NCBI GenBank assembly: GCA_035559535.1
Contig: DATMBG010000012.1
Span: 186,001-250,000 of the forward strand
From: Candidatus Limnocylindrales bacterium
GTDB taxonomy: Bacteria; Moduliflexota; Moduliflexia; Moduliflexales; JAUQPW01
DNA length: 64,000 nucleotides
Direction: 5' to 3'
Shown: positions 1-64,000 of the stretch, one piece after another
Numbering within the stretch: position 1 is the stretch's first letter
How the letters are laid out: each line of letters starts with the position of its first letter
Translations under genes and position numbers: made by a program
Notes under the pieces: generated by a model
What the model was told of the DNA's origin: nothing
The model's database searches: none
What the model saw: only the letters and a program-made list of their open reading frames with translations

Positions 1-127
1 GTCTATTCTCTCTCACCTGCTTCCAGATAAGCAGTGTTCATGATTTTTCCTTATTTAGCTCTTTAAACTAATCGAGCGATAATGTCAACTTGAAATTTTC
101 GAATAAATTAACAAAAAACCTCTTGAG

Positions 128-155
128 GGAACTTTGAAAAAGGAATTTAGTCTAA
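128..155 (+). promoter_or_regulatory. sigmaE/ECF-type promoter upstream of sigma70 paralog 1
   Basis: GGAACTT (128-134), 16-nt spacer, TCTAA (151-155); matches the RpoE-type consensus GGAACTT-N16-TCnAA; ATG lies 6 nt further at 162. Confidence 0.6.
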
Positions 156-161
156 TTAGAC

Positions 162-1031
162 ATGAAAGGCTTAAAACCCCGTAAACTTTCTTCAGAAGCA
201 CCTACAGATAAAATGTTAAAACGTTATCTTCAAGAAATTGGGAATATCCCTTTAACAACCCGAGAGGAGGAAAAAAAACTCGCCGAGGAAATCAAAAAAG
301 GTAATCAGCAAGCCCTCAACCGTTTGGTTGAAGGTAATCTCCGATTCGTTGTCAAAGTAGCCCAGGACTATATGGGATATGGACTGTCTTTCGCAGACTT
401 AATTACCGAGGGAAATTTAGGTTTAATTGAAGCAGCTAAACGTTTTGATCCTTCCCGAGGAGTTAAGTTTGTTTCCTATGGAGTTTGGTGGATTCGGCAG
501 TCCATTTTGCGGGGCTTGTCTGAGCAAAGCCGGACGATCCGGTTACCTATCAAGCAGGGAGATCTCCTTGCTAAATTGAATCGGATTTATCATGAATATA
601 TCCAGGAGAAAGGAGGTCAGGAACCTTCCCTAGAAGATCTGGCGGATCGGTTGGGAATGAAAGAAGAACAACTCCGACAAATCTTGGAAGTTGCCAGAGA
701 ACCTTTATCCCTTGATGCTCCCATGATGGAGGATGATAATGCCACGCTCTTGAATATCATCAGCAGCAAGAATAACCTGGGACCTGAAGAAACTTTAGTC
801 AATCTTACCTTAATTGAGGAGCTTGACAAACTCCTGAATGAGATGAATCCCCGGGAAGCCCTGATTCTAAGATTAAGATACGGAATCGGGGAAGAGGGTC
901 CTATGACATTGGAACAGATAGGGAAAAGGTTAAATCTGAGTCGGGAACGAATCCGCCAGATAGAGCAGCAAGCCAAAGCAAAGCTAAAAAAACGTGCCTG
1001 CGCTAAGAGCCTGGGAGATTACTTAAACTAA
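162..1031 (+). CDS. RNA polymerase sigma70 factor, RpoD/RpoS family, lacking region 1.1 (group 2-like)
   Basis: YLQEIG (region 1.2), NLRFVVKVA, DLITEGNLGLIEAAKRFD, WWIRQSI (2.4), TLEQIG..LSRERIRQIE (4.2). Confidence 0.93.
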   Translation: MKGLKPRKLSSEAPTDKMLKRYLQEIGNIPLTTREEEKKLAEEIKKGNQQALNRLVEGNLRFVVKVAQDYMGYGLSFADLITEGNLGLIEAAKRFDPSRGVKFVSYGVWWIRQSILRGLSEQSRTIRLPIKQGDLLAKLNRIYHEYIQEKGGQEPSLEDLADRLGMKEEQLRQILEVAREPLSLDAPMMEDDNATLLNIISSKNNLGPEETLVNLTLIEELDKLLNEMNPREALILRLRYGIGEEGPMTLEQIGKRLNLSRERIRQIEQQAKAKLKKRACAKSLGDYLN

Positions 1032-1073
1032 GATAAATAATAAATTTTCAGAAAAATTTATAAACTTCAAGAG

Positions 1074-1103
1074 TTGACAGTTGAGAAGTCTTGATAGTAT
1101 ATT
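1074..1103 (+). promoter_or_regulatory. sigma70-type promoter upstream of structured RNA and queG
   Basis: TTGACA at 1074-1079, 18-nt spacer, TATATT at 1098-1103. Confidence 0.45.
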
Positions 1104-1109
1104 CTTCTT

Positions 1110-1245
1110 GAGAAGAGAAAGCTAAAAGTATGCCCTCCTGAAAAGGGGCTTACAGGGCTGACTGTCCTGTTCGCCAACGGGTTCCCCTAAGCTGACCAAG
1201 AGGGAAAGTCCAGCGGCAGGTACGGTTAGCCCTTTGATTTTTGCC
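1110..1245 (+). ncRNA. candidate structured ncRNA, 6S RNA-like
   Basis: GAAA-capped hairpin 1132-1149, then a long stem 1154-1233 (GGGCTGACTGT/ACGGTTAGCCC pairs fully with G-U on the + strand), then a U-rich run; inner sequence resembles the 6S RNA closing stem. Confidence 0.35.
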
Positions 1246-1330
1246 GGTATCCCCCTGCCAAGGTTGATGAAACCATTCTTACCTGTTTCTGATTGCTTTG
1301 TCAAGTTTATTTTTTCGTCTCCATTCAAAT

Positions 1331-2458
1331 ATGTCCTTTACGGAGAAAATTAAGAGCTATGCAGAGTCTTTAGGTTTCGATCTTGTGGGAGTTTCTCCTG
1401 TAGAAGTTCCTTCCCCGGATCGCAAGAAATTTTTTTTACAATGGTTGGAGGAAGGATCTGCAGGAGAAATGGGCTATTTAAAAAAAAATGCAGAGAAACG
1501 TATAGATCCGAGATTAGTTTTACCTCGCGCTCAGTCGATTATCTCCGTAGGCATGAACTATTTTACCGATATTCCCCTCCGGGCCACCTTTTTGGAGAAA
1601 GGAAAGGGATGGATCTCTCGTTATGCCTGGGGAGAGGATTATCATGACCATCTCAAGGAGAAATTGCTGAAGTTATTGGCTTTTATTAAAGCTGAGTCCC
1701 GAAAGCCGGTAGAGGGAAAAGTCTATGTAGATACAGGCCCTGTTTTAGAACGTGAGGTAGGAAGTCAGGCAGGCCTGGGGTGGCAGGGTAAGAATACCAA
1801 CCTGATCTCTCGAAAAATAGGTTCCTGGTTTTTTCTGGGTGAAATTCTCCTGGATGTGGAGCTTACTTACGATGAACCCATCCCAGATTTTTGTGGAACC
1901 TGTAACCGGTGCATCGAAGCCTGTCCCACAGGCGCCATTACCAAACCCTACGTTTTGGATCCTCGTCGTTGCATTTCTTATCTGACCATTGAAGTTAAAG
2001 ATAACATCCCGGTGGAGTCTCGACCTCTTCTGGGAAACCATATTTTCGGCTGTGATATCTGTCAGGATGTCTGTCCCTGGAATCGAAAAGCCCCTGTTAC
2101 TTCGGAAACTTCTTTCCTTCCCCGGGAAGGCTTGGTGGCCCCTTCCCTGCTTTCTCTACTTCGCCTGGGGGAGGAAGAGTTTCGGGCCTTTTTTAAAGGA
2201 AGCCCGATTAAACGCGTAAAAAGAAAGGGGTTTTTGAGAAATGTGGTGGTAGCCCTTGGAAACTCCCGAGACCCGGATCTGGCCAAACCTTTGGAGTTAG
2301 CCTTAAAAGATCCTGAACCTTTGATTAGAAGCCATGCAGCCTGGGCTCTCGGGCAGCTAGGTGGAAGCAAAGCGCAACAGGTCTTAGAAAGAACTCTGAG
2401 TTCTGAGGTAAATCCTCAAGTTATAGAAGAAATTAAACGCGCTCTGGAAACTCTGTGA
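1331..2458 (+). CDS. queG: tRNA epoxyqueuosine(34) reductase QueG
   Basis: ISRYAWGEDYH, YVDTGPVLER, GLGWQGKN, CGTCNRCIEACPT, GCDICQDVCPWN, C-terminal HEAT repeats; ATG at 1331 preferred. Confidence 0.95.
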   Translation: MSFTEKIKSYAESLGFDLVGVSPVEVPSPDRKKFFLQWLEEGSAGEMGYLKKNAEKRIDPRLVLPRAQSIISVGMNYFTDIPLRATFLEKGKGWISRYAWGEDYHDHLKEKLLKLLAFIKAESRKPVEGKVYVDTGPVLEREVGSQAGLGWQGKNTNLISRKIGSWFFLGEILLDVELTYDEPIPDFCGTCNRCIEACPTGAITKPYVLDPRRCISYLTIEVKDNIPVESRPLLGNHIFGCDICQDVCPWNRKAPVTSETSFLPREGLVAPSLLSLLRLGEEEFRAFFKGSPIKRVKRKGFLRNVVVALGNSRDPDLAKPLELALKDPEPLIRSHAAWALGQLGGSKAQQVLERTLSSEVNPQVIEEIKRALETL

Positions 2459-3147
2459 TCTCCATGGAAAAAACCTTCTCTATCATCATCCCGACTTTGA
2501 ATGAGGAGACGACCTTAGAGTTTACTTTGAACTCGATCCCGACCTCTTCCCGCCTGGAAATCATTGTGGTTGACGGAAATAGCCAGGATCGTACCCGAGA
2601 GATAGCATATACCAGGACTTCCCAGGTCTATATCTCTCCACCGGGACGTGCCCGACAGATGAATTTGGGTGCTCAGAAAGCGCAAGGAAAAATCCTTCTC
2701 TTTCTTCATGCCGACTCCATGATTCCTGCGGGAGGACTCGAAGCCATAAGCAAGGCCCTGGAAGATCCCCAGGTGATCGGAGGTGCTTTTCGACTCAGGA
2801 TCAATGCAACCGGTTGGGGTTACCGGCTTATTGCCTGGGGGGCCAATCTACGAACCAGACTCCTGGGACTTCCTTATGGGGATCAGGGTATCTTCATCAG
2901 AAGGAAAATCTTTCAAAAGATGGGAGGATTTCAGGAAATACCCCTTATGGAAGATATCGACCTGGTCCGACGAATGAAAAAGATAGGTTCCCTCCGTATT
3001 CTACCCCAACCCCTGTTAACCTCTGCCAGACGATGGGAAAAAGAAGGCTTGCTCTATACCACGTTACGTAACTGGAGTCTGGCATCCCTTTACCTGCTTG
3101 GGGTCTCCCCCCATAGGTTATATCACTGGTATCGACCTGTTCGCTAA
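2455..3147 (+). CDS. family 2 glycosyltransferase (TIGR04283-like)
   Basis: SIIIPTLNE, VVDGNS, GRARQMNLGA, LFLHAD, YGDQGIF, PLMED, TSARRW; overlaps the queG stop. Confidence 0.88.
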   Translation: MISMEKTFSIIIPTLNEETTLEFTLNSIPTSSRLEIIVVDGNSQDRTREIAYTRTSQVYISPPGRARQMNLGAQKAQGKILLFLHADSMIPAGGLEAISKALEDPQVIGGAFRLRINATGWGYRLIAWGANLRTRLLGLPYGDQGIFIRRKIFQKMGGFQEIPLMEDIDLVRRMKKIGSLRILPQPLLTSARRWEKEGLLYTTLRNWSLASLYLLGVSPHRLYHWYRPVR

Positions 3148-3345
3148 TTCCTAAAAAATCTTTACACTTGACCTTTTTTAAACCATATTATCTAATGACA
3201 CAGGAAAGAAGAGACTGAATAACAACCAGTATTAAGGTTTGCTGGGTAATTCTCAAGGATTGCATAAGTTTCCGCTCCCAGAATCAGCCCTCGGGGTTTA
3301 TAAGATTTCTAAGGGTGTCAGGAAGGTACTTAAATAGGAGAGGAA

Positions 3346-6078
3346 GTGAAGAATTTCATGTCGGTCAGGTGGGAAATTGGTGATAAGATCCAGGGTCGCT
3401 GGGAAGTTTATAAAATTTTACAGGGTCCTATAAGTATTGTCTATTTGGTTCATAACCGGGAATTGAATAAACCCTTTGCCGTCAAGACCCTTCGGGAAGA
3501 AATCTTCACCTATAGCCCCGATATTGCTGAATGTTTTGTGCAGGAAGCCCTGGCTTGGGTTTGTCTGAATGTTCATCAGAATGTTACCAAAGCCCATCTT
3601 GTGCAGAAGATAGGAGGAATTCCCTTTCTGTTCCTGGAATATATTGGGGGGGGAGATTTAAGTGGCTGGATCGGTACCCCACGCTTAATGGAAGATTTAC
3701 CGCAAATTCTGAGATTTGCCATGCAGTTCTGTAATGGAATGACCCATGCTTTATCCAACGGTGTGACGGTACATGGAAATATCAAGCCTCAAAATTGCCT
3801 GATCACAGAGGATAATACTTTAAAAATAACAGACTTCGGTCTGGTGAAGGTGCTGGACCGGATCCGTAAAACGAACGGAGAAGTCGAGAAGGTTGGTGAG
3901 GGGGAGAAAAAGCTCAGTAAATTGCTGGGACGGTTGTTTGGAAAGCTTCCAGCAGCCAGTGAAAAAGAAGTAGAAATCTCCCCTTTACAATATCCCCATA
4001 AGGATCTTAGCCGTCTAGGGTTAGAAGTAGAAACTTTGGCCTATCTGGCACCTGAACAGTTCGAGGATATCACCCATCGAGACGTACGTACAGATATCTA
4101 TTCGTTCGGTGTGATGCTCTTCCAGATGATTACTGGACGACCTCCGTTTGAGGGACAGAGCTGGCAGGAGTTTGAACATCTTCACAAAACCCAGTCTCTT
4201 CCGATACTCGGTCAACAACCCCCAGAGTTAAATAAGATTATTGAAACCTGCCTTGCCAAAGACCCTGTTCGTCGATTCTCGGATTTTCGTACGGTATGGG
4301 AATATCTGACAGAGATCTATGAAAGACTGGTAAAAAAACCTGTCACACCCCTACCCCTTGAAAGGGAGTTGGAACAGAGACCTACCCCTAGGGATAAGGA
4401 AGTAGAGCCGACAGTTGAAAAGGAGCAGGATAAAGAGCAACCACCGACGGCTGAGGAAGCAAGAAAAGAGGTGGCAGAACCGGCCACCGTAATAAAAATT
4501 ACCTACTCCTATCAGGGGAAGGAGGAAGAAAAAGTTTTCCATGATGATGTGCTTATTGGTCGTGCCATGGAAGGTTTAGTGCCTGACGTGGATCTTACTT
4601 CTGACCGATTTGTATCCCGTCTCCATGCCAGGATCTGGATGGAAGAAGGAGCCTGGTGGATCGAAGATCTCGATAGTAATAATGGAACCCGGGTTAATGG
4701 CGAGGAAATTAAAGGAAAAGGAAAATGGCCCCTACCCCGAGGTAACCATCTTATCCGGGTTGGTAAAACCAGATTGCAGATTCAGGTTACAGATCTGCCT
4801 GCATTAGGATCCGAAGAAGCCTCAACTTTCCAAGCCCTGGAACCCCCACCTGAAATCATAGAGGTGTTAGATGCAAATAAGCCGATCTTTCCTGTCGAAG
4901 CTGTTATTGAAAATGCTGCGAAGTGGTTAACATTTTTCTACGAATTACCCTTGAGATTTGCGGAAGAAGTACGCCTGAATGTGTTGTTACAGGAAATTGT
5001 GGAGCGGGCCATGGAGATCGTTCCTAGGTCAAAATGCGGGGCCTTGTTATTCCGAGATCCTTCAACGGGACAGCTTCTGAAAGCCTATCTCTCTGCCGGT
5101 GAACCGGTTGTGAATACGGCCATGGCCCAACAAGCTTTAGAGAATCGTAAAGCTTTTATCTGGTGCCGTAAGGTATACTCACAGAAATCCCCTAAAAATC
5201 CTGTGGACATACCCCTTTCCGATGTAATGGAATTACCTGTTGAATCCGGTATGTGTGCTCCCTTATTGTGGAAGGATAGACCCCTGGGGGTCTTATGCGT
5301 AGATAATCATAAAATCGGTCCAGCTTTTGACAGAAATGATCTGCAGTTGCTGGTGATTATTTCCCACTATGCCGCCATGGCCGTGGCAAATTATAAACGT
5401 CAAGATGAGTTGCAGCGTCATGTGGCTTTGGTGAAAAAATTGTTTCCCACCTTTCCACCTGAAGTCCGTGAAAAATTAGTGGAAAAAACCCATCGAGGTC
5501 GGCTACGGCCCGGTGGTAAAAAAACCAGGGCGACCCTTCTTTACTCGCGCATGTGTGAATTTGCGAGTTTAAGTGCTTCCATGAATGCAAAAGAGGTTCT
5601 GGACTTGCTCAACTATTACCTCACTACATTGGTTAAAATTATCTTCAAATACGATGGCACGATTAGCCGGTGCGTAGACGGTACGATTCTGGCCGTATTC
5701 GGTAGTCCTGAGCCAGATCCCCAACAACAGCAAAAAGCTCTACAGGCAGCGATAGAAATTCAAGCAATCCTGACCAAACTCAATGCCATACGGACCTTGA
5801 GAGGACAGATCAGTTGTAATGTCGGTATTGGAATTCATTTTGGGGAAATAGTGTGTGGTTTCGTGGGCTCGGAGAGCTGGATGGAATTTATCGTTGTTGG
5901 TCCCGCGATCAACCGGGTCTTGTATTACGGCGAAGGAGCCCAGGCCGGTGAGGTAGTGATTAGCCCGGAGATGTATGAACAAATCCAGGGAAAAACCCAG
6001 GCCGAAGCGATAACCCTTTCAACTCCCAAGGGAGAAAAACTTATCGCCTATCGTATTAAAGACCAAAGAATAGGTTGA
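3346..6078 (+). CDS. Ser/Thr kinase-like + FHA + GAF + class III nucleotide cyclase-like fusion protein (both catalytic domains degenerate)
   Basis: AVK, HGNIKPQN, KITDFG, APEQF, DIYSFG; FHA IGR..VSRLHA..DLDSNNGTRVNG; GAF MCAPL..LGVLCVDN..FDRNDL; cyclase GIGIHFGEIVCGFVGS; SD AGGAGAGG before GTG. Confidence 0.85.
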   Translation: MKNFMSVRWEIGDKIQGRWEVYKILQGPISIVYLVHNRELNKPFAVKTLREEIFTYSPDIAECFVQEALAWVCLNVHQNVTKAHLVQKIGGIPFLFLEYIGGGDLSGWIGTPRLMEDLPQILRFAMQFCNGMTHALSNGVTVHGNIKPQNCLITEDNTLKITDFGLVKVLDRIRKTNGEVEKVGEGEKKLSKLLGRLFGKLPAASEKEVEISPLQYPHKDLSRLGLEVETLAYLAPEQFEDITHRDVRTDIYSFGVMLFQMITGRPPFEGQSWQEFEHLHKTQSLPILGQQPPELNKIIETCLAKDPVRRFSDFRTVWEYLTEIYERLVKKPVTPLPLERELEQRPTPRDKEVEPTVEKEQDKEQPPTAEEARKEVAEPATVIKITYSYQGKEEEKVFHDDVLIGRAMEGLVPDVDLTSDRFVSRLHARIWMEEGAWWIEDLDSNNGTRVNGEEIKGKGKWPLPRGNHLIRVGKTRLQIQVTDLPALGSEEASTFQALEPPPEIIEVLDANKPIFPVEAVIENAAKWLTFFYELPLRFAEEVRLNVLLQEIVERAMEIVPRSKCGALLFRDPSTGQLLKAYLSAGEPVVNTAMAQQALENRKAFIWCRKVYSQKSPKNPVDIPLSDVMELPVESGMCAPLLWKDRPLGVLCVDNHKIGPAFDRNDLQLLVIISHYAAMAVANYKRQDELQRHVALVKKLFPTFPPEVREKLVEKTHRGRLRPGGKKTRATLLYSRMCEFASLSASMNAKEVLDLLNYYLTTLVKIIFKYDGTISRCVDGTILAVFGSPEPDPQQQQKALQAAIEIQAILTKLNAIRTLRGQISCNVGIGIHFGEIVCGFVGSESWMEFIVVGPAINRVLYYGEGAQAGEVVISPEMYEQIQGKTQAEAITLSTPKGEKLIAYRIKDQRIG

Positions 6079-6283
6079 GTCTTACTTTTTAATTTTCCCT
6101 CCCTTCCTCCCTCCCTCGTATTCTTAGTTCTTACTTTTTTCTTGACAATAAGTGTTGAATCCATTATGAGTTATTAATCACTTATTTTAGTTTTTAATTG
6201 CCTTTTCTTACTTGAAGATCGCCATGAATTTTGGCTTTTGAGAGAGTCATTTCACTCCATGATGGGGTGTTGGGAGAAAGACC

Positions 6284-8224
6284 ATGAATGACAAGAAAAA
6301 TGAAAAACCAAAGGAAAATGAAGATTCAGAATCTATGGAATTTGAGATTTCAGACGAAGATTACCTTAAAGATCTAGATATTTTAAATACTCTGGAAAAA
6401 GATCAAGAAGAGAACCCGGATAAAGATTTAGATATTTTAAATGCCCTTGAAAAAGATCGGGAAGAGACGAAGGTTTTGGATGAGATGATGACGATGACAG
6501 ATGAAGAAATCATGAAGATGGCGGATATCGACCTGGATCTGGATCAGGAAGACAGTGAAGTCCAAAAGATTTTAGAAAATCTGGATAAGGAAAGTTTTAT
6601 GACCAGCCTGGAGGAGATAGAAAAAGCCGGGGAGACCTTAAGTTTTGTGCAAGATAAAGCTGAAAATATCGGTGAAGAATTTCCTTCAATCTCTGAGGAG
6701 TTAGATAGCGAACAGGTAGTTCCTTTGGTGAAGGAGGCAGGCTCTTTATCCAAGGATTTAACCGAACCTCCAGAGGGAGGGATGGAAGATAATTCTCAAC
6801 TGGATGAGGCAACCCGACTGGTAGAAAAGGAACTCGCCCGCGGCATGGAGGAAAGTTCTTTAGAGGCCGAAAGTGAGTTAGAGGGAGCCGTTACCATGAT
6901 GGCAAAGGATTTCGTCCTCCCGTTGGGTGAAGGTTCTTTAGAAGAAAAAGACGCATTACCATCGGATGAGGCAGATATATTGATGGAAAAGGAACTCCCC
7001 CATGACCTGGAAGAGGGTTCTGGGGGAAGGGTTATCCAACCGGAAGAGGATCTGTTGGTGGAAGAGGAACTTCCTCAGGAGATGGCCGAGAGCGCTCTGG
7101 GAGGTCATTCTTCCCTGGAGGAAGTGGATATACTGGCAGAAAAGGAATTAACCCAAGAGCTGGAGGAGAGTTCTCTCTTGAAAGAAGGACTGTCCGGAGA
7201 AGAATGGGCGGAAACTGGAGATATCTTATTGGAGTCTCCTCCCCAAGAAGAATCTCAACAAGCTGGGCGTGTCATCGATTTGGATAGGATAGCTGAAGAG
7301 GAAAAAGTCGAAGTGCCTGGAGTTGGATTCTTAGAAACCCAAATAATAACCCAGGATAAGCAACCGGAAACTGTAGAGGTATCTCCTGTCGGGTCTGAGA
7401 AGGAAAGGTTAGAGAAATCCAGGGGCCCGGAGACTTCTGAACCAGCCCCTATGGATATATCACCTCGAACATCGGATGTAGACTTGAGATTAAGTGATGT
7501 ACAGATGGCTAAGTTTAAAGACCTGATTCGGAATGCAGAAACCCTTCAAGGGTATATCCAAAAGCTGGAAGAGATCCGGGATCAAGTTAAAGAAAAAGTC
7601 TATCACAAACTCCTCACCGAGTACCAGACCCGCCGGGCTAACATTTTTAAAGACCCAGAATTTATCCAAATGCAGCAGTCTGCCAAGGAAGATCTGGACG
7701 ACTCCAAGGCGAAAAAAGAAGAGTTTGATTTGAAACTGGAAGAGCTCAAGGACGACCTGGAGGAGATTAAAGTCCGACATATGGTGGGAGAATACAGTGA
7801 TGAGGTTCTGCTGGAAAAGGAAGAAGCTAAGAAAAATGAGATTAAGTCCTGGAGTGATCGGATTGCTAAAATTGAATCAACCATTGCCTTCTATCTGGAT
7901 CTCTTAAAGGCTGAAGGACTTAAAGGAATCTCGCTTCTGGAAGAAATGTCCCGGTATACGGAGCAAAAAGAGCCTGAACAGACGGAGAAACAAGGTATCT
8001 CGGCGGGAGTTAGCTCAGATGGATCTTATGAAGGAGAAGGTGACGAGGTGTGGGTCGATATCAGTTCCCATATACCTTCCTTAGAGGATCTATCTTCTGA
8101 GGAGGAAATGCCCGAAGAAATCGATCTCTCTGCTGTGGCTATGGTGAACTGCGATCGCTGTGGAAAGGCTACTCCTGCTAAGGAGAAATTTTGCCTTAAG
8201 TGTGGGGCTAAGCTTAAACGCTAG
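6284..8224 (+). CDS. highly acidic repeat protein with C-terminal coiled coil (CdvA-like) and zinc ribbon
   Basis: Glu/Asp-rich low-complexity N-terminal ~400 aa; heptad region ending LEEIKVRHMVGEYSDE; C-terminal CDRCG..FCLKCG; SD GGGAG. Confidence 0.7.
   Translation: MNDKKNEKPKENEDSESMEFEISDEDYLKDLDILNTLEKDQEENPDKDLDILNALEKDREETKVLDEMMTMTDEEIMKMADIDLDLDQEDSEVQKILENLDKESFMTSLEEIEKAGETLSFVQDKAENIGEEFPSISEELDSEQVVPLVKEAGSLSKDLTEPPEGGMEDNSQLDEATRLVEKELARGMEESSLEAESELEGAVTMMAKDFVLPLGEGSLEEKDALPSDEADILMEKELPHDLEEGSGGRVIQPEEDLLVEEELPQEMAESALGGHSSLEEVDILAEKELTQELEESSLLKEGLSGEEWAETGDILLESPPQEESQQAGRVIDLDRIAEEEKVEVPGVGFLETQIITQDKQPETVEVSPVGSEKERLEKSRGPETSEPAPMDISPRTSDVDLRLSDVQMAKFKDLIRNAETLQGYIQKLEEIRDQVKEKVYHKLLTEYQTRRANIFKDPEFIQMQQSAKEDLDDSKAKKEEFDLKLEELKDDLEEIKVRHMVGEYSDEVLLEKEEAKKNEIKSWSDRIAKIESTIAFYLDLLKAEGLKGISLLEEMSRYTEQKEPEQTEKQGISAGVSSDGSYEGEGDEVWVDISSHIPSLEDLSSEEEMPEEIDLSAVAMVNCDRCGKATPAKEKFCLKCGAKLKR
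6368..6466 (+). repeat. 54-bp tandem duplication inside the acidic protein gene (KDLDILNxLEKDxEE x2)
   Basis: aaagatctagatattttaaatactctggaaaaagatcaagaagag at 6368 and aaagatttagatattttaaatgcccttgaaaaagatcgggaagag at 6422. Confidence 0.85.
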
Positions 8225-8327
8225 CTAAAACAGTTTAAGAGAGAAAAGAATAGAAGTAAAATGAGAAGGTGGAATCCTGGAGATCAGAGGAAAGAAAATT
8301 TCCTGACTCCGGGCTCCTGGTTTAAAA

Positions 8328-10346
8328 ATGGCAATTTTTAATTATGCGAACAGGGAAATAACCGCCAAAATCGTTTATTATGGACCTGCGGTATGTGGGA
8401 AGACCACTTCCCTTCAGGTTATTCATCAAAAGATAGCTCCAAACCAACGAGGAAAGCTCCTGTCTTTGGCAACTGAAACCGATCGAACCATTTTTTTTGA
8501 TCTCCTTCCTCTTAAGTTGGGAGAAATAAAGGGATTCAAGCTTAAATTTCAATTATATACGGTTCCTGGACAAGTTAAATATAATAATACGAGGAAGTTA
8601 GTCCTCCAAGGGGCCGATGCCATTGTTTTTGTTGCAGATTCTCAAAGAGCCCGTCGTCAAGCTAATATAGAAAGTTTTAAAAATCTTCAGGAGAACCTTT
8701 TAGAGCAGGGACAACGTTTAGAAGATTTACCTTTAGTGTATGAATATAATAAACGGGACGTAGAATCTCCTTTGTCTGTTGAAGAATTAAATCGAGATCT
8801 AAATTCAAGGGGTCTTCCTTATTTTGAGACGGTGGCCAGTCAAGGACGTGGGGTCATGGAAGCCCTGGAGGCTATCTCCAAAATGACCCTGGAATATTTG
8901 GAGAAGCGTCTCCTGGGAGATCAGAAACCTAAAGTCGCAGAGATACCTAAACCTCAGATGGAGAAGAAAATCGAAGAGCCGGAGGAAACTGTTCCTGTTG
9001 CCTCCCAGGATATTATGGATCTTACCCTGGAGGAGCCTGCGTTAACTTTTTCTGAAGAAGAATTGACCGGACTCGAGCTGGAGTCGGATCTATTGCCTCC
9101 CATGGATCAACCTCAACCTTCCCCATCTTCCTCCTTTGAGGATCTTCTGGCTTCTTCAAAGCCCATTGGATATGGAGATAATGTACAGATCGAGGAAGCA
9201 GAGCTTACCACCCTCCCCCTTGTCAGCGATGAACCTCTGCAATCCCAATTTTTTGATCTGAAGGAAGTTGAAGCGCAGGCATTTCGAGATTTGGAAAACT
9301 TTTTAGGCCCTTTAAAGGATTCTCAAGAGGACGAAACTACCTTTAACCCTCCCCAAACTTCTGAAGCGTCCACAGATTCTTTACCCTTAGAGGATAGCTC
9401 GTTGGATTTTAAGTTAGAGCCGGAGTATGAAGAGTCTGGAGAAAAACTTCAAGAATCCTCCTTTTTTGGAGAAAATGAAGATCTGCTAGATTTTGGGATT
9501 GAAGAAAAAATGGAAGATGAAGATTTACCGGGAGTTGGTCCTGGATCAGAAGAGAAAGCGGGGGCCAAGGATTTGTTAGAATTTGTCCGGGAACAAGAAG
9601 AAAAATCCGAAATGGAGGATTTATTGGGGTTTGCCCTTGAAGATAAGGAAGAAATGCCGACCCCTCTTTCCTCTGAGGAAGATTTTTTTGCGACCCAGGC
9701 TACTTCCCAGGAAGGGCGTTCGACCCGTCTTGAAGAGTTGATCCCTGAGCAAGAAAAACCTCAAGATAAGGGTCTTACTTCTTCTATGCAACAGACTCTG
9801 GAATCTTCTAGACAAGGATTAACAGAAGACTCTTCTATATCCAGGATTCCAAATCTTGCGGAGTCTCCCCGGGTGTTAGAAGAAATTATACCGGCTTCTT
9901 TTTCAGAGACCCCTCCCATAGAAGAGAATCCTTATATCAACCTGCTGAAATTTTCCAAATCTCTCTATCAAAAGGGACAAGAATATCTTTCCCGAGAAAC
10001 CGATTTAAATCTCAGCTTGGCTTTGTTTTCTTACTATCTTGCTGTAGAAACTGCTTTGAAGGCCGTTGCACTCAAATTTGAAACTTGCAATCCCGAAATT
10101 GCCTCCATGCCGCTTCTTTTAGATAGCATCGAGGAAGAAACCGGTAAATCCCTGATGGGTCGTAAATTTATCGAGGAAAGGGTCATTAAAGCAAAAAATG
10201 ATTTGCAACTCAAGTTGCTTTTTCCCGATTTAGAGACCTGCCAACTTATTGCTCAAACCGCCGGGCGATTTTTGGAAGCCCTGGCCAGGGACTTTCTGGA
10301 CACCGACTTCTCTCAGCTTCCCCCGATATCCTATAAGCCCTCATAA
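8328..10346 (+). CDS. MglA-family small GTPase fused to an acidic linker and a C-terminal HEPN-like helical domain
   Basis: KIVYYGPAVCGKTT, TETDRTIFFD, LYTVPGQ, NKRD; ~330-aa acidic linker; C-terminal ALFSYYLAVETALKA..KNDLQ..AGRFL. Confidence 0.85.
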   Translation: MAIFNYANREITAKIVYYGPAVCGKTTSLQVIHQKIAPNQRGKLLSLATETDRTIFFDLLPLKLGEIKGFKLKFQLYTVPGQVKYNNTRKLVLQGADAIVFVADSQRARRQANIESFKNLQENLLEQGQRLEDLPLVYEYNKRDVESPLSVEELNRDLNSRGLPYFETVASQGRGVMEALEAISKMTLEYLEKRLLGDQKPKVAEIPKPQMEKKIEEPEETVPVASQDIMDLTLEEPALTFSEEELTGLELESDLLPPMDQPQPSPSSSFEDLLASSKPIGYGDNVQIEEAELTTLPLVSDEPLQSQFFDLKEVEAQAFRDLENFLGPLKDSQEDETTFNPPQTSEASTDSLPLEDSSLDFKLEPEYEESGEKLQESSFFGENEDLLDFGIEEKMEDEDLPGVGPGSEEKAGAKDLLEFVREQEEKSEMEDLLGFALEDKEEMPTPLSSEEDFFATQATSQEGRSTRLEELIPEQEKPQDKGLTSSMQQTLESSRQGLTEDSSISRIPNLAESPRVLEEIIPASFSETPPIEENPYINLLKFSKSLYQKGQEYLSRETDLNLSLALFSYYLAVETALKAVALKFETCNPEIASMPLLLDSIEEETGKSLMGRKFIEERVIKAKNDLQLKLLFPDLETCQLIAQTAGRFLEALARDFLDTDFSQLPPISYKPS

Positions 10347-10385
10347 AGAGAGTGTATAAGATCTAATATTTCTGATTGTAAGTAA

Positions 10386-10416
10386 CTTGACAAGAATAGA
10401 CTCAAGGTGGTATGTT
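10386..10416 (+). promoter_or_regulatory. HAIR (HspR operator) overlapping the sigma70 promoter of dnaJ
   Basis: CTTGACA-N7-ACTCAAG at 10386-10406 (HAIR consensus CTTGAGT-N7-ACTCAAG); contains -35 TTGACA; extended -10 TGgTATGTT at 10408-10416; hspR lies downstream. Confidence 0.8.
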
Positions 10417-10532
10417 GATAACGGGGAGGTAGGTTTAAACCTATCGCCTCGGCTTACTGGTATTACCCTATCCGGGAAGGGGAGATACGAAAAGGTTGAA
10501 GGATCTCAGAGGATAAAAAAATGGGATAGGTT

Positions 10533-11675
10533 ATGAAGAAGCGGGATTATTATGAAGTATTAAACGTTTCCAAGAAGGCTTCGGAAAAAGAAATTAAAGC
10601 AGCCTATCGGAAGTTGGCCCGAAAATATCACCCAGATGTGAATCCTAATGATAAAAGTGCCGAAGCTAAGTTTAAGGAGATCAGTGAAGCGTATCAGGTT
10701 CTAAGTGATCCGGAGAAACGGGCCATGTACGATAAATTCGGGCACCAGTTGGATCGGAATGGAGCGGATAAGCCGGAGAGTTCTCGATGGTCCGACTTTA
10801 GTCAATTTGATTTTTCTAACTTTGATTTTAAAAAATCAGGTTTTAAGGTGGGAGATCTGGGGGATATTTTGGGAAACATGTTTGGCGGGAAGCGAGAAGA
10901 GAGTCCTGCATCGGAACCTGTTAAGGGGAGTGATATTCAGTACACCATGGATCTGAGTTTTGAGGATGCGGTTCAGGGATTAAACACAAGGATCCGGTTA
11001 CAACGGGAGGTTTCCTGTCCATCCTGTCATGGAATGGGCACTGAGCGGGGATTTTACTTGGAGACCTGCTCAGTGTGTAAGGGGACTGGGCAGGTTCGTA
11101 CCTCCACGGGATTCTTAAATACTTTTCAGACCTGTTCCCTTTGTAAAGGAAGTGGAAAAATCAATAAAAATCCATGTCGAACCTGTCAGGGAAGCGGTGT
11201 GATCCTTCAATCAGAAAAGATCTCGGTGAAGATTCCGGCGGGAGTTGATAATGGGTCCAAAATTCGAGTTCCGAATAAAGGGAATGTCGGAAAAAGAGGG
11301 GGCTCCCCGGGAGATTTATATATCACTACTCGTGTTCGACCTCATCCCTTCTTTGAACGAAAAGGAGATAATCTCTACTGTGAAGTTCCTATTACCTTTA
11401 TTGAGGCGACTTTAGGTGCTAAAATTAAGGTTCCAACGGTTGATGGCGAAGCTACGATGACGATTCCCATGGGAACCGAAAGTGGGCAGATATTTCGATT
11501 GCGAGGAAAAGGAATGCCTCATCTCAAAGGTACCGGCCGTGGAGATCAATTTGTTACGGTTAAAGTCGTTACACCGAAAAATGTGGACCCCCGCATGGAA
11601 CAACTTTTAAGGGAACTTGAACGCCTGCATCCTCAGAATCCAAGATCTCATTTACAATCTTACGTCCCCCATTGA
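10533..11675 (+). CDS. dnaJ: molecular chaperone DnaJ
   Basis: J domain with HPD, four CxxCxGxG repeats, C-terminal substrate-binding domain. Confidence 0.95.
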
Positions 11676-11824
11676 GAGGAAAAGTAGGAAACGGGATGGG
11701 GCTTTGCTTGGTGGGGAAAAAATGGAGTCTCCCTTCCCTGGGTTTTAAATCTTGAAAAGGTTACCGAATGCAGGGATTAATAAAGTGATCAACCCGAATA
11801 GGCTGCAGGTTCGGAGTGAGGGCT

Positions 11825-12208
11825 ATGGCAAATAAAGGTAAACCTTTATTCATGATCAGTGTAGTTTCTGAAATGCTTGGTATTCATCCTCAGACCCTCC
11901 GACTTTACGAACGCGAGGGGTTAATTGTTCCTTCTCGAACCGAAGGGAATACCCGGCTCTACTCAGAAGAGGACATCGAGAGGCTTCGAACTATCCTTAG
12001 TTTAACGCGGGATCTGGGTGTAAATTTGGCAGGAGTGGAAGTTATTCTGAGTATGCGGGAGAAAATGGAGAAGATGCAACAGGTCATGATCGAGATGATG
12101 AACTACATTCAGTATCATCTGGCTAAGGAAGCGGAAGAGGCGAAAAAAAATTCCAGTAGTTTCCTGGTTAAGGCCTCAAAGGGGGGTATTGTAAAAGCAG
12201 AAGATTAA
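11825..12208 (+). CDS. hspR: MerR-family heat-shock repressor HspR
   Basis: ISVVSEMLGIHPQTLRLYEREGLI.PSRTEGNTRLYS..LGVNLAGV; directly after dnaJ; HAIR upstream. Confidence 0.88.
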   Translation: MANKGKPLFMISVVSEMLGIHPQTLRLYEREGLIVPSRTEGNTRLYSEEDIERLRTILSLTRDLGVNLAGVEVILSMREKMEKMQQVMIEMMNYIQYHLAKEAEEAKKNSSSFLVKASKGGIVKAED

Positions 12209-12289
12209 AGAGGGGACAAAATCCTTTGGGTGAACGGGAAACCTGCCTTAAGCTTAAAGGGCTTACCCCTACCCAAGTAAATCTTCTAG

Positions 12290-13174
12290 ATGGTAAAGAA
12301 AGTAAGGGTGATTATGGATTTCGAGGGTTCTCATAAATATGTCTCTCATGATACCTTGAGTACCTATCTGAGGGAAATCAGTAAGTTTTCCATTACCACA
12401 CGAGAGGAAGAAGAACAATTAGCCATGCGGATTCAACAAGGAGATCAGGAAGCGCTCAAGCGGTTAGTGGAGGGAAACTTAAAGTTTGTCGTTAAAGTTG
12501 CCCAGGGATATCAGGGGTGTGGTTTATCTTTACCCGATCTCATCAATGAAGGAAATATCGGCCTGATTGAAGCTGCCAAAAGATTCGATCCTTCCAAAGG
12601 AGTTAAATTCATTTCCTACGCTGTTTGGTGGATTCGTCAAGCGATTATGCAAGCTTTAGCCGAACAGTCGGGTGCTGTGAGGCTACCCCTTAAGCAGGCG
12701 GGCCTTTTATACAAGATCAGTCAGCTCTATAACGAAATGATTCAAGAAAATAACGGTCGAGAACCTACGCCGGAGGAGCTTTCTGAAAAGTTAGATGTAC
12801 CGGTTAAGGATGTAGAGAATATTATGAGAATTTCCAGAAATTATCTATCTCTGGATGCACCCCTCTCCGATGGAGAGGACAGTACCACCTTCATCGATTT
12901 TATGGAAGCCAAACAGTATCCGGCAGCCGATGAAATTTTGTTAAATCAATCTTTCCAGGACCAATTTGAAGAACTTCTGAAGGGTCTGGATCCCCGGGAA
13001 GAGAAGATTTTGCGCCTGCGTTATGGGTTAGATGGTCAAAAACCAATGACCTTAGAGGAAGTTGGAAAGTTGATGAATTTAAGTCGGGAGAGGGTCCGGC
13101 AAATTGAAAGCCGCACGAAACATCGCCTCAGACATAGAGCTCTGGCCAAACGCCTTCGGGACTACCTGAATTAG
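12290..13174 (+). CDS. RNA polymerase sigma70 factor paralog 2, lacking region 1.1
   Basis: YLREIS, NLKFVVKVA, DLINEGNIGLIEAAKRFD, WWIRQAI, LSRERVRQIE; start may be ATG 12314. Confidence 0.93.
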   Translation: MVKKVRVIMDFEGSHKYVSHDTLSTYLREISKFSITTREEEEQLAMRIQQGDQEALKRLVEGNLKFVVKVAQGYQGCGLSLPDLINEGNIGLIEAAKRFDPSKGVKFISYAVWWIRQAIMQALAEQSGAVRLPLKQAGLLYKISQLYNEMIQENNGREPTPEELSEKLDVPVKDVENIMRISRNYLSLDAPLSDGEDSTTFIDFMEAKQYPAADEILLNQSFQDQFEELLKGLDPREEKILRLRYGLDGQKPMTLEEVGKLMNLSRERVRQIESRTKHRLRHRALAKRLRDYLN

Positions 13175-13187
13175 CTTGGGTTCCAAA

Positions 13188-14441
13188 TCATAACTTTTCA
13201 AATTCCCAATGATGGGGGGGACGATAAATTCCCACGTCCCGAATAGAACTCTGAACCTCAAAGGAGTACATTTGACTTTGATAATCATAAGGAGTTCCAT
13301 CCTTGGCGTGTACGGCCACATCCAATAAATAAATTCCTCCGGTTAAATCAAGCCGATCAAAGTAAATCTTGACTTTGCCTTTACCGGTTGAAGTATCCAC
13401 ATCAAGATCCTCAATATAAGTGTTAGTCCCGTAGCAATAAGCCCCATCATTGCGGAAGATTCCTATTCCAAATACAGGATCTTGAATCGTTCGATGGGCC
13501 ATGTAGGTAATTTCAATCTTCATCTTATCCCCTGTCCTGTAAAGAGAACAGGGTTCTCCATTTCCATTGAATAACTCTACACTGGTTATTTCAACCTCCC
13601 GCGAACCCCATCGTCGTAAATTTTCTCTGCCAGGTATGGATTCATAACCATTCCTCCCGGATTCTTGGGAGTTTATACTTTCCTGTCGTTCCTTTTGGGC
13701 TATATCTTCCAGATAAGCATTAACGATTTCCCTTGCTTTTCCCTTACCACGAAGGATGCCTTTATCCAGCCAGATGACCTCGTCGCAGTATTTCTCGATA
13801 GCACTCAGGTCATGGGTGATCAAAACAATGGTCTTCCCTTCACTTCGGAATCGATTAATTTTAGCATTACACTTGTGTTGAAACGCGGCATCCCCCACTG
13901 CAAAGAGCTCATCGATGAGAAAGATATCTGGCTCTACTGCAATGGCAATAGAAAACGCCAATCGCATATACATTCCTGAGGAATACGTTTTCACCGGATT
14001 ATCTATAAACTCCTCGAGCTCTGCAAATCGGACAATCTCATCAAATTTTTTGTAAATCTCCTTCCGACTTAAACCCAATATGATCCCATTAATAAAAATG
14101 TTTTCCCGTCCTGTAAATTCAGGATGGAAACCTGCACCCAACTCAATGAGGGCCGATAATCGACCGTTTACTTTGACCTTACCCTGAGAAGGCCGCTGAA
14201 GCCCGGCAATAATTTTCAACAATGTGCTCTTACCCGAACCATTATTTCCTATAATACCTACAGTTTTTCCTTTTGGAACCTCGAAGGAAATATTCTGCAA
14301 AGCCCAAAAAGTCTCAGCAGGTTGGAGAATCCGCTGACCTTTCATGAGGTTAATAATCCAGGATTTAAAGGTGGGGGCTTGGCGATATCGCTTTCTCAAT
14401 TTAAATGACTTAGAAACCCGATCGACTTTGATAGCGTACAA
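13188..14441 (-). CDS. wzt: Wzt/RfbB-type polysaccharide ABC transporter ATP-binding protein with Wzt_C domain
   Basis: GNNGSGKST, LGAGFHPEFTGREN, YSSGMYMRLAF, C-terminal carbohydrate-binding extension; AGGAGG SD before TTG. Confidence 0.88.
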   Translation of the reverse strand: MYAIKVDRVSKSFKLRKRYRQAPTFKSWIINLMKGQRILQPAETFWALQNISFEVPKGKTVGIIGNNGSGKSTLLKIIAGLQRPSQGKVKVNGRLSALIELGAGFHPEFTGRENIFINGIILGLSRKEIYKKFDEIVRFAELEEFIDNPVKTYSSGMYMRLAFSIAIAVEPDIFLIDELFAVGDAAFQHKCNAKINRFRSEGKTIVLITHDLSAIEKYCDEVIWLDKGILRGKGKAREIVNAYLEDIAQKERQESINSQESGRNGYESIPGRENLRRWGSREVEITSVELFNGNGEPCSLYRTGDKMKIEITYMAHRTIQDPVFGIGIFRNDGAYCYGTNTYIEDLDVDTSTGKGKVKIYFDRLDLTGGIYLLDVAVHAKDGTPYDYQSQMYSFEVQSSIRDVGIYRPPHHWEFEKL

Positions 14442-14692
14442 ATTAATCCTCCTGTATACCTGACCTTTACTCTCTTAACCACAAGATTTTGAATAAGATA
14501 GTTGAATTGAAAAGGCTCTTCAAGTTGAAATTATGTCTCAAACAGAGAAAGTTATGTTAAGGGATTATCCTTGTCAAGGAATTTCTTTTTTTATTTTTAT
14601 CGGAAATTGGGATAAACCCATGAGATGAATCATCTGTCCTCTTTGACCTTTTTACGAAGTCAAATCTTTATGAAAAGGATGAAAGGCTCTGA

Positions 14693-14721
14693 GTACGGGC
14701 GGATCCTAGATCCGCCCCTAC
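14693..14721 (-). repeat. GTAG-family REP-like palindrome
   Basis: reverse complement reads GTAGGGGCGGATCTAGGATCCGCCCGTAC. Confidence 0.7.
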
Positions 14722-14764
14722 CCCAGCCAGGTTGTTGGTAAAAAAGCGGATAAAAGGAAACCCA

Positions 14765-15265
14765 TTATTTTTGTGGGGATCCAAAGGTTGCTTCTACAAG
14801 TTTAAAAGGGACGATAACAAAAGGGCACAGCACAGAGTTGTAGATGGCTTCTGAGGGAGCTATACGAATCCACTGATTTAGAATATCCTGGGTTGAATAA
14901 GACTTTAGCATCAGAGCCAAACCGGCCAGGAGCATTTCGTCTACGAAAGTCAGAATAAAGACAAAAAATATCTGTAACAGCAGACTGTTCACATAAAGCC
15001 TTTTGCCGATACTTCCTAATACAAATCCCAAGATAGTTTTAGCCAGGGCATTTGAACCCAAGAACACACCAGAGAGGATATCTTGCAGTAATCCCAACAA
15101 GAATCCTAAGACAGAGCCGGTTTCTGCGCCTTTTGCCAAACTCAAATAACTCACAATGATAAGAATCAGATCCGGTTTGGCTCCATGTAGGGGGATTTTA
15201 CTAAATAAAGTTGTCTGGAGAACAAGTGCAAGCAGTGAAAATCCGATAATACAGGCAAAATACAT
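14765..15265 (-). CDS. mreD: rod shape-determining protein MreD
   Basis: hydrophobic; KPDLILI, GLLQDILSG; follows mreC. Confidence 0.88.
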   Translation of the reverse strand: MYFACIIGFSLLALVLQTTLFSKIPLHGAKPDLILIIVSYLSLAKGAETGSVLGFLLGLLQDILSGVFLGSNALAKTILGFVLGSIGKRLYVNSLLLQIFFVFILTFVDEMLLAGLALMLKSYSTQDILNQWIRIAPSEAIYNSVLCPFVIVPFKLVEATFGSPQK

Positions 15266-16081
15266 CTACTTGTTTTTAACCACAAACACTTCTTCTAATT
15301 TTGAGAAATTAACACTTGGTTCTATATCGACATCCAAAAAAAGGCCATCACTTTTCTTATTGATTCTTGCGATTTTTCCAATTACAAGTCCTTTAGGGAA
15401 AACTCCTCCTAATCCGGAGGAAATAACCATATCCCCTTCGATTACATCGGCTCCTTGAACCAAGTACTTCATTTTGTAGTAATTGGTGAGCTGACCTTGA
15501 ACAACCCCTTGATCTCGTGTTCTCTGGATGATGGCGGCGATACTGCAATTGGGATCTGTGGCGAGGAGAACTTTAGAAGCTCGAGGGGATACACTCAGGG
15601 TATATCCCACAATTCCTTCATGGGTGATCACAGCAAGATTAGGTTCTATGTTATGATTCGACCCTTTGTCTATTAAAATACTACTGGCCCAATTGGTGGA
15701 GTCTCGTCCGATCACTCTGGCCAGTATGGTACTCAAACTTGTTACATCGACCCAGTTCAGGGTGTTCTTTAATCTTTCGTAAGCTAAGGCATTCTCCACG
15801 TATTCATTTTTTTCCATTTGAAGAATTCGAACCTGTTCTCGTAACCGGGCATTTTCCTCTTCCAGGTTTACAAGGTAAATATATTTTTTCCAGACAAGGT
15901 GGATCTTATCCATGGCCTGGGAGACTGCCAGTTGCAGAGGATAGATACCTACCAGAGCATACTTCTCCAGAAAAGCTGTAGGATTAGGGGCTTTGGTTTG
16001 TACTGAAAGGAGTATGAAGGAGGCGACCAGTAAGCCGAATAGAGTAGAAATAGGTTTATATCTAACCAGGAGCTTTACCAT
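15266..16081 (-). CDS. mreC: rod shape-determining protein MreC
   Basis: EENARLR coiled coil, ARVIGRD, IDKGS, SSGLGGVFPKGLVIG. Confidence 0.93.
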   Translation of the reverse strand: MVKLLVRYKPISTLFGLLVASFILLSVQTKAPNPTAFLEKYALVGIYPLQLAVSQAMDKIHLVWKKYIYLVNLEEENARLREQVRILQMEKNEYVENALAYERLKNTLNWVDVTSLSTILARVIGRDSTNWASSILIDKGSNHNIEPNLAVITHEGIVGYTLSVSPRASKVLLATDPNCSIAAIIQRTRDQGVVQGQLTNYYKMKYLVQGADVIEGDMVISSGLGGVFPKGLVIGKIARINKKSDGLFLDVDIEPSVNFSKLEEVFVVKNK

Positions 16082-16087
16082 CTATAA

Positions 16088-16186
16088 GAGTATGGGAGTA
16101 TGGGGGTATGGGAGTAGGGAGGTATGGGAGTATAGGATTTATTCTTCTATTTTATACTCCCATACCCCCATACTCCCATACTTCCC
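16088..16186. repeat. palindrome made of tandem octamers (ATGGGAGT)n ... (ACTCCCAT)n
   Basis: visible tandem GGGAGTAT/GGGGGTAT units mirrored by ATACTCCC/ATACCCCC units between mreB and mreC. Confidence 0.85.
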
Positions 16187-16205
16187 TATTATTTTCCCTC
16201 TTGGA

Positions 16206-17270
<1,065 letters not shown>

Positions 17271-17834
17271 CTATATCTTTTCTAAAAAATTATTAGTTAC
17301 TTTATAATATATCATTCGTTTTCCTTCAAGGAAATAATTGTCCTTACCCTACCCCGAGGTATAAAACTTCTTCTATGGGGCTTACCCATTTCACAGAGGA
17401 GAGTAAATAATTAGCTATGGAATATAATACTTACTTAGATTTGTCAAGCTTAAAAAGTAATGAATACTGCATTTCCAAATGAAAATACTGTACAAGGAAA
17501 AATGCTTTGACACGCCGGAGAGTCTGAAGTAAAGTCAGGATTTGTTTGAAGGTTTGATAGATAACCTGCTTTTTCTTATTCACTATCAATCCAAAATGGA
17601 AGCCGTGACGGTGTCAGGTCAGGGTCGATAAATCCGGGTTATTTCTTTATGAAGTTTAAAGAACCTTACGCGGGATGAAGTTGGAACGAGGTAGGAAAAT
17701 TTAAAGCTGCTATTTCCTATTCATCTTTCTGAATTCGTGATTAGATTATATCTTATAAAGATTTTCATAGCTGATTACTTATCTGATCGAGTAGTTATAA
17801 TAACTAACATCTTCCCCTCTGGAGATAGGGTCTT

Positions 17835-18758
17835 ATGAGGATGAAAGAGAAGAAAATTATTATAAAAGTACCTGCTTCTACAAGTAATCTGGGTCCGGGA
17901 ATGGATACCTTAGGACTTGCTTTAACCCTTTATAATATTTATGAAATCACCTTAACCGAAGGAGAACCCCAGGTGCAGATAATAGGGAAGGGAAAAGGTG
18001 TATATCCTGAGAATGAGGAGAATCTGGTCTATCAATCTGCTCAATTACTGGTAAATAGAGTAGGGGGGGCCGATTACAGGTTTAAAATTCTCATCCGAAG
18101 TTCTATTCCCACTTCAGGGGGGCTCGGAGGAAGCGCAACCGCCCGGTTAGCCGGACTGGTAGGGGCCAATTTCTTACTTGGAAATCCTTTAACAGAGGAG
18201 GATATTGTCGATTTCGCCATTAAATTAGAAGGGCACCCGGATAATGTAATCCCGGCCTTCTATGGCGGATTTACTGTGTCTTGTTTGACCGAAACAGGAG
18301 TTAAGTTTATAAGGTGTGATTTCCCGGCCCGTCTTCGGGTAGTTCTGGCCATACCGGATTTTTATATTTCTACCGAAGAAGCTCGAAAATGCCTTCCGGA
18401 TAAAATACCCTTTCAGGATGTTCTTTTTAATACAAGCCGAACAGCCATATTGGTGGCGGCTCTTCTCACGGGTCATATTGATTTTTTGAGCTTTGCTATG
18501 GAGGACCGAGTCCATCAGATTTATCGAAAAAACCTCATTAAACCTTTACCGGAAGTTCTTGAAGCCGCCTTGAAAGCAGGAGCTAAAGGATGTGCTTTGA
18601 GTGGAGCAGGTTCGGCCATTTTAGCCCTGGCCACAGATAAAGAAGCCCAGATTGGGGAAGTTATGAAAGCCGTATTTCAATCCTATGGAATTGAATGCGA
18701 TGTTCTGGTTTTAGAGGTAGACAAGGAAGGTTTGCAGGTTCAGGTGGTAGAGAATTGA
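17835..18758 (+). CDS. thrB: homoserine kinase
   Basis: VPASTSNLGPGMD, IPTSGGLGGSA, EGHPDNV, DRVHQ.YR, LSGAGS. Confidence 0.92.
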   Translation: MRMKEKKIIIKVPASTSNLGPGMDTLGLALTLYNIYEITLTEGEPQVQIIGKGKGVYPENEENLVYQSAQLLVNRVGGADYRFKILIRSSIPTSGGLGGSATARLAGLVGANFLLGNPLTEEDIVDFAIKLEGHPDNVIPAFYGGFTVSCLTETGVKFIRCDFPARLRVVLAIPDFYISTEEARKCLPDKIPFQDVLFNTSRTAILVAALLTGHIDFLSFAMEDRVHQIYRKNLIKPLPEVLEAALKAGAKGCALSGAGSAILALATDKEAQIGEVMKAVFQSYGIECDVLVLEVDKEGLQVQVVEN

Positions 18759-18858
18759 AAATACAGGGAGGAAAAATGGAAAAAGAGGGCTTTTCGGGGT
18801 ATCCTCTCAGGAAGTCTGGCAAATAGGCCCCTGTCGTCGGTCCTTCTAAAGGTAAATT

Positions 18859-18910
18859 GAGAGAAAGGGAGTAGGGGCGTAAGGCCTTACGCCCCTACTC
18901 CCTTTCTCTC
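18859..18910. repeat. perfect 52-bp palindrome containing a GTAG REP core; likely bidirectional terminator/stabiliser between convergent thrB and lpxA
   Basis: GAGAGAAAGGGAGTAGGGGCGTAAGG|CCTTACGCCCCTACTCCCTTTCTCTC with no mismatch. Confidence 0.85.
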
Positions 18911-18932
18911 CTGGATACCTTTCTACTTTCCC

Positions 18933-19739
18933 TCATTCCTCGAATTCAGCATTATCCGGTTTATGTTTACAGATTCCCCGTTTGGAGTATTTGGTAAAAT
19001 TAATGATTTGATTGACTTCAGCCGAATCCCGGATTTCTTCCTCAATTTTGAGGATGGCTTGCGAGAGATTCAAATTGGACCGGAATAGGATTCGATAAGC
19101 TTTTTGAAGATTTCGTATCGCCTCCGGAGAGAAGTTATGTCGTTTCAATCCGACGATATTCAACCCATACAGTCTATTGGGACGGTTCCCGGCGGCTTTT
19201 GCAAAGGGAATAATGTCCTGGGTAACCGCCGAGCATCCTCCGATAATCGAGTAAGCACCGATTCGGACAAATTGATGAATTCCAGTTAAGCCCCCGATAA
19301 TGGCAAAATCCCCTACTTCAATATGCCCGGCCAGATTAGCGGCATTACCGAATATGACGTTATTTCCGATAATACAGTCGTGGGCGATATGAGTATAGGC
19401 CATTAGAAGACAATTATCTCCGATAATGGTTTGTCCTCCTCCGGCTCCTGTTCCTCGATTAACGGTTACGTACTCTCGAAAAATGGAGTGGTTTCCGATT
19501 TTTACAATGGTTTTTTCTCCTGCGAATTTAAGATCCTGAGGGATAGCCCCGATCACCGCACCTGTATAGAATTCACAATTTTCTCCAATCTCCGTCCAGC
19601 CCTCTATCACAACATGGGCGCCTATTTTGCTTCCAGCTCCTATCTTAACATTTTCCCCGATAATAGAAAAAGGTCCTACCGTAACATTTTTTCCTAACTT
19701 AGCTTTCTCATGTACAATAGCAAACTTGTGTATATCCAT
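18933..19739 (-). CDS. lpxA: UDP-N-acetylglucosamine O-acyltransferase LpxA
   Basis: hexapeptide repeats, PQDLKF, REYVTVNRGT, HIAHDC, HQFVRIG; start reset to ATG 19739. Confidence 0.95.
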   Translation of the reverse strand: MDIHKFAIVHEKAKLGKNVTVGPFSIIGENVKIGAGSKIGAHVVIEGWTEIGENCEFYTGAVIGAIPQDLKFAGEKTIVKIGNHSIFREYVTVNRGTGAGGGQTIIGDNCLLMAYTHIAHDCIIGNNVIFGNAANLAGHIEVGDFAIIGGLTGIHQFVRIGAYSIIGGCSAVTQDIIPFAKAAGNRPNRLYGLNIVGLKRHNFSPEAIRNLQKAYRILFRSNLNLSQAILKIEEEIRDSAEVNQIINFTKYSKRGICKHKPDNAEFEE

Positions 19740-19837
19740 CTCTCTCAGGTTAAAAAGTCTCAGGTCTAAGAAGGCAAGGACCCTGACTTTCACCTTTCCG
19801 CCTAGGCTACTTGTTCCTATACCTTACCTTTTAATCC

Positions 19838-20266
19838 TTACTTTTTATCAACCAGAGCTGAAAGCAACTCCGCTTCCACCACCAAAGTCTCATCCACGAA
19901 AGCTTTTCCTCTCATCTTACAGATCCGGCTACTGACTTTAAGAACTTCCAGTTCCATTCTCAGTTGATCTCCTGGTACCACAGGTTTTCTAAATTTCGCT
20001 TTATCTATTCCGGTAAAATAAGCCAATTTATTCTTATGTTCGTTCATCCTTAGGAAAAGGACTGCTCCTACTTGAGCCATAGCTTCAATAACTAAAACCC
20101 CTGGCATGATAGGTGTTCCTGGAAAATGTCCCTGGAAAAAGGGTTCATTAATGGTTACATTCTTAATACCGACAATCTTATTTTCTTCTAAAGTCACAAT
20201 TTTATCTACCAGAAGGAACGGATAGCGGTGTGGAAGAATTTGTTGAATTTCTTTGATATCGAGCAT
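19838..20266 (-). CDS. fabZ: 3-hydroxyacyl-ACP dehydratase FabZ
   Basis: [31 protein letters not shown]. Confidence 0.97.
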
Positions 20267-20402
20267 CGATAAGCAGGAAGAAAACGGTAGGGCCGCTTGG
20301 AGCCTATTCTGAATTCCAGAAAGACGGCAGCCGAAGAAGCAGGAACATAACTCCGCCCTACTACTCTTTTTTCTACCTTTAAAAGCAAATTAGGATAATT
20401 GG

Positions 20403-21425
20403 CTATGATTTGCCTCTTTCAAGTTCCTCGACCCTGCGCTCTAAATCACGAACCCTTTGAATCAACTCGGGGAGTTTAAGAAGGCTCACTTGAGATTTTT
20501 TCCATAAAAGATGGTCTACAGCCGGACTTCCGGAAACAACGGCATGGGATGGAATGGATTTCGTGACTCCAGATTGAGCGCCTATTTTGACATAGTCTCC
20601 TATTTTGATATGACCGACTAACCCAACCTGCCCTGCAAGGGTAACATTACGTCCTACCTGGGTACTCCCAGAGATCCCAACCTGGGCTACAATAATAGAA
20701 TTCTCCCCAATAACAACGTTGTGGGCGATTTGGACCAGGTTATCGATTTTAACTCCTCGTTGAATGTGGGTTTTTCCCAAAGTGGCGCGATCAATAGTCA
20801 CATTGGCTCCAATCTCCACATCATCTTCGATGAGAACGGTTCCTATCTGTGGGATTTTCTGGTAAGTCTCTGCTTGAGGTACAAAACCAAATCCATCGCT
20901 TCCAATAACGGCTCCACTATGGATAATAACCCTGTTACCGATCTGGACCCCATGCATAATGGTTACATGGGGGTAAATAACCACATCGTTTCCAATCGTA
21001 ACATCATTTCCTATATAGACCCCAGAGTAAAGGACGGTTCGGTCTCCTATCTTCACCCGATTCCCAACTACCACGTAGGGCAGGATCGAACAGTTCTGAC
21101 CTATCTGAACTTCCTCACCTGTTACGAAACTGGGATGAATCCCAGGGGGAGGAGGTTCTATTTCAGAAAATAGGGGAATAATTCTGGCAAATGCCAGATA
21201 AGGATTATCGACCCTTATCAGGGCCAGGCGATCTGTAAAAATTTCTCTATTGACGATAACGGCAGACGCCCGGGTAGTATGGAGCTTGGCTTTGTATTTA
21301 GGATTGGCAAGAAAAGTAATATCCCCCGGTTGACTTTCTTCCAGGGTATTGACCCCTTTAATTTCCAGGTCACCTTCCCCTTCTAACTCTCCCCCTAAAA
21401 ATTGGGCTATGTCGCTTAAACGCAT
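20403..21425 (-). CDS. lpxD: UDP-3-O-acylglucosamine N-acyltransferase LpxD
   Basis: [36 protein letters not shown]. Confidence 0.96.
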
Positions 21426-21517
21426 CGAGTACGTAATGCATAAAACATAATACCTAACATATCATATCTCATCAATCAGGTATTACGTTTTACGCTTTAC
21501 GTCTTGGAGTTTTTCTT

Positions 21518-22051
21518 CTACCTCTTCGTGGTTTGTTGCTTGCTTTGATTATATTCCTGGAGAACGGCGTTGGTGAGGTCCGCATTTTGAGCGCCATAAA
21601 TAATGGAACTAAAATTTTTTTCTAAAATCAAGGTGTAACCTTGCTTCTCTCCGAGTTTTTTTACAATCTCCACAATCTCTTTGATGATCTGATCACTGAA
21701 AGATTGTTCTTTCTTTTTAATATCCTCTCGAAAATCTGAAACCGCTCTTTTAAGCTCTTTTTCCTTGCTTTCAATCAGATCCTCTTTTTCTTTTCTAGCC
21801 TCCGGCTTGAGGAGGTTATAACTCTTTTTGTAATCCTCTTTCAGGTTATTCAAGTCTGCTTGCATCTTTTCAAGTTCTTTCTTCTTCCCTTCAAATTCCT
21901 TGCTGATCTCATCTTTAACACGTTTCCCTTCTATGGATTCGTCCAAGACTTTTTGTAAATCCACATAGCCGAGCTTTACAGGTGTTTGAGCTATACCGGT
22001 CGAACTAATAAGTAAAGTTAGAACCAGACTAAAAAATAAGGGTCTTATCAT
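21518..22051 (-). CDS. skp: periplasmic chaperone Skp/OmpH
   Basis: signal peptide, KLGYVDLQKV, coiled coil, DLTNAV; lies between bamA and lpxD. Confidence 0.9.
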   Translation of the reverse strand: MIRPLFFSLVLTLLISSTGIAQTPVKLGYVDLQKVLDESIEGKRVKDEISKEFEGKKKELEKMQADLNNLKEDYKKSYNLLKPEARKEKEDLIESKEKELKRAVSDFREDIKKKEQSFSDQIIKEIVEIVKKLGEKQGYTLILEKNFSSIIYGAQNADLTNAVLQEYNQSKQQTTKR

Positions 22052-22058
22052 TATCCAT

Positions 22059-22155
22059 TTGTCTGTGGTCCGTTGTCTGTGGTCCGTTGTTTTTGTCTGT
22101 TCAGGCTAACTAAGCCGGACAATCCACGACGGACCACGGACAACGGACCACAGAT
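22059..22155. repeat. palindrome made of tandem heptamers (GTCCGTT/GTCTGTG ... ACGGACC/ACGGACA)
   Basis: ttgtctgtggtccgttgtctgtggtccgttg mirrored by acggaccacggacaacggaccacaga. Confidence 0.8.
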
Positions 22156-22156
22156 A

Positions 22157-24463
22157 TCAAAATGTTCTTCCGACACCAAAATGGACTTCACTAGGAGATT
22201 CCCCGGACCTGCGGTTTACTTTGTAACCCCAGTCTAGACTGATCGGTCCCAAGGGACTAAAAAATCTTATCCCCAGTCCTGTTCCTGCCCGTAAATCAAA
22301 ATCCTCATCGGTCACGTTTTCTAAATCAGAACCAAACGTACTTCCTGCATCAAAGAACAGAACCCCCTTTAGACCTTTGATAATAGGGACAATCAATTCG
22401 GTGGTGAGAAGAACTTTTTCATTTCCACCTATTACATCACCATTTTGATCCTTGGGCCCGATAGATCTTTCTCTATATCCTCGCACATCGTTGGCACCAC
22501 CTCCAAAGAAACGCTCAAAAATGGGAACTTCCTTATCGTTCCCGTAGGGGCCTACGAAGCCAAATTCTCCTCTGAGATGTAGCGCCATATCCGAGGACAA
22601 TACGGGGAAATACCAACTATTATCGGTGATAAACTTATAGAAATCACTGTCCCCCTGTAAAATTCCTCCAGCTATTTCAAAGGTTCCACTTAATCTCCCC
22701 CCCTTGGTAGGATTCAGGATATTGTTAATGGAGTTACGAACCATATTAAAAGCCAGAGAGCTGGTCCTTGTCACGCCTTGTGAGTTTAAAAGGATGGAGG
22801 AGGCTGTGGGAGCTACATCGGAAATATCCACCCTCTCATACTTGTATCGAAATGTTCCACTGATATATTCGGTCAGGGGTCGTCCTATGCGAAGGCCCCC
22901 TCCGCGCTCATCTGAAGTGAAGTCATCGTACTCCCTTCTCAGGCTAAACGCATCCACTCCCGTGACAAACAGTGAGTTCAAAAACCTGGGGACGGTATAA
23001 TTTAAATTAAATCTTTGGGATTTTCCACCCACTGTTGCTGAAAAATTAACCTGATGGGCTAAACCAAAAAGATTACTTTGACTTAAACCAAAGGAAGCAA
23101 CCAACTTATCCAGAGAACTAAAGCCTCCGCCTACCGTAAAAGATCCTGTAGACCGCTCTTTAACATAGATATTGAGATTAACCGTATCTTCTTCTTCCCC
23201 TTCACTGACGTCAAATTTAGCTTCATCAAAAAATCCTAAATTAATGACACGCTGTCGGCTTCGCTTGAGTTTCACACTGTCAAAAGGTTCTCCCTCTCTA
23301 AGCCGAAGTTCTCTTCGGATAACATAATCTCGGGTTGTTCGGTTTCCAACAATGGTGATCCGTCCCAAAGTATGAGGAACCCCCTCTTTAATATCCAAAG
23401 TCAGATTAACAACCTTCTGAGTTCGATCTACAGAGGTTAAAGGGGTAATTTGAAGCTTTCCTTTGGTATCTCCGGAAATGGGGGTTACATATCCTTTTTG
23501 GGCATAGAGATCCGAAATGGCCGTGATATCCTTTCGGATAACCGAACGGCTAAAGATATCTCCTTCTTTGACTTTCATTTTCTCCCGAATTTCTTGCTCA
23601 GAAAAAACCGTGTTTCCTTTAATCTCTACCTTTCCTACTTTGAATTGTTCCCCTTCATCCACGAAGATCTTTATAAAAAGCTTTTCTTTGTTATTCCGAA
23701 AATCTAATTTGTAATCTACGACCCGGGCATCGATATATCCATGGTCGGCATAAAAGGCTACAATCCGATCCAGGTCGGCTTTGAGTACCTCTTCATCGAA
23801 CTTTCCGGATCCTGTAAGAAATGAGAAAAAACCATAGGGTTTTGTCCCTAACTGATCGACTAATTGTTTGTCGGAGAAAGCCTTGTTTCCTTCAAAGGAA
23901 ACCTTTTCGACCCTTAGTTTCTTGCCTTCTTGGATTTGAAAGGTGATATTTACCTTCTCTTCAGGATCCTTAGGATCTGGTTTAACAATGGGATTGATCT
24001 CCACGTTGTAATACCCTTTTTTGCGATAAACATCCCTGAGCTTTTGAACAGTATCCCTTAATTTAAGCGGATCAAAAATAGCGTGGGGACTCACCACCAG
24101 AGCATCCTTAAGATCCTCTTTTTTCACCTCTTCATTTCCTCTAATCTCTACGGTTCCAATGGTAGGTCTTTCGGTTACTTTGAAAGTAACCTGAACCCCT
24201 CCTTCAACGGGTTCTACATCCACGACCACATCGCTAAATAGCCCGATATCATAAATCTTCTGAATATCTCGGGTTATCTGGTCCGGATTGTAAGGACTAT
24301 CCACTTGAGTTGTCAGGTTATGGCGGATCGTATCCTCTTCCACGGTGGTATTTCCGGTGATCAAAATTTTTTTTACCACCGGTTGTTCGGCCCCACCACT
24401 GTAAGGTACGAAATAAAAATATAGAAAACTTATAAGGCTCAGTAAAACCAACTTTCTCGTCAT
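22157..24463 (-). CDS. bamA: outer membrane protein assembly factor BamA
   Basis: POTRA repeats, VIRRELR, VRGY motif, SPLGPI, C-terminal Phe. Confidence 0.95.
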   Translation of the reverse strand: MTRKLVLLSLISFLYFYFVPYSGGAEQPVVKKILITGNTTVEEDTIRHNLTTQVDSPYNPDQITRDIQKIYDIGLFSDVVVDVEPVEGGVQVTFKVTERPTIGTVEIRGNEEVKKEDLKDALVVSPHAIFDPLKLRDTVQKLRDVYRKKGYYNVEINPIVKPDPKDPEEKVNITFQIQEGKKLRVEKVSFEGNKAFSDKQLVDQLGTKPYGFFSFLTGSGKFDEEVLKADLDRIVAFYADHGYIDARVVDYKLDFRNNKEKLFIKIFVDEGEQFKVGKVEIKGNTVFSEQEIREKMKVKEGDIFSRSVIRKDITAISDLYAQKGYVTPISGDTKGKLQITPLTSVDRTQKVVNLTLDIKEGVPHTLGRITIVGNRTTRDYVIRRELRLREGEPFDSVKLKRSRQRVINLGFFDEAKFDVSEGEEEDTVNLNIYVKERSTGSFTVGGGFSSLDKLVASFGLSQSNLFGLAHQVNFSATVGGKSQRFNLNYTVPRFLNSLFVTGVDAFSLRREYDDFTSDERGGGLRIGRPLTEYISGTFRYKYERVDISDVAPTASSILLNSQGVTRTSSLAFNMVRNSINNILNPTKGGRLSGTFEIAGGILQGDSDFYKFITDNSWYFPVLSSDMALHLRGEFGFVGPYGNDKEVPIFERFFGGGANDVRGYRERSIGPKDQNGDVIGGNEKVLLTTELIVPIIKGLKGVLFFDAGSTFGSDLENVTDEDFDLRAGTGLGIRFFSPLGPISLDWGYKVNRRSGESPSEVHFGVGRTF

Positions 24464-24558
24464 GATTCGGTTGGATTCTCTCTGAGAGAGGGACCAAGAA
24501 GGCGGGAGAATGGAAAAACAACTTCTTCTCTCCCATGCTCCTCCTCTCTCATCATTCC

Positions 24559-25647
24559 TTAAGTACTACAGGCCATGAGATACTGACGGATCAAATCTGC
24601 ACGAGCAACCTCTGAACTTTGCTTTTTCTTAAAAAGCTTATACGTGATAATATGGGCGGGCTGTACAAGAATGAAAAGCTCGTCAATGGTCGATAAGGAA
24701 ATTCCCCCTACAATTTTTAAGCAAATCCCTAAACGGACCAGAGATAGAGCATGGAGGCTTTCGCTTAAACTCAGTTTTTTACGCTCTTTCAGGTCTCGAA
24801 CGGCCAGGATAATTTTAGCCTCTAACTCCCTTCCGGATTTTTCCAGAAGATATCGACGAGCGAATCTTTCTCGCATAGCTATGATTTGAGAGGTTTTTTC
24901 AAGGGTCTTTAGGATTTCACTTTCTGTTCGACCTAAAGTGATTTGGTTTGAAATCTGAAAAAGATACCCCCTGGCCTCACTACCTTCTCCATAAGTTCCC
25001 CGGACTGCAAAACCGAAATTTGTTAATTCCTTGAGAACTTTTTTGATCTTACGGGAAAGTACAAGCCCTGGCAGAAACATCATAACAGAAGCCCGCATTC
25101 CGGTTCCTGTATTGGTAGGACAGGCGGTTAGAAATCCCCATTTTTCATCATAAGCAAAGTCCAGAAGGCTTTGGAGTTCCAAATCAATGGCCTTAACCCT
25201 CTGCCAGCTTGCTCTCAATTGGAAGCCGTACTGGATATTTTGGAGGCGAAGATGATCTTCCTCATTGATCATCAAGGAGGTTAAATCATCCCTAGTAATG
25301 ACCGCCCATCTGGCTTCTTCTCCCAGGGATTGTTGAAAACTGATGAGATGTTTCTCCCTTAAAAGCTGGCGATCTACTTCTGAGAGGTGTTCCATTGGAA
25401 AAATTACGTAATTCTTTAGCGTTCGGCTCTGATGAATAGCTTCCAGGATAAGCTCGGCTACTTTTTTTAGATCTTTCCGATGGGCTATTTGAGGAAAAGG
25501 ATATAGAGATAGGTTCCGAGCTAATCGCACTCGAGAGCTGACTACATACTTAGATTTAGGAGCCGATTCCTTAATCCAGGTCTCGAATTCTTGGATAATG
25601 GAAGAATAACGATTTGTTTGCAAAAGGTGCCTCTTTGTGCTCCTCAT
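24559..25647 (-). CDS. mcsB: protein-arginine kinase McsB
   Basis: SSRVRLARN, MINEEDHLR, GFLTACPTNTGTGMRAS, VRGTYGEGS, QISNQITLG. Confidence 0.9.
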   Translation of the reverse strand: MRSTKRHLLQTNRYSSIIQEFETWIKESAPKSKYVVSSRVRLARNLSLYPFPQIAHRKDLKKVAELILEAIHQSRTLKNYVIFPMEHLSEVDRQLLREKHLISFQQSLGEEARWAVITRDDLTSLMINEEDHLRLQNIQYGFQLRASWQRVKAIDLELQSLLDFAYDEKWGFLTACPTNTGTGMRASVMMFLPGLVLSRKIKKVLKELTNFGFAVRGTYGEGSEARGYLFQISNQITLGRTESEILKTLEKTSQIIAMRERFARRYLLEKSGRELEAKIILAVRDLKERKKLSLSESLHALSLVRLGICLKIVGGISLSTIDELFILVQPAHIITYKLFKKKQSSEVARADLIRQYLMACST

Positions 25648-25680
25648 TTTAGTTGTTGTAGCAACAACTAAAGTTCTTAC

Positions 25681-26184
25681 TTACGATGATCTGGCTGTGT
25701 TCTTTAAACTTAAAATCTTATCCCTTAGCTTCGCGGCTTCTTCATAATTTTCGCCTTTAACGGCTTCCTTAAGTTTTTTATATAATCGTACTAATTGGGA
25801 TGAAATCAAGGTATCTTCTGCTTTGAGAAGGCGTAAATCTTCCTCTACGTGCTGCGTAGTCCCCTGAAGCCTTAGAAACAAATCATCCAGATATTCTGCA
25901 AATATGATATAGCATTCACTACATCCAAATTTATGAGCCTCAACGAACTTCGCCAAAGATAATCCGCAGTTGAGACATCTTCTTGAAGCAACGTTCTCTT
26001 GAAGAGGAGTCTTGAGTCCTACCATCCATAGCGTGATAGAAGGAGAGTCCTTGGAGGAGGAACCTTCCAATAAACCGATCTCCTTAGCACATCCATAACA
26101 TAATTTAATTTCTTCAACCTCTTCCTCCAAAAAGGTTTTAATAAATAAACCGGCCAGATTTTTCTGGCAATTTTCACATAACAT
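25681..26184 (-). CDS. mcsA: McsA protein-arginine kinase activator (CxxC zinc motifs + UVR domain)
   Basis: CENC, CYGC, CLNC, GCSECY, ENYEEAAKLRD. Confidence 0.88.
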   Translation of the reverse strand: MLCENCQKNLAGLFIKTFLEEEVEEIKLCYGCAKEIGLLEGSSSKDSPSITLWMVGLKTPLQENVASRRCLNCGLSLAKFVEAHKFGCSECYIIFAEYLDDLFLRLQGTTQHVEEDLRLLKAEDTLISSQLVRLYKKLKEAVKGENYEEAAKLRDKILSLKNTARSS

Positions 26185-26250
26185 GTTCTTTTAAAGGGGT
26201 AGAGGCTCGAAGTTAGGGGTCTAAAATCAGACTATTTTATCCCTTAGCTT

Positions 26251-26928
26251 CTAGTTTCCTATGGTTCCATCAATAAGTTTAATAACCCTTTGAGCCAGTT
26301 TAGCTAACTTTTCATTGTGCGTTACAATAACAAATGAGATCCCTTTCTCTTCGTTTAAATATTTAAGGAGTTCCCCAACCAAAGACGCCGTTTTCATGTC
26401 TAAGTTTCCGGTGGGTTCATCGGCTAAAACGATCATCGGTTCGGTAACGATGGCTCTGGCTATCGCCACTCTTTGTTGTTCTCCTCCGGAAAGTTCCCCC
26501 GGTTTATGCTCCAGCCTATCTTCCAAACCCACTTCCGATAAAAGTTTAAAAGCTTTTTCGGCTGCAAGATCAGGGGTAGTTCCACGAATAAGGAGGGGCA
26601 TCATGACATTCTCCAGCGTATTAAATTCGGGTAACAGGTGATGAAACTGAAAGACAAATCCGATATTCTTATTCCGGAACTCGGCCAGTTGCTCCTCGGA
26701 GAGGCTAAAAATATCGAATCCTCTATAAAGAACCTCCCCGGAGGTGGGTCGGTCTAAAGCTCCTAAAATATGGAGCAGCGTACTTTTCCCAGCCCCTGAG
26801 TTACCTACAATAGCTACCATCTCTCCCTGGGTTATTTTTAAATCTACGCCTTTCAGGACATGCAGGATCTCAGAACCCGTTTCAAAGGATTTATGTAAGT
26901 TTCTAGTTTCAACAATAATCGTATTCAA
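26251..26928 (-). CDS. lolD: lipoprotein-releasing ABC ATP-binding protein LolD
   Basis: GNSGAGKST, GFVFQFHHLL (LolD motif), LSGGEQQR; SD GAGG before TTG. Confidence 0.93.
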   Translation of the reverse strand: MNTIIVETRNLHKSFETGSEILHVLKGVDLKITQGEMVAIVGNSGAGKSTLLHILGALDRPTSGEVLYRGFDIFSLSEEQLAEFRNKNIGFVFQFHHLLPEFNTLENVMMPLLIRGTTPDLAAEKAFKLLSEVGLEDRLEHKPGELSGGEQQRVAIARAIVTEPMIVLADEPTGNLDMKTASLVGELLKYLNEEKGISFVIVTHNEKLAKLAQRVIKLIDGTIGN

Positions 26929-27031
26929 CTACTTTTTCCTCATAAAGGCACAAAGTCCGCCTTGAATCTCTTAAAGCCTATGCAAAGAATAAAAGATCTG
27001 ACGATCTTTGCGCCTTTAGGAGAAACTCTTC

Positions 27032-28372
27032 TCATTCGTATCTCAGGGCTACTACCGGATCTAATTTTGAAGCCTGCCAGGCTGGATAAACCGTAGCTAA
27101 AAGACAGATCAAAATCGACATGGTAGCTACCAAAACAAAATCCAACGCCGTCATTTTAAAAGGAAGATGATCCAGGTAATAAACATCCCCTTGCAATTTA
27201 ATCAGTTTATAGGTATCTGCTATCCAACAGATCAAAAAACCAAAAATGCATCCCAGGAGCGTTCCAACGAACCCAATGGTAAGTCCTTCTGTTACAAAAA
27301 TTTTCATAATACTCTTCGAAGTAGCTCCCATAGATTTTAAGATAGCAATATCTTTATTTTTTTCCATAACCATCATAATGAGAGTACTGGCTATATTAAA
27401 CGCTGCCACCAGGACGATCAAAACCAGGATAATGAACATGGCGATTTTCTCTAACTTAAGGGCCGAGAAAAGATTCCGATTCATTTCGGCCCAATCCCGG
27501 ACCACATATCCGGCCCCCAGAACCTCCTGAATTTGATCTGCAATACGAGGAGCTTCGTAGATGTCACTGACTTTAATTTCCACACCGGTTACAGAATCCT
27601 TCATATTAAAGAACTTCTGGGCGGCTGTCAAGGAAATATAAACCAAACTTGAATCATACTCGAACATTCCCGAGTAAAAAATCCCAACCACACGAAATTT
27701 TTTTAATTTAGGAACAGGCCCTGAGGGGAGTTGGGTTCCGGTCGGAGAAACCACGGTAACATTATCTCCCACAATCACGCCTAATAACCTGGCCAGTTCA
27801 AGACCGATGATAATAGCGTCTCTTTTAGGTCCCGTTTCAGATTCTGGATTATCATACTGCTCCTTTAACAGACTCAGGGAGCCTTCGATCATATTTTTAG
27901 CCAGATCGGTTACACCAGATTCAGAATCTGGATCTATCCCCCGAATGACCACACCGGCTACATTGGTATCAGAATTGATCATAACCTGGCTGAAAATAAA
28001 AGGAGCGGCAGCCTTAACATCCGGTACTGTTTTTACTTTCTCGATAACCTCTGCATAGTTTTCCATGCCGGTATTGCTCCGCTTGAGAATCACCGCATGG
28101 GAGTTAGTCCCCAGGATCTTATTTCTCAAATCGTCCTCAAACCCGGTCATGACCGCCAAAACGATAATCAATGCCATAACCCCCAGCATAACGCCACCGA
28201 TGGAAATGATGCTGGTCAGGGAAATAAACATTTGCTTCCGCCTGGCTTTTAAATAACGGATCCCGATGAACAGTTCATAAGAACCTGCCAGGATTCTCCT
28301 TTTCCTGGATTTTTTATATTTTTCTAATTTTTCTCGAAGTCTGGTATCGATGATCTGTTGCTGATTGTCCAA
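27032..28372 (-). CDS. lolE: lipoprotein-releasing ABC permease LolC/E
   Basis: LAVMTGF, GMFEYD, LVAAFNI, IAILKSMGA, DPVVALRYE. Confidence 0.9.
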   Translation of the reverse strand: MDNQQQIIDTRLREKLEKYKKSRKRRILAGSYELFIGIRYLKARRKQMFISLTSIISIGGVMLGVMALIIVLAVMTGFEDDLRNKILGTNSHAVILKRSNTGMENYAEVIEKVKTVPDVKAAAPFIFSQVMINSDTNVAGVVIRGIDPDSESGVTDLAKNMIEGSLSLLKEQYDNPESETGPKRDAIIIGLELARLLGVIVGDNVTVVSPTGTQLPSGPVPKLKKFRVVGIFYSGMFEYDSSLVYISLTAAQKFFNMKDSVTGVEIKVSDIYEAPRIADQIQEVLGAGYVVRDWAEMNRNLFSALKLEKIAMFIILVLIVLVAAFNIASTLIMMVMEKNKDIAILKSMGATSKSIMKIFVTEGLTIGFVGTLLGCIFGFLICWIADTYKLIKLQGDVYYLDHLPFKMTALDFVLVATMSILICLLATVYPAWQASKLDPVVALRYE

Positions 28373-28429
28373 GATTTGTTGTTTGCCACCTCTTATCCCT
28401 TGCCCGCTGTAACCCGCTGATTGGTAGGA

Positions 28430-29908
28430 TCAGGTTTCCTGCTTTAGCAAGGGGAAGAGAATAACCTCCCGGATAGAACCCGAATTGGTCAGTAACATGA
28501 CCAGACGATCAACCCCTACGCCCTCTCCGGCGGTTGGGGGCATTCCGTATTCAAGGGCCCGGATATAATCTTCATCCATTCGATGGGCTTCCTCGTCTCC
28601 GGCCTCTCTCTCTCGAACCTGCCGTTCAAACCGTTCCCGCTGATCAATGGGGTCATTCAGCTCGGTAAATGCATTGGCCACTTCCTTCCCTGCGATAAAT
28701 AGCTCAAACCGCTCCGCGACTTCCGGGTTATCTTCTTTAGCCTTGGATAAGGGTGAAACTTCTATAGGAAAATCGATGATAAAGGTAGGTTGAATCAACC
28801 TGGGCTGTACGACCACATCAAATATTTTCAGTAAGAGTTTGGCCGGGGTCATCTTTGTCGTGGGAATACCCAGTTTTTGGGCAATCTCTTTTATTTTTTC
28901 TTCATTTTCTAAATCTTGGATTGAAATTCCATCATAATGTTGAGCGATGGCTTCTTTAAGGGATAACACGGTCCATGGGGGAGAGAGGTTAATGGGTTGA
29001 CCCTGGTAAACCAACTGGTTAGAACCTAAAACCTTTTCCGCTACATAGTTCAACATCTCCTCTGAAAATTTCATGAGATCTCGATAGTCTGCATAGGCCA
29101 TATAAAACTCCAGCATGGTAAACTCGGGGTTATGTTCGGTAGAAATGCCCTCGTTACGAAAGTTACGGTTGATTTCATAAACCCTCTCAAAACCTCCTAC
29201 AACCAACCGTTTTAAGTAGAGTTCTGGCGCAATACGGAGATAAAGATCCATGTTTAGGGCATTATGATGGGTTACAAAAGGCCGGGCTGCAGCCCCTCCG
29301 GCAATGGGATGCATCATGGGGGTTTCTACTTCCAAAAATCCCCTCTCATTCAGAAAGGTCCGTAGGGCTTGAATAATCGCAGTTCGTTTTTTAAAAATTT
29401 CCCGGACTTCCGGATTGGCAATTAAATCCACATACCGTTGCCGATATCTTAGCTCTACATCTCTCAATCCATGCCACTTCTCGGGAAGGGGGCGAAGGGA
29501 TTTAGAAAGAAGTTTCACTTCCGAAACCAGGATGGTCAGCTCTCCGGTTTTGGTACGAAAAAGGGTTCCTCGAACTCCAATAAAATCTCCGATATCGAAG
29601 GTAGTAAAGCGCTCGTAAGCTTCTGGACCTATCCTGTCGGTACGAACATAAATCTGGATCTGGGCCTCTCCACTTCGGATATGGGCAAAGGTGTTCTTTC
29701 CATGGATTCGTAAAGACATGATCCGCCCGGCGGTAATGATCTCCGGAATGGATTCCAGTTCACTTCCAGAGAGATTTCCATAACTTTGGACAATTTGAGA
29801 AACCCAATGGGAGATAGTAAATTTGTTTACATAGGGATTAATTCCCGATGCTCTTAACTCTTCTAGCTTTTTCCGCCGTTGTAAAATCTGATCGCTAACC
29901 TCAGACAT
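28430..29908 (-). CDS. lysS: class II lysyl-tRNA synthetase
   Basis: PLPEKWHGL, GGAAARPF, LRIAPELYLK, FRNEG, YGMPPTAG.G.GVDR; ATG 29908. Confidence 0.97.
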   Translation of the reverse strand: MSEVSDQILQRRKKLEELRASGINPYVNKFTISHWVSQIVQSYGNLSGSELESIPEIITAGRIMSLRIHGKNTFAHIRSGEAQIQIYVRTDRIGPEAYERFTTFDIGDFIGVRGTLFRTKTGELTILVSEVKLLSKSLRPLPEKWHGLRDVELRYRQRYVDLIANPEVREIFKKRTAIIQALRTFLNERGFLEVETPMMHPIAGGAAARPFVTHHNALNMDLYLRIAPELYLKRLVVGGFERVYEINRNFRNEGISTEHNPEFTMLEFYMAYADYRDLMKFSEEMLNYVAEKVLGSNQLVYQGQPINLSPPWTVLSLKEAIAQHYDGISIQDLENEEKIKEIAQKLGIPTTKMTPAKLLLKIFDVVVQPRLIQPTFIIDFPIEVSPLSKAKEDNPEVAERFELFIAGKEVANAFTELNDPIDQRERFERQVREREAGDEEAHRMDEDYIRALEYGMPPTAGEGVGVDRLVMLLTNSGSIREVILFPLLKQET

Positions 29909-29974
29909 TTTCAAAAACAATGACCAATGTCCAATGATCCATTAGCCGATTTCGTCATTGTTCATGATTCATTG

Positions 29975-31070
29975 CTAATTGTTCAATAGATAAGCCTTAA
30001 TAAACTCATCGATTTCCCCATCCAGGACCCCTTGCACATTGCTTGTTTCCAGATTGGTTCGATGGTCCTTTACCAGTTGATAAGGATGAAGCACATAGGA
30101 GCGAATCTGGCTCCCCCAGGCTATTTTTTTCTTTTCACCCTGAATCTTTTCCAGTTCTTCTTTTCGTTCTTGTTCATAGATTTCATATAGACGGGCCTTT
30201 AAAATTTTCATGGCCATCTCTCGATTTCTATGCTGGGATCTTTCATTCTGACATTGGACCACAATACCTGTCGGAAGATGCGTAATGCGAACCGCCGAAT
30301 CTGTCACATTCACATGCTGTCCCCCCGCTCCACTGGATCGATACGTGTCTATGCGAAGATCTTCCTCCCTAATATTTAAGTTAATGGTTTCATCTATCTC
30401 AGGAAATACAAATACAGAGGCAAAGGAAGTATGTCTACGATGATTGGCATCAAAAGGAGAGAGGCGAATGAGGCGATGAACTCCACTCTCGGACTTGAGA
30501 TATCCATAGGCGTAGTCTCCATTAACCGTGATGGTTGCATTCTTGATTCCGGCTTCTTCACCCGGTAAGATATCTACAATTTTTGCTTCGAACCCCTTTC
30601 GTTCGCACCAGCGCAGATACATTCGCATCAGTATCTGTGCCCAGTCTTGAGATTCCGTGCCCCCGGCCCCAGAGTTAATGGATAGAATGGCATTACTTTT
30701 GTCATGTTCTCCACTGAACATCTGCTGGAATTCTATGGCCGATAACTCTCGGGCCAACGTGTTTAGTCGCTCCTCAATTTCGGGCAGAATCGAAGTATCC
30801 TCTTCGGCCAACTCCAACAAGACCTCTAAATCGTCCCGCTGTTGGACCAACTCCTTCCAGGTCTCTAAGGTTTTCTGTAAAGATTTGTGCTCTTGAAGCA
30901 CTTTTTGGGCTTTTTCATTATCGTCCCAGAAACCCGATTCAATCATTTTCTTCTCTAGTTCGGCAATTTGCCGTTCTTTCCCTGAAATGTCAAAGACAGT
31001 CCCGAATAAAAGTCAATTTTTCAACCAATTTTGAAAACTTCTCTCTAAGTTCTTCTACCTTCAACTCCAT
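29975..31070 (-). CDS. prfB: peptide chain release factor 2, programmed +1 frameshift
   Basis: ATG 31070 opens MELKVEE..IRDCL then CTT TGA C (30995-30989); the +1 frame continues DISGKERQ into the ORF with SPF and GGQ motifs. Confidence 0.95.
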
Positions 31071-31162
31071 AGTTACTTTTAAGTAATATTTTTGCCATCC
31101 AGACAGCAAGAGATTAAGATGGAAAGCGGAAGATTAAAGCCTATTTAACTCTCTTCAACCCT

Positions 31163-32782
31163 CTACTTCGATCTTCTATCTTCAAATCTTTGTGTCCGGG
31201 TGGCAAAATAGTTGCTACCCAGAAACCCAAAAAATAGACCCAAGCAGATATAAGCAAAAATATCTCCGAATCGGGTATAGAAAGTCCTAGAGTTACCTGG
31301 GAAGATGTTATGCGTTAAGGCAGTTTCTACAAAAAGATCGGTACTGGCTATAATACGACCATAGGGATCTACAAAGCTGGATATGCCTGTATTTGCGGCC
31401 CGAATTATAGGAATCCGATTCTCAATGGAACGGAAGGTCACCATCGCCATATGTTGATAAGGACCTGCCGTTCGGCCAAACCAGGCATCGTTGGTTATAT
31501 TAACCATAAAATTAGCTCCTCTGTCAATAAATTTCCTTACCAGATTTGGAAAAATTACTTCAAAACAAATAACCACGCCAAACTTGTGATTTCCCAACGC
31601 CATAACCTTATACTCTCTTCCAGGTTCCAACTCTCCCACGGCCTTAGTGATTTTATCTACGAAGAAAAAAACCTTTTGATAAGGTACATATTCCCCAAAG
31701 GGGACCAGCTCGATCTTATCGTATTTATCTAAGAGTTTTCCCTCTGGAGATAAGAAAAAAGCGCTGTTTAAATAAACGTAGTCTTGACCCCTACGACCTG
31801 GCCTGGCATCTATGCCCCCAAAAACTAAATGGACTTTCATTTCCCGAACCAGTCGGATTAATTCTTCCCGCCTGGGGGGATCAAAATTAAAGAAAAAAGG
31901 AACCGCAGTTTCAGGCCAGACTATTAAATCCGGTTTTTGAGATAGTGACTGTAGAGAAAGCCTTTCATAGGTTTCAAAAACCTGCTCCTGATAGCGAGGA
32001 TTCCATTTAATACCCTGATCAATATTCCCCTGTACCACAGTAGCCGTAAGAGCCTCTTTAGAAACTCCAGGATGGGCTAACACATAAAAACCATAGCTCA
32101 GAGTTAGAATCAAACCCAGAGAGCTAAATACAAGGAGCTTTCCTTTAAAAACTTGAGACTCCTGGGAGAAAAAGAGGGTATAAAGCGTTACGTTTATAAG
32201 AACGATCAAAAACGAAACCCCGTATACCCCGGTAAACTCGGCAATCTGTACCACAGGACTCATGAGAAATTGAGAATACCCCAGGTTATTCCAGGGAAAT
32301 CCAATAAAGAAAAAGGATCGAATATACTCCAGAGCAGTCCAGACTATCGGAGCGGAGATAGCTATGGGAAGGGTCGATATCAAACCCTGCCTTGAACCTG
32401 CCCGGCCTAGCGGCCATCGAAGGAGAAAAGAATTCATTCCGGCTTTTTTTCCCTGTAGGTATTGGATGATCAAGGTAAAAAGGCCTACATAAAGGGCCAG
32501 ATATACGGCCAGCAATAGCAAGATCCCTATACTGGAAGGAAGATTAATCCCTCCATACCGGACCATGGTCACGGTAATCCAGTATAAAGATCCTAAATAA
32601 TAAGTTACTCCGGCTAGCCATCCCAACCAAAACGTGTTTTTCAAGCTCTCTTCCTGGATAGCGTACAAAAGAGGAATTAAAGCAATCCAGGCGAGTAACT
32701 CCAGGTTAAACTTAGGAAATATAAGCACCAGGAGGATACCGGAGAGGAAAGCCAATGAAATTTTTTTTAAGTATTTACGCAA
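31163..32782 (-). CDS. lnt: apolipoprotein N-acyltransferase
   Basis: GFPW, VQGNI, WPETA, K..LVPFGEY, ICFE, TNDAWFG, RAANTGIS. Confidence 0.95.
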   Translation of the reverse strand: MRKYLKKISLAFLSGILLVLIFPKFNLELLAWIALIPLLYAIQEESLKNTFWLGWLAGVTYYLGSLYWITVTMVRYGGINLPSSIGILLLLAVYLALYVGLFTLIIQYLQGKKAGMNSFLLRWPLGRAGSRQGLISTLPIAISAPIVWTALEYIRSFFFIGFPWNNLGYSQFLMSPVVQIAEFTGVYGVSFLIVLINVTLYTLFFSQESQVFKGKLLVFSSLGLILTLSYGFYVLAHPGVSKEALTATVVQGNIDQGIKWNPRYQEQVFETYERLSLQSLSQKPDLIVWPETAVPFFFNFDPPRREELIRLVREMKVHLVFGGIDARPGRRGQDYVYLNSAFFLSPEGKLLDKYDKIELVPFGEYVPYQKVFFFVDKITKAVGELEPGREYKVMALGNHKFGVVICFEVIFPNLVRKFIDRGANFMVNITNDAWFGRTAGPYQHMAMVTFRSIENRIPIIRAANTGISSFVDPYGRIIASTDLFVETALTHNIFPGNSRTFYTRFGDIFAYICLGLFFGFLGSNYFATRTQRFEDRRSK

Positions 32783-33353
32783 AAATCAAAACCTCGTTTT
32801 TTGATCTGTAAACGGTCCTAAATAACCGAAAGACTTCTTCTATCGTTTTCGCAAGAATATAGAAGCGGGTTTCAAACCCGCCCTTCTCGGACCGTCCAAA
32901 AATTGTCATAAAGGTTTATAATTTAGGCTATCTCCTTCTGCTATGACCTAATTTAATATAACCCCCTTGAAGGGTTGTTGCAATGGACGGACAGGTCATC
33001 TGAGAGATAGTTGGGAAGGAGCGCTCCCATGGCTTTACACCCCTCCCTTTCCAGATAGTTTGTTCCAGGTTCTTTTCTCGTCATTGCATCAGGATATTTA
33101 TCCTGAGACAGTACCAAATTCCGGATCTGATCGCCCAGAGCTGGAATGAGGCCCCTGATGGAAAAACCCTTGACAATACCCCGTCACTTTTATACAGTGC
33201 GAGAGCAATCCTTGAAGAAATCTTCCAGGTCTAAAAATTGCAAGTTTATTTGGTAAAGTCCAGAAGAAGTACAGAAATAGAGTAAAAATTTTATAAATAA
33301 ACGACCTGATAACTCACAAAACTTCACCAATCCTTAGCCTGCAGGATGCAACT

Positions 33354-34094
33354 ATGGCACAGTTTAATTATAGCACAAAGGAAATTATAGCAAAACTTGT
33401 TTACTATGGACCTTCCCTGGGTGGTAAAACGACGAATTTGCAAGTCCTTCATAAAATCCTGGATCCCACCAGTCGCGGTAATTTATTCTCCCTGGAAACA
33501 GAGGCAGATCGAACCTTATTTTTTGATTTACTTCCCATTAATTTGGGAATAAGGAAGGGAATAGAACTTCGTTTGAAGGTTTATACGGTTCCAGGTCAGG
33601 TAAAATATAACTCTACACGACGTATGGTTTTAACGGGAGCCGATGGGATTGTATTTGTTGCAGACTCTGGGGTAAGCCGCTATAACGATAACATAGAAAG
33701 CTTTCAGAATTTGATCGAGAACCTGGCCGTAAATTCAATCAATATCCATGAAATTCCCCTGGTTTTACAATATAATAAACGAGATTTACCGGATATTTTA
33801 TCGGTTGAAACCTTAGAGAAGAAACTCAATTTTAGAAATGTACCTTCCTTTGAATCGGTAGCCATCGAAGGAAAAGGAGTTCTGGAGAGTTTCATCGGAA
33901 TCCTTAAGGGTATAATGATCCATTTTGCAGAAAAGTATCACCTTGCTAAAGGTGAAGCTGGGATTGCTAGACTCGTTGAACAGGTGGAAAAGAATCTAAT
34001 GGAACATGTGCAGAAAGGGCAAAAAATCCAAAACTCTGTTATCCAACCTCAAGGATCACAGGTTCATCCGGAACCTAAGGAGCCAAAATTGTAG
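33354..34094 (+). CDS. MglA-family small GTPase (second paralog)
   Basis: KLVYYGPSLGGKTT, TEADRTLFFD, YTVPGQ, NKRD. Confidence 0.9.
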   Translation: MAQFNYSTKEIIAKLVYYGPSLGGKTTNLQVLHKILDPTSRGNLFSLETEADRTLFFDLLPINLGIRKGIELRLKVYTVPGQVKYNSTRRMVLTGADGIVFVADSGVSRYNDNIESFQNLIENLAVNSINIHEIPLVLQYNKRDLPDILSVETLEKKLNFRNVPSFESVAIEGKGVLESFIGILKGIMIHFAEKYHLAKGEAGIARLVEQVEKNLMEHVQKGQKIQNSVIQPQGSQVHPEPKEPKL

Positions 34095-34121
34095 TAGGGG
34101 CGGAAGGCCTTCCGCCCGTAC
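34094..34121 (+). repeat. GTAG-family REP-like palindrome
   Basis: GTAGGGGCGGAAGGCCTTCCGCCCGTAC immediately after the stop codon. Confidence 0.75.
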
Positions 34122-34373
34122 AAATCCAGAAACTGATCTATCCCATAAACCTCCTCGGGAGTTTAGACAATAAACCAAAGTTGTTGATTCGCTGTTCTGG
34201 AAGCCAACGTAAAGGTCTAATAAACTTTCCCAATCTGATAAGGCTCTCCAGATTATGTGCAGGAAGGAAATAATCGATATCTCCCTAGAAGGGAGCCGAT
34301 ATTTCTTGTGGGTAGGACGGTAACTTGGAAGTTCTGGAAAGGTTCCTGTTTAGTCCAGGCAGGTAAATGGGGA

Positions 34374-34565
34374 TTATTCCTGGATTGTGATTTTCGTAAA
34401 GTCTTTCTTTTGAATTTCCCGTTGAAGGTCTTGAATCCTTTTTTCGATAAGTGCTTTGATACCCTCCAGAATTTCGATTTCTGCCTTTCTCATATGGATT
34501 GAAAACTCCGAATTTCGTCCCAATACTTGTAAGAGAAGACCGGATAATTGGCAAAGGATACACAT
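34374..34565 (-). CDS. small (63 aa) CxxC/helical protein downstream of the ArsA/Get3 ATPase
   Basis: MCILC..EFSIHMRKAEIEILEGIKALIEKRI..KITIQE; co-oriented just after the ATPase; amphipathic helix pattern. Confidence 0.65.
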   Translation of the reverse strand: MCILCQLSGLLLQVLGRNSEFSIHMRKAEIEILEGIKALIEKRIQDLQREIQKKDFTKITIQE

Positions 34566-34627
34566 CCAGGCATCGGAAGTCAAAAATCAGGAATCAGACC
34601 TTTCTGCTGGTCCCCGACTTTTGACTC

Positions 34628-35818
34628 CTATTCTTCCAGGGTTTCAAAAAAGACCGTTAAAGTATTTCCTTCAACTCTGGCTCCAGAGGGTTTCGCACCG
34701 GCAATCCGTCTGGGGAGAACCATATTTTTCTTAAAATTTCCAATACGAATAATAAGCTCATCGGCGCTTTTACTTAAATCGATATCGGCTTTAGAGACGA
34801 AAGGAAGTTTAATCTGAACTTGATAGTGCCGGTTCTCTTTTAGAAATTTATAAGGGCTCTCGGCATAGAAAACCTGAGTTGGATCTTTATCGGCATACAG
34901 AGCTTCTGCCAGATGGACCAGATCTTCCTTACCTACAATTTCATCTTTAAAAAGGTTAACCTTCCAGATGGGAACGGGCGTAAAATACTCCTCTAACTGA
35001 CTCAGGTGGCGGTCCTGGGTATTCATCCAATGGGTAAAGTATTCGTCGGAGACCTGAGGGGGTAGAATTCGATTGACCACAATGGCATCGATACAAAGCC
35101 CATAGAGACAAAAGTACATGAAAGCCCGTTGGGTCTCTTTGATGATGATTTTTTCAGGATTGGTTATCAAACGAACCGTTGTGATAGCCGGATCATTCAG
35201 TAATTTATCTACTCCCTCTAATTTGTCATACAGAGACTGAATAGATTCAAAATAGCTATCATCCGGCAATGGAACAGAATACAGGGTTGACATGACCGGT
35301 CGCATGACCTTCATGAGATTTTTTTCAACCTTAAAAACTTTCCGCATATACCATTCCAGGGTCGTGGGGAGACTGATAAATCTCAAAGATTCTCCAGTTG
35401 GGGCGCAGTCTAGCATGATGACATCAAATGCTTTTTCTCTGGTGTATTGATTGATGTAAAGCAGAGAGCTGACTTCTTCCATGCCGGGAAGAATCGCCAA
35501 TTCTTCGGCCAGGATTTCATCTAAGCCAGAAGTGTTTAATAACATGGCAAGGTATTTATAAACTTCTCCCCAATGCCTTTGAATTTCTTCCTGTACATCA
35601 ACTTCTTGCAACCACAGTTTCTCCTCAAGCTGGATCAAAGCTCCCTTTTTATGATCCAGGAGCCTTTGGTCTAAGTCAAAGGAATCTGAAAGGCTATGGG
35701 CCGCATCTAAAGACATCACCAGGGTTTTATGGCCCACCTGGGCCGATCTCAAAGCGGAAGCTGCCGAGATACTCGTTTTTCCTACGCCACCTTTGCCCGT
35801 AAATAATATAATTCGCAT
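34628..35818 (-). CDS. ArsA/Get3-family ATPase with C-terminal HSP20/alpha-crystallin-like domain
   Basis: GKGGVGKT, DAAHSL, DCAPTG; C-terminal beta-rich LPFVSK..DELIIRIG..LP..LTVFF. Confidence 0.88.
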   Translation of the reverse strand: MRIILFTGKGGVGKTSISAASALRSAQVGHKTLVMSLDAAHSLSDSFDLDQRLLDHKKGALIQLEEKLWLQEVDVQEEIQRHWGEVYKYLAMLLNTSGLDEILAEELAILPGMEEVSSLLYINQYTREKAFDVIMLDCAPTGESLRFISLPTTLEWYMRKVFKVEKNLMKVMRPVMSTLYSVPLPDDSYFESIQSLYDKLEGVDKLLNDPAITTVRLITNPEKIIIKETQRAFMYFCLYGLCIDAIVVNRILPPQVSDEYFTHWMNTQDRHLSQLEEYFTPVPIWKVNLFKDEIVGKEDLVHLAEALYADKDPTQVFYAESPYKFLKENRHYQVQIKLPFVSKADIDLSKSADELIIRIGNFKKNMVLPRRIAGAKPSGARVEGNTLTVFFETLEE

Positions 35819-36036
35819 CGGTAAAACACAAAACGTAAACTCTAAAGGCAGAATAATCTACCTTTTAAGTTTTACATTTTGTGCTTCTGACCAAAACTTA
35901 AAATTTTATCCCTTGACAGGTTCAAGGGCAGATGTTATTTGACTAGGGTAACTTCTTATTATAAGAGTAGATGGTAATAATGTCAACTACGCCTTTTAAT
36001 AAAGATCTTGAAAGTATCTTCTAACTGAGAAAACCC

Positions 36037-37131
36037 ATGGGAAGATTACATGATCTAATTCGGAGTGAAATCATCGCCCTGGAGGCATATCATGCAGAAG
36101 AGGAGATTTGTAAGATCAAATTGGATGCCAATGAAAATTCCTTTCCTTTTCCCCTTGAACTTCGGAAAGAAATGGCTTCTCTCATAGAGAACTTGCCTTT
36201 TAACAGATATCCAGATCCTTCTGCAAGGGAACTAAGGGCTGTTTTAGCCGAAAGGTTATCTGATTCGAAAAATTCCGTAAATTCTGATATGATTTTGGTG
36301 GGAAACGGCTCTGATGAATTGATTCAGATGATACTTCTGGTATGTGGTGGGGACTCGGGTCGTGTTCTTATTCCCACTCCTACCTTTGCCATGTATAAAA
36401 TCTTGGCTCAGATCTTGGGTCAGAAACCCATAGAAATTCCTCTGGAAGCGGATTTTGATTTGAATTTAGAGAAAATGCTGGCACGAATCGATTCCGATCA
36501 GCCCCGGATTACCTTCTTGAGTTATCCGAATAATCCTACCGGAAATAGCTTCTCCCGGGAGAAAATATTAAAAATTCTCGAGGCTTCCCAGGGAGTTGTC
36601 GTCATAGATGAAGCCTATTTTGATTTTTCCAAAAAAACCTTTCTCCCTCTTTTGTCTGACTATGAGAATCTTATTATTTTGAGGACTTTTTCTAAAATTG
36701 GTGCTGCGGGATTACGGGTTGGGTTCCTCATCGCCCATGAGAAGATGGTTCGGCAATTCAACAAGGTCCGGCTTCCCTTCAATTTAAATCTTTTTTCACA
36801 AGCCGCTGCCAAATTAATTTTGGAAAATCGTACCTATCTGGATCGGCAGGTTATGCAACTTATCCAGGAGAGGGAAAGGCTTTACCAGATCTTACGGGGT
36901 TTTTCTTATCTGAACCCTTTTCCATCCGACGCCAATTTTATTTTAGTTAGAACTAAAATGGACGCTGCATTTCTCCATCAAGAGTTGATAAAGCGAGACA
37001 TCTTAGTTCGTAACTTAAGTAAGCCTGGTCCTCTTTTTAATTGTCTTCGTATAGGAGTTGGCACTCCAGAAGAGAACAGGTTGTTATGTAAAGCATTGGA
37101 GGAAATTAAAGATCAAAGGCCAGAATCCTAA
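36037..37131 (+). CDS. hisC: histidinol-phosphate aminotransferase
   Basis: KLDANEN, NRYPD, GNGSDELI, PNNPTG, IDEAY, RTFSK, LRIGVGT. Confidence 0.93.
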   Translation: MGRLHDLIRSEIIALEAYHAEEEICKIKLDANENSFPFPLELRKEMASLIENLPFNRYPDPSARELRAVLAERLSDSKNSVNSDMILVGNGSDELIQMILLVCGGDSGRVLIPTPTFAMYKILAQILGQKPIEIPLEADFDLNLEKMLARIDSDQPRITFLSYPNNPTGNSFSREKILKILEASQGVVVIDEAYFDFSKKTFLPLLSDYENLIILRTFSKIGAAGLRVGFLIAHEKMVRQFNKVRLPFNLNLFSQAAAKLILENRTYLDRQVMQLIQERERLYQILRGFSYLNPFPSDANFILVRTKMDAAFLHQELIKRDILVRNLSKPGPLFNCLRIGVGTPEENRLLCKALEEIKDQRPES

Positions 37132-37168
37132 CTCCCGATTTCCGGCTTTTGGTTTATGCTTTATGACC

Positions 37169-37786
37169 ATGATTGCCATCATAGATTATGGCATGGCCAA
37201 TCTGCATAGTGTTCAAAAGGGATTCGAAAAGGTTGGTCACCGGGCTGTGATCACCAGTGATCCTCAGGTTATAGCCATGGCCTCGGGATTGGTTTTACCG
37301 GGGGTTGGAGCCTTTAAAGTTTGCATGGATAACCTGGTCAAACGAGATTTGGTGCAGCCCCTCTACCAATGGATCGAAAAGGGAAAACCTTTTTTGGGAA
37401 TTTGTGTGGGATTACAACTTCTCTTTACCGAAAGTGAAGAATTTGGTAATTGTAAGGGCTTGGATATTTTCAAAGGGAAGGTAAAGCGATTTTCCGGGGC
37501 GTTAAAAGTTCCTCATATGGGCTGGAATAATATAACCATCCGACGACCGGCTCCCATCTTTCAGGGGATTAAGGATCAATCCTACTTCTATTTTGTCCAT
37601 TCCTATTATGTAGATGCTGAGGAACCTGAAATTATTGCAGCCACCACGGAGTATGGAATATCCTTTACTTCGGTGATTTGGAAGGATCATATCTTGGGGT
37701 GTCAATTCCATCCAGAGAAGAGTCAGGCTTTAGGATTAAGGCTTCTAAAGAATTTCGGTGATTGGGTACTTCTCCAGAGTCGGTAG
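37169..37786 (+). CDS. hisH: imidazole glycerol phosphate synthase glutaminase subunit
   Basis: IIDYGMAN, LPGVGAF, GICVGLQ, VPHMGWN, YFVHSY, QFHPEKS. Confidence 0.95.
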   Translation: MIAIIDYGMANLHSVQKGFEKVGHRAVITSDPQVIAMASGLVLPGVGAFKVCMDNLVKRDLVQPLYQWIEKGKPFLGICVGLQLLFTESEEFGNCKGLDIFKGKVKRFSGALKVPHMGWNNITIRRPAPIFQGIKDQSYFYFVHSYYVDAEEPEIIAATTEYGISFTSVIWKDHILGCQFHPEKSQALGLRLLKNFGDWVLLQSR

Positions 37787-39019
37787 GACCACATGAAATT
37801 CGCTTCCATGTCCTACCCCTTCGCTTTCCACCCATACCATTCCCCCGTGACCTTCTATGATATTTTTTACAATGGTTAAGCCGATTCCGATTCCCCTCCC
37901 CATGAACTTTGTTTTATCGGTACTATGATGTAAGGGGTCCCCGACTTCATAAAAGGGCTCGAAGATTTTCTTTTGTTCCCTTGGATCGATACCTATGCCC
38001 GTATCTTTAACCAGAATTTCTATGGCAGGTTGGGATATGCCCTCACTGTTTGAGATCTGGGAGTTTTTCCATCGTAACTCTATCCAACCCCCATCCGGAG
38101 TAAATTTGATGGCATTGCTGATAAGATGAAAAAATACTTGCTTTAATCTTTCCGGGTCTCCGTGTACGATAGGTACACGGTCAAAATCATGAACCCGGAT
38201 CAAAATATTTCTTTCTTGGGCGGCTCGTTGGAAGGTTGCAAGGGTATAATCGATAACATCTCGAATATTGATATTTTGTAGATTGATGGTAAGCTCTCCG
38301 ATATTTGCTTTAGAGAGATCTATCAGGTTATTCACAATTTCTTTAAGACGGTCCGTACCCTTTAAGGCCTGTTCTAACAGATGTTTTTGCTCTTCATTCA
38401 ACGAGCCTCCTATACCGTCTAGAGCCAGTTTTACATAACCCTCCATCACCATCAAAGGCGTTCTCAACTCATGGGACGCAATGGAGACAAAAATAGACTT
38501 GGTTTTATCCAATTCTTCTAATTCTCGATAAGCTTCCCTCAATTTGGACATAGCCTGTTCGAGTTCTATGGTCCTTTGCTTAACTTTTTCCTCCAGACTT
38601 CGGTTCAGTCTTTTCAACTCTTCCATCAATTTTTTATTTTCCAGGACCAAATAGCGGTTCTCCAGGGCTCTTTTAATGGTCAGATCAACATCCTGGATAT
38701 TAGAGGGTTTTAGAACGTAATCGAAAGCTCCTAATCGGGTTGCTTCAATGGCAGCTTCTTCAGCAGCATGGGCAGTAACCATAATAAAAGGGGTATCGGG
38801 ATGAATCTCTTTTGCCTTCTTAAGAACCTCTATTCCATCCATTCCAGGCATTTTCACATCGCAGAGAATCACATCCACTTCCTTTTCTTTTAAGAAAGAC
38901 AAAGCCGTGAGGCCATCTTCAGCCGTAAATACTCGATACCCACATCTTATCAATAAGGCTGAAAAGGCGTCTCGAACTCCCGGGTCGTCATCTATGAGTA
39001 AGATTTGAATTGTTTTCAA
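37745..39019 (-). CDS. hybrid receiver-histidine kinase (REC-coiled coil-HisKA-HATPase)
   Basis: LLIDDD, DVKMPGMDG, SHELRTPL, NAIKFT, DTGIGI, GIGL; SD GAGGT before TTG. Confidence 0.92.
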   Translation of the reverse strand: MKTIQILLIDDDPGVRDAFSALLIRCGYRVFTAEDGLTALSFLKEKEVDVILCDVKMPGMDGIEVLKKAKEIHPDTPFIMVTAHAAEEAAIEATRLGAFDYVLKPSNIQDVDLTIKRALENRYLVLENKKLMEELKRLNRSLEEKVKQRTIELEQAMSKLREAYRELEELDKTKSIFVSIASHELRTPLMVMEGYVKLALDGIGGSLNEEQKHLLEQALKGTDRLKEIVNNLIDLSKANIGELTINLQNINIRDVIDYTLATFQRAAQERNILIRVHDFDRVPIVHGDPERLKQVFFHLISNAIKFTPDGGWIELRWKNSQISNSEGISQPAIEILVKDTGIGIDPREQKKIFEPFYEVGDPLHHSTDKTKFMGRGIGIGLTIVKNIIEGHGGMVWVESEGVGHGSEFHVVLPTLEKYPITEIL

Positions 39020-39244
39020 CTTTGAAACCTCTTTTTAAGTGAAATAGATAGTAACAGAATAAGAATATTAACTCATCTAGTCCATGGTAACCAAAGTTAT
39101 TTTTTATGTCTAGGAAAATTTCATAATTTCTTTATAATTTTTTGAGAGAGATACTGAACGCTTGCTATCCGTCATGCAACGTAATCTTTTCCTCACACCT
39201 TTCCCTATTGACAAACTCTAAAAACATGATGAAATATTACTTAC

Positions 39245-40453
39245 ATGTTCGAGTATAAATTTGATATGATTCCAGAAGCAATAGAAGACATTCGGGCTGG
39301 AAAGCTGGTCATTGTTATAGACGATGGCGAGCCGGAGAATGAAGGAGATTTAGTGTGTGCGGCAGAGAAGGTAACTCCCGAATTGATTAATTTTATGGTG
39401 ACCTATGGAAGAGGACTGGTCTGTTTACCTATGACCCGGGATCGGCTTAATGAATTGGAGCTTCCTTTAATGGTTCCCGAGGGCACTTCGGTGGATAAGA
39501 CCGCCTTTACCGTTTCCATCGATGCAAAACAAGGGATTACAACCGGCATTTCTGCCGCAGACCGTGCAAAAACTATCCTGACAGCCGTTAATCCCAACAC
39601 CAAACCCAAGGATCTCCTTCGACCCGGTCATGTCTTTCCCATACTCGCTCGGAGAGGAGGTGTTTTACGCAGAGCAGGACGCCCAGAGGCGGCGGTGGAT
39701 TTGGCGCGAATGGCAGGCTTATACCCTGCCGGAGTCATCTGTGGTATCCTCAATGATGATGGTACTGTAGCACGACTTCCCGACCTCATGGAGTTCCGGG
39801 CTCGACATCATCTTAAAATCATTACCATAGCAGATTTAATAAAATTTCGTGTAAAACAGGAACGGTTTGTGAGTCGGGTTGCAACTCTTCAACTTCCTAC
39901 CCCATATGGTACGTTCAAAGCGATCTGTTATCAAAACGAACTGGATCATCAACCCCATCTTGCTTTGGTTTATGGAGATATTTTAGCGAAGGAAAGTACT
40001 CTGGTCAGGGTTCACTCTCAATGTTTGACGGGAGATGTGTTTGGATCGCAACGTTGTGATTGTGGTGAACAGCTACACACGGCTATGCAGATGATTCAGC
40101 AAGAAGGGGCTGGCGTCCTGATCTATATGCAACAAGAAGGACGTGGTATTGGTTTGGCTAATAAGTTAAAGGCTTACGAACTTCAAGATCAGGGGCGAGA
40201 CACTGTAGAGGCCAATGAAGAGCTGGGTTTTAAGGCGGACCTACGAGATTATGGGATTGGCGCTCAAATGTTGGTTGATCTCGGGGTAAAAAATATCCGT
40301 TTGATTACGAACAATCCGAGGAAAATTGTCGGTCTGGAAGGATACAATTTAAAAGTAGTCGAAAGAGTTCCCATTGAGATAAAACCCTCTGCCTCTAACA
40401 TAAAGTATTTAACAACTAAGCGAAAAAAGTTAGGGCACCTGCTGAATGTGTAA
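39245..40453 (+). CDS. ribBA: RibBA-type fusion: GTP cyclohydrolase II intact, DHBP synthase domain degenerate
   Basis: [45 protein letters not shown]. Confidence 0.92.
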
Positions 40454-40556
40454 TACTAGTTACCGTTTACCATCTATCCGTTATCCTTTGTCAGATATCG
40501 GTCATTTAGAACCCCTAGCGAAGGATAAACGATAAGCGATAGCTGGCCGATGATCC

Positions 40557-41702
40557 ATGGCAAATGTTGGAAAAGTCGTTGTAAGTTTGGCATTGATTTT
40601 CTCTCTCTATTCTATCTATAATAATCTGATCAAACCCTCTTGGTTAAGGAATGTTTCTGGTTCAGACAAGGGAAGTATATTCGAGACAGGAAACTTAAAT
40701 CTCCATACGGCTCAACTGGAGACCATTTTTATAGAAATGGCTGAAAAAGCCAGTCCGGCAGTGGTAAATGTCAGAGGGGAGCGCCTTCAAGGAAAAAGCC
40801 TGGTGGATTATCTCCCCGACTGGGGGAAATTCTTCATGAACTGGTTGGATTCAAAACCATCCAACTGGGATAAGAAAAAATGGATTCTTCCCAGAAGTCA
40901 GGGGTCTGGGTTTATTATTAATCGGAAGGGCTACATCGTCACCAATTATCATGTAATCGAGGATGCCGATCGGATCGTTATCACGCTTTTTGATAATAAA
41001 AAATTGACAGCTACCCTCATCGGGGCGGATTCGGAGACCGATCTGGCCCTTCTCAAGGTCAATGCTTTAGAAGAATTGCCGGTTTTATTTTTAGGAAACT
41101 CAAAGTCTGTAAGGGTTGGGGAATGGGTCGTAGCCATCGGGAATCCTTTTGGGCTCAGTCATAGTCTCACTGTGGGAGTTATAAGTGGGACAGGGCGATC
41201 CATGGGGATCACAACCTATGAAGATTTTATTCAAACAGATGCCTCTATCAATTATGGTAACAGTGGAGGTCCCTTGCTCAACATTAAAGGGGAGGCTATC
41301 GGTATGAATACCGCCATTATTCCAGACAGTGAAGGGATTGGTTTTGCCATTCCGGCAAATATTATCCGAAAAGTCATTGATGATATCGCTCAAAAAGGCC
41401 AGGTCATTCGAGGCTGGCTGGGGATCGAAATTCAATCGCTAACCCCTGAGCTGGCCGAAGCCTTCGAAGTCCCGGCTGAGGACGGGGTTCTCATCAACCA
41501 GGTTTATCGAGGAAGCCCTGCTTACGAAGGGGGGCTGCAAAGAGGAGATATTATCGTTGAGTATGATCATCGAAAAGTCTCTTCCCCCAGGGAGTTAAAA
41601 AGTCTGGTGGCCAATACCCCCATCGGGGAAGTTGTTGAATTGGTGGTGAAAAGGGATAAAAACCTTCAAGTTGTCAAAGTAGTCGTCGGACAACGCTTGT
41701 AG
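40557..41702 (+). CDS. HtrA/DegS-family serine protease with a single PDZ domain
   Basis: N-terminal TM, GSGFII, TNYHV, DLALLK, INYGNSGGPL, one PDZ. Confidence 0.92.
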   Translation: MANVGKVVVSLALIFSLYSIYNNLIKPSWLRNVSGSDKGSIFETGNLNLHTAQLETIFIEMAEKASPAVVNVRGERLQGKSLVDYLPDWGKFFMNWLDSKPSNWDKKKWILPRSQGSGFIINRKGYIVTNYHVIEDADRIVITLFDNKKLTATLIGADSETDLALLKVNALEELPVLFLGNSKSVRVGEWVVAIGNPFGLSHSLTVGVISGTGRSMGITTYEDFIQTDASINYGNSGGPLLNIKGEAIGMNTAIIPDSEGIGFAIPANIIRKVIDDIAQKGQVIRGWLGIEIQSLTPELAEAFEVPAEDGVLINQVYRGSPAYEGGLQRGDIIVEYDHRKVSSPRELKSLVANTPIGEVVELVVKRDKNLQVVKVVVGQRL

Positions 41703-41924
41703 AAGGGAAGTGGAGACACGGACACGCGAGGTTTTCTTTCCATAGAGATGGAGAGGAGTATGGGAGTGTGGGGGTATGGGAGTATATTTGTGCTCTTACA
41801 CTACACTTCCTCCCCACCTTCCCACTTCTATACCTCCATACTCCCATACCTCCCACACTTCCTTACTTCTCCCTATCTCTGCGTCCCTCAAGTCCCAGCG
41901 TTTCCATGTCCCTACATCCCTGCG
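41703..41924. repeat. composite palindrome: octamer GGGAGTAT/ATACTCCC arms nested within GGAGACAC/GCGTCCC-type arms
   Basis: same octamer family as 16088 and 48099. Confidence 0.75.
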
Positions 41925-41935
41925 TTTTAGACAAT

Positions 41936-42583
41936 ATGTCGTACTACCCCATCCACGTGGATCTAAGAGGTCGAAGATGCCTGGTTATAGGAGGGGGAAA
42001 AGTGGCCGAACGTAAAGTTCGGTCTCTGATAACCTGTCAAGCAGAAATAACCATCGTCAGTCCTGAAGTAACCATCGGATTGAAAGACCTGATCGAGAAG
42101 AAAAAGTTATTATACCTTCAAAAAAAATACCAGGAATCGGATTTAGACCAGGCCTTTTTGGTGATAGCCGCGACGGATCAGTCCGAAGTTAACAGACAGA
42201 TCTATCGAGATGCCCTCCGTAGGAATCTTTTGGTTAATGTGGTGGACTCCCCCGAGTGCTGTAACTTTATTATGCCGGCTTTTGTTAAAAGGGGGGACCT
42301 CTTACTGAGTGTCTCTACAGGCGGGAAAAGTCCGGCTCTGGCCGGGAAAATTCGTAAAAAATGGGAGGATGAGTTTGGAGAAGAATATCAACTGTTTTTG
42401 GAAGTTCTGGGAGAATTGAGGGAAAAAATCCAGGGACACATTCAGGATCCTCTTCTCAGAAAAAAACTCATCCATCAAATTCTCGATTCGGATCTCCTGG
42501 ATCTACTCAGACAGGGTGATTTCGAATCTGCCCACGAAAGAAAGTTAGCCTTGCTGAAAGAAATAGGACGCTATGAGGGATAA
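41936..42583 (+). CDS. precorrin-2 dehydrogenase / sirohydrochlorin ferrochelatase (SirC/CysG N-terminal)
   Basis: LVIGGGKVAERK, VIAATD, VNVVD.PE.CNF, STGGKSPALA; start reset to ATG 41936. Confidence 0.92.
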   Translation: MSYYPIHVDLRGRRCLVIGGGKVAERKVRSLITCQAEITIVSPEVTIGLKDLIEKKKLLYLQKKYQESDLDQAFLVIAATDQSEVNRQIYRDALRRNLLVNVVDSPECCNFIMPAFVKRGDLLLSVSTGGKSPALAGKIRKKWEDEFGEEYQLFLEVLGELREKIQGHIQDPLLRKKLIHQILDSDLLDLLRQGDFESAHERKLALLKEIGRYEG

Positions 42584-43361
42584 ATCTAGCCCGTTATTGG
42601 GAAAACGGATCTTAGTGACCAGGGCACAAGAACAGGCCGGTATGCTGGTTAAATTACTCGAGGAGCAGGGTGCAAAACCCCTGGAGTTTCCAGTTATCGA
42701 AATTGTGCCCCCGGCCAGTTGGGAAAAACTAGATCAGGCCATATCCCGGCTTGAAGATTACACCTGGCTTATCTTTACCAGTGTAAATGGGGTCAAATAC
42801 TTTCTCCAACGTTTAACCTTCAACGGAAAAGATCTCCGGAATTTAAAAGATATCCGGATATGTACCATCGGTCCCGGAACTGCGGCTGCCCTGGAAAAAC
42901 TGGGTATTCAGGTCCACTGGATTCCCGATGAATATCGGGCCGAGGCCATCGTGGCAGGCCTTGGAAAGGAGTTAATAGGCCGGCGTGTTTTGCTTCCTCG
43001 GGCCGAAATAGCCCGGGATCTGTTGCCAGAACAGCTTAAAAAGCTGGGGGTTGAAATCGAGGTCGTTACGGCTTATCGAACGATTCAAGCCCCCTACTCT
43101 GCCGATCAAATCCGAGCGCTTTTGCAAGCTCAAGAGGTGGATATGATTACTTTCACAAGCTCATCGACAGTTAGGAACTTTCTAAATCTCTTCGAGGAAG
43201 GTGAAAGGATCGGGCTCCTTGGAAGGACCCTCCTGGCCTGTATCGGACCGATTACCGCCGAAACGGTGAGAAAATTCGGTCTTTCCCCCCATATTGTGGC
43301 TTCTGAATATACAATACCCGGATTAGTTCGGGCTATTGTAGAGTTTTACCGATCGGTTTAA
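42573..43361 (+). CDS. hemD: uroporphyrinogen-III synthase
   Basis: ILVTRA, IFTSVNGV, IGPGTA, TFTSSSTV, CIGPITA. Confidence 0.92.
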   Translation: MRDKSSPLLGKRILVTRAQEQAGMLVKLLEEQGAKPLEFPVIEIVPPASWEKLDQAISRLEDYTWLIFTSVNGVKYFLQRLTFNGKDLRNLKDIRICTIGPGTAAALEKLGIQVHWIPDEYRAEAIVAGLGKELIGRRVLLPRAEIARDLLPEQLKKLGVEIEVVTAYRTIQAPYSADQIRALLQAQEVDMITFTSSSTVRNFLNLFEEGERIGLLGRTLLACIGPITAETVRKFGLSPHIVASEYTIPGLVRAIVEFYRSV

Positions 43362-43363
43362 AT

Positions 43364-43924
43364 ATGTCCGAGATACTTAAGATAACCCCTCCTTTATCCG
43401 AGGAACTCCTTGCCCGGTTGAAAGCAGGAGATAAAGTATTGATCCAGGGGATTCTTTATGCAGCCCGTGATGCTGCGCACAAGCGGATGATGGAATTGAT
43501 GGATAAGGGTGAAGAGCTTCCCATCGATCTACGCGGTCAAATTATTTACTATGTAGGTCCCACGCCTGAAAAACCCGGACAGGTCATAGGCTCGGCCGGA
43601 CCTACGACCAGTTCTCGAATGGATCCTTATACCCCTCGACTCATCGCAGAGAAAGGTCTGAAGGGAACTATTGGAAAGGGATGGCGTTCCCAGGAGGTTA
43701 AAGATGCCATGAAAACCTATAAGGCTGTTTACTTTGGAGCCATTGGAGGGGCCGGGGCCCTGATTGCCCGCACCATCAAGAAATCTGAACTTGTAGCCTA
43801 TGAAGACCTGGGTCCAGAAGCCGTCCGTCGACTGGAAGTAGAGGATTTTCCGGCTATTGTAATCAATGATATTTATGGAGGGGACTTATACGAGGAGGGA
43901 ATAAAAAGATATACCAGGATTTGA
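43364..43924 (+). CDS. Fe-S hydro-lyase (class I fumarate/tartrate hydratase) beta subunit
   Basis: RDAAHKR, IYYVGP, GPTTSSRMD, IGKG, GGAGAL, LGPEA. Confidence 0.92.
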   Translation: MSEILKITPPLSEELLARLKAGDKVLIQGILYAARDAAHKRMMELMDKGEELPIDLRGQIIYYVGPTPEKPGQVIGSAGPTTSSRMDPYTPRLIAEKGLKGTIGKGWRSQEVKDAMKTYKAVYFGAIGGAGALIARTIKKSELVAYEDLGPEAVRRLEVEDFPAIVINDIYGGDLYEEGIKRYTRI

Positions 43925-43996
43925 TTTAAGAAAGTATTCTACCACGTAGCCCTGCGCAGTTGTTAATACCTGATTAACGATTGTCCGGGATTAAGT

Positions 43997-44800
43997 ATGA
44001 ATCTTCAAAACAAAGTCATTATAGTAACCGGAGGAGCCAACGGCATTGGGCGTGCGTTGTGTCGTCGCTTTGCAGCGGAAGGTGCGCGCGGCATTGTCGT
44101 GGCTGATTTAGACGGAGAAGGTGCGACCCAGGTAGCCGGGGAAATCAACGGTTTAGCTGTTATCACCGATGTAAGTATTGAGGCAGATATAATTCGTTTG
44201 GTTAAGCGGGCTGTAGAGACCTACGGACCCATTGATCTCTTCTGCTCCAATGCAGGAATTGCGGGAGCTTCGGGCGGTATAGAGGTTCCCAACGATGCCT
44301 GGCAGCGCATTTGGGAGGTAAACGTAATGGCCCATGTCTATGCAGCCCGAGCCGTTCTACCCGGCATGTTGGCGCTTGGAGGGGGTTATTTATTACAAAC
44401 CATCTCCGCAGCCGGTTTACTAACCCATATCGAGGCAGCTCCTTACTCCGTTACCAAACATGCTGCCCTTGCCTTTGCCGAGTGGTTGGCAATTGTTTAT
44501 GGCGATGCCGGTATCAAGGTTTCTTGCCTGTGTCCCCAAGGGGTTCGTACCAGGATGTTGCTCGGCGAAGATGGAAAAAGGGAAAGCTTTTTATTGGAAG
44601 GGGCCCTGGAGCCGGAAGAGGTGGCCGAAGTCGTTGTCAGAGGTTTAGCCGAAGAACGCTTCCTCATTCTTCCACATCCTGAAGTTGCCGAATACTTCCG
44701 TCGTAAAGCCAATGACTATGATCGTTGGATCCGAGGGATGCGCCAACTTAAAACGAAGATCCGCAAGGAAACCTCAGAGGGGGGAGAGGAGGCGAGTTAG
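43997..44800 (+). CDS. short-chain dehydrogenase/reductase
   Basis: [17 protein letters not shown]. Confidence 0.92.
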
Positions 44801-44919
44801 CCAAAACTGATCCGGTTATGCCCGGTTGCCGATGGACGATTTGTTTACAGGATCCGGGCAGACTTATCCAGGGTTACCTGCTACCTTTGAACCGGAAGAC
44901 CCTATAAGGAGAAAACCTC

Positions 44920-46461
44920 ATGCCTTTTATAAGCTTGACAAGAATGATGGAGTGCCTGGCCCGGGATTATCCTGACAAGTTGGCTCTGGTTTGTGAAGAT
45001 CGAAGGTTGACCTATGGAGAGCTTAATGATCGGATTAACCGACTGGCCCATGCCCTTTTAGATAAGGGAATTCAAAAAGGGGATAAGGTAGCCGTGCTGA
45101 ATTCCAATGGTGTGGAAATGATTGAAAGTATCTATGCGGTGCTGAAAACGGGTGGTGTGCTGGTTCTTTTAAATTCCATGGTGAAAGGAGAATCCCTCAG
45201 GCTCATGTTAGACGACTCAGATAGCGTTGCACTGATTTGTGGCGAAGCTTTCACCCGGGAAGTGGATTCTTTGAAGGCAGGACTTCCCAAGATTCAGCCG
45301 GATCACTACATTTGTACCGGATCTGCTGAGGTTCCAGGGTATATTTCCTATTCGCATATTATGGAAACCTGTTCGGGAAAAAATCCTGAAATTCCCATCT
45401 TTCCAGAAGATTTGTTTAATGTTATTTACTCCTCCGGCACAACGGGACTTCCCAAGGGGATCGTTCATAGTCACGATCATCGCTGCCTTTTCGTTTGGAC
45501 GTATATGAGGGAGTTTATCATCCACTTTGAAAGTGTGATCTGTAACTCGACCCCTCTTTATCACAACGGTTCCTGGGTTTTTGTTCTTCCGGCCCTGTTT
45601 GTGGGTGCAACGGTTGTCATCATGAAGAAGTTTCATCCTAAAGGATTTCTGGAGCTAGTGGAGAAAGAAAAGGTGACCCATGCGTATCTGGTTCCTACCC
45701 AGTATATTGCCTTGATGGAATATCCTGAATTTCATTCCTATGATAAGAGTTCTCTGGAGGTTCTTCTTTCCCTGGCTGCTCCCTTGTCCAGAAAAACCAA
45801 GGAAGATATTTTAAGTAACTTTTCCTGTCGCTTCTTCGAAATGTACGGGGTAACCGAAGGTTTTTCAACGATCTTAAAGCCTGGGGATCAGCGGAGGAAA
45901 CCGGGTTCTGTGGGGAAGGCCACATTAGGAAGTGAGCTGCGGGTGGTAGATGACCATATGAAAGATGTGCCTGTAGGGGAGGTTGGGGAGATTGTAGGGC
46001 GGGGAACTTTAACCCCCTTGGGGTATTACAAAAAACCCGAGCTTACAGCCCAGACTATTGTAGAAGGCTGGCTTCGAACCGGTGATCTGGGAAGGTTAGA
46101 TGAGGAAGGTTATCTGTACCTGGTAGGTCGAAAGAAAGATATGATCCTATCGGGTGGAGTGAATATCTATCCTGAGGATATCGAAGAAGTTATGATGCGC
46201 CATCCTAAGATCTTGGAAGTCAGTGTGTTTGGAGTTCCCCATGAGAAGTGGGGAGAGACTCCCTGGGCTGCGGTTGTTTTAAAAGAAGGTCAAGAAGCAA
46301 CCCAGGAGGAGATTTTAGAGTGGACGAATTCCCGACTTGCCCGATATCAGAGGATCAGTGGGGTAGACTTTATGAAAGAGCTACCCCGTAACCCTGCCGG
46401 TAAAGTACTTAAAAGAGAACTTCGGGCTCCTTATTGGAAAGGCCTGGAAAGGGAAATTTAG
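44920..46461 (+). CDS. acyl-CoA synthetase / AMP-binding enzyme
   Basis: YSSGTTGLPKG, YGVTE, RTGDLG, GRKKDMI, PRNPAGK. Confidence 0.92.
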   Translation: MPFISLTRMMECLARDYPDKLALVCEDRRLTYGELNDRINRLAHALLDKGIQKGDKVAVLNSNGVEMIESIYAVLKTGGVLVLLNSMVKGESLRLMLDDSDSVALICGEAFTREVDSLKAGLPKIQPDHYICTGSAEVPGYISYSHIMETCSGKNPEIPIFPEDLFNVIYSSGTTGLPKGIVHSHDHRCLFVWTYMREFIIHFESVICNSTPLYHNGSWVFVLPALFVGATVVIMKKFHPKGFLELVEKEKVTHAYLVPTQYIALMEYPEFHSYDKSSLEVLLSLAAPLSRKTKEDILSNFSCRFFEMYGVTEGFSTILKPGDQRRKPGSVGKATLGSELRVVDDHMKDVPVGEVGEIVGRGTLTPLGYYKKPELTAQTIVEGWLRTGDLGRLDEEGYLYLVGRKKDMILSGGVNIYPEDIEEVMMRHPKILEVSVFGVPHEKWGETPWAAVVLKEGQEATQEEILEWTNSRLARYQRISGVDFMKELPRNPAGKVLKRELRAPYWKGLEREI

Positions 46462-46475
46462 ATTTTCCAGGAACC

Positions 46476-48257
<1,782 letters not shown>

Positions 48258-48986
48258 CTACCCACCCCGAAGTCTTTTTATAACTTCCTTCAAGTCCTCG
48301 GGTGTATCGACTCCAATGGATTCATACTCAGTTTCAATGACTTTAATTTTAAAACCGTTTTCCAAAGCTCGCAATTGTTCAAGTTCTTCAGCCTGCTCCA
48401 GAAAGGTCGGTTGAAGTGAGGCGAACTTTAAGATGAATTCCCTGCGATATGCATATAAGCCGATATGTCGATAATGAACCCTATATTCTTCTCTTCGAAA
48501 ATAAGGAATGGGAGAGCGAGAAAAATAAAGAGCCATATCGTTAAGGTCCGTTACCACTTTTACCACATGAGGGTTTTTAAGCTCCTCGAAGCTCTTAATC
48601 TTATGCTTGAGGGTCCCCATCGGGATTTCGGGATCTTCCAGTAGAGGTCGTACAACCTGATCAATCATATTCGGTTCGATTAAAGGTTCATCTCCTTGAA
48701 CATTGATGAAGATATCCGAAGGATCTTCACGGGCAACTTCAGCGAGACGATCGGTCCCAGACCGATGGGTTTTAGATGTCATAATGGCTTCCCCCTTAAA
48801 GTTTAAAACAACTTTCAAGATGCGTTCATCGTCCGTTGCAACAACAACCCGCTGGGGTAAGGAAGCCTTCTGGACCCTTTCATACACGTGTTGAATCATC
48901 GGCTTACCGCAAATATCGGCCAGAACCTTTCCAGGAAACCGGGATGAATGATATCTCGCTGGAATAACGGCAGTAATTTTTTTCAT
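48258..48986 (-). CDS. kdsB: 3-deoxy-manno-octulosonate cytidylyltransferase
   Basis: [40 protein letters not shown]. Confidence 0.96.
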
Positions 48987-49083
48987 TAATCGTAACTCTT
49001 TTTTTAATATGCAGCCGTCGATCTAAACAAAGATCGTCCATGCTGAATAAGTAAGATAAGATAGATACCTGAAACCCCGGAAG

Positions 49084-49110
49084 GTAGGGACGACCGGCCG
49101 GTCGCCCGTA
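49084..49110 (+). repeat. GTAG-family REP-like palindrome
   Basis: GTAGGGACGACCGGCCGGTCGCCCGTA. Confidence 0.7.
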
Positions 49111-49214
49111 TTTAATTATTTTAAAAATTATAGGGTTTATAATCCTCTAAGTCAAGAATAAAAGCTCGGAGAGTAACTATAACAATTTAGTAGGTGTCAC
49201 TTTTTCTGTCTGAA

Positions 49215-49541
49215 CCCCCCATCCCCCCTCCCTTACAAGGGCAGGTTTTTTGGGCCTAACCCCTCCGACTCCCCTTCCCTCGTAGAGAAGGGGAGAGTTG
49301 GGACTCAGGTTATCCCCAAGTTCCCCCTTCCCGGCGCAGGAAGGGGGTTAGGTTAGAAAAAACCTACCCCTAAAAGCCCCCCTCCAGGGGGGACTGACAC
49401 AGAGTTGCTGCTGCTGAATCCCCCTTGGAGGGGCAGAGGGTGTTTCTTTTTCCACCTACTAAATGGATACGGATACGATCGGAGAGAGGGGTGTTAATTT
49501 ACCATTGTACGGGTTAGCGGCCGCTAACCCGTACAATGGTA
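49215..49541. repeat. cluster of C/G-rich hairpins plus a perfect 42-bp palindrome
   Basis: CCCCTTCCC..GAAGGGG units repeated over 49215-49442; TACCATTGTACGGGTTAGCGG|CCGCTAACCCGTACAATGGTA at 49500-49541. Confidence 0.75.
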
Positions 49542-49663
49542 GATCATTCCCCTTGTATGGCCCCGGCGAGGCAATCTGTTTAGAGCAGGGAAAACAAAAG
49601 GATCTTCGGTATCCATTTAACGGACACCCCTGCGGCCTGGAGAAATAAGAAGCAAGAAGGCGC

Positions 49664-50122
49664 TCAGATCTCTCTGGAGTCTTCAAAAGCTTTTCGCGTA
49701 ACCTCGTGGCGATACGCGAACATTTTCTGGAGTCGGGGCCTGATCAGGAACGACGCAACCACGTTGCTTATGACCCCACCGGGAAGTGTATATTCGATTT
49801 CATCTCGGAGGAGGGTTCCCCCCTCCGTGGGTTGGAAAAGATGCCGATGGTACCAGGATTTGAAGGGCCCCTGGAGCTGCTTGTCGGCAAATAGTTTATT
49901 CTTCTCATATTCGACATGTTCAATAACCCATCGAAACGAAACAAAACCCAGCGTAACCAATAAAACAACTTGCTGGCCCACTTCAAGGGTAGAGGCTCGT
50001 TTTAAGATTTCCACTTTTTCCCAGGGAGGGATCAAACGTTGCAAAAAATCCGGCTTTTCATAAAGAGCAAAGACTTTCTCTACCGGAGCCGGAATAAAAC
50101 TTTCTTGGATGAATTTGGGCAT
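49664..50122 (-). CDS. SRPBCC/START-like ligand-binding protein
   Basis: IPAPVEKVF, LIPPW, F.D.QLQGPF..W.HRH.F, TLLRDEIEY, F.YRH. Confidence 0.85.
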   Translation of the reverse strand: MPKFIQESFIPAPVEKVFALYEKPDFLQRLIPPWEKVEILKRASTLEVGQQVVLLVTLGFVSFRWVIEHVEYEKNKLFADKQLQGPFKSWYHRHLFQPTEGGTLLRDEIEYTLPGGVISNVVASFLIRPRLQKMFAYRHEVTRKAFEDSREI

Positions 50123-50471
50123 AACCAAACTCGTATAGACCCTTCTTTTAGCAGAGGTCCGATGAGTTGAAAATCAAGGTATAAAACTCATCAAGATATA
50201 AAAATTAAGTCGAATGAGGATCATTGTCAAATAAAATAAAAGCCGTAGTCTTTCCCTGTATAGGATTTTCACCCTTACTTCGTTCCTGAACTTTAACCCG
50301 AGAACGAGAAAACAGGATTGTGAGCCTAAATATTATATGGAGGTGTAATTTACGGTTGACTTATCTATATTTGCCTCCTAAATTAATCAAAGGAGAATCA
50401 GACAATAAGAGGATTTTAACCAACCTAGTTTCTAGTTTTTAGAGATCATCTGTTTTACGAGGAGGATAACC

Positions 50472-50804
50472 ATGGCAACCAAGATCACAGATGAATGCAT
50501 CAATTGTGGGGCTTGTGAACCGGAATGCCCGAATACGGCTATTTATGAAGGTGGGGTAGAATGGGAGTTAGATGGAGTCAAGTATCCACCCCTTTCCAAT
50601 GATTATTACTATATCGTTCCTGATAAGTGTACCGAGTGTGTAGGTTTCTATGATGAAGAACAGTGCGCCGCCGTTTGTCCCGTAGATTGCTGTATTCCCG
50701 ATCCAGACAGACCCGAAACGGAAGAAGTTCTTATTGAAAGGGCTAGAAGGCTTCATCCCGATACCGACTTTGGAGATAATTTCCCTTCCCGGTTCAGAAA
50801 GTAA
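50472..50804 (+). CDS. 2x[4Fe-4S] ferredoxin (YfhL-like)
   Basis: [12 protein letters not shown] and [25 protein letters not shown]. Confidence 0.92.
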
Positions 50805-50901
50805 GCAGGAGTTTCATAAACCGCGAAGAACACCACAAGCAGGAAGAGTTTTCTATTCTTCATCCTGATGGTGTTCTCCGTGGTTAACTAACCATAAAGG
50901 T

Positions 50902-51972
50902 TTGCCGTCCAATCGGTTAAAACAAAAAATCAAAGGTCCTCGGCTCACTATATTCGGAAGAGCTTATCCGAGCAGGATTATTGGACTTCATAATCGATTT
51001 AGAGCCAGGACTGATAAGCGGATGATCTATCAGGATATCCGGAAACATCCCGGCAAACCTCATCCGGGAGTTTTGGGAATTTATGTCCCAACCCGGGATC
51101 GTCATATTATCTATCTGCGCCGGGGAGCTAAGGATATCACGGTAGCCCATGAACTGATGCATGCCATCCTCTATGAAGAGGGGTATGTAACTATTTATGG
51201 TCGGGAAGAGGATCACAGGAAAGAACCTAGAATTACAATTTTAGCCCATAAAATACAGGATGTGGTTATTCATCCGGTTCTATTTCAGCAACTTCGACGC
51301 TCCGGATTTGATGTGGACCAAGAAGAGCACCTCCGGAGTACCTCTTTAATTCAAACCCTTCAAAAAATTCCCGCCGAACCCCCCTGTCCTTATACTTCGG
51401 AGTATATCTTAAACCTCTTCTCGGAGGCTATTTCTTACGTAGAATCGTATTTCAGATATCCCCTGGTTCGTGAGCAGCTTCAGAAGGTCTATCGGGAGCG
51501 ATTTCCGGCTACTCTGGAACTCGGAGAGAAAATCATCCAACTGATAAGCTGGGTTCCTGACCGGACCCCTTTAAAGTATCGAGTTCTTATAACCCGCCTG
51601 ATTCACTATCTGGATCAAGTTGCAGAAACCCATCACATTAAGTTATCTCTACCGACCCGCTTGCTTCTGCCTCCCTTCCTCGTTAAAAGCCGACTTGGGG
51701 ATCCTGCCCGGGAATTTTTTTCTCTGAGGATGGTTCAAGAATTCCCCCAGGATTTACTGCCGGTCCTGGCTCTTCAGTTCATTCCCGATAAAAGTTACAG
51801 CCGGGTATGGACTTTTAGACAGGTAGAAGAATTAGATCGGGCCTTTGACCAACTTCAGAAGCAACTTCAGGAAATGACCGTGGAGCGTTTTCTAGAGTTT
51901 AATCACCTCAAATATCTCCTTATCGAGAAAAAAGGTCGAAAGCGCTGTTTGGTTAAGAGAATTGCCTTCTAA
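50902..51972 (+). CDS. hypothetical protein with HExxH zinc-metallopeptidase-like motif
   Basis: 356-aa ORF; IYLR..TVAHELMH; downstream D..H; start uncertain. Confidence 0.55.
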   Translation: MPSNRLKQKIKGPRLTIFGRAYPSRIIGLHNRFRARTDKRMIYQDIRKHPGKPHPGVLGIYVPTRDRHIIYLRRGAKDITVAHELMHAILYEEGYVTIYGREEDHRKEPRITILAHKIQDVVIHPVLFQQLRRSGFDVDQEEHLRSTSLIQTLQKIPAEPPCPYTSEYILNLFSEAISYVESYFRYPLVREQLQKVYRERFPATLELGEKIIQLISWVPDRTPLKYRVLITRLIHYLDQVAETHHIKLSLPTRLLLPPFLVKSRLGDPAREFFSLRMVQEFPQDLLPVLALQFIPDKSYSRVWTFRQVEELDRAFDQLQKQLQEMTVERFLEFNHLKYLLIEKKGRKRCLVKRIAF

Positions 51973-52033
51973 ACGGTCCTGACCCTTGGGTTGCCACAAA
52001 TCAGGAAAATCGTAGGGTGATTTTCGTAAGGAA

Positions 52034-52825
52034 TTAAATTCCTTTGAAAACAGGTTTTCGCTTCTCTAAGAAAGCCTGAACTCCCTCCTTGAAGTCTTCT
52101 GTCAGGAAACAGGCCAGGTGAAGGTGTTCTACCTCGGAATCAACCTGGGTTAAAGCCGGATCTTTCAGGCAGTGATTAATCATTCTCTTGGCTCCCTGGA
52201 TGGAAAGAGGAGCGTTTTGGGCAATGGTATCGGCCATTTCTAGGGTGAAGGACCGAAGCTGGTCATGAGGGATAACCCGATTAACCAATCCCATCTCTTT
52301 GGCTTCCTGAGCGGTGAATAACTGGGCAGTAAATAAAATCTCCTTGGCGTAGGCCGGTCCTACCAGGTTAATCAATCTTTGGATATCGGTAAAGCTAATG
52401 ACAATGCTCAATTTAGCTGCCGGGATACCAAATTTGGCGCGATCACTACAGATCCTCAAATCACAAGCAATAGCCAGTTCTAGACCTCCCCCTACGGCAT
52501 AACCATTGATCATAGCAATAACTGGCTTTCTGGCCTGTTCGATGGCTTTAAGGGCTTTGTCTACTGCTTCATTATAGGCCCGAACCCCTTCAGGATCATT
52601 CCTTCGGATTTTAAATTGCGTAATATCTGCACCGGCTGCAAAGGATTTGTCACCATTGCCGGTAAGAAGGATAACTCGAACCGTGGGATCCTCATCTAGC
52701 TCTTTCACCAGAACAGGAATATCCTGCCACATTTCATAGGTAATAGAGTTCCGTTGCTCCGGACGATTAAACACGATAAGAGCTTTTTGCCCTTCTCTCT
52801 GGATGAGGAGATCTTGCGTTGACAT
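52034..52825 (-). CDS. enoyl-CoA hydratase/isomerase family protein
   Basis: FNRPEQRN, FAAGADI, AVGGGLELA..CDLR, EGV.AFLEKRKP. Confidence 0.92.
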   Translation of the reverse strand: MSTQDLLIQREGQKALIVFNRPEQRNSITYEMWQDIPVLVKELDEDPTVRVILLTGNGDKSFAAGADITQFKIRRNDPEGVRAYNEAVDKALKAIEQARKPVIAMINGYAVGGGLELAIACDLRICSDRAKFGIPAAKLSIVISFTDIQRLINLVGPAYAKEILFTAQLFTAQEAKEMGLVNRVIPHDQLRSFTLEMADTIAQNAPLSIQGAKRMINHCLKDPALTQVDSEVEHLHLACFLTEDFKEGVQAFLEKRKPVFKGI

Positions 52826-52938
52826 AGTTGACTGCGAAAACCCAATCTCACAAGGTGAAGACTAAAAGATCCATAGGTATCTTCATGTTTTTTACTTCTA
52901 GAGTGCTTTCATATTCTTTTTATCTTTGAGATAAAGGG

Positions 52939-54321
52939 TTATACTTTTTTCAATTTCCACTTACCCGCTCTAAACCAGATAATTAAAAGGACGGCATTAA
53001 GCATATGGGAGACGACAATGGCCAGCCAGACTCCCTTGAGCTGAAGGGTGGTATGATGTGCAAGAAAGTATGCCAGAGGGATTTGAACTCCCCATAGGGC
53101 GATGCTCGCCGTAATCAGAGGGGGAACTGCATCTCCCGCTCCATTAAAGGAACGACCCAGAATCAGGGCTATTCCCAGGAATACATAGGATAAGGTTGTA
53201 AATCGGAGATAGGTAGATCCTATGGTAATCACCTCGGGGTTTTTATCAAAAACACGAATCAATCCAGGGGCGAAGGCAAAAAAGGTTACAGCCAGTATAA
53301 GCATTAGAATGATACCCCAACGAACCGCGACCCAGGCACTTTTTTCGGCACGATCCGGTTTTTGAGCTCCCAGGTTCTGGCCAACCAGTGTAGCCGCGGC
53401 TAAAGAAAGACCCAATGTGGGAAGGGTTACCACCATATCTAACCGACTGGCTCCGATTCCAAAGGCTGCAATGGCGGCTGTCCCATAAGGAGTTACGATT
53501 TTCATGAGCGCTACTCGGGCCAGACTTCGAAGAAAGGTTTCTGCGGAACCTGGAACTGCAATCTTAATAAGCTGCCAGATCACCTGGAAGTCTAACCGGA
53601 TCCTTTGTAAGGAGATTTGGATGGGAGTCGAGCCTTTAAGGAGAAGATACAGGGTGATCAGAGAGCCCACTCCCAAAGAAATAACCGTAGCATAAGCGGC
53701 CCCATCTACCCCCAGTCTGGGAAAAGGCCCCCAACCGAAGATCAATAGAGGATCCAGGATGATATTTAAGAGAATGGAGAATCCCAGAATCTTAGCCGAC
53801 AAAGCGGCTTCTCCAGCTCCTCGAAGGGCCGCGCTGCTGATAAAAAGAAAAAGAAAAGCCAGAGTTCCTGCAAAGGATATTTTGAGGTAACCCAGGCCAA
53901 CTTGAATAACCTCAGGGGTCGCACCCATCAATTTGTAAATCGATTCTGAATAAATATATCCGGGAATACCAACTACGATAGAGAGAAGCATTACGATTGC
54001 CAGAGATTGAACAGTAGCATGGCTGCTTTGAGTCAGGTCCTTGGCTCCGACAGCTCGGGAAACCAAAGCTACTGTTGCACTGGATAAACCGGTTCCCAGG
54101 GTGATGAGGAGGATCATGATCAGGGCAGACATGGATACCGCTGCAATGGCGGAAGAACCCAGCTTCCCTACGAAATACATGTCCACCAGGTAAAAAACCA
54201 TCTGCAAGAACATCCCCAGGGTCATGGGAATGGAGAGTGCCAGAAGATTTTTCCCTATACTCCCTTCGGTCAAGTCTCGCCTGGATTCGGTCAGGTTTAA
54301 TTTAGATTTAGGTTCAATCAT
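52939..54321 (-). CDS. MATE family efflux transporter
   Basis: LTEGSI, LNIILDPLLIFG, GVDGAAYAT, GQNLGA. Confidence 0.92.
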   Translation of the reverse strand: MIEPKSKLNLTESRRDLTEGSIGKNLLALSIPMTLGMFLQMVFYLVDMYFVGKLGSSAIAAVSMSALIMILLITLGTGLSSATVALVSRAVGAKDLTQSSHATVQSLAIVMLLSIVVGIPGYIYSESIYKLMGATPEVIQVGLGYLKISFAGTLAFLFLFISSAALRGAGEAALSAKILGFSILLNIILDPLLIFGWGPFPRLGVDGAAYATVISLGVGSLITLYLLLKGSTPIQISLQRIRLDFQVIWQLIKIAVPGSAETFLRSLARVALMKIVTPYGTAAIAAFGIGASRLDMVVTLPTLGLSLAAATLVGQNLGAQKPDRAEKSAWVAVRWGIILMLILAVTFFAFAPGLIRVFDKNPEVITIGSTYLRFTTLSYVFLGIALILGRSFNGAGDAVPPLITASIALWGVQIPLAYFLAHHTTLQLKGVWLAIVVSHMLNAVLLIIWFRAGKWKLKKV

Positions 54322-54331
54322 GGTGATGTGG

Positions 54332-55201
54332 CTAGGGAATAACTTTATTCAAAGGATATTCCACAATCCCTTGAGCTCCTGCCCTTCGGAGATCTGGAAT
54401 AATTTCCCGGGCGACTTTTTCATTAATAACGACCTCTACGGCGACCCAATCCGGATCTTGAAGATTCGATATGGTAGGGGTATGTAAGGCAGGAAGAATT
54501 TTTGAGATCCGGGGCAGGTTGGCCCGGTTGATATTCATTTTGAGTCCCACCATTTCTTCTGCCATCAAGGCGCCTTTTAAAAGGCAGGCAATATTTTCTA
54601 TTTTTTGCCGTTTCCAGGGATCCTCCCAGGCCGATCGGTTGGCAATTAATTTAGTGGTAGACTCCAAAACCAGGTCGATAATTCGGAGGTTATTGGCTCT
54701 CAGGGAACTCCCGGTTTCCGTAACTTCTACAATAGCATCGGCCAATTTCGGGGGTTTAACCTCCGTTGCGCCCCATGAAAATTCTACTTGCACTTCAATA
54801 TTTCGGGATTTGAAAAATTTTCGAGTTACATTGACCAGCTCCGTGGCAATTCGTTTTCCTCTTAAATCCTCCACCTTCTCAAAAGGTGAATTCTCCGGAA
54901 CGGCTACAACCCATTTTACCGGTCGTAATCCCTGCTTGGCATAAACCAGATCGGCTACCTCAATCACATCGGCTTCTTGTTCAAGGATCCAATCGCGTCC
55001 TGTAAGTCCTATGTCCAGTACACCATTTTCAACGTAATGGGCCATTTCTTGAGCACGAATTAACAAGCCTTCCAGCTCCGGATCATCAAAATTGGGAGTG
55101 TAAGCCCTTTGACCGATGGTAATAATATAACCGGCCTTTCTAAATAAATCGAGGGTTGAGTCTTGCAAACTTCCTTTAGGAAGTCCCACTTTAAGTTTCA
55201 T
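54332..55201 (-). CDS. hisG: ATP phosphoribosyltransferase (long form)
   Basis: [33 protein letters not shown]-terminal regulatory domain. Confidence 0.95.
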
Positions 55202-55213
55202 CTTATTTTTCTC

Positions 55214-55438
55214 CTACCTTCTACTTAACAGATTTAAAATAATCGTCAGAATAATACTGATGAGAATCGAGGTCATGAGAGGAAAATAGAACGTAAAATT
55301 CTTTTTTTCAATATAAATATCTCCAGGTAGTCTTCCAATAAAAGGAATTTTATCGACGAACAATAATATTAGCCCGATCACGATAGCAATTCCTCCAAAG
55401 AGGATAAGCATTTTTCCTAAATTGCTCCACTCAAGCAT
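55214..55438 (-). CDS. DUF2905-like small membrane protein
   Basis: GRLPGDI....FTFYFP..TSILIS. Confidence 0.85.
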   Translation of the reverse strand: MLEWSNLGKMLILFGGIAIVIGLILLFVDKIPFIGRLPGDIYIEKKNFTFYFPLMTSILISIILTIILNLLSRR

Positions 55439-56402
55439 TTTTGATACTCTCCAAAATTTCTACTGCTACCTCTAAGGCCCTGCGTCCCGCTTCTCCGGAG
55501 ACCAGAGGCTTTTTCTTATGGGTAATACATTCTACAAAGGACTCCAATTCCATTCTAAGGGGTTCTCCTTTGGTTATTTCAACTTTTCGAACAGCAATTT
55601 CAGGGCGGTCTAAGGCAGATTTTTCATAGGTCGAAAGCGCTTCCGGATACTTTAGTTCTGCAAGGATCAACTCTTGAGCCTGATAATCCAGAGAAAGATA
55701 ACGCTCCTTTTGAAAAATCCTCAGTTTTCGCTCCTGCTTAAGACTCACCCGGCTTGCTGTCATGTTGGCCACACACCCAGATTCAAATTGAACTCGAACA
55801 TTGGCAATATCGATGTTTGAAGTCAAGACGGGAATTCCAACCGCCTGGATATATTTCACAGGAGAAGGCACCAAACTTAATATAATGTCTATATCATGGA
55901 TCATCAAATCCATAATCACATCAATGTCGGTACTTCGGTCTGGAAAATGGCTGATGCGATAGGATTCGATGAATTTTGGATCCTTAGCTAACCGATGTAA
56001 AGCTTGAACGGCTGGGTTAAACCGCTCTAAATGTCCAACCTGAAGGATGAGTTTTTTGGCTGCAGCCAGGTCGATGAGCTCGTTAGCTTCTTGAAGGGTC
56101 TTGGTCATCGGCTTTTCTATCAAAACATGGATACCTGCCTCCAGGCAATCCTTGGCAATATGATAGTGTTCCAGGGTGGGAACGACAATACTGACTGCAT
56201 CAACCTGACCAAAGAGATCCTGATAATTCTGATAAGCCTTAACTTTATATATCTGGGCAATTTCTCTGGCCCGAACCCCATCGATGTCTACGACTCCTAT
56301 CAATTGACAGGTTTCCAGCTCAGAATAAATTCGAGCATGATGACGTCCCAAGTGTCCAACGCCGATAACCCCAATCCGTAGTGGTTGCTTAGCGCCTGAC
56401 AA
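55431..56402 (-). CDS. Gfo/Idh/MocA oxidoreductase (GnnA-like UDP-GlcNAc 3-dehydrogenase)
   Basis: GVGHLG, EKP, VGHLERFNPA, DLMIHDID, TASRVS. Confidence 0.85.
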   Translation of the reverse strand: MSGAKQPLRIGVIGVGHLGRHHARIYSELETCQLIGVVDIDGVRAREIAQIYKVKAYQNYQDLFGQVDAVSIVVPTLEHYHIAKDCLEAGIHVLIEKPMTKTLQEANELIDLAAAKKLILQVGHLERFNPAVQALHRLAKDPKFIESYRISHFPDRSTDIDVIMDLMIHDIDIILSLVPSPVKYIQAVGIPVLTSNIDIANVRVQFESGCVANMTASRVSLKQERKLRIFQKERYLSLDYQAQELILAELKYPEALSTYEKSALDRPEIAVRKVEITKGEPLRMELESFVECITHKKKPLVSGEAGRRALEVAVEILESIKNA

Positions 56403-56498
56403 ACCCGGAAAAGTCTGTCATAACGACTTGAATCGTTCAGGAATTTCTATCCCTTATAGGGTAACGACTTAAGTCGTTATGACAAAACCGTACATGGC

Positions 56499-57089
56499 TT
56501 ACAGTTGGGAACCTTCTTTTTTCTCTTCCGATGGTTGCGTTCCTGCCGGAGGTACAGGCTGTGGTGTTTCTGTTCCCGATTTCTCTTTCTCGAGGGGTGG
56601 TAACTCAGGGGTCGGTATTTCCCGCTTAAGGGAAGGTTCCTCTTTGCTGCCGGATTCTAAAGGAGAGGGGGCTACCTTTAAACTTCTCTTAGATCGGGGT
56701 ACCCATTCCCCACCTCGTTGGGCCAATTGGATCCACTCCTGGTAGTTGTACCTGGGGGACCAGTTCTTCGCAACGGGAATTCTCAGAAGCTGCCCGGGCT
56801 CTAATCGGTTGGGATTTCTTATCTGATGTCGATTTGCTCGATAGATTTTTTTCCATTGTCGTGGATCTCCATAATAATAGCCGGCCAGTAAATGTAAATT
56901 TTCCTTGCCGGAGACCTGATGAAGAACCTCATGGGGAAGGTTTCGCGCTTCAGGAGGTAAATCCTTATCCGGAGGTTCTGGAGGAAGGGGTTTAATAAAA
57001 CCATCTTGGGCCATGCTTGAACTGACCAGAATAACCAACCCAACCACCAGACTGATTCCAAGACCAAAAATAGCGGTTAACTTTTTCAT
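56499..57089 (-). CDS. secreted LysM-domain protein with Pro-rich tail
   Basis: signal peptide; ENLHLLAGYYYGD..WKKIYRAN..I.NPNRL.PGQ.L.IP; SD AGGAGGAG. Confidence 0.8.
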   Translation of the reverse strand: MKKLTAIFGLGISLVVGLVILVSSSMAQDGFIKPLPPEPPDKDLPPEARNLPHEVLHQVSGKENLHLLAGYYYGDPRQWKKIYRANRHQIRNPNRLEPGQLLRIPVAKNWSPRYNYQEWIQLAQRGGEWVPRSKRSLKVAPSPLESGSKEEPSLKREIPTPELPPLEKEKSGTETPQPVPPAGTQPSEEKKEGSQL

Positions 57090-57157
57090 ATCTACTCCTC
57101 CTTTTCAAGGAACAATAAGTCGTGAATACCTTAAACACTGAAAAAACCCTCGGTTGT

Positions 57158-57955
57158 TCAGGACTCATTACCCATTGTTTGCGATTCTTCCCACATCTGT
57201 AAAAGCCTGTCATATTTGGGGGGAAACTTCCCCTGGTAATTCAAGAAGGGGGTTGCCGGGTAGCGAATGCCTGCTTTGTGGGTGGCCCTTAAACCTTCCA
57301 GAACTGTTTCCAATTTATTATAGGGAATTGTAAAGGCCATCTCGTGATCCTGGGTCTGTGCAAAAAACCGGTCTCCCGTACAGGGTAAAATAACCTGACA
57401 TTCCCCGGTCTTCATGGTCGTAACGGTCATATCGGCACAATCTGCACGTCCTGAAAAAGAGGAATGAATTCGTCCCCCCTTTTTGTAAAGGGCGGCCTGT
57501 ACCAGCCGCATCACTTGAGCCGAATTCCCGAAAATTAAAATAACATCCGGTTTGAAGGTTGCTTTGTCCAGGGGAGCAACCAGAAAATATTTATATCGTC
57601 CTACCTCAAATTTATCCAACTCTGCCTCCGTTACCCTTCCTGCTTCGGCCGTTTCCGTGTACATGCCTTCACAAAGATTCCCTTCGGTATAAAAGGCATT
57701 CGGCTCACCAAATCCAAGGGCTATCATCCCCAAGGAACAACAGTGGTCTTCCTTCCCGATAGCCAATGTCCACCCATAACGCCGGGCCATGGAAATAGTC
57801 TGACAGGTTGCTACTTTGATTCCTAAATCTTTAACCGGCCTTCGGGCTTTCTCAGGAATCTCATCGGCTGATTTCAACATTTTGATCGCCAGAGGATAGG
57901 TACTGGGTCGAAGATAAAAGTCTATTTCTTCTGCAGCTTTTTTTAAGTCTACCAT
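57158..57955 (-). CDS. DUF169 family protein
   Basis: CQ....ARRYGW, PDVILIFGN.AQVMRL.QA, PCTGDR, EMAF.IP; SD AGGAGG. Confidence 0.8.
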   Translation of the reverse strand: MVDLKKAAEEIDFYLRPSTYPLAIKMLKSADEIPEKARRPVKDLGIKVATCQTISMARRYGWTLAIGKEDHCCSLGMIALGFGEPNAFYTEGNLCEGMYTETAEAGRVTEAELDKFEVGRYKYFLVAPLDKATFKPDVILIFGNSAQVMRLVQAALYKKGGRIHSSFSGRADCADMTVTTMKTGECQVILPCTGDRFFAQTQDHEMAFTIPYNKLETVLEGLRATHKAGIRYPATPFLNYQGKFPPKYDRLLQMWEESQTMGNES

Positions 57956-58102
57956 GCCCGTTTCGCCTCCTTGTTGGAATAAAATTTGATTTTCTTCAGG
58001 CTAATACGTCTTTCCCTTACTGTCAAGAAATAAGGATTTTAGAATTACGAATTTAAAGTCTAACGGGTGGTAGAAGCCACCAAGAGAATTTTAAATAAAG
58101 CC

Positions 58103-58666
58103 TTATCTAAAAAAGAAACTTAAACCTCCCGTAAGGGCAAAGTAATCTGGATTGGAAACATGAAGCCTACCCTGCATATCGAAGGCCAGCGAATCACTGA
58201 GGAAGTACATAAAACCACCCCCCACATGGAGGCCCACATCGGCTTCAGTGCTGTTTTCACCAGAGGAAAAACCCAGAGGGCTTAAGTTTACATTGGAAGA
58301 AGTGATATAAATACCTAAACCTCCACTTACATAGGGGATCATCCTTCCGTAGGGGGCCAGCAGGTATCGAATGCCACCGGTTAATTCTAAAACCGAGAGG
58401 TCAGCATTTATACCTAATACCTCCAGATCCTCATCCTCTGAGAGGGGAGCATAACTGACATTCACTTCCGCTATAAGGTTACTGCGAAAACCGTATAAAA
58501 GTTTTTCACCCAAAACAAAACTGGTATCTGCTACGTCACTGAGATCTCCAACTGGAAATAAAACACCTACATTTCCGTTGATTCCCCATCTTCCGGTAAG
58601 ATCAACGGCAGCTACAGGAGATGCATAACAAACTACCATCACAAGGGAAAATATTACCTTTTTCAT
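58103..58666 (-). CDS. outer membrane beta-barrel protein (OmpW/OmpA-like)
   Basis: signal peptide, amphipathic strands, PYVSGGLG, aromatic C-terminus; SD AAGGAGG. Confidence 0.8.
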   Translation of the reverse strand: MKKVIFSLVMVVCYASPVAAVDLTGRWGINGNVGVLFPVGDLSDVADTSFVLGEKLLYGFRSNLIAEVNVSYAPLSEDEDLEVLGINADLSVLELTGGIRYLLAPYGRMIPYVSGGLGIYITSSNVNLSPLGFSSGENSTEADVGLHVGGGFMYFLSDSLAFDMQGRLHVSNPDYFALTGGLSFFFR

Positions 58667-58762
58667 GAAGTCCTCCTTTAGTTAAAAATAGAGTTGGTAG
58701 TGCCTGTCACAGATATCATGGGGTAGTGTCTAAGAATATCTTAGAAACGGAGCTTTTTGTGC

Positions 58763-59023
58763 TTATTGAGGTTTTTTTCTTATCCTTTCATAGGGATAGT
58801 GACCGATAATGTGGGTACGCATATATTGTCCTTTAGATTCAGCCGTTATCAAGCCTTCGTACAGTTCCCTGGATATATGGAAGTAACGATAAATACCCCC
58901 TGTACGGAAGACTACTTCTAGAATCTGGGCCGCATCATCATATCCAACGGCATAGAGCATGGTCGAATCAACCTTGGTTAATTGCCGAATGCCCTTCCCG
59001 TTAGAGTCTGTCTTTTCTATCAT
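58763..59023 (-). CDS. KTSC domain protein
   Basis: VDST...VGYD....LEV.F..G..YRY..........A.SKG.Y. Confidence 0.85.
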   Translation of the reverse strand: MIEKTDSNGKGIRQLTKVDSTMLYAVGYDDAAQILEVVFRTGGIYRYFHISRELYEGLITAESKGQYMRTHIIGHYPYERIRKKPQ

Positions 59024-60510
59024 CCTAAGTACCTGCTGAGTCGTTCCTTAATCCCATCCAAAGAAATTTCTCCTATCCCAATCCTCTGAGCCAGCTCCTC
59101 CAGAGTATATCGCTGCCCGTACTTCCAGATATTGAGAAGAAATTCTCCGGCATGGGGATTTCGAAACCAGTCTTCATCAAAATTCTCGGTGAGAAACCAG
59201 CTTAACTGGGCCTCAAAGATCCAGGCCCTGAGATATCGAGCGGCGTAAAAGTACGAATCTACATCATAAAGATAATGATCGGAATCATATACCACTTTAC
59301 AGGCGTCGGTTAAGAGCTCTCGATAAACCTCTTTCTTGCCACTTAAGGAGCCTCCATCATGGAGGAAAAGTTCATAGGCCAGTTTAGCCCCATATCGGCG
59401 AAGGAAATAAAGATATTTGAGGTGTAGAAGCTGGAGGAAATTCTGGGTTTCTTTCCCCATATCCAGATAGCGCTTCAGCCAAAGCGGATTCAATATCATG
59501 TGCTCTAGTGTAAAAGCGTGGGCTTCCGTAACAGAACTATCTCCTAACCAGCGAAACTCAAAAGGCTCCTCGTGGGAGGTATATCCGAAATGTAAGGAAT
59601 GACCCAATTCATGAAGGAAAGCCCGATAATCTTCCACACCGCCTCGGGGTAAGATAACCAAAATAACCTGATCCGGTACATCGAGAGTGGCACAAAAGGC
59701 CCGAGGAGATTTACTTGGACGTGGTTCTGTATCAAAGGTAATCCGACCTTCTGCCGTAATATCCAGTTTTAAAGCCTCACTCCATCGTCGCATCAAAGGG
59801 ATCATCCAGCCTTTAGGGAAAAAGTTGTCATATTCGTGGAAACGAAAGAAATAGGCCAAATCGGATTTTTGTGCTTCCCGGAGCTTTAATCCCATTTTTT
59901 TATTAAGGGCCCAACTTAAAACATCCACATACAACTCTTCCGTTTCAGAGAGAAATTTTTGCATCTGATTATTTAAACTTTTTAAATCAATTCCGCTTAA
60001 CTTTTGAAACTGATCTGTATAATTAGAAAATCCCAGTTTGCCGACCTGATCGTAGGTTCGTTCCCAGGATTCTTCCAGCAGTGGATTCAATTCTCGGATA
60101 ACCTTCCTCTGCCCCTGGTAAATCAAGGCTCGTCGCTCCCGGTTTTGTTCATTGGCTAAGGCTACTTCGGCCCTTCGAAAAGGGATTTCTTCTTCCCGAG
60201 GAAGCTTAACGGTCGCTTTAGCTTCCAAAGTAAGAATTTTGTCGGTGAGATGGTTAATCTCCCTTCTCTGATGGGCCACGGTTAAATACTCGTACAAGAA
60301 GTTTAGTCGCTTTCGTTCCTCTCCCTCTGATTTGACAAGATCGGTTTTGAGGGTCTCTAAGGTTTCTTCTGTAAAAAGATTTGTATATTTGAGGTAAACA
60401 TCAGAAAGCCGACTCTCTTCTTTTAAGCCGGCCCGGTTCTGGTATAATTCCTGGTTGGATTCTTTGATAAAACTTTCGGTTTTATTACGAATGTCCAGGG
60501 TAGTTTTCAT
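59020..60510 (-). CDS. M3/M32-like zinc metallopeptidase
   Basis: KSPRAFC, HELGH, downstream TE third ligand; ATG 60510. Confidence 0.75.
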   Translation of the reverse strand: MKTTLDIRNKTESFIKESNQELYQNRAGLKEESRLSDVYLKYTNLFTEETLETLKTDLVKSEGEERKRLNFLYEYLTVAHQRREINHLTDKILTLEAKATVKLPREEEIPFRRAEVALANEQNRERRALIYQGQRKVIRELNPLLEESWERTYDQVGKLGFSNYTDQFQKLSGIDLKSLNNQMQKFLSETEELYVDVLSWALNKKMGLKLREAQKSDLAYFFRFHEYDNFFPKGWMIPLMRRWSEALKLDITAEGRITFDTEPRPSKSPRAFCATLDVPDQVILVILPRGGVEDYRAFLHELGHSLHFGYTSHEEPFEFRWLGDSSVTEAHAFTLEHMILNPLWLKRYLDMGKETQNFLQLLHLKYLYFLRRYGAKLAYELFLHDGGSLSGKKEVYRELLTDACKVVYDSDHYLYDVDSYFYAARYLRAWIFEAQLSWFLTENFDEDWFRNPHAGEFLLNIWKYGQRYTLEELAQRIGIGEISLDGIKERLSRYLG

Positions 60511-60838
60511 GGATTGGCCCGTTATCCATAGTTCGTTGTCCGTTGTATAAAACAAAGAACAACAGACGACGGACTGAATACGCTTCTATCACTTTTATCT
60601 TTATTATGTATAATGGTAAGAATTCCAGGCCCTGTCAACCTTAAATCCTTGACAAAAGATCCCTAGGGCCAGAATGAACCGGAAGATGACTAACAACCCA
60701 ACCACCCCACTTGCCTTATTTGAGGAGTTACCTTCAGGTATCCCAGACGCAAAATCGGAGATTATCTCCCAAACCGGAACCTGAAATAGGTTGAAAAATT
60801 TATATGGGCCTCTGAAAAGATCATTAAAAAAATAAAAC

Positions 60839-60885
60839 TTGACATCAACCCCTCTTTTACGTAAAGTTTGTTATACATTTCACGA
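60839..60885 (+). promoter_or_regulatory. sigma70 promoter with adjacent Rex-like operator upstream of nuoJKL
   Basis: TTGACA(60839)-N17-TAAAGT(60862) followed directly by TTGTTATACATTTCACGA (60868-60885), resembling TTGTGAA-N4-TTCACAA. Confidence 0.5.
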
Positions 60886-61184
60886 TGACCCGGAGGTTTC
60901 TTCTGAATTTCCTTAGAGTTTTATAGAGAGCTTCTAAAAAAGTTATCAACAACCACCTTTTTCCAACTTCTAAAAAAGGCTTCTTCTTCATCTTGACAAT
61001 GACGAGATAACTGAGTATTTTTTCGACTTAGTGAGTCAAAGAAATGAAAGAATTTTAAGTTATCTTTAAAGTGGTTCAGGTCCATTAAATACCCTGGAAA
61101 ACAACCAATCACTTTGTGTTTGAATAGGAGGGATACTTCTGTAAAGAAGTATCCCCCCGTATATTCAAACATCTGAAAAAAGAT

Positions 61185-61682
61185 TTGACGGCTTTTCTTA
61201 TATTTTCAACCCTGGCAATTCTGGGAGCTCTTTTAACTGTAACGGCCCGTAATCCGATTTACAGTGTTTTATTCCTGGCTATGACTTTTCTTCAAATTAG
61301 TGGTCTCTATGCTCTCCTCCAGGCTGAATTTATTGCCATTGTCCAGATAGCTGTATATGCCGGGGCAATTATGGTGCTTTTTCTCTTTGTGGTTATGTTT
61401 TTAGATGTAAAGGAAATCGCGACGGAGAAAAATTTCCATCCTATTGCCCCTGTTTGTTTAATTCTAGCGTTAGCCCTTCTAGGGGAGTTCCTGGTTTTCA
61501 TTTTCCATAAGCCTTCCCGTGAAGGAGGACTTTCCGAGACGGTAGCCGCAGTTGGTCAAATTTATGGTACTGCCGAGAATATCGGAAGCGCCTTATTTAG
61601 TCAGTATCTACTTCCTTTTGAGATTGCCTCTCTTCTTCTGCTTATGGCCATTGTTGGAGCCGTTGTCCTGGCAAAACGTTAA
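61185..61682 (+). CDS. nuoJ: NADH-quinone oxidoreductase subunit J
   Basis: NPIYS, AEFIA.VQI.VYAGAIMVLFLFVVM, YLLPFE..S..LL.A..GA. Confidence 0.93.
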   Translation: MTAFLIFSTLAILGALLTVTARNPIYSVLFLAMTFLQISGLYALLQAEFIAIVQIAVYAGAIMVLFLFVVMFLDVKEIATEKNFHPIAPVCLILALALLGEFLVFIFHKPSREGGLSETVAAVGQIYGTAENIGSALFSQYLLPFEIASLLLLMAIVGAVVLAKR

Positions 61683-61770
61683 TTTTAAAGTAAAACCTAA
61701 AAGGTAAGGTGTAAAACTGTCGAGGTGACTTTTTACGCTTTACGTTTTATGTTTTACGGTAAACCGATTC

Positions 61771-62079
61771 ATGTCACCTGTACCTTTGTCCTACTATCTG
61801 GTGGTCAGTACCGTTATTTTTTTCATTGGAATGTTGGGTGTTTTAACCCGCAGAAATGTAATCATCATCCTGATGTCTATTGAGCTTATGCTCAACGCGG
61901 CGAATATTAACTTTATAACTTTTTCCTATTATTTAAACTCCCTTCGGGGTCAGATTTTTGTTTTTTTTGTTATGACCGTAGCCGCAGCCGAGGCAGCGGT
62001 CGGATTGGCGGTTATTGTTTATCTTTTTCGAAACAAAAATACGGTCAACGACGATGAGTTTAGCTTAATGCGCTGGTAA
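61771..62079 (+). CDS. nuoK: NADH-quinone oxidoreductase subunit K
   Basis: [25 protein letters not shown]. Confidence 0.96.
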
Positions 62080-62170
62080 AACCTGTTAGATGATGGGTAT
62101 TGGATGACAAGTTTACCCTATTTCTTCTTTATCACCCAGTACCCATCACCCGGTGTTCATTACTTTCTTT

Positions 62171-64000
62171 ATGGAAACCATGTTATGGGTGATCCCGGCG
62201 TTACCTCTTCTAGCGAGTATTGTAACCATCTTATGGGGTAAGCGCTGGATTCGAGAAAAAAGCCACTGGCTTCCGTGTATAGGAGTGGGGATTTCATTTC
62301 TTCTTTCTCTGATTACGTTTTTCCAGGTATGGAATCGAGGGACCCTTCAGCAGGTTCTCTACTCCTGGATCTCCTCTGGAGATTTTCAGGTGAATCTGAC
62401 TTTACAGGTAGATCCTTTAACAGCGATGATGGTGGTAGTGGTTTCTGGAGTTAGCTTTCTGATCCATATTTACTCCATCGGATATATGCATGGGGATGAG
62501 GGCTATCATCGCTTTTTCAGCTTTATTTCCCTGTTTACGTTTTCCATGCTGATGCTCGTCATGTCTGCCAATTTTCTCCTGCTTTATGTATTTTGGGAAG
62601 CCGTAGGGCTATGCTCCTATTTATTGATCGGCCACTGGTATTATAAAAAATCGGCGGCCGATGCCGGAAAGAAAGCTTTTATTGTTAACCGGGTCGGAGA
62701 CTTTGGATTTGGGTTGGGGGTTATGTTATTGTTTACGACTTTTGGAACCCTGGATTATCGGACCATATTTTCTCGATCCGGGGAATTCGTCGGTAAGACT
62801 TTCACCCTTTTTGGGATAGAATTTGATTTACTAACCCTCACCTGTCTGTTGCTTTTTATGGGGGCTATAGGAAAATCGGCCCAGTTTCCCCTTCACGTAT
62901 GGTTACCGGATGCCATGGAAGGTCCTACCCCGGTCAGTGCTCTTATCCATGCTGCAACCATGGTTACAGCCGGGGTGTATCTGGTTGCCCGCTGTTACCC
63001 CCTTTATAATCTGGCCCCCAAGGCTTTATTCACCGTCGCCCTCATAGGTGGCTTCACGGCCTTCTTTGCAGCCACCATCGGTTTAGTACAAAACGATATT
63101 AAGCGGGTTTTAGCCTATTCTACCATCAGTCAGTTGGGTTATATGTTCATGGCCTTAGGGGCTGGTGCCTATGTAGCTGCCATCTTCCATCTGGTTACCC
63201 ATGCTTTTTTTAAAGCCCTTTTATTCCTGGCTTCAGGAAGCGTGATTCACGCCCTGGGGGGCGAGCAAGATATGCGGAATATGGGAGGACTTAAAGATAA
63301 AATACCGGGAACCTATTGGACCTTTTTAATAGGTGCCCTGGCCCTTGCCGGTATACCTCCTCTGGCAGGCTTCTGGAGTAAAGATGAAATTTTGATGGGA
63401 ACCTTTCAGGCAGAATACTATGTTTTCTGGATCTTAGGGTCCGCAACGGCTTTTATGACGGCATTTTACATTTTCAGGTTAATTTTTATGACCTTTTTTG
63501 GAGACTTTCGAGGTAGGCACGGGGTTGAGCATCCTGTTCATGAGTCCCCTCCGGTCATGCTTTATCCGTTAATCATTCTGGCTATTTTATCGATCTTTGC
63601 CGGATGGATGCTGGGATTTCCTCCAGAACATGGATTTATCCATACTTTCCTGGCTCCAACTCTGGCCGAAACGCAAAGTACTGCTTTCCCGCACGAGGTA
63701 ACTCAAGGAGGTACCGGACTCATGTTTTTCTCGATTCTTGTGGCAGCCCTGGGGATCTTGACCGCCTGGATATTTTACGTAAAAAGACCGGAAATGCCCC
63801 TAAAGCTCGCAGAGACTTACCCCTCCACCTATGACTGGCTGCTTCATAAATATTGGTTCGATGAAATGTACGATGCCTTATTTGTGAATCCGACGAAGCA
63901 GTTTGCTAACTTCCTCTGGCAAGGTTTTGATAATTCCCTTATAGATGGTGTTATAAACGGTATTGCCCGTGGTATAGACCTTATGAGTGCTAAGCTACGA
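62171..64000 (+). CDS. nuoL: NADH-quinone oxidoreductase subunit L (runs off the window; absent from the ORF track)
   Basis: manual translation from ATG 62171: FWEAVGLCSYLLIG, KAFIVNRVGD, GKSAQFPLHVWLPDAMEGPTPVSALIHAATMV, THAFFKA. Confidence 0.95.
   Translation, partial: METMLWVIPALPLLASIVTILWGKRWIREKSHWLPCIGVGISFLLSLITFFQVWNRGTLQQVLYSWISSGDFQVNLTLQVDPLTAMMVVVVSGVSFLIHIYSIGYMHGDEGYHRFFSFISLFTFSMLMLVMSANFLLLYVFWEAVGLCSYLLIGHWYYKKSAADAGKKAFIVNRVGDFGFGLGVMLLFTTFGTLDYRTIFSRSGEFVGKTFTLFGIEFDLLTLTCLLLFMGAIGKSAQFPLHVWLPDAMEGPTPVSALIHAATMVTAGVYLVARCYPLYNLAPKALFTVALIGGFTAFFAATIGLVQNDIKRVLAYSTISQLGYMFMALGAGAYVAAIFHLVTHAFFKALLFLASGSVIHALGGEQDMRNMGGLKDKIPGTYWTFLIGALALAGIPPLAGFWSKDEILMGTFQAEYYVFWILGSATAFMTAFYIFRLIFMTFFGDFRGRHGVEHPVHESPPVMLYPLIILAILSIFAGWMLGFPPEHGFIHTFLAPTLAETQSTAFPHEVTQGGTGLMFFSILVAALGILTAWIFYVKRPEMPLKLAETYPSTYDWLLHKYWFDEMYDALFVNPTKQFANFLWQGFDNSLIDGVINGIARGIDLMSAKLR

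What the first reader, a model, noticed from the sequence alone, without database searches (positions are those of the whole stretch)
3346..10346. Candidate undescribed polarity/signalling module: pseudo-enzyme sensor, acidic CdvA-like scaffold and MglA-HEPN fusion
Seen: three consecutive co-oriented genes. The first is a kinase-FHA-GAF-cyclase fusion with broken catalytic motifs. The second is a very acidic repeat protein with a coiled coil and Zn ribbon. The third, 103 bp later, is an MglA GTPase with a similarly acidic linker and a HEPN-like tail. No MglB/roadblock gene is adjacent. Known: MglA GTPases set cell polarity with MglB and RomR/RomX, and acidic disordered proteins (PopZ, FimV/HubP) act as polar hubs. 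Inference: an MglB-independent GTPase switch built from scaffolds and pseudoenzymes, with the GTPase as the only clearly intact catalyst. This is my best candidate for a new system here.
Basis: partly seen in the sequence, partly recalled or inferred. Interest (0 to 1): 0.75.

Follow-up and report, generated by a model that had tools for sequence, protein, structure and literature searches.

The report
Tailed MglA switch with CdvA-like partner
In the gliding-filament bacteria known as KSB3, a Ras-like polarity switch (MglA) with a long acidic tail is encoded directly behind an acidic scaffold protein shaped like the archaeal division protein CdvA; this two-gene unit looks undescribed and untested, and the broken kinase gene beside it is probably a bystander.

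Summary
All three genes exist as described. Gene 1 is a pseudokinase-FHA-GAF-pseudocyclase. Gene 2 is an acidic disordered protein with a CdvA-shaped coiled coil and a Zn ribbon. Gene 3 is an intact Group-1 MglA joined by an acidic linker to a HEPN fold without the RNase motif.

The module is two genes, not three. Genes 2 and 3 are adjacent in 9 of 9 genomes of the order (KSB3/Moduliflexota), with a conserved promoter-like box before gene 2 in the window and 10 of 10 other loci. Gene 1 is adjacent in only 2 of 9, both one genus.

'MglB-independent' is not shown: a canonical mglBA operon lies elsewhere in 8 of 9 genomes. Gene 3 keeps the main MglB-contact strand but has Glu at Lys181.

Best reading: an orphan, tethered MglA plus an oligomeric scaffold forming a localisation switch, probably for type IV pilus polarity. 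Binding and function are inferred only.

This scan noted tailed orphan MglAs in other lineages, but not this pair. No paper describing it was found. New variant of a known kind.

The parts
3346..6078 (+). Gene 1: pseudokinase (about res 5-330), intact FHA (402-468), GAF (544-682), pseudo class-III cyclase (728-883). Probably a lineage-specific neighbour with its own transcription, not a core part.
   Evidence: motifs; adjacent in 2 of 9 genomes; dN/dS 0.13, FHA 0 non-synonymous vs 12 synonymous changes
6137..6170 (+). Conserved sigma-70-like promoter box before gene 2: TTTTCTTGACA at 6137-6147, candidate -10 TATGAG 17 nt later
   Evidence: window plus 10 of 10 loci, against 13 of 2,977 G000 ORFs and 0 of 10 before gene 3; not listed by the consensus scanner because the -10 lacks its last T
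6284..7468 (+). Gene 2 residues 1-395: very acidic disordered region with short conserved motifs and family-specific repeats
7469..7918 (+). Gene 2 residues 396-545: CdvA-like / steadiness-box-like helical coiled-coil domain
   Evidence: pLDDT >90; top hit CdvA filament 9s9g, Z 10.9, rmsd 4.0, 129 aligned; dN/dS 0.07
8141..8224 (+). Gene 2 C-terminal C4 zinc ribbon and stop codon
   Evidence: (four Cys at least 90% conserved in 35 orthologs)
8328..8912 (+). Gene 3 residues 1-195: Group-1 MglA G domain, catalytic Arg53 and Gln82 intact; Ala at position 21, Glu at 181
   Evidence: dN/dS 0.01
8913..9917 (+). Gene 3 residues 196-530: acidic linker with conserved short motifs (DLT..FS.EEL, KPIGY, S.FF.LK..E.QA..L..FL)
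9918..10346 (+). Gene 3 residues 531-672: HEPN-fold tail with Ex3K but no Rx4-6H RNase motif
   Evidence: dN/dS 0.11

Best explanation
Genes 2 and 3 form a two-gene operon with its own promoter, kept across the KSB3/Moduliflexota order.

Shown by sequence: gene 3 has a Group-1 MglA domain with all catalytic residues, a 330-residue acidic spacer and a catalytically dead HEPN fold. Gene 2 has an acidic disordered arm, a CdvA-shaped coiled coil and a Zn ribbon.

Inferred: gene 2 self-associates through the coiled coil into a cytoplasmic hub. The gene 3 protein is held there, with the HEPN fold serving as a dimerising or docking end. Its G domain is displayed on a long tether and acts as a GTP/GDP switch that marks a pole or cell end for the type IV pilus machinery, in parallel with the canonical MglA/MglB pair. 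GAP activity is either borrowed from MglB in trans or weak.

Gene 1 is a separately transcribed pseudo-enzyme adaptor that came to lie upstream in one family.
For: Adjacency and order in 9 of 9 genomes despite changed flanks, and in 3 of 3 metagenome loci, one of which repeats a genome locus and one of which is cut inside gene 3. Gaps are 16-32 bp in the 7 f2 genomes. The promoter-like box is present in the window and 10 of 10 loci, and gene 2 is divergent from its upstream gene in 6 of 7 f2 genomes. Folded domains are under purifying selection. R53 and Q82 occur in 16 of 16 aligned orthologs, and G3 and G4 are invariant.

Context: pilT and pilM in 9 of 9 genomes; no FliG match in G000, which is 95.8% complete; an SgmX-like TPR protein (E=1.9e-51, below cut-off) and a RomR-like architecture.

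Precedents: KSB3 filaments glide by an unknown mechanism (PMC4312070). Orphan MglAs such as SofG and Bdellovibrio MglA act on pili (PMC4316618). CdvA polymerises through its coiled coil (PMC12818579).
Against: No direct evidence of binding, localisation or a motility role. Both proteins are strongly negative (net -104 and -63), so their disordered arms should repel each other. The pair is not next to pilus genes in any locus inspected; in f2 the conserved next gene is a peptide-deformylase-like gene (label recalled from the sequence, not from a family search). The CdvA match (Z 10.9) is below the roughly 13 advised for helical bundles, and gene 2 has no PRC barrel, which CdvA needs for filaments. 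Gliding was reported for the two genomes of that paper; whether family f1 glides is unknown.
Confidence: 0.5

Rival explanations
1. Three-gene module: gene 1 is a pThr-sensing pseudo-enzyme input acting on the scaffold and the GTPase.
For: Gene 1 is under purifying selection and its FHA has no non-synonymous change against G001. Two more full-length homologs (84% and 52%) have the same longest-contig lengths as gene 2/3 homologs (41,279 and 38,955 bp), suggesting linkage inside family f1. Many relatives of the gene 2 coiled coil carry FHA domains.
Against: Adjacent in 2 of 9 genomes, with no full-length match in 7 of 7 f2 genomes. A conserved promoter-like box lies between genes 1 and 2. A further f1-type pair (P0008/P0016) has no full-length gene 1 with a matching contig length among the 120 of 383 hits listed. 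The contig linkage could not be verified.
Confidence: 0.12
2. Septal or division role: the CdvA-like protein templates a ring or cross-wall structure in the multicellular filament, timed by the tethered GTPase.
For: The top fold hit among 48,161 chains is the CdvA filament, followed by four ESCRT-I core entries in the top six. The CdvA hairpin resembles the steadiness box, and CdvA-like proteins fused to Glu-rich disordered sequence occur in Bathyarchaea (PMC10936438).
Against: The genome has FtsZ-family genes. There is no PRC barrel and no ESCRT-III or Vps4 gene is evident in the loci; a PspA gene lies on another contig. MglA's known roles are in motility polarity.
Confidence: 0.15
3. The HEPN tail binds RNA non-catalytically, making gene 3 a GTP-gated regulator of translation or stress rather than of polarity.
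For: Motif-less HEPN domains are proposed to bind RNA (PMC3710099). K623 is invariant at the position of the motif Arg, and 8 of 16 orthologs have a His near the HEPN-T alternative site. The neighbours are dnaJ and a MerR-type gene (f1) or a deformylase-like gene (f2).
Against: No His at either site in this genome. The protein is strongly acidic. Slow vertical evolution and single copy per genome do not fit a conflict system.
Confidence: 0.08
4. The two genes are only co-transcribed, and each works with other partners (for example, gene 3 as an ordinary MglB-regulated paralog).
For: The beta2 MglB-contact residues I55, F56, F57, L59 plus L64, I67 and K185 occur in 16 of 16 orthologs (PMC3199381, PMC6785124). 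Relatives of the gene 2 coiled coil were not beside mglA or mglB in 14 of 14 loci from other lineages.
Against: Order and tight spacing are kept across two families while both flanks change. E181 replaces the MglB-helix-contacting Lys in 16 of 16 orthologs, whereas the canonical MglA keeps it.
Confidence: 0.15

Closest known systems
Group-1 MglA of Myxococcus xanthus / Thermus thermophilus (PDB 5ymx, 6izw, 3t12) with GAP MglB
   Same: G domain aligns over 1-193 (E=2e-69); intrinsic Arg53, TVPGQ with Gln82, NKRD, and the beta2 hydrophobic strand are all kept.
   Different: 672 aa instead of about 195; acidic linker and HEPN tail; no mglB nearby; Glu181 for Lys181; Ala21 for Gly21 in 6 of 16 orthologs, all of f1 type.
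Orphan MglA proteins SofG (M. xanthus) and Bdellovibrio MglA
   Same: No coupled mglB; both are tied to type IV pili (PMC4316618).
   Different: They are 197-239 aa with no HEPN tail. SofG is not stimulated by MglB. No CdvA-like partner is mentioned for them in the passages read.
CdvA of Sulfolobales (PDB 9s9g) and the ESCRT-I steadiness box
   Same: Helical coiled-coil fold: best structural match, Z 10.9, rmsd 4.0, 129 residues. Family relatives hit PF18822, one above cut-off.
   Different: No PRC barrel, no direct Pfam hit, 11% identity; a 395-residue acidic arm and a C-terminal Zn ribbon; bacterial; no cdvBC neighbours seen.
Bacterial CdvA-like coiled coil + FHA or Zn-ribbon proteins (unnamed; paralog at G000 C32:116796-117845)
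   Same: Same coiled coil (E 1e-13 to 1e-5), followed by an acidic linker and a Zn ribbon or FHA.
   Different: They lack the long N-terminal acidic arm and were not beside mglA in 14 of 14 loci checked.
GltJ (AgmX) of M. xanthus
   Same: Precedent for a Zn ribbon plus flexible linker that binds MglA-GTP and recruits MglB from elsewhere (PMC11135422).
   Different: GltJ is a membrane protein with an N-terminal ZnR-GYF module of different Cys spacing; no homology to gene 2 was tested or seen.
HEPN superfamily, motif-less members
   Same: Helical fold (Atlas TM 0.73) and the Ex3K motif.
   Different: No Rx4-6H motif; fused to MglA, a fusion not seen in the passages read.
PopZ, FimV/HubP and RomR acidic polar hubs (recalled)
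   Same: Long acidic disordered region plus a helical assembly domain.
   Different: Analogy only. No family hit, and no obvious membrane or peptidoglycan anchor on inspection of the sequence.

Membership tests
Group-1 MglA | G1 P-loop, Arg53 finger next to the G2 Thr, G3 TVPGQ, G4 NKxD | tested here: met
   (R53 and Q82 in 16 of 16)
Group-1 MglA | Single G domain of 150-240 aa (size rule of PMC4316618) | tested here: not met
   672 aa; orthologs 650-803 aa
MglA/MglB module | mglB within four genes | tested here: not met
   roadblock hits only on other contigs or beside the canonical mglA
MglA/MglB module | GTP hydrolysis stimulated by MglB | not testable with these tools
   beta2 contact residues kept, K181 replaced by Glu; needs an assay
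HEPN domain | HEPN helical fold and Ex3[KR] motif | tested here: met
   Atlas TM 0.73 over 127 aa; Pfam E=0.012; one ortholog 22.6 bits against cut-off 22; E574 and K578 in 16 of 16. My own model was low-confidence and its fold searches were uninformative.
HEPN RNase | Rx4-6H catalytic motif | tested here: not met
   KNDLQLK at the motif position; no His at 627-631 in 16 of 16
CdvA (PF18822) | Helical coiled-coil domain of CdvA fold | tested here: inconclusive
   top hit of 48,161 chains, Z 10.9, under the helical caution level of about 13; Foldseek E=0.22; 6 of 51 distant relatives scanned show PF18822 at E<=0.01, one above cut-off
CdvA (PF18822) | Direct profile match above cut-off | tested here: not met
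CdvA (PF18822) | N-terminal PRC barrel | tested here: not met
   no strand outside the Zn ribbon in the model; no Pfam hit
CdvA (PF18822) | Filament formation and ESCRT-III recruitment | not testable with these tools
   needs purified protein
Active Hanks-type Ser/Thr kinase (gene 1) | Gly-rich loop and catalytic-loop Asp (HRD) | tested here: not met
   ILQGPISIV and HGN; the VAIK Lys and DFG are kept; the 84% homolog keeps the Asp (HGD) and the 52% homolog has HGR
Active class III nucleotide cyclase (gene 1) | Two metal-binding Asp and the NxxxR Arg | tested here: not met
   the Arg is lost in 4 of 4 full-length proteins, while the 52% homolog keeps the first Asp
FHA domain (gene 1) | GR, SxxH and NGT phosphothreonine-binding motifs (motifs recalled) | tested here: met
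PopZ/FimV-type polar hub | Polar localisation and client recruitment | not testable with these tools
   only acidity and disorder are shown

The most novel reading that the evidence does not exclude
Gene 2 is a true bacterial member of the CdvA/ESCRT-I steadiness-box family that polymerises or condenses into a landmark at filament ends or cross-walls. The tethered, HEPN-dimerised MglA is its dedicated GTP switch, working without MglB (Glu181, and Ala21 in this family). Together they coordinate pilus polarity along the multicellular KSB3 filament. This would give a first function for bacterial CdvA-like proteins and a handle on the unexplained gliding of these filaments.
Probability: 0.15. Interest if true: 0.8.

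Novelty: new variant of a known kind. Interest (0 to 1): 0.5.

Why it matters
KSB3 filaments cause sludge bulking and glide toward sugars by an unknown mechanism (PMC4312070). This order carries four distinct MglA clades, mostly with one mglB operon, and the pair described here is present in every genome examined. If the pair is a working switch, it would extend the MglA toolkit to a fused, scaffold-anchored form. It would also link an archaeal division fold to bacterial polarity. Both proteins look cytoplasmic and can be tested in vitro or in Myxococcus.

Tried and rejected
- Complex prediction (gene 3 G domain + HEPN + GTP, with gene 2 residues 396-646 as partner): no verdict, score 0.20 against a mark of 0.32. 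Not used as evidence either way.
- RNA runs: no RNA holder listed, so co-transcription is unchecked.
- My AlphaFold model of the HEPN tail was poor (pLDDT 63, pTM 0.40). Foldseek gave no hit at E<=0.001 and the wide search listed only generic hairpins, with no HEPN entry.
- Profile searches of solved structures with the coiled coil and the tail found nothing significant. The kinase search at E<=1e-25 found none. The cyclase search failed on a frame slip and was not repeated.
- Idea that the acidic arms mimic the MglB C-terminal helix: rejected. A profile of 8 MglB tails scored no better on 14 gene 2/3 proteins than on local shuffles (best case 10 of 200 shuffles at or above; 7 of 14 gave no match).
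- Idea that gene 1 is a decaying pseudogene: rejected, dN/dS 0.13.
- Idea that the coiled-coil family is generally tied to MglA: rejected, 0 of 14 loci from 13 other genomes.
- The hhalign of the tail against stand-alone HEPNs was weak (probability 34%, E=4e-4), and the comparison set included some wrong-strand ORFs.
- Same-contig linkage of the two distant gene 1 homologs could not be looked up and stays open.
- A script regex for the HAIR element was mis-specified and returned nothing; that element is read by eye only.
Full report
Observation. The three ORFs lie on + at 3346-6078 (910 aa), 6284-8224 (646 aa) and 8328-10346 (672 aa), with gaps of 205 and 103 bp. The genome (5.6 Mb, 95.8% complete) has 8 relatives in its order. 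Orthologs of gene 2 were found on records named Ca. Moduliflexus, Ca. Vecturithrix and candidate division KSB3, so the lineage is KSB3/Moduliflexota. This genome belongs to a different family (f1) from 7 of the 8 relatives (f2).

Gene 1. Pfam gives kinase, FHA, GAF and class III cyclase. Against close homologs, the kinase lacks the Gly-rich loop and has HGN for HRD, though it keeps the Lys and DFG. The cyclase lacks the first Asp, has DG for GD and lacks the NxxxR Arg. The FHA is intact. The gene is not decaying: dN/dS against G001 is 0.13, and the FHA has 0 non-synonymous and 12 synonymous changes. Only two other full-length clusters (84% and 52%) appear among the 120 of 383 hits listed. The 84% one keeps the kinase Asp and the 52% one keeps the first cyclase Asp, so the losses differ between members. 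It reads as a phosphothreonine-binding pseudo-enzyme adaptor of family f1.

Gene 2. Residues 1-400 are 30% D+E, and the protein is the second most negatively charged per residue of 2,986 ORFs of 250 aa or more. Its repeats are real here (0 of 60 shuffles reach them) but not clear in 3 of 3 f2-type orthologs. The model has a confident helical domain at 401-545 and a Zn ribbon at 620-646. A search of 48,161 solved chains ranked the S. islandicus CdvA filament first (Z 10.9, rmsd 4.0, 129 residues), with four ESCRT-I core entries in the top six. This is below the caution level for helical bundles, and Foldseek gave only E=0.22. PF18822 does not hit gene 2. A profile search of 1.84 billion proteins found 34 close relatives at E<=1e-30 and 306 at E<=0.001. 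The distant ones are mostly coiled coil + FHA or Zn ribbon; 6 of 51 scanned show PF18822, one above cut-off. 'CdvA-like' is therefore fair for the fold, but membership of CdvA is not met, since there is no PRC barrel.

Gene 3. The G domain matches solved MglA at E=2e-69, with R53 and Q82 in 16 of 16 orthologs and G3 and G4 invariant. Position 21 is Ala in 6 of 16, all of f1 type. Gly21 is the Ras Gly12 equivalent, and G21V loses GAP-stimulated hydrolysis (PMC3199381, passages); the effect of Ala is unknown. The beta2 MglB-contact residues and L64, I67, K185 are invariant, but K181, which contacts the MglB C-terminal helix (PMC6785124, passages), is Glu in 16 of 16. The tail is HEPN-like, keeps Ex3K and lacks Rx4-6H (motif definitions from PMC3710099, passages). 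My own model of the tail was too poor to confirm the fold. Only 9 proteins with this tail were found among 360 candidates of similar length.

Linkage. Genes 2 and 3 are adjacent and in the same order in 9 of 9 genomes and 3 of 3 metagenome loci, one duplicating a genome locus and one cut inside gene 3. Gene 1 is adjacent in 2 of 9 and has no full-length match in the other 7. The box TTTTCTTGACA precedes gene 2 in the window and in 10 of 10 other loci, against 13 of 2,977 ORFs in this genome and 0 of 10 before gene 3. The consensus scanner did not list it. In 6 of 7 f2 genomes gene 2 points away from its upstream neighbour. So the conserved unit is the pair. Outside the order, the coiled-coil family was found in 20 of 292 sampled genomes and was not beside mglA or mglB in 14 of 14 loci checked.

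MglB. This genome has a DUF4388-HAMP-mglB-mglA operon on C22, with an acidic C-terminal helix on MglB. The same operon is in 8 of 9 genomes. G002 (93% complete) keeps the pair but showed no canonical mglBA, which is weak evidence for independence. A tree of 41 G domains (2 divergent rows dropped for lack of a P-loop match) separates canonical, cNMP-fused and roughly 250-aa clades with strong support. The HEPN-tailed rows form an unresolved group, and the tool warned of a long-branch join. MglB independence is thus possible but not shown.

Mechanism. Shown: the domain anatomy, catalytic integrity of the GTPase, the dead HEPN motif, the operon-like linkage. Inferred: gene 2 oligomerises through its coiled coil, as CdvA does (PMC12818579, section 5 and passages), and anchors the tethered GTPase, which marks a pole for pilus activity. 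Context supports pili as the output: pilT and pilM in 9 of 9 genomes, no FliG match here, an SgmX-like TPR protein and a RomR-like architecture. KSB3 filaments glide by an unknown mechanism (PMC4312070, passages). A Zn ribbon that recruits MglB in trans has a precedent in GltJ (PMC11135422, passages). Against this: both proteins are strongly acidic, the pair is not near pilus genes, and nothing here shows binding. I put this reading at 0.5. The rivals are co-transcription only (0.15), a septal role (0.15), the three-gene module (0.12) and HEPN RNA binding (0.08).

Novelty. Orphan MglAs are known (59 of 449), and that survey excluded proteins over 240 aa (PMC4316618, passages). CdvA-like fusions to FHA, Zn ribbons and Glu-rich regions are described in archaea (PMC10936438 and PMC5906684, passages). 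Eight literature searches (listings only unless cited above) and a ParA/HEPN preprint (10.64898/2026.10.19.760177, passages) showed no MglA-HEPN fusion and no bacterial CdvA-MglA pair. The KSB3 genome paper has no occurrence of 'mglA' in its main text; its supplementary Table S8 was not viewed, and most subscription papers are outside the library. Earlier notes of this scan report tailed orphan MglAs in other lineages (unchecked), but none on this pair. Verdict: new variant of a known kind, interest 0.5.

Noticed in passing
G000 C51:109658-110902 (L025:8659-9903) and 7 orthologs: MglA fused to a cyclic-nucleotide-binding domain (Pfam E=8e-22). The arginine finger is replaced by Gln or Glu in 8 of 8, suggesting a cNMP-regulated, hydrolysis-poor MglA. 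A conserved gene of about 100 aa precedes it.
   Followed up: partly
window 33354-34094 (+): A third orphan MglA (246 aa) with Ser at position 21. Orthologs are found across the order, and two extra copies have TVPGE instead of TVPGQ.
   Followed up: partly
window 10386-10406 (+): CTTGACA-N7-ACTCAAG overlapping the -35 box before dnaJ and a MerR-type gene; it resembles the HspR operator HAIR (consensus recalled, read by eye).
   Followed up: no
G000 C32:116796-117845 (L026:8797-9846): Paralog of the gene 2 coiled coil with a C-terminal FHA. Found in G000 and G001, but not listed for f2 genomes.
   Followed up: partly
G000 C43:135494-137281 (L131:9495-11282): The most acidic large protein of the genome, TPR plus acidic region, lying just after a pilM-containing gene cluster; possibly a pilus-pole hub.
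   Followed up: partly
G000 C58:23095-24234 and C58:162881-164572: A RomR-like receiver-acidic linker-helix protein (architecture only) and an SgmX-like TPR protein (NCBIfam E=1.9e-51, below cut-off).
   Followed up: partly
window 162-1031 and 12290-13174: Two short sigma-70 factors (regions 1.2 to 4) within 12 kb, flanking the locus; highly conserved in G001.
   Followed up: no
L017-L023, L058, downstream of the gene 3 ortholog: In family f2 the pair is followed 5-155 bp later by a co-oriented peptide-deformylase-like gene (label recalled from the sequence) in 7 of 7 genomes.
   Followed up: no
G000 C51:228139-237434 (L027): Cluster of a kinase-WD40 protein, an FHA-GAF-cyclase-PP2C protein, an FHA-GAF-cyclase protein and an FHA-kinase protein; gene 1 has the parts of such a cluster fused in one chain.
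   Followed up: no
G000 C7:73698 and C52:4231: Two tubulin/FtsZ-family genes; the second is divergent.
   Followed up: no
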